A stretch of 29,659 bases of DNA, from IMG/VR virus record IMGVR_UViG_3300030339_000017. One strand, written 5' to 3'. This DNA is from an uncultured virus (IMG/VR IMGVR_UViG_3300030339_000017). Its lineage: Duplodnaviria; Heunggongvirae; Uroviricota; Caudoviricetes. This document shows, one piece after another, positions 1-29,659 of this stretch. Below the pieces are notes generated by a model that saw only the letters and a list, made by a program, of their open reading frames with translations, was not told the DNA's origin and made no database searches. The first letter of the stretch is position 1; every line of letters starts with the position of its first letter. Made by a program: the position numbers and the translations under genes.

Positions 1-3000
1 CTCATCATTAAATAACTTATTTAAAGAAGGAAATAATTCAGATACTCTAATATCATTATTATTATCATCAACTAAATGCGTTTTATCTAACGTCCAGTGT
101 AGATTATTTTTTATAAATTCTTTTATTGCAGAAACTCCTTTCTCGGTAGGGACTTCATCAAATAGAATTGAGTTGCCACCGATTACCAATGATGACGAAT
201 TTTCATCAATATAGAATTGTTTAGAAAGAAGAAATCCTTTGTCCTTAGCTCTCTCTTCACTTACTATAGTTTTTTGACCAAAGTTAATAAGCTTCTCTAG
301 CATATATTCTGGAGAAATACCAGTCTCAACTTCTTTGCCACCTTTTATTGGATTTCCATTTTCATCTCCAATAATGCCTTTTACATTATTATCTCTAAAT
401 CCAGGAAGTAGTTTGTTTACAAAATCTATTACACTTGAGTCTTCTCTACTAAATTGTTTCAAGTTGACATGAACTGGTCTTTCTTTTCCGTCTCCATTAC
501 CATCTACCATTAAGTAGACATTACCGGTATTAGATTCCATAGTCTCTCTACCGATCCTAGTACCATAAGCATCCATAAGTTCATTGAACCCATCAACACC
601 CATTCCTATTCTCAACCTAGTAGACTTAGACGACACTAAAGACCAATCTGTTTTTCCATCAATTTTCTGTATTCCAAAACCAGGTATCTCATCTATATTT
701 CTTTGCTTATGTATAGAATATGTACTACCATCTTCATTTGTTCTTATTTCCTCTTCTTTTATAGTTGCGTTTATTCCATTTACTAAAGTAATAGAAGTAG
801 CAACCAATTTTCTAGGAGTATCAGACATTCTATTTACTGGAAGTATATATAAATCAATTATATTCCTTCTAAGCGTGTTTAATTCTTCAATATCCGATGA
901 TGTGGGACTAGATTCACCAACTCTGACTGGAGCTAATGGATCTCTGACTAGTGCTAAATACTCCCCTTCATGAGGACCTCCAGCCTTAGTTATTTTTACA
1001 AATATCTTAGCTAATGGGTATGTAGTATCGTGACCAGGAGTAAATATATTATTATCATCTCCACCCACATGTATTTCAAAAGTGCAACCAGATAACGCAT
1101 CTTTAGAATTAAGCATATCGCCTAATTGCTTAGCACTTCTGAATCCTTTCTTGTCTTTTGATAGGCTTTTAAATGATTTTGCAGCAGAATCTGAAAATTC
1201 GCCAAAGAACAGCCTACTGGCTCTAAATGCGCTTTTACTTGGATCTGCTTGATCTATTTGCACTTTTACTGACTCTTCTTTAGTTGCTTCAGATGAAGAA
1301 TTGGATCCGGCTATTGTGATATCCTGAATATCATCTGGATGAGCTAATTTTAGGTTGTTCATCGCATTTTCGGCATCTACAGCATCCTTTTCATTTATAT
1401 CAGGAATATATTCATCACTAATTAATGGAATATCTGAAGAATCTTCAGTTGAAACCGACTCAATAGAAGGAGTTATTGGAGTATTTTCATTCTCAAATGC
1501 AGACTCTCTCTCATTAGGCTCTCCAAGTGGTATATCTGGAACTGATTTTGGCTTAGTTTCATCTACAGGAGGGATAGTATTTTTTAAATTATCTATGCTA
1601 GAATCTTCTGTAGGGACTGAATCTTGTTTAATTGGCTCAGTTGGCTTAACTTGTTCTTCTGGAACTATAGGTTCTGAAGTTTTATTTCCAAGTATATATT
1701 CTGATTGAACAGTCTGTACTTTTGTTCCAGGAGATGATACTGCAAATGTAGATGCAATATCATGATTATCTTTAAATGAGTTTAATGATTCCTCCTTTTG
1801 ATTGGCGACTGTGCTATCGGCTGATTCAGCAGCTCTAGAATCTCTATAATCATCTAACTTCTCTGATACAAATTTATCATGAGCATCAGAACTCATTCTT
1901 ATATACGAGGAGCTACCATCCTTTTTGTACTTTAAATCGTACCCAAGGAATTTGCCTTGCATCAGTGTATCATATAAAGTACCAGCCTTAGCTGCAATAT
2001 GCTTAGCTACAGCGGTTTTATATTCATCAGACACACTAGTTATAGGAGCATCTTTTATTTCATCAAGAGACAAATCATTTTCTTTCAGTAAAGAATGTAA
2101 TTCACTAGAGGTATTTACTAAATCAGATACTAGGCCTCTACCATACAATACATTCTTAGTACTAGCATATCCAGTACCGCCATTTTCTTTTTCATTAGAG
2201 TCATTAGCACTTTTATCTTCTATTAACTGTCTAATTATATCAGCTCTATTGCTTAATGAGAATATCTTTTTCTTAGTAAAATCATCTATTGTACTGAAGA
2301 CTGCATCTTTTTCAGAATTTTCAGATTTATCTATTTTTAGATTGTCTAAATAATCTCCATATCCAATATTATTTGAATATTCTTTTGATTCTAATTGTTG
2401 ATAGTTAGCTTTTTGATTCTCTACTTCGTTTTCGGAAAGCTCAAGACTTCTTCTGTGATCCATTATAAGTCCAGTAAGAAGTTTATGGTCATCAGAACCA
2501 TATGCACCGGTCTTTTTTACATATCTTAATACGTTCTTGTCATTTGCAGTAGATAAAGTTTCTTTTGCAATTTCTAATTCATCGCTAATGTCTTTGCTGG
2601 TATATCCTTCTGGGGGATTTTTAACTAATTCCTCCATGTATTTTAAGACATGAGCAGCCTTGTCCTTTGTTGCGGCGCTAACGTATATTTTAGATTTCTC
2701 AATTCTCATGTCAGAATCGATATTATCTCCAGCGACTCCAGCTACGAATGAATTATTCTTGCTTAATTGCCCATTATTAAAGTCTGTACTTATATTACTT
2801 TGTAACGGTTTATCGGAAGTAGTATTTTTATTTGAGAAATCTACATTTGAGTCTACAAATTCTTTTGCCGACCTAGCTCTAGCATTATCAATTAAGGTAT
2901 GTGGAATATTCTTTATACCACCCAATAGTGGCATAGCAAGACTCATAACGACACCACCTATACCGGCATCATTAAGATTATTTCTATTTATGTATCTATT

Positions 3001-5346
3001 ATCATTAGTGATACCGGCAGCAGTAGCTATACCGCCAATTGGAGCAGCGTATCCATCTATCAAAGACCCTATTACCGATGAGTTATTAGTAGTATTATTA
3101 TTTACATAATTGGTACCATTTACATATTTACCAGCCTGTTCTAAGTACTGTAACGTAGCATCTGCGGCGGTCATCTGAGCAATACTTACGTACGGAGCTA
3201 CTTTATTCTGTAGCATCTTTATAGCAGAGTTTGTATATAGTTGTCTAGCTGCGTTTATTTTAGATAAAGATGCTATTGGCATTTGTGCATCTTGAACTAT
3301 ATTTCCAGCCTCATCGAACAATTCCTTTCCTGCAGACTTTTCAATAGCATTCCCTAGTGTACTTTTTATAAATGCACCGCCAGGAGTGACTGCAAGTGCA
3401 GTTTGTATATATCCACCTAATGAGTATACAAAGTCCCTGGCTTTAAGTTCATCTAACCCAGATGTAGAATTTTTGTATGCTCGCTTAAATCCATCGTCAT
3501 TGAATCCAACTGATCCAGTATTAATCGCAGAAGCAAGAGCGTATTTAGTTCCAGGAGTGATTGCTCCAGTTTTATCATATTCCTCTTTTGCTTTATCTAC
3601 AATATTAGATTGTCCATTATCATTTATTTTTGATAGTAACTCAGAATCACTTCTATCTGATATAGGAGATCCAAGTTTGTTATCTAATAAATATTTGTTT
3701 ATTTTTTGTACTGAATAATTTGCTACTTCAAGATTATCCATTTTTACTCTTTGATATGCATTAGATGCTAAATTAACACCAGTAGTGAGTCCATTTATTA
3801 TAGACGCTGGTATTTCTTCCTCCGGAGCCAATAATGTAGCACCAAAGTTAAGTGCAGCATTAGCAGCGATAGTTCCGACCTGAGCTCCGACCATAGACGC
3901 CATAGCCCCTGCCATATCTCCTAATCCATACAAATTACTTCCCTCTGATAACTTTTGTTCGAAGTACTCAGACGGTTTGTCTCTATAGTTTATGTTGTCA
4001 GTATACTTTGCAATCTTTAGATTGTTCTCTTGAGTCTTATCCTGTATTTGTTTGTTTACTGAGCTAAATGCTGCTTGTTTTCCGAATTGAGGCAAATTTA
4101 TGTTAGTTGCAATATCTTGTATAGACGGCAATTCTGTTGCAGAACTTCCATTAGGAGTTCCAATCGGCTCCATCCAGTCGTGATATGCATTAGTAGCAGT
4201 AGATTTAATAAATCCATCATTACTGAAGTTTCTTTTTGCATCTAAATAGTTTTTTAATGTACCGGAAAGAGCAATATGTGCAGCTCTAAATTGTTTTGGT
4301 ACATCTGATAACCCTGGAAGGTCATTAGAGCCTGTCTCTAGCTCTTTTAAGGCCATATCTCCTACGACTGGTATATTTGCTAGATTAGTCTTCTTTCCAT
4401 CTAAAATAAAAGGGAATTGGGCTCTATTGGCTACGTCTCTTTCGTATGGAGTAAGTTCTGAATTTAATCTGCTTTTATATTTATCAGCCTCCTCATCGTT
4501 TGATGGTAATGCTTTAGTAAGTAAATCTTTTGCTCCAGATAATAGACTAGTTATTCCTAGTCCCCTTGATATTGGATTATCCAATAATGGAGATTGTTTT
4601 GTTGGATCATTTTTATGCTGATCATAATGTTCTGCCATAGGGATTACAGACCCAATAGCACTTAATGGACCTAATGCATCATATGTTTTATCTACATGTC
4701 TAGCTGGATCTTTTTGCCAACTACTAAGCCAATCTAAATACTCTTTAGAATTTGGAGTGTTAGTTATCTCATCCTGTAGTGAATTTACGGAATGAGCCTG
4801 AATTGCATTTTGATAATTAATGCCCTCAGCATCTCCTCTCCAAAATGAATCAAATGAATTCTGAGCTGATATAGCACTTCCGGATGTCCAATCCCACATC
4901 TTTTTAGACGCTTTTATAGGATTAGATGCCCAATCTGGAATAGCATATGCTATATCTGCAATTCTACTTTGTCTCCTTTGGTCTTGCAGCCAACTCGTAC
5001 CAAATTGAGAGTCGTTGGCATCATTATACTTTGGAGTAGAAGCATCTGAATTTAATATATCAGATGGAGACTTCATTATTAGAGCTCCTAAATCACCAGT
5101 CACAGACATAGATGACTTTCCATTGGTATCTAATCCTGTGACTGGATCTAATGCTAAAGCGGCCCCTTTTTGTTCTGGATCTTGAACAGGTGCGGATTCG
5201 GTCTGCTGATTGTAATTTAATTTATCAACAGACTCACTAAGAGCATTTGCACTTGAAAGAAGTCCTCCTGGTGTACTATCAGAGTTCAATAATTGTTTAT
5301 AATCAGAACTATAATTTGGAGTATTTTTAGTAGTATTTCTTGGCAT
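1..5346 (-). CDS. Giant virion cargo (ejected) protein, crAss001 gp47-like, >=1782 aa, 3' end beyond window
   Basis: Not in the ORF track (no stop inside the window). ATG at 5346 (MPRNTTKNTPNYSSDYKQLL...), 8 nt after the upstream stop; I read the frame open to position 1 (...NNLHWTLDKTHLV...LNKLFNDE). Gly/Ala-rich hydrophobic segments near 3830-3925 and 2920-3050; acidic Pro/Glu/Ser linker near 1270-1700. Position after muzzle and two cargo genes matches the large ejected/RNAP-associated proteins of Crassvirales. Confidence 0.8.
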   Translation of the reverse strand, partial: MPRNTTKNTPNYSSDYKQLLNSDSTPGGLLSSANALSESVDKLNYNQQTESAPVQDPEQKGAALALDPVTGLDTNGKSSMSVTGDLGALIMKSPSDILNSDASTPKYNDANDSQFGTSWLQDQRRQSRIADIAYAIPDWASNPIKASKKMWDWTSGSAISAQNSFDSFWRGDAEGINYQNAIQAHSVNSLQDEITNTPNSKEYLDWLSSWQKDPARHVDKTYDALGPLSAIGSVIPMAEHYDQHKNDPTKQSPLLDNPISRGLGITSLLSGAKDLLTKALPSNDEEADKYKSRLNSELTPYERDVANRAQFPFILDGKKTNLANIPVVGDMALKELETGSNDLPGLSDVPKQFRAAHIALSGTLKNYLDAKRNFSNDGFIKSTATNAYHDWMEPIGTPNGSSATELPSIQDIATNINLPQFGKQAAFSSVNKQIQDKTQENNLKIAKYTDNINYRDKPSEYFEQKLSEGSNLYGLGDMAGAMASMVGAQVGTIAANAALNFGATLLAPEEEIPASIINGLTTGVNLASNAYQRVKMDNLEVANYSVQKINKYLLDNKLGSPISDRSDSELLSKINDNGQSNIVDKAKEEYDKTGAITPGTKYALASAINTGSVGFNDDGFKRAYKNSTSGLDELKARDFVYSLGGYIQTALAVTPGGAFIKSTLGNAIEKSAGKELFDEAGNIVQDAQMPIASLSKINAARQLYTNSAIKMLQNKVAPYVSIAQMTAADATLQYLEQAGKYVNGTNYVNNNTTNNSSVIGSLIDGYAAPIGGIATAAGITNDNRYINRNNLNDAGIGGVVMSLAMPLLGGIKNIPHTLIDNARARSAKEFVDSNVDFSNKNTTSDKPLQSNISTDFNNGQLSKNNSFVAGVAGDNIDSDMRIEKSKIYVSAATKDKAAHVLKYMEELVKNPPEGYTSKDISDELEIAKETLSTANDKNVLRYVKKTGAYGSDDHKLLTGLIMDHRRSLELSENEVENQKANYQQLESKEYSNNIGYGDYLDNLKIDKSENSEKDAVFSTIDDFTKKKIFSLSNRADIIRQLIEDKSANDSNEKENGGTGYASTKNVLYGRGLVSDLVNTSSELHSLLKENDLSLDEIKDAPITSVSDEYKTAVAKHIAAKAGTLYDTLMQGKFLGYDLKYKKDGSSSYIRMSSDAHDKFVSEKLDDYRDSRAAESADSTVANQKEESLNSFKDNHDIASTFAVSSPGTKVQTVQSEYILGNKTSEPIVPEEQVKPTEPIKQDSVPTEDSSIDNLKNTIPPVDETKPKSVPDIPLGEPNERESAFENENTPITPSIESVSTEDSSDIPLISDEYIPDINEKDAVDAENAMNNLKLAHPDDIQDITIAGSNSSSEATKEESVKVQIDQADPSKSAFRASRLFFGEFSDSAAKSFKSLSKDKKGFRSAKQLGDMLNSKDALSGCTFEIHVGGDDNNIFTPGHDTTYPLAKIFVKITKAGGPHEGEYLALVRDPLAPVRVGESSPTSSDIEELNTLRRNIIDLYILPVNRMSDTPRKLVATSITLVNGINATIKEEEIRTNEDGSTYSIHKQRNIDEIPGFGIQKIDGKTDWSLVSSKSTRLRIGMGVDGFNELMDAYGTRIGRETMESNTGNVYLMVDGNGDGKERPVHVNLKQFSREDSSVIDFVNKLLPGFRDNNVKGIIGDENGNPIKGGKEVETGISPEYMLEKLINFGQKTIVSEERAKDKGFLLSKQFYIDENSSSLVIGGNSILFDEVPTEKGVSAIKEFIKNNLHWTLDKTHLVDDNNNDIRVSELFPSLNKLFNDE

Positions 5347-5354
5347 CTTTATTA

Positions 5355-7346
5355 TTATTTATATCCTTTTTGGTTAGAAGTAACTTTCACTCTAGAATCC
5401 ATTGTAGCGGCTTTCCATGTGCCTGGTTCTAATGATGGATTTTCGTATGAAACTGTAGATGGAATTCTATAATAGTCATCAACTACTATAGGAGCCCCAG
5501 TAGCATCTGTTTTTCTAACAACTTGTTCGTCTGATAATAATCCAGACTGTTTTAATTTGCTTATTCTAGACTCTAGTTCTTTTTCACTAGCTTTATTTCC
5601 TTTATCCGCAGCTAGATTTGGGAATAATCTACTTTCTAAATCACCCTTAGATACCAATAAGGTTCCAAGCCCATTTATTTTTGGATTACCAGATATTCCA
5701 CTAGAAGTAGCCATACCCTTACCGTTTGGCTCAAATACAGACTTATTACTTAACGCCCCGGCTGATATAAGACCATTCAACCTGGCCACATCTGAAGATG
5801 GATTGGATTTAGCTGATATCATTCTGCCACTAGAAGGATCTACTATATTGAAAATAGAAGAATTTCTAACTGAATAGACTGTTGAGTTAATATTGCTTTT
5901 TGTATTTACTGTATGCCCTTTTCCAAGAGTCTGTTGTAATTGACCATCGATATATTCAGGAGCTAAGTCTACGTGAGACATACTAGCTAAATCATCTTTA
6001 CTGAATATGGATTTGGGAGCATTTGCAGCCTGTACTGGATTTTCAGCAAGAAACTTATGAGACTGTACTAGACTTTCAAAAGCAGGTTTAACTTGATTAA
6101 ACTTATCTTGTAATGAAGCATTATTTCTTTGCTCTTTTGACAATTCCTGTAGCAACACTTGTTTATGCGAAGGATCAACTCCTTGACCTGCACTCCCTAG
6201 AGCATTTATCTCTGCAGCAAGTTGATTTATTTTATTAGTAGAAGACGTTAAATTAAGTCTATAATGCGCATAATCAGATCCAACTTTTCCCATAGGATTT
6301 TTCACGCTAATCGATGAAGTTCCGTCTGGATTTTTTGCTATATAGCTTGATACTAATTTACCATCAACATAATGACTTTCTATTAGTTTATTATATGCAG
6401 CATCTACTGAATTTTGAGACACTTGATTATTTGCAGCTATACCTTGTTGTGCATTTAATGATGTGGGTGGAACTTCAGGAGTATCTAATGCGTGTTTTCT
6501 TAATGTATTTCTCCATTCAAGTCCACTCCTATAGTTAGCCATCCATGCTTCATTTACACTTTTATGAGTAAATAGTTTATCCTGGCCTACCTCTCTACCA
6601 AGCCCAAATACTGCTTTATCTACATTTAAATATCTTTGTCCTGTATTCGGGTCTGTATCGTAATAACTTGGATTTAATTGACCATTTTTATCCATTTGGT
6701 CTATCTTAGCCAATAATACTGGATTGCTTTTTAAAGTCTCAACCTGAGGGGCAAGTATCTTATCTAGATGTTCTTGAGTCCATCCATTTAAATCATACTC
6801 TCCATTCTTTGTAGTACCTAAATCCGTTCCTTCTGGATGCAATTTATCTAGAGTTGGCTTATATATCTCATTTACATCTTGATATGGCATATTAGTCTCT
6901 CCGAATACACCATCTGTAGCTGTATTGTGATTTAATACCTTATTTCTTTCGTAGTCTCCCCATCTTGGATCTGATTTCTTCATAAAATCATTTGCAGCCT
7001 GAGCAGACGCCAGAAGATTTGCGGCTAATGGATTAGACTGCATCTTTCTAGTCATGCTTTTAAGTTGCGACTGAACCATAGGGTCTTTTAATGCGTCTGG
7101 ATTCGTTAGATTCTTGTTAACAAAATCTGCATATGGACCATACACATTTGAAGCCCATGTAGCTTTATCAGCAGATATTGGGGTATTTAAAGAAGAATAC
7201 TTAGCGTTATTATCGTCTTCTAATGCTTGAGACTGATCCAAATTCTTTTGTGCCTGCTCGGCTATCCCATATAGATTATTAAATTGTATAGGAACGTAAG
7301 TATTAATAAATTGAGCCTGTGCTGGACTATCGTATAAATTTACCAT
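5355..7346 (-). CDS. Virion cargo protein (crAss001 gp46-like), 663 aa
   Basis: N-terminus MVNLYDSPAQAQFINTYVPIQFNNLY resembles the NxYD...NTYVPIxF start of the protein following cargo protein 1 in crAss-like phages; start overlaps upstream stop (ATGGTAA). Confidence 0.7.
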   Translation of the reverse strand: MVNLYDSPAQAQFINTYVPIQFNNLYGIAEQAQKNLDQSQALEDDNNAKYSSLNTPISADKATWASNVYGPYADFVNKNLTNPDALKDPMVQSQLKSMTRKMQSNPLAANLLASAQAANDFMKKSDPRWGDYERNKVLNHNTATDGVFGETNMPYQDVNEIYKPTLDKLHPEGTDLGTTKNGEYDLNGWTQEHLDKILAPQVETLKSNPVLLAKIDQMDKNGQLNPSYYDTDPNTGQRYLNVDKAVFGLGREVGQDKLFTHKSVNEAWMANYRSGLEWRNTLRKHALDTPEVPPTSLNAQQGIAANNQVSQNSVDAAYNKLIESHYVDGKLVSSYIAKNPDGTSSISVKNPMGKVGSDYAHYRLNLTSSTNKINQLAAEINALGSAGQGVDPSHKQVLLQELSKEQRNNASLQDKFNQVKPAFESLVQSHKFLAENPVQAANAPKSIFSKDDLASMSHVDLAPEYIDGQLQQTLGKGHTVNTKSNINSTVYSVRNSSIFNIVDPSSGRMISAKSNPSSDVARLNGLISAGALSNKSVFEPNGKGMATSSGISGNPKINGLGTLLVSKGDLESRLFPNLAADKGNKASEKELESRISKLKQSGLLSDEQVVRKTDATGAPIVVDDYYRIPSTVSYENPSLEPGTWKAATMDSRVKVTSNQKGYK

Positions 7347-9817
7347 TGTGAATTTGAATAACTATTTAACATATTAGTAATTGTAGCCAATCTTTTTGGA
7401 TCTAAGGACTGATTTGCATATGTCCCCCATATATTAGAATTTAATAAGTCAGCTCTTTTCTGATTAGCCATCAACTGTCTTGTTTGTCCGTACTGACTAA
7501 GCATTTGAGCATTTGCAGATTGAAGATTTCTAGACGCAGCTCTATTCCTTGAATTCAAGTCGTATATTCTTCTATTCTCATTTGCATTTTGTTCTGCATT
7601 CTGATTGTATCTGTTAGCGTATTGGTCTTTATATTGATTATTTGCATTTTCAGCAGTATTCATTATATTTGAAGTCTGTTCAACCCCACCAGTATAAGCG
7701 TCTCTTCCATATGCCATATCAGCGCCTGTATTAGTATTTAAACTAGCATTATTAAATCTACTTATCTGTCTTTGTCTAGTAGACTCAGCCAATTGAGGAG
7801 CAATGTTATATCTCTGATTTGGATTTATAAAGTCACTATATACTGGACTTGCTACCTCGGGTGCACTATTATGCGCATTATAAGCTAATGGAGCCAGAGA
7901 CATTAATGAGTTGCCTATACCACTTAGTTTTCCTCCGATACCAGACGCTAAATTATTGACTGTAGGGCTACTTGGATTAGCAGAATTGACTGAAGAAGTA
8001 GATTGCCCTGCGCTTTGCGAATAAGAAGGTGTGCTATTATACTGTGGATACATATCGTAATTAGCTCCACTAGATGTAGAATTAAATTTTGGATATAAAT
8101 CACTATTTGTATTCACATATGACATAGGGTTAGTTGGATTTGATATAGAGGGAACTCCTACAGCTGGTTGAATTTTCGATATAGTCTGTCCAGATGGAGT
8201 AACAATATTGCCTGTTCCAGCCCCATACGTTTGTCCAGACATTGCATTATTTCTAGTTTCACTAACTACTTTTGATGCAGGATTTATAGACTGCTGTTGA
8301 GTTGGCTGTTGGCTTTGAGCCGGAGTAACCTGAGGGGTCACCGGAGTGGAAATAGGAGTTTGAACAGCAGGATTGTTTAACGTCTGTTGAGGATTAGTTA
8401 TTGGTTGAGTAGCCTTCACTGTAGGAGTATACTGGCCAGGGGTTTTAATGCTCATCGCGTACCCATTTTTCCATATAACATTTGGATGGGCATCCATCTC
8501 TTCTTGAGTAGCTATTCCTGGATGGTCCCAGGTATCAATTTTTGGATCTCCCATATCATATCTGGGCAACTTTTTATTTGCTCCATATGACATATTTGGA
8601 AGTTGTTGACCAGGAATTATTGCCTGGGGTTGAGGTATTTGATTAGGCGTAGGAACTTGAGGCTGAGGATTTATTAATGAATTAAATTGATTTAAATTCT
8701 CTGACTGTTTTTGTATATTTCTTTGATTTAACTTGGCAGTAAGTATATCTAATTTACTTCTTCTATCATCTCCTTGTTTTGGATTTAATATCTCATTACT
8801 ATGATTTTGTACCTTCTCTAGTTTGGCAACTATATCAGCCGGAGTACTTTTACCTCCAGGGAGTACTTGTTCCTTATTTTTAGAATACACCGAGGAGCCT
8901 GGAGTTAATACTGCGGGAACCGTATCTGGGTTTGATGGACTGTATTGTCCCGGAACAGTTGATATTTGCCCAGTAAGTCCATCTCTAATACCTTCTTCTT
9001 TAGCCACCATAGCATTTGGTCTAGGCGTTGAAACTACTCCCTTATTATAATTCTCTCTTTTAGTTAATCCTATCAATCCTGGCAATGTACCACTAAATGA
9101 TGACGCCCCTTTATTTAATCCAGGAACTCTAGGGTTGACTTGTGTTGATAGGTCATTCTGAGCTTGTATTTGATTAGATATATTGTTATTAGTAGATATG
9201 ATTGAATTTATCTTTGCCTTCCTCTCAGCGCTCCTCTGAGCGGCAGCGGCCCTATCTGAGTCAAGCAATCCCATAACTCCTCCTACCACAGCACCTCCGG
9301 CTGCTCCCCATGGACCCAATGCCGCTCCCATAGATGCATATTTACCCGCATCTCCAAGAATATTACCAGCATAACTACCGGCACTAGTTGCATCAGAATT
9401 CTTTAGTAAACCTCCAATGCCAGTGGCTATACCTCCATATGCAGATACAGCCGATGGATCTAAAAGATTTATTCCTCCTTTTGTAGTATCAGTTCCATCA
9501 TCATAAGAAGGAAGTTTGTCTGCTGGAACCATTTTCTTTGATTCTAGAATTGGCTCTCCAGCCTCAAACCCAGTACCAAACTTAGGGTTTAATTGTATCT
9601 GCTTATGAAATTCACTGGATGTAATAGGAATTTGCCTGCCAGTACTATCTATATATGCTCCATTATAATCATATACTGGAACCATTTTTACTGGTCTTTT
9701 CATTGAAACAGTAACGTTTGGCAGATCCTGCCCTTTAAACTCTCCACCATTATCAAACTTTGGTAATTTACTTTTAGAAGCAACTTTAGGCTTCATATTT
9801 TTATTAATTTTATTCAT
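7340..9817 (-). CDS. Cargo protein 1 (crAss001 gp45-like) ejected protein with glycine-rich transmembrane hairpin, 825 aa
   Basis: Directly downstream of muzzle; GGIATGIGGLL and MGAALGPWGAAGGAVVGGVMGLL hydrophobic segments; PNAMVAKEEGIR...PDTV...VYS block; Q/P/S/T low-complexity middle; Asn/Gln/Ala-rich helical C-terminus. Confidence 0.72.
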   Translation of the reverse strand: MNKINKNMKPKVASKSKLPKFDNGGEFKGQDLPNVTVSMKRPVKMVPVYDYNGAYIDSTGRQIPITSSEFHKQIQLNPKFGTGFEAGEPILESKKMVPADKLPSYDDGTDTTKGGINLLDPSAVSAYGGIATGIGGLLKNSDATSAGSYAGNILGDAGKYASMGAALGPWGAAGGAVVGGVMGLLDSDRAAAAQRSAERKAKINSIISTNNNISNQIQAQNDLSTQVNPRVPGLNKGASSFSGTLPGLIGLTKRENYNKGVVSTPRPNAMVAKEEGIRDGLTGQISTVPGQYSPSNPDTVPAVLTPGSSVYSKNKEQVLPGGKSTPADIVAKLEKVQNHSNEILNPKQGDDRRSKLDILTAKLNQRNIQKQSENLNQFNSLINPQPQVPTPNQIPQPQAIIPGQQLPNMSYGANKKLPRYDMGDPKIDTWDHPGIATQEEMDAHPNVIWKNGYAMSIKTPGQYTPTVKATQPITNPQQTLNNPAVQTPISTPVTPQVTPAQSQQPTQQQSINPASKVVSETRNNAMSGQTYGAGTGNIVTPSGQTISKIQPAVGVPSISNPTNPMSYVNTNSDLYPKFNSTSSGANYDMYPQYNSTPSYSQSAGQSTSSVNSANPSSPTVNNLASGIGGKLSGIGNSLMSLAPLAYNAHNSAPEVASPVYSDFINPNQRYNIAPQLAESTRQRQISRFNNASLNTNTGADMAYGRDAYTGGVEQTSNIMNTAENANNQYKDQYANRYNQNAEQNANENRRIYDLNSRNRAASRNLQSANAQMLSQYGQTRQLMANQKRADLLNSNIWGTYANQSLDPKRLATITNMLNSYSNSQW

Positions 9818-9819
9818 CT

Positions 9820-11607
9820 TTAAATCATTGAATATCTATAAGTTGTTTCTATATATGGTAATGTAAAGAAATTACCTTCTGAATTATTAAATTCGTAATT
9901 ACATATTAAATACTTTCCACGCATTCTATCCTGAAATCTTGATATTATTGGAGTCCCCTCGTACGTTGGGTCATTGTTATACACCGCTACTGCGCCATTT
10001 GTACTATAAAAATCAGTACCTATTGGAGTTCCATCATTATATATTCTTGTTGACAAATTCTGTTTAAGCCAGATTTGAGTCCCTATTACTACTGGATTAT
10101 AAGTCAATCCGTCTATAGTTACGTCTCCATCATTGATAGAGTTATCTTTTACGAGTCTAACTGACCCCAAGAGCATCGCCCTGTCACCAATACTGGATTC
10201 GTCAATCTCGGGACTATTGTATAGGAATTTTGGGATATAAACATGTGTATCATATGTAGAACTTATAAAATGCGCATATTGGTTTATGTCAAAATACCCA
10301 CCAGACCAACACCCACCGGGTAATGCAGAAAATCCATACTGATCAGTCGCTCCAGTATCTGGGGTTAGCCAATGAGACACTCCAGATTCTTTTAATCTTC
10401 CTCCAGCTAGAGATGTTCCACCACAATGAGCAAATAATGTCTGCCAGTCATCTTTTGTAGCCACATGCCATCCAGTTGGAGCTAACCCTCTTGAGTTAGT
10501 TGCTGCATACCAATTATATAGTCTACCATATTTTATACTAAGCGTAGACTGTACATTATTTCTAGGAATAGCAAATTTATACGTATCTTCTCTTAATGTT
10601 ATATTTGATACAGCTCCAGTAGTTATTGTTGTTATCGTAGTTAAATACACATTAGACTCATCGCCATTATACGCAGTTACAGCTCCGGATGTTCCACTGA
10701 AATCAGAACCAATAGCATCCCCATTTCTATAATGACTAGTCGCTAAGTTCTGTTTAAGCCATACCTGAGTTCCTATCGTCACTGCATTGTACGTGTCCCC
10801 ATCTATTACTATATCTCCACTATTAACACTATCGTCCTTGATTAGCCTTATAGATAGTCCAACTTTGTTTGTTGTAAAATTATATGAATCAAATCTAGCT
10901 GCTGCAGTATAACCGTATATATATAAATCATATATAGTATCTGTAGTTTGTGTAGTTGATGTCCAAAACTGAGTCCAAGATCCTAAATATCCACTTGTTG
11001 TTCCATCGTATTCTAATAAACCACTTGGGAGTGCATTAAATCCATAATCATTTGTAGCACCAACATTAGGAGTATGCCAATAGTCAGTTCCTGATCTTTT
11101 CAACTTTCCACCAGCAATGTCTATACCACCAGCGTAGTCTAGTAGGGTCTGCCATTCGGCTTTGGTTGGAATGTGCCATCCTACCGGAGCCAATCCTCTA
11201 CTATCAGATGCTGCATACCAACTATATAATCTACCATATTTAATTGATTGAGACGTAGTCGTTATACTAGTAGGAGGTGTTATTACATTTGAACTTAATT
11301 GAGTTTTAGTTCTAAAAAATATAGAAGTAAAATTATTTAAGTTAGTAAAATCTGCCGAATATAATACGTTGTCAAAAACTTTAGTAAGTTGATAATCATC
11401 GCTTACTATAAATTTAATGTATGATTTTGAGTAGCTAGCTAGATCTCCCTTGAGATAATTCGCATTTTCTAATGAATTGTGCAACAGCAATTTATTATCA
11501 TCACTAATTGAGTAATAGTGGTTACCAAAGTTTAAATACCATTTTGGATTATATGATAGAAAAGATCCAAATGATTGTGTTATTTCGGAGTAATTTAATG
11601 TATTCAT
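9820..11607 (-). CDS. C-terminal part of muzzle (tail stabilization) protein carrying two inserted FISUMP (Fib_succ_major) domains, 595 aa
   Basis: Muzzle-type C-terminal motifs (SFLSYNPKW, TKVFDNV, REDTYKFAIPR, RMRGKYLICNY, FTLPYIETTYRYSMI) are interrupted by two ~200-aa repeats containing YGRLYxW, PxGWH, AGGxLK, GFxALPxG, SxRLxKD and IGTQxWLKQNL. Confidence 0.75.
   Translation of the reverse strand: MNTLNYSEITQSFGSFLSYNPKWYLNFGNHYYSISDDNKLLLHNSLENANYLKGDLASYSKSYIKFIVSDDYQLTKVFDNVLYSADFTNLNNFTSIFFRTKTQLSSNVITPPTSITTTSQSIKYGRLYSWYAASDSRGLAPVGWHIPTKAEWQTLLDYAGGIDIAGGKLKRSGTDYWHTPNVGATNDYGFNALPSGLLEYDGTTSGYLGSWTQFWTSTTQTTDTIYDLYIYGYTAAARFDSYNFTTNKVGLSIRLIKDDSVNSGDIVIDGDTYNAVTIGTQVWLKQNLATSHYRNGDAIGSDFSGTSGAVTAYNGDESNVYLTTITTITTGAVSNITLREDTYKFAIPRNNVQSTLSIKYGRLYNWYAATNSRGLAPTGWHVATKDDWQTLFAHCGGTSLAGGRLKESGVSHWLTPDTGATDQYGFSALPGGCWSGGYFDINQYAHFISSTYDTHVYIPKFLYNSPEIDESSIGDRAMLLGSVRLVKDNSINDGDVTIDGLTYNPVVIGTQIWLKQNLSTRIYNDGTPIGTDFYSTNGAVAVYNNDPTYEGTPIISRFQDRMRGKYLICNYEFNNSEGNFFTLPYIETTYRYSMI
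9961..10539 (-). repeat. Internal domain repeat 2: circularly permuted Fib_succ_major domain (aa ~357-549)
   Basis: SIKYGRLYNWYAA...GSVRLVKD followed by IDGLTYNPVVIGTQIWLKQNL...YNDGTPI...GAVAVYNND; colinear with repeat 1. Confidence 0.75.
10645..11247 (-). repeat. Internal domain repeat 1: circularly permuted Fib_succ_major domain (aa ~121-321)
   Basis: SIKYGRLYSWYAA...LSIRLIKD followed by IDGDTYNAVTIGTQVWLKQNL...YRNGDAI...GAVTAYNGD; flanked by Thr-rich linkers. Confidence 0.75.
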
Positions 11608-14600
11608 TTAGTTTATAGAAGATGCGTCTTCAAGTCCATTTAACGTTAATATTATCTCATTGTATTTTGCATCATATATCATCGGAATGAAATCAGTAAT
11701 AGAGTCTTTACTTCTATTAAGTGCAGTCTGAATTCCTTTTATTTTTGATAATGGTTCAATTCCTTGTTTGTACGTACATAATTCATTTCTATAATGATCA
11801 AACCAATATATTCCAGAATTAGATGTAGATAGATTTCCAAATGTATTCATTTTCATTCCATTATTGCTGGATATATAATCAAACCTAGAAAGTATGCCCC
11901 CAGTACCGAGTGATAATTGACTAGCACTGCCATTATTTATCAACGCTCTTTCATTTACAGACAAAACGCCAAATGCATTCTCTTGCCAAAAATATAATTT
12001 GCTTTGAAATCTTTTAAGTCTAGTTATTTTCCCATATTCAGTTTCTACATCAATTCTGTTAGCGGCCTTAAACATGGACCAATTATCATATAATTCTCCA
12101 TTTGTCTTAACTTGAGAAGACCATACCCTACAATCAAATGACAGATTCTCAGTGCTTAATATTAGCTTAGACACATAACCTATTCCAGAATTTTCAGACG
12201 AGTATCCAGAATTGTATAGAAATTGTGGATACTTTTGAGAATATGTCCACTTACTTCCAGCACTAGCGCCTGGAGCCCATAGTCCAGCATTCTTTTGTAT
12301 TGCAAAGTTATATCCGCCAGATACAAATGATTTAGTAGAGGCTAAGTGCATGTTTATTGAAGACTCAAGTGGAAGTAAAGACCCTATATTTCTTATTTGA
12401 TTATATAATATACCCTCTCTGTTTACTTTTAAATTTCCACTTCCATCTACCATTGGATCAGTAGCATGTGTTATGGTATAATCGAATATGCCTATATACG
12501 TGTCTCCTCCAAATACTACTCCAGATGCAGATCCACTAGCGACATCTATATATGTTCCTGTAGAAATATATTCAGTAAACTGTCTATCTATTAGTGAAGC
12601 TCCTCCGTATATAGACGCATTCATTACTTTAAAGTTAGTTACAAACGTAGACATACCAGATGATATTATCTTGTCTAAAGTTTCATAACCTGCGTATATT
12701 TCTGAACTTAAGTACTTCTTTCTTTTCTGATCTATATATGATATTGATGGCAATTGCTCAGAATCCTCTAAATTTAACACAATACCACTACCATGAGTGC
12801 CCATTGATTTTGATTTAGATATTGCATTTGCAAATTCCCATTGATCTGGAGCACCATCCCCATGATTAACTGGAATTGTAAAATTAAGATATTGTTTTCC
12901 TCCAATAGTTACATATTTAGATGCTGGTATATCTTTCATAAAATCCCCAATAGTGGCAGACGAAATATCTATATCGTCAGAGTACTCAAATTCAGTAATA
13001 GTACTACTTAACTTCATCCCGCTATTTGATAGGGAATCTATTGAAGTAGTAGTTATGTCAGTGTAATTGTTTGTATTTTGAGTAATTAATTCTATAGAAG
13101 TACCGCCTAAAGACGACCCTGATTTCACTTTAAAATATCTACCAAAGTACTTAAATGTAAATCCCTCTCTAGAATTATCGTTAGCAGAATCAATTAAAAC
13201 TGCAGGAGCAGACGGATTCATATCTGAATACGCTCCATTTATCCCATGATTATATGCAGCTCCAGCATCTGGTTTGTATATAATACCACCTAGAGATATG
13301 TATGTTCTGAACTTCAACTCACTCCATGTTCCAACTATATTTTGTGGAACTATATCAAATTCATCTATTACAGGTGCAATTTGATTATCTCTTACCGCTT
13401 TATCGGTACTTAATCCAGAAATAACTTTATAGTATGTTCCAGCGAATCCATTCGTTATAAAAGGCTTATTATCAGCTACAGTAAAGTCATTTGGATATGT
13501 TTTAGTATTTACATCGGCACCAAGATACATACCGGTTGCATATCTAATACTAGTACTATTTGGGTAAAACTGCATTGCATTATGAGCTGTGTCACCTAAA
13601 TATGCAGTACCAAATGCCGAAGTAGTTATGCCTATTACTGGAGGAGTAGATATAGGATATATTAAATCTACTATATCCAAAGTAGGCTTAGTAGTAATAT
13701 CTTTTAATTGAGATACGAAATCAACCCCATAGAACGATGTCTCTGGATTAACAAATAGTAAATAGTTTTTATTATAAAAGTATGGAAATACTGAATCGGT
13801 AGTATACAATCTAGTAGTTATGGATGCATCATTGTTATTATATGGGGCATCGGTAGCATCTATCGTTCCATTATAAGCATCAAACGCTGTAGCATCAACA
13901 TCTGTTATTCCAATTCTATCTGATACTTTATTATATACTGGGGCACAAACAGATAAGGAATGCCCCATAGAGATAACCGGATGTGGTCTTAATGAATTTA
14001 TAAGCCCAGAATTAGTTATATCATATACAGTGCCGCTAGTACTAGAAGCCTTATGATTTCTATATGTTCCAACTTTTTGGACAACGCCTTGAGCATATAC
14101 CGTTTTATTATTTATATCCCTCTTTGCTCTTACTATTTCTATTTTTGTTATATACTCAGGAATACTAGTAAAACTAAATGTTATTCCAAGCGGTTTAACT
14201 AATAGTTCTTGATAGTTCAGTAAAGTATTGTTATATACGGTAGAATTTAGTTCGGCAGGATTTTCAAATATACTAGCATCCCATCCTGTTGATTCTATGT
14301 AGCCGGCAGGAAATCTAATATCTGCAATCCATTTTGCTGGAGATCTTCTTCCTTTTGAATCATAAAATACTGCAGCGAATCTATATATTTCATCTCTTTG
14401 ATATGATGCGAAATTATTAGATAAGTATGGATTAGAATAGTTTAAAAATCCAGTATGAGATGGTAAATTTAAATTAGATAGACTTAAATCACTAGAAGTC
14501 CCATCGCTGCTTAGTGTCTTTACTGAAGATATACTTCTAGATTTATCTCCAATCCTAGCGGTTCTCTGGTCAATAAATTTATCTTTATCATTAGCCCATG

Positions 14601-15963
14601 ACTCAGAGTATCCTCCAGATGTGCTTATAGTTCTTTTATTCCAAAAATCACCATACGACTCTATAAAGTATGTATTTGTATACAAGTATGATACATTAAC
14701 TCCGGTACCGCCCAGTTTACCAGATGTATTGTATATATATGATAAATCAGAATATCTATCTTTTGAATATATTTCATCGTGAATACAATCATATGTTGGA
14801 TCTATAGTAGAGATAGTAGATATAGAGTAATCTAAATAACTCCCACCTGCATTGTGCAATCTAGTGGTACCACTTAAATTAAATTGATAAGCTCTAGTAT
14901 CATAATCTAAATCCCACGTATCATCTATAGTATTTGCAGCAAATAGAATATTATCCTTGCTTTCTATTAATGCAGTTTTAAATATCGTACTTCCAATCGC
15001 CTGTAATTCCGCCTGAGTTAACTCTCCAGAAGCTTCGGTTCCTCCATCTTCTATGTATACGAATCCAGAGGAGTTAACAGGTATTAGCGAGTCTTTTACT
15101 ACCGTTATTATAGGAGCATCAGAATAATTAAAATAATATACAGAAATTAACTTCACACTCTTAAATATTCCAGTAGTAGGTATGTTTATTTTTAATCTAA
15201 CCGACTTGCTACTGGGCTTACCATAAGTGGTTCCTAAGTCTGTACCAATGTAATCTGCATTACTAGAACCCATAGTACTATCAGTAAGATGAATAATAGG
15301 ACTCATCGGACTAAGCTCTGTCTCAGCACCTGTCCATGCTACTAATTGATAGCAGTACTGTATGATACCAGCATTTAATTTGCCACTATTAAGAGATTCT
15401 ACTATAGGAGCATCTAATATTGCAGATGGAATTATTTCCATTGTAGACGAAGTTAACAGTCTATTAGACGTATCATTGGACTCTGCTATATTTATAACCC
15501 TTATAAATGAACCTTCCACTGCGTAATATACTTTTATATTATCAGAGTTTTCATATCTTGTTACTATACTAATCGGTATAGTTCCGATCATCTCTAACCA
15601 AACTCCAAGTCCATCAGTACCAAGAAGGGGCGTACATGAAATTGCGGCTCCTGGATTATTCATATCAAAAACTAATCTATATATGTTATTTAGATTAGTA
15701 GTAGAATTATACGTAAATATAACACCATAATTTCTAATGGTATCAGTAGCAATAATAGTATCTCCGCTATTTAGATTAAGACCACTTATTAGTGAATTTC
15801 CTTCTATATTAGATAGGGAACCAGTATTGGCTCCCTCATTAGTTATGACCCTGACATTTTCAGCGTATCTGTATTGATTATTTTTTAGTAAACTCTTATC
15901 AGTGTCGAGATTCATTCCTCCACTAAATGTGTTTACTGTTTTCTTTCCTATAGTACTAGCCAT
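11608..15963 (-). CDS. Muzzle / tail stabilization protein (crAss001 gp44-like), N-terminal 1451 aa
   Basis: Hallmark motifs NTFSGGMNLDTD...QYRYAENVR, SYQRDEIYRFAAVFYD...SPAKWIADIRFP, VFGGDTYIGIFDY, LESSIN, FKAANRIDVETEYGKIT, LSVNERALI, LGTGGILSRFDYIS, YDAKYNEI. Confidence 0.85.
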   Translation of the reverse strand: MASTIGKKTVNTFSGGMNLDTDKSLLKNNQYRYAENVRVITNEGANTGSLSNIEGNSLISGLNLNSGDTIIATDTIRNYGVIFTYNSTTNLNNIYRLVFDMNNPGAAISCTPLLGTDGLGVWLEMIGTIPISIVTRYENSDNIKVYYAVEGSFIRVINIAESNDTSNRLLTSSTMEIIPSAILDAPIVESLNSGKLNAGIIQYCYQLVAWTGAETELSPMSPIIHLTDSTMGSSNADYIGTDLGTTYGKPSSKSVRLKINIPTTGIFKSVKLISVYYFNYSDAPIITVVKDSLIPVNSSGFVYIEDGGTEASGELTQAELQAIGSTIFKTALIESKDNILFAANTIDDTWDLDYDTRAYQFNLSGTTRLHNAGGSYLDYSISTISTIDPTYDCIHDEIYSKDRYSDLSYIYNTSGKLGGTGVNVSYLYTNTYFIESYGDFWNKRTISTSGGYSESWANDKDKFIDQRTARIGDKSRSISSVKTLSSDGTSSDLSLSNLNLPSHTGFLNYSNPYLSNNFASYQRDEIYRFAAVFYDSKGRRSPAKWIADIRFPAGYIESTGWDASIFENPAELNSTVYNNTLLNYQELLVKPLGITFSFTSIPEYITKIEIVRAKRDINNKTVYAQGVVQKVGTYRNHKASSTSGTVYDITNSGLINSLRPHPVISMGHSLSVCAPVYNKVSDRIGITDVDATAFDAYNGTIDATDAPYNNNDASITTRLYTTDSVFPYFYNKNYLLFVNPETSFYGVDFVSQLKDITTKPTLDIVDLIYPISTPPVIGITTSAFGTAYLGDTAHNAMQFYPNSTSIRYATGMYLGADVNTKTYPNDFTVADNKPFITNGFAGTYYKVISGLSTDKAVRDNQIAPVIDEFDIVPQNIVGTWSELKFRTYISLGGIIYKPDAGAAYNHGINGAYSDMNPSAPAVLIDSANDNSREGFTFKYFGRYFKVKSGSSLGGTSIELITQNTNNYTDITTTSIDSLSNSGMKLSSTITEFEYSDDIDISSATIGDFMKDIPASKYVTIGGKQYLNFTIPVNHGDGAPDQWEFANAISKSKSMGTHGSGIVLNLEDSEQLPSISYIDQKRKKYLSSEIYAGYETLDKIISSGMSTFVTNFKVMNASIYGGASLIDRQFTEYISTGTYIDVASGSASGVVFGGDTYIGIFDYTITHATDPMVDGSGNLKVNREGILYNQIRNIGSLLPLESSINMHLASTKSFVSGGYNFAIQKNAGLWAPGASAGSKWTYSQKYPQFLYNSGYSSENSGIGYVSKLILSTENLSFDCRVWSSQVKTNGELYDNWSMFKAANRIDVETEYGKITRLKRFQSKLYFWQENAFGVLSVNERALINNGSASQLSLGTGGILSRFDYISSNNGMKMNTFGNLSTSNSGIYWFDHYRNELCTYKQGIEPLSKIKGIQTALNRSKDSITDFIPMIYDAKYNEIILTLNGLEDASSIN

Positions 15964-15964
15964 A

Positions 15965-16738
15965 TTATCGTCTATTATTGCTTCTTATATATTGTTCATT
16001 AGCCAGTAATTCAAAGAAACTTCCATGAGAATTATTTTCCGGAATAATCTTCATCCAAGTATTCTTTATAGATTCCATGTCATCTACGGTAGGCATCATT
16101 ATATCTCCGTAGGCTTGTTTGCAATAAAAATTCCAAGATCTACGTATATCATAATATACGCTTTCTCTCATTTTACCTGACATGTACTCTGGATATTTCA
16201 ATTTCATTACTATGTACCAGTATATGGCCTCCATATATGAAACCAAGTCTGGAATCATAGGATATCCATTATCGTCACAAGCTAATGCATCGTAACTTAA
16301 CTTTATATATCCATGAAGCATGTTTACGACTATAAACCCTGGCTTTACTATGTACTTTACTCCGCCTATTCTATTTATATACTCTTCGCTTATTTGATTT
16401 AGATTAACGGTATCAAGTCTCTTCGGATTATTAACACCGAAAGAACTAGTAGACGTTCTCATTTCGACCCATGGTCCATCGACATTTAAAGAATAAACTG
16501 CTTGATTTAATTTATATAGATTATTAGGTAATGCGGCTTGAGAGTTTACTAATGTTATAACATTTGGATCGTCTACTCCAGATATTCTTGTTTCTAATTG
16601 AGGTTTAGCTCCGATTTTCTCTATGGCCTCCCCACACCAAGATATCCAATCAGATATTCTTATGCTCTCATTTTGTATGTCTAGGTCGGCCATGACCTTT
16701 GATATTACCTGATTACAGGATACTAATTTGTATGTCAT
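15965..16738 (-). CDS. Tail ring protein (tail tubular, ring 1 / gp43-like), 257 aa
   Basis: MTYKLVSCNQVISKVMADL...WCGEAIEKIG...GYPMIPDLVSYMEAIYWYIVMKLKYP...WNFYCKQAYG; immediately upstream of muzzle as in crAss-like phages. Confidence 0.82.
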   Translation of the reverse strand: MTYKLVSCNQVISKVMADLDIQNESIRISDWISWCGEAIEKIGAKPQLETRISGVDDPNVITLVNSQAALPNNLYKLNQAVYSLNVDGPWVEMRTSTSSFGVNNPKRLDTVNLNQISEEYINRIGGVKYIVKPGFIVVNMLHGYIKLSYDALACDDNGYPMIPDLVSYMEAIYWYIVMKLKYPEYMSGKMRESVYYDIRRSWNFYCKQAYGDIMMPTVDDMESIKNTWMKIIPENNSHGSFFELLANEQYIRSNNRR

Positions 16739-16739
16739 A

Positions 16740-17192
16740 TTATTTTTCTATATAATCTTTTCTTTCTACTTTTATCATGTAAGCAAGTCTCCTTTTATTT
16801 GCTCTGGACATGACTAACTCGTACATTGTCTTATTCTCTACTAACATTCCACCTTTTGCCCAATGAAATCTAAAGTTATATCCGTCAGAATGCTCATTCA
16901 TATGGAATATAGTCTTATTCTCTTCTCTAGTACTATTGAAATCGACCCTTAGACAGTTATTATCATATCTAGCTGGCTTTTTCTTTATAACACATAGAGT
17001 TCCCATTCTAGCGGGAAGTTTTATTTCTTTTGATTTATCGATTAATTCGTTTGATAAGAATATAAAGTAATCCTGAACTATTGCGTAGAATTTTTTTCTA
17101 GATACTTTATACAATATATTATCTTTTATATAATCAGAATAAGACCTAAAATAATCATCCAATGTATAAGATTTATGTTTACTTAATTCCAC
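16740..17192 (-). CDS. IHF/HU-like DNA-binding protein conserved in crAss-like tail modules, 150 aa (GTG start)
   Basis: KLPARMGTLCVIKKKP...NEHSDGYNFRFHW...SRANKRRLA; basic; lies between two ring genes; GTG start overlaps upstream gene, exact start uncertain. Confidence 0.75.
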   Translation of the reverse strand: MELSKHKSYTLDDYFRSYSDYIKDNILYKVSRKKFYAIVQDYFIFLSNELIDKSKEIKLPARMGTLCVIKKKPARYDNNCLRVDFNSTREENKTIFHMNEHSDGYNFRFHWAKGGMLVENKTMYELVMSRANKRRLAYMIKVERKDYIEK

Positions 17193-17874
17193 GTCCTATT
17201 TTTTTATAATCCCTAGCAGTGAGATTAGATTTCTCAACGTCATTGCTAGCATCATTAGTATTATCGGTAACGGCTACAATATCCATTTCTTTAGTCATTA
17301 TAAGCTCTTTTATAGTAGGGAGCATCGAAGCTGGTATTGGATATGGTTCGTCGCCAGTCTCGTATCCAGGTACATCAGATGGATTCTCAAATATACCATT
17401 TATAGTAACGTAGTCTATTTTATTTGGTCCAGTTATATATAGTTTATTATTCTTTAGGTATGCAGAATAATCATTGCTAGTCCACCTTCTGTATCCCTGA
17501 AATTCAGCTCTTAACTGGGTAGTAAATTGTATTAGTCTGCCAGAATCATCTATTATTGATATAATAGCATCTTTGCTTTTTAAATTAACTAATTTTGGTA
17601 TCTTTACTGAACTAATCTCCGTCCACCTACTATTATCTATATGAACTATTGATGAATCATCTTGTATCATCGGTATATTAGATATAGACTGGATCAGAGC
17701 AACATCTGGGGATTCCCCTCTGTCTATAGATTGCTTTATTAGAAACGATCTATATTGAATTATCCATTGCTCAACTTGGATTGGACTTAAATTTTCAGAC
17801 TCGGCGATGTTATTATTTCTGCTCTCGAGCATAATATCATCAATGAGCGTATTTAGGGTATTAAATGTAATCAT
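17179..17874 (-). CDS. Tail ring protein (ring 2 / gp40-like), 231 aa
   Basis: TLNTLIDDIMLESRNNNIAESENLSPIQVEQWIIQYRSFLIKQ...GIFENP...YPIPASMLPTIKELI...DNTND. Confidence 0.8.
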   Translation of the reverse strand: MITFNTLNTLIDDIMLESRNNNIAESENLSPIQVEQWIIQYRSFLIKQSIDRGESPDVALIQSISNIPMIQDDSSIVHIDNSRWTEISSVKIPKLVNLKSKDAIISIIDDSGRLIQFTTQLRAEFQGYRRWTSNDYSAYLKNNKLYITGPNKIDYVTINGIFENPSDVPGYETGDEPYPIPASMLPTIKELIMTKEMDIVAVTDNTNDASNDVEKSNLTARDYKKIGRGIK

Positions 17875-17875
17875 A

Positions 17876-18403
17876 TTATGCTACTAGTTTTTCTAATTCA
17901 TCGTGGTAAAACTGTCTATCTTTAAGTCCATTAGTACCACCATTTATTCTTTTGCATACTAATGTAAAATTACCGGCATCAGTTATCCTATTTAGTTTTT
18001 TAGAATTCCAAAACCAGCAAGCTGATCTAGTTGCTAAGTCCGGCTGTTCTAATAGTGCAGGGTTGTTTACTAAATCTATATTAAAGTCTTTAGACAATTG
18101 TATATAGTTTGATTTTCCAGTTATCTGTATTAGCCCTCGACCTTTATACTTAACGCCATCACCAGGAGTAGTATTGCCTAGATCCTTTCTTCCTTCATAG
18201 GCCTTACCAGAAGCTAATTCTTTAGTATAAAAGAATCTCCCAGACTCAACAAGGATATTTGCAATAAAGAAGATTTCTCTATCTTTAGTATTTATAGAAT
18301 ACTCATCCATGTACTTTTCTAGTAAAGGATAGAATATATCAATAGTATGCTGTGAGATCTTGTTATTGCAGACCTTTAATATGTCTTTTTTAGTAACTAT
18401 CAT
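17876..18403 (-). CDS. Endolysin, glycoside hydrolase family 19 (chitinase/lysozyme-like), 175 aa
   Basis: FIANILVESG..YTKE..SGKAYEGRKDLGNTTPGDGVKYKGRGLIQITGKSNY...ACWFW...RINGGTNGLKDR are GH19 phage endolysin motifs. Confidence 0.92.
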   Translation of the reverse strand: MIVTKKDILKVCNNKISQHTIDIFYPLLEKYMDEYSINTKDREIFFIANILVESGRFFYTKELASGKAYEGRKDLGNTTPGDGVKYKGRGLIQITGKSNYIQLSKDFNIDLVNNPALLEQPDLATRSACWFWNSKKLNRITDAGNFTLVCKRINGGTNGLKDRQFYHDELEKLVA

Positions 18404-18404
18404 A

Positions 18405-19076
18405 TTACTCTCTTACTTTAATTATCCTAATATCAGAGTTCTTTATAAGCTTATTAGTGTTCTCTATATCGTATCTATCTAAAGTAACTTTGTGCCAGTC
18501 TAAGTGGAATAATCTACCTAAGAAGCTTTTATATGTATTTACGTACTCCCTAGATGAGTAAACGTATAAATACTCAGTATTGTTTACATCTAGTATTTCT
18601 TTTACAACATTATTTTTTGCTATAACTCTCGACTTCGTAAATTCATTATGGACTATAGTAGTATCAAAAGCACATGAGTCAATTCCAGGTACAATAATAA
18701 CAGCAGTATCGTGAATCTGAGATGTAATACCCGATGATACGTCCCCAGGCTTATTTGCAGCCCTTTTAAGCAACTTTCCTATAGAATCAATAGAATGTAC
18801 CAATTTATCATTAGAGTACTTTAAATCGCTGTTACTTAGCTCTAGGACCCTTTTATCCTTTGTATTATTACTTATTATGTTCTCATACTGTATTTGATTA
18901 TTCTTGTACGCCGTAAGTTCTACTTTAGTCTTTTTATAATTATTATATGCTGCTTTTATTCCAAATATACCAACTATAGCAATTAATGCAGATATAGAAT
19001 ATATTATTATCTTAATTTTATTAACAGAAAAGAAGTTAGTAATAATAGATAATATCGATTTTAAGAAAATTGACAT
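18405..19076 (-). CDS. Putative spanin (Rz-like, inner-membrane anchored), 223 aa
   Basis: N-terminal TM helix (IIIYSISALIAIVGIFGI), then coiled coil and beta-rich C-terminus with FLGRLFHLDW; adjacent to endolysin. Confidence 0.6.
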   Translation of the reverse strand: MSIFLKSILSIITNFFSVNKIKIIIYSISALIAIVGIFGIKAAYNNYKKTKVELTAYKNNQIQYENIISNNTKDKRVLELSNSDLKYSNDKLVHSIDSIGKLLKRAANKPGDVSSGITSQIHDTAVIIVPGIDSCAFDTTIVHNEFTKSRVIAKNNVVKEILDVNNTEYLYVYSSREYVNTYKSFLGRLFHLDWHKVTLDRYDIENTNKLIKNSDIRIIKVRE

Positions 19077-19082
19077 AATATT

Positions 19083-19520
19083 TTATTTTAATGGTATATT
19101 AGTACCGGTTATGTGATATATTATAAGGGAGGCTAGTATACCAAGAAGAACTATACCTATACTTATCATAGTATCAGTCTTAGTTTTAGATCTCTCTAAT
19201 TGAAATAAACGTCTTTCGTGGTCATCTATTTGCGTAGAAGTCCCAGTCTTTATTTCATTTACATCTTGTTTTATTCCCTCCATTCTAGTCCTTAACTCTA
19301 TTAACAAGTCATGGTCATCGGATCCTTTAGTATTTGTTACTTTCAAAGCTTCTTCAGCCGCTGTGGCCAGTGTTTTAGTGGCTAATTCTGCAGCATTAGC
19401 TATCCTGCTAGCAGCCAAGTCAGCTGCCTGTGAAATAAGTTTCAGTGCGTTAGTATTATCCATATTGTTATTATCTGATTTTACTTTATCCGATTGTTTT
19501 TTAGTTGGAGTAGTATCCAT
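19083..19520 (-). CDS. Coiled-coil membrane protein with one C-terminal TM helix (holin/XhlA-like), 145 aa
   Basis: Ala-rich helix, IDDHERRLFQLE coiled coil, TM segment MISIGIVLLGILASLIIYHI; upstream of spanin and endolysin. Confidence 0.5.
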   Translation of the reverse strand: MDTTPTKKQSDKVKSDNNNMDNTNALKLISQAADLAASRIANAAELATKTLATAAEEALKVTNTKGSDDHDLLIELRTRMEGIKQDVNEIKTGTSTQIDDHERRLFQLERSKTKTDTMISIGIVLLGILASLIIYHITGTNIPLK

Positions 19521-19531
19521 TTTATTAATAA

Positions 19532-21805
19532 TTATTGAACAGTATAAGTAAACATTAAATTAAACCTAGCCCCACTTGGAGACTCAAATGTATTATTCGT
19601 ATAGAATGTGGTTTTGTTCGCCGATATATTTCCCTCGGTAAAATAATCAATATTCTGATTAAATATCAGGTTCCCAGTTCCATAGGTAGATATTGTACTT
19701 ATTGGCATTGTTATGTCAAATGATTTTGCAGCCGTAGTCGAGGTAGACATTATTCCGAGTATATATATTGTAACTAAATTGCCTATTCTAGTATAATATG
19801 AATACAGACTAGACATTGAAGATGTGTTTACTAAATTAGAATAGGTTGGAGTGAAACTAGTACTAGAACTTCCAGACGATGTAGTTAAATACGTATTTGA
19901 GTCCACGCTTCCATCGGCCTTTAGAAACTGGCTAGAGGTCCCCCCTGATTTAATAAAGTTTGTAGCTGTTACAGTAGATGAAAATGTTGCTGCGCTTGTA
20001 GAGAATGATAATCTCGACACTCCAAATTGGTTGTCTATAAAATTCAATTTGTTTTCAGATTCAGATACTTTTACGCTCCAATTATTAGATGAATTTGAAA
20101 AAAATAAATCATTCGTATCTTGTAAATTAAATCTTGTTGCTGTTATAGTTCCGAATGATGGAGAATTTGTTGTCGATAGCCTTTGATTTTCTATCGGTTG
20201 AAAATCTCCAACAGCACTATTCGCAGCCGTACCAAAGGTGCGACCTTCCAAAACTGTTCCTGTAGTTGTGCCGAAGTTCTTATTGAATGCTGTGTTTTTT
20301 GAGAAGGCTTGTTCATACACTCCACTATGATTATGATCCCCATAAGCAGCGGTTGAATGCGATGTGCCAAATCCCGGAAATGATACCAGTCCATTCCAAG
20401 TTGAGATATTCGAAGTAGTCGGCATTGCGTAACCGATTGTCAGGCTAAAAATCCCAGTTGTATTAGTATAAGTAAGTCCAGTGGCAGAACTTGACAAAGA
20501 TGTTAACTGAATTGGGGTATAGCCTAAAGCGGCTGTAACTTGTCCACTCGTAATACCAGTTAAATAACTAACATTGCTTCCTGCCGTCGCCAAGCCTTTA
20601 GCGTTAATAGTGATGTTATTATAAGTACCTATATTTGAATTTACAGTTGCTAAAGTCAAAGCGGTCGAGCCTGTTGCATCGCCTGTATGTGTAGCATTTG
20701 AAACCAAACCACTATAGAGTGAATTTACTGCATTATCACCTGTATTTGACCCTGAAAATGACAAATTAGGAACGTTCGATAGCCCAACATCTGACTTAGT
20801 AGTATTATGCGGATTTCCAGTTAATAACTGCGAATGATCGTATGCAATCTTCCCTCTATCTCCTCTATATGCCGTAGAAGACGTTTCTCCTAACGCTAGA
20901 GAAGTGCTTATCAAAACATATATTGAGCCAGACCATCTATAGGTAAGATTAGTAGTAGTATCTACATATATTTTACCAGATTCTGGCGTATATGCAGTTC
21001 CTAGTGGATTATTAAATATGCTACCACTTATCCAGGTACCCTCTAATACATCATCTACATAGCTTGGTAACTGAGTATTTTTTACGAATCCATTAGAATC
21101 GAGTTCAGCCAATCCATTCGCAGTCCCTTTTAAAGAAGTATTTAATTTAGTTGAATCAATCTTTGAGGAGCTCCAGGTATAGTCTAGTACCGTTTTAGTA
21201 TCATCTATTAACTGCCCTGCATCCCCAGGGATTCCTTGCACTCCCTGGGGTCCTTGGATGCCTTGTATGCCTTGTAATCCCTGGTCACCCTTATCCCCTT
21301 TGGGGCCAGGATTTCCAGTCGTCCCGGCAGGACCTTGAGGCCCTTGATCACCTTTATCTCCTTTTTCCCCATCAGTACCATCAGATCCATCATCTCCCTT
21401 ATCCCCTTTTGGACCAACAACCCCTTGCACCCCTTGAGGACCTTGATTCCCAATATCACCTTTTGGTCCCTGTATTCCTTGAGGGCCTTGTGGACCAATA
21501 GGACCTACTGGACCCGTACTTCCAGTATCACCTTTTTCACCTTTTGTTCCACCAAAATACACATCTAGTCCAAAATCAGATATTTCAGCAGATACTGAAA
21601 AATCAAATGCTAATTCATTCGGATCTATATTTATAGTAAAATCAGATAAAGATACCCCAACAGAAAATGGAATACGCAAATTATCTGTTGCTACATCTAT
21701 AGAAAATGAATTATTAGATATAATATTATCTATAGATAAATTAGTGATATCCATAGATGTATTTATAGAAAAATCTATATTATCATATGTTGGTGTAGTA
21801 GGCAT
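19532..21805 (-). CDS. Collagen-containing tail fibre protein, 757 aa
   Basis: Acidic beta-rich N-terminus, 38 G-X-Y triplets, fibre motifs TWSSSKI, NGLAELDSNG..QLPSYVDDVLE, GKIYVD..YRWSGS, LGETSSTAYRGDRG, NPH..TKSDVGL, FIKSGGTSSQFLKADGSVD, and C-terminal YTRIGNLVT (gp53-like/receptor-binding end). Confidence 0.85.
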   Translation of the reverse strand: MPTTPTYDNIDFSINTSMDITNLSIDNIISNNSFSIDVATDNLRIPFSVGVSLSDFTINIDPNELAFDFSVSAEISDFGLDVYFGGTKGEKGDTGSTGPVGPIGPQGPQGIQGPKGDIGNQGPQGVQGVVGPKGDKGDDGSDGTDGEKGDKGDQGPQGPAGTTGNPGPKGDKGDQGLQGIQGIQGPQGVQGIPGDAGQLIDDTKTVLDYTWSSSKIDSTKLNTSLKGTANGLAELDSNGFVKNTQLPSYVDDVLEGTWISGSIFNNPLGTAYTPESGKIYVDTTTNLTYRWSGSIYVLISTSLALGETSSTAYRGDRGKIAYDHSQLLTGNPHNTTKSDVGLSNVPNLSFSGSNTGDNAVNSLYSGLVSNATHTGDATGSTALTLATVNSNIGTYNNITINAKGLATAGSNVSYLTGITSGQVTAALGYTPIQLTSLSSSATGLTYTNTTGIFSLTIGYAMPTTSNISTWNGLVSFPGFGTSHSTAAYGDHNHSGVYEQAFSKNTAFNKNFGTTTGTVLEGRTFGTAANSAVGDFQPIENQRLSTTNSPSFGTITATRFNLQDTNDLFFSNSSNNWSVKVSESENKLNFIDNQFGVSRLSFSTSAATFSSTVTATNFIKSGGTSSQFLKADGSVDSNTYLTTSSGSSSTSFTPTYSNLVNTSSMSSLYSYYTRIGNLVTIYILGIMSTSTTAAKSFDITMPISTISTYGTGNLIFNQNIDYFTEGNISANKTTFYTNNTFESPSGARFNLMFTYTVQ
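21209..21550 (-). repeat. Collagen-like (Gly-X-Y)38 repeat
   Basis: Uninterrupted triplets from GTK (aa 86) to GQL (aa 199), counted by hand. Confidence 0.92.
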
Positions 21806-21815
21806 ATTTTACTTA

Positions 21816-22181
21816 TTAAGCTTCGTCTTTTATAAGACTTTCCATTATAAATACTCCTGACATTGACGTTTGAATCATATTTTCAGTACCATCTCCATCT
21901 GTGTTTGTTTTTATACACATTATATCTAAGATCATTTGACCTAGCATTAATTTTGTGTTTGCACTTGTTATAACACCTTTTAATACCATCCCATCTGTAC
22001 CTACCGGAGTTAATGTTGAATATCCAACCTTGGTTTCTCTGGAGAATTTAACTATATTATCTTCTTTAGTATATGCATATACAATGACATTTGCTAAATC
22101 ATTAAAACTAGTAATATCACTTCCAGCAGAAGTAGTAAAATTCAAAGTAAAATAGATATCTTCTCCTTGAAACTTTTTCAT
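21816..22181 (-). CDS. Small beta-sandwich protein, possible fibre adaptor (BppU N-terminal-like), 121 aa
   Basis: FQGEDIYFTLNF...ITSANTKLMLGQMILDI pattern; directly precedes the collagen fibre gene. Confidence 0.4.
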   Translation of the reverse strand: MKKFQGEDIYFTLNFTTSAGSDITSFNDLANVIVYAYTKEDNIVKFSRETKVGYSTLTPVGTDGMVLKGVITSANTKLMLGQMILDIMCIKTNTDGDGTENMIQTSMSGVFIMESLIKDEA

Positions 22182-22182
22182 A

Positions 22183-22479
22183 TTAAATTTGTTTTGGTGT
22201 AAAACTTTTAAAGAATTCAGAAGTTACAGCTCCAATACAGAATGCTATAATAGCGACAGTAGCCCATAGTATATTGCCATCGATTGCCGTTGAATGATCT
22301 ATATTTCCTTTTACTTCTAAATAAAAAAAGTAAGTAAATGTATATAGTACAAGTCGTTTGCTACTCGTTCTATCGCTTTGGTCCTGGAAAAATCCAGAGA
22401 ACCAATCAATTGCGTTTGAGATAGAAGTTCCTATTCTATCAAATATATTTTTTTTTGTTTCTATAGTATTAGTTTCCAT
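22183..22479 (-). CDS. Putative holin (two TM segments), 98 aa
   Basis: SSKR motif followed by two hydrophobic segments (LVLYTFTYFFYL; ILWATVAIIAFCIGAV) and a short basic tail. Confidence 0.55.
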   Translation of the reverse strand: METNTIETKKNIFDRIGTSISNAIDWFSGFFQDQSDRTSSKRLVLYTFTYFFYLEVKGNIDHSTAIDGNILWATVAIIAFCIGAVTSEFFKSFTPKQI

Positions 22480-22489
22480 TATCTTAATA

Positions 22490-23584
22490 TTAATAGTGGT
22501 ATAGATTGTTTATTGTGACTGGAAGTATTGACTCAGTTAGTGTTGGATCAGAGACATTAGTACTCGTTCCAGCAGCATCTAAACAGTTTTTATTTGCTGA
22601 ATTGTAATTATAATTCCTAGGGTTCCCATTGCTATCTAAATAGTATACTCTGTTATTCTGAATAGTGTTACTATAACAAGTAGCAGAAGATGGGATAGCA
22701 TCGAAATTATACATTATAAGACCATCTGTCTGATTAAGTGGATTAGCTAATGCTTGAGATTGATATAACGTATTATTTTCAACAGTTATATCATGGCCGC
22801 CTGCTAATCCTATTCCTCCTCCTACTACGTTTATGATAACATTATTCTTAACGTGAATATACGAGGATCCATTATCACCTATAGTTACTGCACCTCCAGT
22901 GTGATTTGGAGTATTATAATCTCCACCTCTAAACCAATTGCCTATTACTTGAATAGAATCTGAAATGCTACCATACGTATTAAAACAAGATACTATGTCA
23001 TCAACGTGGGATTGAAGATGAATATTCTCAAAAGTATTGTAGTTCACTTTTATTCCAGGTCCATTGCAACTAGTTAGCTGAACAGCATGGTAGCCAACAG
23101 AGCCACCCATAGTATTTTTAAAATAATTATGTAGTACTGTTATACCCGAATTTATCCCTCCATTAAACGCGTTAGAAGCATTTGCACTAACCTTGACGCC
23201 ATTACTACACGAGTCAAATACACACCCATATATAGTTACGGTCTGACCATTTTCGATAGATATAGCTGCTCCAGTTATATTTTTGAATTTACAATTTCTT
23301 ATAGTTATATTGCCACATTCCCATAGTTTTATAGGATTTGACATACTATTAAATGTCTTATTTTCTATGATAGTATTACTATTTGCAGTAAACAATTCAA
23401 TAGCAGTCGAAGTGGTATAGGATGGGCTAGATATAACATTATATCCATTTATAACAGCGCCAACGGTTGGAGTAATAACGGGGGTTGATGGATAATAAAA
23501 TTGATTTCCACTCACAGATAAAACCTGTGATCTGACCGCGAATGCACAGGCTATAAGAGCTAATAATATAATTATATTTCTCAT
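22490..23584 (-). CDS. Secreted right-handed parallel beta-helix (pectin-lyase-like) protein, 364 aa
   Basis: Signal peptide MRNIIILLALIACAFAVRS|Q; repeats NITIRNCKF, TVTIYGCVF, ITVLHNYF, IKVNYNTF, IQVIGNWF, IHVKNNVI, ITVENNTL, TIQNNRV. Confidence 0.8.
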   Translation of the reverse strand: MRNIIILLALIACAFAVRSQVLSVSGNQFYYPSTPVITPTVGAVINGYNVISSPSYTTSTAIELFTANSNTIIENKTFNSMSNPIKLWECGNITIRNCKFKNITGAAISIENGQTVTIYGCVFDSCSNGVKVSANASNAFNGGINSGITVLHNYFKNTMGGSVGYHAVQLTSCNGPGIKVNYNTFENIHLQSHVDDIVSCFNTYGSISDSIQVIGNWFRGGDYNTPNHTGGAVTIGDNGSSYIHVKNNVIINVVGGGIGLAGGHDITVENNTLYQSQALANPLNQTDGLIMYNFDAIPSSATCYSNTIQNNRVYYLDSNGNPRNYNYNSANKNCLDAAGTSTNVSDPTLTESILPVTINNLYHY

Positions 23585-23585
23585 A

Positions 23586-25253
23586 TTATTCTGCTACTGG
23601 TCTAGCTCCCTGTTCTGCAACTAAGGTTGTAGACATAATTATAAACTTTAAATAGTATGTTAGCCCACTTGTTGCAGTGGTTGTTAGCACACCTTGACTT
23701 TTTAAGTTAGTCCCAAAAGTTACTGCATAGGCATTTGTTCCAGATGTAGTTATTGCTAAGATAACTTCAGAGCCAACACATCCTGCAGGAACTGTTCCCA
23801 TATTGATAGTTGTCGCTGACGTAGGGGTCAGAGTATAGATATTAGTTCCAACAGTTGGTGTCCATGTTATTGTTGCTGCCGCAGTAAGTACCGTAGGCGT
23901 GGCGTACATTGGTTGACAATATAATCTTGCCCATGAACCGTTTATAGCAGATGTAGTTGCTCCAATTGCTGCCGTAGTTGCAATAGTGGGGGCTGTCATA
24001 GCTGGCGAAGCACTCCATGTAGGAGCAACTCCTGCGCCTCCCGATGTCAATACTGAGCCCGTAGCAACATCAGCTAATTTTCCGTATGCCGTGGTGGAAG
24101 ATGCTACTAGTATGTCTCCAATCGCCTGACCTGAAATTGTAAGATTACTGCCATCATTGGCCGCTATAGTCTTCGATGCCCCAGGGAACGTGTATGTAGA
24201 GGCGTCAACTCCAGCCAATGTCATGGTATTGCTTACAGAAAATTTCTTTCCGGCAGCAATAGTCTCTCCAGAGTATATTACACTCCAAGCGGAAGCTCCA
24301 GTTCCCTGTGTTATATCTCCACATGTCAACACGGCAGAAGTTCCACCAACTAATGTTACTATAGTATTTAAACCAGAAGATTGGACTGTTAAAGTTCCAG
24401 TCCCAGTATTTGATATAAGATATTGGAAGCCATTAGATAGCGTAGAGATTACTGGCATAACGATAGTCTGATTTAGAGTACCAGTAAAATATTGTTGATA
24501 TGCGCTTCCTAAAACCAATGTAGTAGTTCCACTGGCTGTAACCGTAGTAGAATATCCATCTATAAGATTTGGAGACGCCAATGGAACTGCTGAATTTACT
24601 ACTGTTGGAAATACTGTAAATATATTTGATGATCCATTATTTACTCCAAATATACTATTTGATAATGGAACTAATGCACTCCCATCTATAAATTGATTTG
24701 TTATTAATGTCTGGGTCGAAGATAGAGTATATCTATCTAGCTGAGCTCCCCCATTCCCACCTCTAATTACTAAAGCTTTATTGGTAGCATCTCCGAATTG
24801 TTCCCATATAGAAGGTTTCGAGTCAGTCTGAGCATTTGCTATCTTTACTGTATTTACATTGCTCCCTCCGACTTTAAGTATCATTGAGGATGCAGCGACA
24901 TTATATACTTGATAAGACTGAATCATTCCAGATGTTCCATTAACTATAAAACTTCCACCACACTGAATATCTCCAATAGTAGTCAAACTAGTAGAACCAG
25001 TAAATGTAGGGCTTGCTAATCTCGAAGCCAAAGCCATTATGGAATCTACCTGAGCTTTTTTATACACATAGTTTCTATAATCAACATTGTTTGCCACCAG
25101 ATTATATCTAGAATCAGCAGTAGTAAGCGTTGGTCTTAAATTTAATGCAGCACTTAGTCCTGATACATTTCCTATTGCAATTAAACCATTTGGTTGTCCA
25201 GCATATGATAATGCACTAACTAAGATTAATAAAAATAATAATATACGTTTCAT
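23586..25253 (-). CDS. Fibre-like Thr/Ser/Gly/Ala-rich protein with N-terminal signal peptide, 555 aa
   Basis: MKRILLFLLILVSALSYA|GQ signal peptide; fibre-shaft motifs IGNVSGLSAAL, YKKAQVD, LASPTFTG, GDILVAS...GSVLTSGGAGVAPTW; beta-rich C-terminal domain. Confidence 0.65.
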   Translation of the reverse strand: MKRILLFLLILVSALSYAGQPNGLIAIGNVSGLSAALNLRPTLTTADSRYNLVANNVDYRNYVYKKAQVDSIMALASRLASPTFTGSTSLTTIGDIQCGGSFIVNGTSGMIQSYQVYNVAASSMILKVGGSNVNTVKIANAQTDSKPSIWEQFGDATNKALVIRGGNGGAQLDRYTLSSTQTLITNQFIDGSALVPLSNSIFGVNNGSSNIFTVFPTVVNSAVPLASPNLIDGYSTTVTASGTTTLVLGSAYQQYFTGTLNQTIVMPVISTLSNGFQYLISNTGTGTLTVQSSGLNTIVTLVGGTSAVLTCGDITQGTGASAWSVIYSGETIAAGKKFSVSNTMTLAGVDASTYTFPGASKTIAANDGSNLTISGQAIGDILVASSTTAYGKLADVATGSVLTSGGAGVAPTWSASPAMTAPTIATTAAIGATTSAINGSWARLYCQPMYATPTVLTAAATITWTPTVGTNIYTLTPTSATTINMGTVPAGCVGSEVILAITTSGTNAYAVTFGTNLKSQGVLTTTATSGLTYYLKFIIMSTTLVAEQGARPVAE

Positions 25254-25258
25254 GTGTA

Positions 25259-25660
25259 TTATACTGTTTTAAAATAAATAAAAAATAAAGTACCAGTTAA
25301 CGGTGCCGTAGCGAAATGAGCAACTTTAGTAGTTGAGTTTATAGTAAATCCTTGATTTATCAAACTGCCATCTACTGCCAATACAAAATAGGTTAAATTT
25401 ACATCTAATGGCAATTGAAAGTCTTGAGTTCCAGTTATATTTCCATTTCCATCATCTACTCCATTTGTAGTAAATGTAGATGTAACAACTGGGACTACTG
25501 AATTCCCAGCAGGAGCTGATGGGTTCACCCACGAAGTGCCATTTGATAATTTTAATGTAGTACCAGCCGGATCTGCATTTAAATCAATCCAAAGCGTATT
25601 CATTTTGGGATCGGGAGCTGTAGTACTAGCATATATTTTTACGAATGAATTATTTATCAT
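25259..25660 (-). CDS. Putative head fibre / capsid decoration protein, 133 aa
   Basis: N-terminal YASTTAPDP...LWIDLNADPAG..LK..NGTSW resembles the capsid-binding N-terminus of crAss-like head fibre proteins; small beta domain ending FATAPLTG; follows auxiliary capsid gene. Confidence 0.55.
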   Translation of the reverse strand: MINNSFVKIYASTTAPDPKMNTLWIDLNADPAGTTLKLSNGTSWVNPSAPAGNSVVPVVTSTFTTNGVDDGNGNITGTQDFQLPLDVNLTYFVLAVDGSLINQGFTINSTTKVAHFATAPLTGTLFFIYFKTV

Positions 25661-25680
25661 ACTGTTTTGTTTTTTAGATT

Positions 25681-25719
25681 AAAATAAAAAAGGCGGTCTT
25701 AATTAAAAAACCGCCCCTT
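25681..25719 (-). terminator. Rho-independent terminator after the capsid gene block
   Basis: Minus strand GGGGCGGTTTTTTAATTAAGACCGCCTTTTTTATTTT: GC-rich stem GGCGGT/ACCGCC followed by a T tract, just after the auxiliary capsid stop. Confidence 0.85.
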
Positions 25720-25730
25720 ATTGATAACAG

Positions 25731-26672
25731 TTACGATGCGATCCAAGTTGCTAATTTGCCACTTAAATCACTTCCGTCTCCAGTAGCTCCATGAACTAAA
25801 TAAATTTCAGCAGTTAAATCGGTTTCTTTTACATACTGATTATCTGGACTTTGATATTTTTTAGAATATTCTAAGACTACAGAATCATAATTAGCAGTCA
25901 AATCTGTATTTAGAGTAGGCTTGATAATTGGGAATGTGGTTCTGTAGGTAATTCCTTTATATGCCAAAGCTGCTTGTTCTCTATCTCTTACTATGTATTT
26001 ATTTCCTTTGCCAGGAGAACTAGCAGTGGTAGTTATAGTAATACCATTAATAGTAATGTAGCTATCAAGAGTAGATGCAACTGGATTGGTAGCATAAGCC
26101 ACAACCTTCATCTGAACTTGAGAGTATGGAGTAACAGCCTCCAGGCCTTGAGTTCCAAACCCATTAAGAACAACTTCTTTTGCAGTCAATGTAACGACAT
26201 CTCCAGAAATAGTAGCAACAGCACGAGCTCCATTATGAGCATTTACTGCCGTATAAATTGCAGTAGCCAAATCTAATGGCAAATTACTAGTAGCAACCCA
26301 TTCGTAAGACTGAGTAAACTGTCCTGGGTGTTCATATAAGTCCTTATAGATGACTCTAACTACATATCTATATCCAACGACTGGAACTACACTCGTAAAG
26401 TCAATAACACTAGATGCTTCTGTTTTTGCAACATATTCATCTTCTATTAAATTTCTTACTAATTTTTTGTTAATAACTTGACTCTTAGTAAGTGTTAAAT
26501 CTGGTTTAACAAGAGCTAATTGAATATCAGTAGCAGTTATATTGTTTGTACTAGACAAATCAATTACAACTCCAGTAGAGGCATCTAAAACTATGATATC
26601 TCCTGCAATCTGAGATGTACCAGCTGCATTGAATTTTTTACCGACAAATACGGTATTTGGTTTTTGTAACAT
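25731..26672 (-). CDS. Auxiliary capsid protein (crAss001 gp36-like), 313 aa
   Basis: MLQKPNTVFVGK...GYRYVVRVIYKDLYEHPGQFTQSYE...PGKG...VRDREQAALAYKGITYRT.FP...YQSPDNQYVKETDLTAEIY. Confidence 0.82.
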   Translation of the reverse strand: MLQKPNTVFVGKKFNAAGTSQIAGDIIVLDASTGVVIDLSSTNNITATDIQLALVKPDLTLTKSQVINKKLVRNLIEDEYVAKTEASSVIDFTSVVPVVGYRYVVRVIYKDLYEHPGQFTQSYEWVATSNLPLDLATAIYTAVNAHNGARAVATISGDVVTLTAKEVVLNGFGTQGLEAVTPYSQVQMKVVAYATNPVASTLDSYITINGITITTTASSPGKGNKYIVRDREQAALAYKGITYRTTFPIIKPTLNTDLTANYDSVVLEYSKKYQSPDNQYVKETDLTAEIYLVHGATGDGSDLSGKLATWIAS

Positions 26673-26684
26673 TATTTTAATTTT

Positions 26685-26771
26685 TTTAGTTAAACGTCTT
26701 AACTCAGTCCACTAATTTAGTCGCTCTACTTTCCTAATAAAGGATTTCCACGTTAAACTAAACTGAGGTTA
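26685..26771 (-). ncRNA. Candidate cis-regulatory structured RNA in the leader of the auxiliary capsid gene
   Basis: 102-nt intergenic region with nested complementary segments and a second 12/13-bp crossing helix (see findings); family not recognised. Confidence 0.4.
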
Positions 26772-26774
26772 TAA

Positions 26775-27500
26775 TTACTCAATTGATTGAGATTCTTGTG
26801 AAATAGTTTGATATCTATTATCTGAAATATTTTCTAATGCTAATCTAACTGCTGTTATAATTATTTCATCCCACATATGGTCTGGCATTATAGATAAATC
26901 GTCTTCCTTTCTACTTCCTACAGTAGTACTATACCAGTCTATTTTTATTGGTTTTGATATGTATGTTAAAGTATATTGGTATATAGTATAGTTTCCGTCA
27001 GTATATAAAGATATTCTATCATTCTCATATAGTCTTAATGGTTTAGCCTTTTGTTTGTTAAGCCTGTATGGAGATAGAGAATTCTTCAACTGACTATCTA
27101 TGTTTTCTATTGTAACCTCTTCCACGTCACCCCTTTTATTTATAGTAGCGCCTGTGGAATCAGTAAACGTTATAAACGCTGTTTCTCCCAATCCTATCCA
27201 GTAGTCGTCTGGATATATGACGTATATAGAATTAGTAAGAACTTCATCTGATACATGTAAATCAGCTCCTGTATAGCCCTTATCTTTTACTACAGTTCTC
27301 AAATCATCAGTCCTTTTTTGGTTCTGTTGAAATCCAGTTCTGTGGACATTATATCCAGAATATCTAGTTTTTATTATTCTTTCTATTGCCGTATTCACCC
27401 AATAATCTATTTCTTCTGGAAGAAATGATGGGTAACTAGTAATAGAATTAGACTTATCTAACTGGACATTAAACCCTGTATGTATATCTATATTAGTCAT
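26775..27500 (-). CDS. Tail ring protein (ring 3 / gp35-like), 241 aa
   Basis: PSFLPEEIDYWVN...GFQQNQKRTDDLRTVV...YTLTYISKP...DEIIITAVRLALENI; sits between the post-capsid gene and the auxiliary capsid gene. Confidence 0.8.
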   Translation of the reverse strand: MTNIDIHTGFNVQLDKSNSITSYPSFLPEEIDYWVNTAIERIIKTRYSGYNVHRTGFQQNQKRTDDLRTVVKDKGYTGADLHVSDEVLTNSIYVIYPDDYWIGLGETAFITFTDSTGATINKRGDVEEVTIENIDSQLKNSLSPYRLNKQKAKPLRLYENDRISLYTDGNYTIYQYTLTYISKPIKIDWYSTTVGSRKEDDLSIMPDHMWDEIIITAVRLALENISDNRYQTISQESQSIE

Positions 27501-27503
27501 TTA

Positions 27504-28256
27504 TTATTTATTTTCAGTTTCGTTTGAGATTGTCATCTTCAAATCCTGATTTTTCTTATCATCTAGATAAGCTATCGCATCATCTATAGAAGTTCCAATT
27601 ATATCGGTTCCATATAAATATGCATTTTTATTTTTTCTAATAACATTCTTAGCAATAGCTGCTTCTATTAAGAACTCAGTGTTCTTAGTTTTGTTATTAA
27701 CCCATTTAGAGAAGAATTTCTCAGGTTGATTTTCTACGTTTTCAAACAATTTCTGCTCTACTAACTCTGCAGACATTGTATCGGCCTTATAGCCAAATAA
27801 ACGCAAACACTTTCTCATATCCTCAAGAGACATTTTATCAAACTCTCTGATAGCCTCTCTCTTTCTCTTATTAAGTCTATTTGCTTCTTGAGCATCTGCA
27901 TCTTTATCAATCAGTACATAATCGGCTCCGGCTTTAATGTCATTCAATCCATTTGCTACTCTGTGATGGTTCTTTAAAAACAGATACTGCATTTCATCCA
28001 ATGGAATACTGGTATCCAATACGAGTTCTTTATTTGTTATTTTAATTGCAAATGTAACCCAATATGTACTTGACGGGGCCAATGTCCCTTCACTAAAGGC
28101 TAATGCTTTTTCAAATCTAGATGCATCTTCCTGTGTGAGTCCTGTATGTCTATTCCCTGACCTTGTAAGAGCTGGTACTATATAATCAAAACATGATTTA
28201 TATTTAATTATCCCTGCCCAAGCGTCTTTACGCTTATGTTTTAATACTACTAACAT
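27504..28256 (-). CDS. Conserved crAss-like protein encoded downstream of MCP (crAss001 gp33-like), 250 aa
   Basis: WAGIIKYKSCFDYI...TRSG..TGLT.ED...MRKCLRLFG...NQPEKFFSKWVNNK...AIAKNVIRK...YLDDKKNQDLK. Confidence 0.8.
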   Translation of the reverse strand: MLVVLKHKRKDAWAGIIKYKSCFDYIVPALTRSGNRHTGLTQEDASRFEKALAFSEGTLAPSSTYWVTFAIKITNKELVLDTSIPLDEMQYLFLKNHHRVANGLNDIKAGADYVLIDKDADAQEANRLNKRKREAIREFDKMSLEDMRKCLRLFGYKADTMSAELVEQKLFENVENQPEKFFSKWVNNKTKNTEFLIEAAIAKNVIRKNKNAYLYGTDIIGTSIDDAIAYLDDKKNQDLKMTISNETENK

Positions 28257-28342
28257 TTATATATTATTATAAGTTTAATTATTATTTAAAGTCTTTCCTT
28301 CTTTCGAGTATAGACTTTGGTTTATTTATTTTTTATTTTGAT

Positions 28343-28370
28343 ATATAAATGCAGTTTATTGCATTTATAT
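28343..28370. other. Perfect 11-bp inverted repeat directly after the endonuclease stop
   Basis: ATATAAATGCA-GTTTAT-TGCATTTATAT; no U tract follows on the coding (minus) strand, so not a classical terminator in that direction. Confidence 0.5.
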
Positions 28371-29008
28371 TATTCTTTTAATTTCCAGATGAATTTAGGT
28401 GCAGGACCTCTTCTAATATCAGTTCTAACGCCTCTTTTAATTATTCCCCAGATCGTAGCTCTATTAACTCCAGTAATTTCATATGCACTTTTTATGGAAT
28501 CAAATTCTGCTAATTTATTCATATTGATGTCATATTGTATAACTGGTTTCACCCTGTTTTTATTCATCAATATGACTCTTTCTATATTTTCTTTAGATAT
28601 TGGATTTAATTTGTGAGATTCAGACATTCTAGCTCTAATCTCCTCGCTAGCTCTTCTTCCGAGCGCTTTTCGTCTTATCTTCTCTTTAGTCTCGTCTGAG
28701 TGAAGCCTTCCAAATGTGCCATCTCCACCAATAGTTCTATTATATCCTATTGATCTATCTGTTGTATTATAAAATGAAATCCAGAATTTTTCTCTTTCTT
28801 TCATTTTTTCCGCACTATCGCACACTTCAATTGTATCGATAGTAAAATTTTCTTTTCCGTATTTATTTATTGAACGGTGAATAGGAAACGAAGAGCCAGA
28901 TCTTGATTCATACAAGTGATGCAGAAATCGAGTTCTAGCTCCCTGTATCGTTATCCCAATATATATTTTGTTATTTAATTTATTTTCAATTTTATAGACT
29001 TCATACAT
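28370..29008 (-). mobile_element. Free-standing GIY-YIG homing endonuclease with NUMOD3 and NUMOD1/IENR1-like DNA-binding modules, 212 aa
   Basis: VYKIENKLNNKIYIGIT...R..H...KYGKENF...E...GYN catalytic domain; HSDETKEKIR/SEEIRARMSESHK (NUMOD3); KPVIQYD...EFDSIKSA (NUMOD1-like HTH); inserted between MCP and its usual neighbour. Confidence 0.9.
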
Positions 29009-29039
29009 ATTAATATAGTTTATTTGTTATATATTATAT

Positions 29040-29068
29040 AACGTACTATATCCAATATTTGTTGTCAA
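29040..29068 (-). promoter_or_regulatory. Candidate promoter for the endonuclease gene
   Basis: Minus strand TTGACA-(17 nt)-TACGTT, followed by ATATAAT, about 30 nt upstream of the ATG. Confidence 0.35.
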
Positions 29069-29082
29069 TTCATGAAAATTAA

Positions 29083-29658
29083 TTAGTCCTGGATGTCGAG
29101 TATTAATTCTCCACACGCTCTGGGGTCACGCACCATTATGCCTACTTCGCCTAAGAAATGTACAGAATAACCATCTTTTGCATTTGAACGCAAAGTATTG
29201 ATAGATTTTCCATATCCAGCTCCCGGGGTAACAGAACCACCAGTATGCCACATAACCATTTCTCTATCTTTTCTAGCTACCTTAACGATATTTGCTTGAC
29301 CATCACGCATTCCAAAATCAAGGAATGTAAAACGATAAGATTCAGTTGGTTTACCACTAATTGGATGCAATTTACGATTATGAACAATATCATCATACAT
29401 CGGAAGATGTTTAACAGTAAGTTCAATACCATTATGCATACGATAGGTAACAAATTGTCCACCTAATACAAGTTCTTGACCAGCTCCTGAAACGAATTTA
29501 GTATCAATTAAATTGAACGATGTCAATTTTTCTTTCAATACTCTATCGAATTCACGCATACCCATTTCTCCTGTGAAAGCTACAAACTTACGTTCGTTAG
29601 TTCCAAGGATGTTATAAGACATATCAAATAAGAAGTCTTCTAACAAATCGGCAGTTAA
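29083..29658 (-). CDS. Major capsid protein of crAss-like phage (C-terminal part, 5' end beyond window)
   Basis: Frame open to the window edge (LTADLLEDFLFDMSYNILGTNERKF..TGEMG.REFDR...GGQFVTY..NGIELT...HP..GKP..SY...DGY.VHFLGE.GIM.RDP.ACG), characteristic of Crassvirales MCP. Confidence 0.93.
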   Translation of the reverse strand, partial: LTADLLEDFLFDMSYNILGTNERKFVAFTGEMGMREFDRVLKEKLTSFNLIDTKFVSGAGQELVLGGQFVTYRMHNGIELTVKHLPMYDDIVHNRKLHPISGKPTESYRFTFLDFGMRDGQANIVKVARKDREMVMWHTGGSVTPGAGYGKSINTLRSNAKDGYSVHFLGEVGIMVRDPRACGELILDIQD

Positions 29659-29659
29659 T

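Follow-up and report, generated by a model that had tools for sequence, protein, structure and literature searches.

The C-terminal module of a crAss-like phage muzzle protein is encoded as a separate gene, P0001 (595 amino acids (aa)), in the window, as we call the whole 29,659-nt stretch of viral DNA that was analysed, and at two sites this module is interrupted by Fib_succ_major (FISUMP) domains in rotated order, with the C-terminal part preceding the N-terminal part. We consider it probable that P0001 is a split muzzle end that completes the muzzle body and carries two rotated FISUMP heads as exchangeable cassettes, most likely binding glycans. In the openly accessible literature (subscription journals aside) on FISUMP, permuted C-type lectins in phages and lectin receptor-binding proteins of Crassvirales, neither a rotated FISUMP domain nor a lectin insert in a muzzle is described in the available text. 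The gene was singled out by an earlier sequence-only reading, whose observation on P0001 was confirmed and whose interpretation is supported in part. The open reading frame (ORF) at 9820..11607 (stop codon at 9820-9822) was borne out, with the minus strand as the coding strand; the plus-strand frame at 9820-11607 contains many stops. All features described below lie on the minus strand.

Residues 112-318 and 348-548 of P0001 form two ~200-aa repeats that are 47% identical to each other (E = 6e-63). The whole protein matched the FISUMP models PF09603 (214.9 bits, cut-off 33.9) and TIGR02145 (179.8 bits, cut-off 41.65), confirming the proposed Fib_succ_major match of both repeats. Within one unit, the profile did not run from position 1 to position 187; instead, a half-domain scan yielded the order C-N-C-N. 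The first repeat covered profile positions 43-187 at aa 117-257 and then 1-44 at aa 276-317, and the second covered positions 48-187 at aa 358-487 and then 1-46 at aa 506-549. In copy 1, the C-half (aa 123-258; 10834..11241; Pfam profile 43-187) is joined by a 7-residue link to the N-half (aa 266-321; 10645..10812; Pfam profile 1-44), whereas copy 2 (aa 359-550; 9958..10533) comprises a C-half at aa 359-488 and an N-half at aa 496-550. Each unit thus consists of the canonical C-terminal two thirds, a 7-residue linker and the N-terminal third, and, because its ends are neighbours in the canonical fold, can sit on a loop or on a two-stranded stalk. Among the 121 proteins scanned, 93 run from N-half to C-half and 24 from C-half to N-half, the linker between C-half and N-half in rotated units having a median length of 9 aa (range 7-19, n=46).

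The rotated units also differ from canonical domains in their cysteines. The conserved Cys pair, present at frequencies of 0.80 and 0.86 in 228 canonical domains, occurs at 0.06 and 0.00 in 16 phage rotated units, and P0001 has T/V and L at the corresponding columns (GAYCxYNND and SVRCVKD, respectively). Of the cysteine replacements proposed earlier, RC to RL and C(Y)YNN to TAY/AVY stood, but LCP to LAP did not, the canonical consensus being already IAP. In a FastTree phylogeny of 272 C-halves, the rotated units formed no clean single clade; the largest pure rotated clade contained 28 of the 48 units (support 0.83) and the others were scattered.

The remainder of P0001 is muzzle scaffold. The uninterrupted single-ORF muzzles cr50_1 and cr1_1 align with P0001 at residues 1-124, 339-352 and 560-595, leaving two long gaps, and the motif REDTYKFAIPR (aa 339-349; 10561-10593) is invariant between the three proteins. 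This alignment bears out the view that muzzle motifs are present in three pieces, and supplies the match between the flanks and muzzle C-termini on which the sequence-only reading had staked its case; together with the rotated profile order, the insert sites uphold its central claim of two circularly permuted FISUMP units in muzzle loops. The first scaffold piece (aa 1-122; 11242..11607) includes the strand TSITTTSQSI (aa 113-122), which leads into insert 1. The return strand (L)TTITTITT, predicted at aa 321-330 (Y321 being in the adjoining part), and the second scaffold piece, in which REDTYKFAIPR follows that strand, occupy 10534..10644, and the third piece (aa 551-595, DRMRGKYLICNY...LPYIETTYRYSMI; 9823..9957) again aligns with muzzles. 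Site 1 would correspond to the turn that joins strand 113-122 to that of REDTYKFAIPR, and site 2 to the loop between REDTYKFAIPR and DRMRGKYL, so that two surface loops would each bear a self-contained, circularly permuted FISUMP domain with a putative C-type-lectin-like fold.

The Pfam family crAss_MUZ_C (PF25729) matched aa 58-106 (profile 9-62 of 83, E = 2.8e-10, 40.9 bits versus a cut-off of 27), with a weak second match at aa 318-350 (profile 50-83, E = 0.037). Furthermore, a profile built from 16 short relatives aligned with residues ~1201-1352 of crAss001 gp44 (hhalign probability 96.4%, E = 1.1e-9). P0001 is thus homologous to the ends of the single-chain muzzles cr50_1, cr1_1 and gp44; its PF25729 domain, however, is not contiguous, being split by the two ~200-aa inserts, and is located on a separate ORF. 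PDB sequence searches with P0001, P0002 (the muzzle body), the canonical FISUMP protein P0071 and the profile of short muzzle ends recovered no relative, and 8 kb of the window, compared with phage genomes by megablast, produced no match. Searches of viral contigs for related loci returned 0 relatives with P0001 and 5 related loci with the stand-alone muzzle-end protein P0008. Word-index searches with aa 1-124 gave no match, although relatives exist, and are uninformative on fused forms with FISUMP.

A search with aa 1-124 of P0001 yielded 51 representatives. Seventeen are 144-191 aa long with the match beginning within the first 20 residues, although this apparently stand-alone group may include some truncated ORFs (P0152 resembles one). 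Five stand-alone proteins have inserts, another 17 representatives are fused muzzles (1218-1524 aa) without FISUMP, and 12 are fragments or ambiguous. The distribution of the rotated unit across proteins is cassette-like, judging from sequence comparison. Copy 1 shares 73.6% identity with the unit in P0009, a collagen-bearing protein, and copy 2 shares 68.8% with that in P0021, compared with 46.6% between the two copies. Both copies thus resemble units in other phage proteins more than they resemble one another, and they therefore behave as shuffled cassettes. In P0123, which lacks the insert, and P0035, which carries it, the flanks are identical at 126 of 128 and 37 of 41 positions. The rotated FISUMP unit is also found in line in fibre-like proteins, and a crAss-like locus (L007) has two adjacent FISUMP ORFs ahead of the ring-protein genes, where the window has fibre genes.

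The loop also accommodates other domains: P0130 has an Lcl_C-like domain there in normal order, and P0124 the rotated form. The proposal that permutation is what allows loop insertion was not sustained, because the normal-order domain of P0130 indicates that rotation is not needed. A broader generalization, to which we assign slightly less than an even chance, is that, in this crAss-like lineage, the module is a dedicated adaptor and its loops are hot spots at which lectin cassettes are exchanged. Rotated FISUMP units would then be a distinct, mostly phage-borne, cysteine-free subfamily moving between tail fibres and muzzle loops, the Lcl/DUF1566-like type would have been rotated independently at the same loop, and 12 heads with two specificities would take part in host recognition.

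In the phage of the window, the 1451-aa muzzle body, whose gene lies immediately upstream, would be completed by P0001 as a second chain. According to PMC10172136 (accessible text), the muzzle is hexameric and has been proposed to touch the cell surface, and six muzzle subunits would give 12 extra lectin-like heads of two kinds per virion, presumably displayed outwards. These heads would most likely bind host surface glycans, either for adsorption or as a signal for muzzle opening, and a receptor-binding role is suggested by the fold class, the position in the tail and the cassette common to fibre-like proteins. Alternatively, the heads could be real but bind mucus, food particles or environmental glycans, or only brace or decorate the muzzle, which we regard as unlikely. 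The location of the scaffold fits this alternative: it corresponds to the end of gp44 (~1201-1352), not to the distal crass domain proposed as cell-contacting in the accessible text of PMC10172136. Because this region lies behind the IG2/crass insertion, which spans residues 318-1021 of gp44 (PMC10172136, accessible text), the heads would not be on the distal crass domain, contrary to the earlier placement at the tail tip, and their position may be poor for first contact with the cell. Muzzle-end relatives without an insert are common (17 short and 17 fused without FISUMP among the 51), and the heads are therefore dispensable; the near-identical P0123 and P0035 differ by the insert only. However, the same cassette is present on the collagen-repeat, fibre-like P0009 and in the two adjacent L007 ORFs at the usual host-recognition site, C-type-lectin-fold domains are known as phage receptor binders, and host-range determinants would be expected to be gained, lost and swapped among close relatives in this way.

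The rotated unit is autonomous. In ten of the 121 proteins scanned, a lone C-N unit has no other half to pair with, and the muzzle-end relatives P0008 and P0035 each carry one rotated unit at site 2. An AlphaFold2 model of aa 101-358 alone reached a pLDDT of 87.4 and a pTM of 0.81, the N-half being its most confident part (blocks at 89-98). The single-unit proteins, the one-insert relatives and the confident model of copy 1 all support the claim that the units pair within themselves. A BFVD viral protein matched the single-unit model over 210 columns in sequence order (rmsd 2.0, E = 1.8e-18), and a Foldseek search of this model against the PDB returned nothing at E <= 0.001. As had been proposed, copy 1 sits between two Thr-rich flanks that are both predicted as 10-residue strands, the covering 10-residue blocks averaging pLDDT values of 92 and 93. 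The confidence values and the comparison suggest pairing of the flanking strands and contact between the halves. Thr-rich stalk flanks were rejected as a general feature, being found on both sides in only 2 of the 44 rotated units examined.

The full-length AlphaFold2 model of P0001 (pLDDT 55.8, pTM 0.37) was too poor for reading the domain arrangement; its alignment had 21 rows, of which only 4 covered the FISUMP parts, and MAFFT misaligned the richer alignments, either stacking all units on copy 1 or displacing the REDTYKF strand. Its top two rows in a Foldseek search against the PDB, 7qok_A and 7qol_P, were not significant (E = 0.11 and 0.35).

It is very unlikely that a single ordinary FISUMP domain is built from the copy 1 N-half (266-321) together with the copy 2 C-half (359-488) and that no true permutation exists. 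In this arrangement, the muzzle strand would be a 37-residue excursion and the orphan C-half at 123-258 would pair over a long range with the N-half at 496-550. Such cross-copy pairing is compatible with the single best HMMER stretch, aa 276-487, which spans profile positions 1-187 in one piece and in canonical order across both copies, and with the existence of tight tandem arrays whose first element is a C-half and whose last is an N-half (e.g., P0070, P0080 and P0086), in which the pairing is ambiguous. However, it leaves the ten proteins with a single C-N unit, the one-insert relatives P0008 and P0035 and the confidently modelled copy 1 unaccounted for, and it would require a junction of 37 aa containing the conserved scaffold strand, versus a median of 0 aa between the N-half and C-half of canonical domains (n=217).

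The muzzle body, P0002 (1451 aa; 11608..15963), matches crAss_MUZ over profile positions 2-1187 of 1224 (E = 3.6e-208) and ends at the start of P0001. At the junction (11605..11610), the TAA stop codon of the body is directly followed by the ATG of P0001 in the same frame. Thus, P0001, initially taken for the muzzle protein, represents only the last ~175 muzzle residues, encoded by their own gene. The split was verified at the DNA level in two places, the window and L006, a 93-kb IMG/VR contig in which the junction TAA-T-ATG puts the second gene in another frame. The N-terminus of the stand-alone relative P0123 matches crAss_MUZ profile positions 1190-1223, and the stand-alone proteins P0008, P0035, P0039, P0123, P0124 and P0125 have a common start point, M..T(L/I/V)NYSE. 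Although both ORFs share one reading frame and are parted by a single TAA, and every reference Crassvirales genome examined (cr50_1, cr1_1, cr118_1 and crAss001) has one fused muzzle ORF, it is exceedingly improbable that the stop reflects a sequencing error or a nonsense mutation of recent date in what is normally one muzzle gene, in view of the ATG immediately after the stop, the start point shared by the six stand-alone proteins and the different frame of the second gene in L006.

The closest known counterpart is crAss001 gp44 (PDB 7QOK/7QOL; PF25731 and PF25729; Bayfield et al. 2023), with P0002 corresponding to crAss_MUZ and P0001 to crAss_MUZ_C in a gene order like that of crAss001 (ring 1, muzzle, then large downstream genes). 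However, the 1371 residues of gp44 form one chain, whereas two genes are present here, and both loops are short in gp44 where P0001 has ~200-aa inserts. The accessible text of the crAss001 muzzle paper attributes length variation to crass/IG2 insertions and mentions neither insertions in the C-terminal module nor lectin domains (PMC10172136). A two-gene tail tip is likewise described for the Pseudomonas podophage A1002, an unrelated phage likened here by description, in which the nozzle is split and the tail-tip protein is made from two gene products; lectin inserts are not mentioned in the available part of that source (PMC13730344).

FISUMP domains (PF09603, TIGR02145) of Bacteroidota, Fibrobacteres and other bacteria match the units of P0001 over the full domain length and have the motifs YGxLYNWY, GWHVP, SxRxxKD and DGxxYxxVxIGxQxW in common with them. 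Unlike the bacterial domains, which are part of secreted multi-domain proteins, the units of P0001 are rotated (C-part, 7-residue linker, N-part), lack the conserved Cys pair and are located in loops of a virion protein. Among phages, Mtd of Bordetella phage is a receptor-binding, variable protein with a C-type-lectin fold. Receptor-binding proteins of this fold have also been described in epsilon crAss-like phages (PMC11054128, accessible text). In contrast to such proteins, the units of P0001 are inserted in the muzzle rather than placed at the end of a fibre, and their order is rotated. Fib_succ_major and DUF1566 domains are further described as targets of phage diversity-generating retroelements (DGRs) (PMC8143477 and PMC5758913, accessible text in both cases), those of Bacteroides uniformis phages in PMC8143477. 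For the visible 29.6 kb, the reading as a DGR target was rejected, since no template-like repeat of the FISUMP regions was found elsewhere in the window and no reverse transcriptase family among its ORFs.

Domain models report rotated units as split or overlapping matches, and the rotated form is consequently overlooked in annotation. For protein evolution, the family provides natural cases in which a single fold occurs in normal order, rotated, and with different break points in the same loop, among them a near-identical pair of scaffolds of which only one has the insert. Among gut viruses, crAss-like phages are very abundant, and their host recognition is poorly understood. If the muzzle does carry swappable lectin heads common to tail fibres, it would constitute a second site of host recognition besides the fibres, and the cassette would provide a sequence marker for predicting host-range shifts.

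The long ORFs of the window all lie on the minus strand and constitute a Crassvirales structural module, ordered as the end of the major capsid protein gene (29083-29646), a GIY-YIG endonuclease, ring protein 3/4, a beta-helix protein, a collagen-repeat fibre, a GH19-like protein, ring 2, ring 1, the muzzle body P0002 (1451 aa; crAss_MUZ, E 3.6e-208), the 595-aa ORF P0001 (9820-11607) and, downstream of it, three large ORFs. The plus-strand frame at 9820-11607 is not open and is full of stops. The endonuclease ORF (28370-29008, minus strand), which adjoins the end of the capsid gene, is of the homing type and combines GIY-YIG with NUMOD1/NUMOD3. A 175-aa ORF (17876-18403, minus strand) within the tail gene block, adjoining ring 2, matches Glyco_hydro_19 (chitinase or lysozyme-like; E 2.9e-8). 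Identity between the muzzle body and Crassvirales references is 27-37%, with the highest values for cr1_1 (Suoliviridae according to its record) and cr55_1, and a megablast search with 8 kb of the window yielded no match; among deposited genomes the phage has only distant relatives.

Directly after the TAA stop codon of the muzzle body gene, and in frame with it, comes the ATG of P0001. The muzzle body spans crAss_MUZ profile positions 2-1187 of 1224, and the N-terminus of P0123, a stand-alone relative, matches positions 1190-1223. By comparison, the muzzle is a single ORF in each of cr50_1, cr1_1, cr118_1 and crAss001. A phmmer search of 1.84 billion representatives with residues 1-124 of P0001 returned 51 matches: 17 short proteins of 144-191 aa in which the match begins within the first 20 residues (some may be cut ORFs, and P0152 resembles one), 5 stand-alone proteins with inserts (P0008, P0035, P0124, P0130 and P0039), 17 fused muzzles of 1218-1524 aa, and 12 fragments or ambiguous cases. 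The split was verified on the DNA of the 93-kb IMG/VR contig L006, where a 1477-aa muzzle body precedes P0008 (375 aa) with the junction TAA-T-ATG. Because the second gene of L006 is in another frame, the split is a conserved gene fission within a lineage rather than an error.

Consistent with the sequence-only reading, which had the muzzle scaffold broken into three pieces by two repeats, the uninterrupted muzzle ends of cr50_1 and cr1_1 align with P0001 residues 1-124, 339-352 and 560-595, and the two stretches of P0001 in between, of about 214 and 207 residues, fall in gaps. The strand TSITTTSQSIKY is aligned to TSETLTSEDIDY, a strand of the scaffold itself that in uninterrupted proteins immediately precedes REDTYKFAIPR, and we infer from this that insert 1 is located in the turn between two neighbouring scaffold strands. 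The short loop that otherwise joins ...IPRN.. to DRMRGKYL is replaced by insert 2. Among relatives, site 2 is occupied in P0008, P0035, P0039, P0124 and P0130.

Identity between the two repeats (residues 112-318 and 348-548) is 47% (E 6e-63). Pfam searches with sub-pieces of P0001 matched residues 117-257 to Fib_succ_major profile positions 43-187 and residues 276-317 to positions 1-44, and in the second copy residues 358-487 to positions 48-187 and residues 506-549 to positions 1-46. The repeats are FISUMP domains in rotated order, as had been proposed. With the whole protein as the HMMER query, the best single stretch was 276-487, matching profile positions 1-187, as would be the case if the canonical order were read across both copies, with the muzzle strand between the N-half of copy 1 and the C-half of copy 2 as an insertion. 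This is the cross-copy pairing that the sequence-only reading had itself set against two permuted units, and it therefore needed testing. HMMs built from the two copies (61 positions for the N-half and 137 for the C-half) were iterated and then scanned on 121 proteins, namely P0001 and the 120 best matches of its relatives search. Counting near-complete halves, the first and last halves were N and C in 93 proteins, C and N in 24, C and C in 2, and N and N in 2. Ten of the 121 (P0008, P0009, P0021, P0035, P0073, P0101, P0107, P0110, P0114 and P0122) carry a single C-N unit and no other part of the family, and their C-half can therefore pair only with the N-half that follows. In two of these, P0008 and P0035, the unit occupies site 2 of a stand-alone muzzle end. 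Furthermore, the C-to-N junction of rotated proteins has a median gap of 9 aa (range 7-19, n=46), versus 0 aa for the N-to-C junction of canonical proteins (n=217), whereas the N-half of copy 1 and the C-half of copy 2 are 37 aa apart and enclose the conserved scaffold strand.

Residues 101-358 alone were modelled by AlphaFold2 with a pLDDT of 87.4 (89-98 in the N-half blocks) and a pTM of 0.81, from an alignment of 24 rows, all of them rotated-family proteins. The model contains two 10-residue strands (residues 113-122 and 321-330) and a disordered trailing muzzle strand. In BFVD, a 1026-aa viral protein matched 210 columns in sequence order (rmsd 2.0 Å, 40% identity, E 1.8e-18). The full-length P0001 model (pLDDT 55.8) is too poor to show the pairing of halves. 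Taken together, the halves very probably pair within each unit. Tight tandem FISUMP arrays that start with a C-half and finish with an N-half, often at the protein end, occur in P0070, P0080, P0086, P0022, P0034, P0036, P0049 and P0116; they are compatible with pairing of the end halves and with rotation of each unit, and they keep the N-half cysteine (0.94) and mostly lack that of the C-half (0.11).

Sequence searches with P0001 and a canonical FISUMP protein found no related solved structure, and VIA-align against 48,161 chains produced a list almost wholly composed of C-type-lectin-like, FGE-like and DGR-variable proteins. Canonical domains (n=228) have conserved cysteines at N-half column 49 (0.80) and C-half column 134 (0.86), for which the frequencies in 16 phage rotated units are 0.06 and 0.00; the site-2 unit of P0039 retains both. 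Thus, the suggested loss of cysteines holds for these two columns but not for the proposed LCP to LAP replacement, since the consensus there is already IAP, with no conserved cysteine in this set.

Several results point to a rotated unit that moves from protein to protein. Copy 1 shares 73.6% identity with the unit carried by P0009 (972 aa, with collagen repeats) and copy 2 shares 68.8% with that of P0021, compared to 46.6% between the two copies as units, which have no DNA repeat in common. P0123 (174 aa, without insert) and P0035 (372 aa) are identical at 126/128 and 37/41 flanking positions and differ by a ~200-aa rotated FISUMP cassette, a recent gain or loss. In the crAss-like IMG/VR contig L007, two adjacent ORFs at 5800-8627, of 325 aa and 612 aa (the latter P0107), each with one FISUMP unit, precede the ring-protein genes, with ring 2 downstream. 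In P0039 (649 aa), a third site, within the scaffold's N-terminal part, holds a FISUMP unit (residues 58-310) that is broken at another point: C-half 58-137 comes first, followed by the N-half and lastly by C-half 2-40. At site 2, P0130 (residues 121-290) and P0124 (residues 130-300) carry ~165-aa inserts with weak matches to Lcl_C (Lcl_C/DUF1566-like) and Lcl adhesin (E 2.5e-4, 2e-3 and 9e-4, all below cut-offs). The first block of the P0130 insert (residues 129-182) corresponds to the end of the P0124 insert (residues 247-300; 52% identical, E 8e-15); the P0130 insert has the normal order and that of P0124 is circularly permuted, a second permutation at the same loop. Rotation, which had been proposed to allow loop insertion, is thus compatible with it but not required for it, because a normal-order domain occupies the same loop in P0130.

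In an alignment of a profile built from 16 short relatives with the 1371-aa crAss001 muzzle gp44, the match spans gp44 residues ~1201-1352 (hhalign probability 96.4%, E 1.1e-9), and Pfam crAss_MUZ_C covers ~1244-1333 of gp44. An excerpt of the crAss001 paper (PMC10172136) assigns residues 163-292 to IG1 and 318-1021 to IG2 together with the crass domain, the rest being a propeller with seven blades and a ring-joining domain. Judging from these ranges, we conclude that the P0001 scaffold is part of the propeller or of the ring-joining domain and lies outside the distal crass domain. The collagen-repeat protein (19532-21805, minus strand, 757 aa) and the beta-helix protein (22490-23584, minus strand, 364 aa) probably act as tail fibres or spikes. 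FISUMP is absent from both, so that the lectin units are confined to the muzzle end in the visible part of the phage.

The fold class, tail position, a cassette common to fibre-like proteins and the pattern of gain, loss and swap point to the units as putative ligand-binding heads in host recognition; alternatively, the heads might adhere to non-host glycans or serve merely as decoration. If the muzzle has six subunits, as in the crAss001 hexamer (PMC10172136, excerpt), the heads would number 12, of two kinds. C-type-lectin-fold receptor binders are known from epsilon crAss-like phages (PMC11054128, excerpt), and in Bacteroides phages the known targets of DGRs include Fib_succ_major and DUF1566 (PMC8143477 and PMC5758913, excerpts); no reverse transcriptase or other DGR part was seen within the window.

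The muzzle and its length variation, as well as phage receptor binders of lectin fold, are already known, and a nozzle split into two parts has been reported for an unrelated phage (PMC13730344, excerpt). As far as literature searches reach, what is new is that a rotated FISUMP unit devoid of the cysteines recurs as a module standing alone, that it is inserted in two loops of a separate muzzle end, and that there is evidence for the loops as hot spots for differing lectin-type domains in differing orders. P0123 and P0035 form a natural pair suited to host-range comparison.
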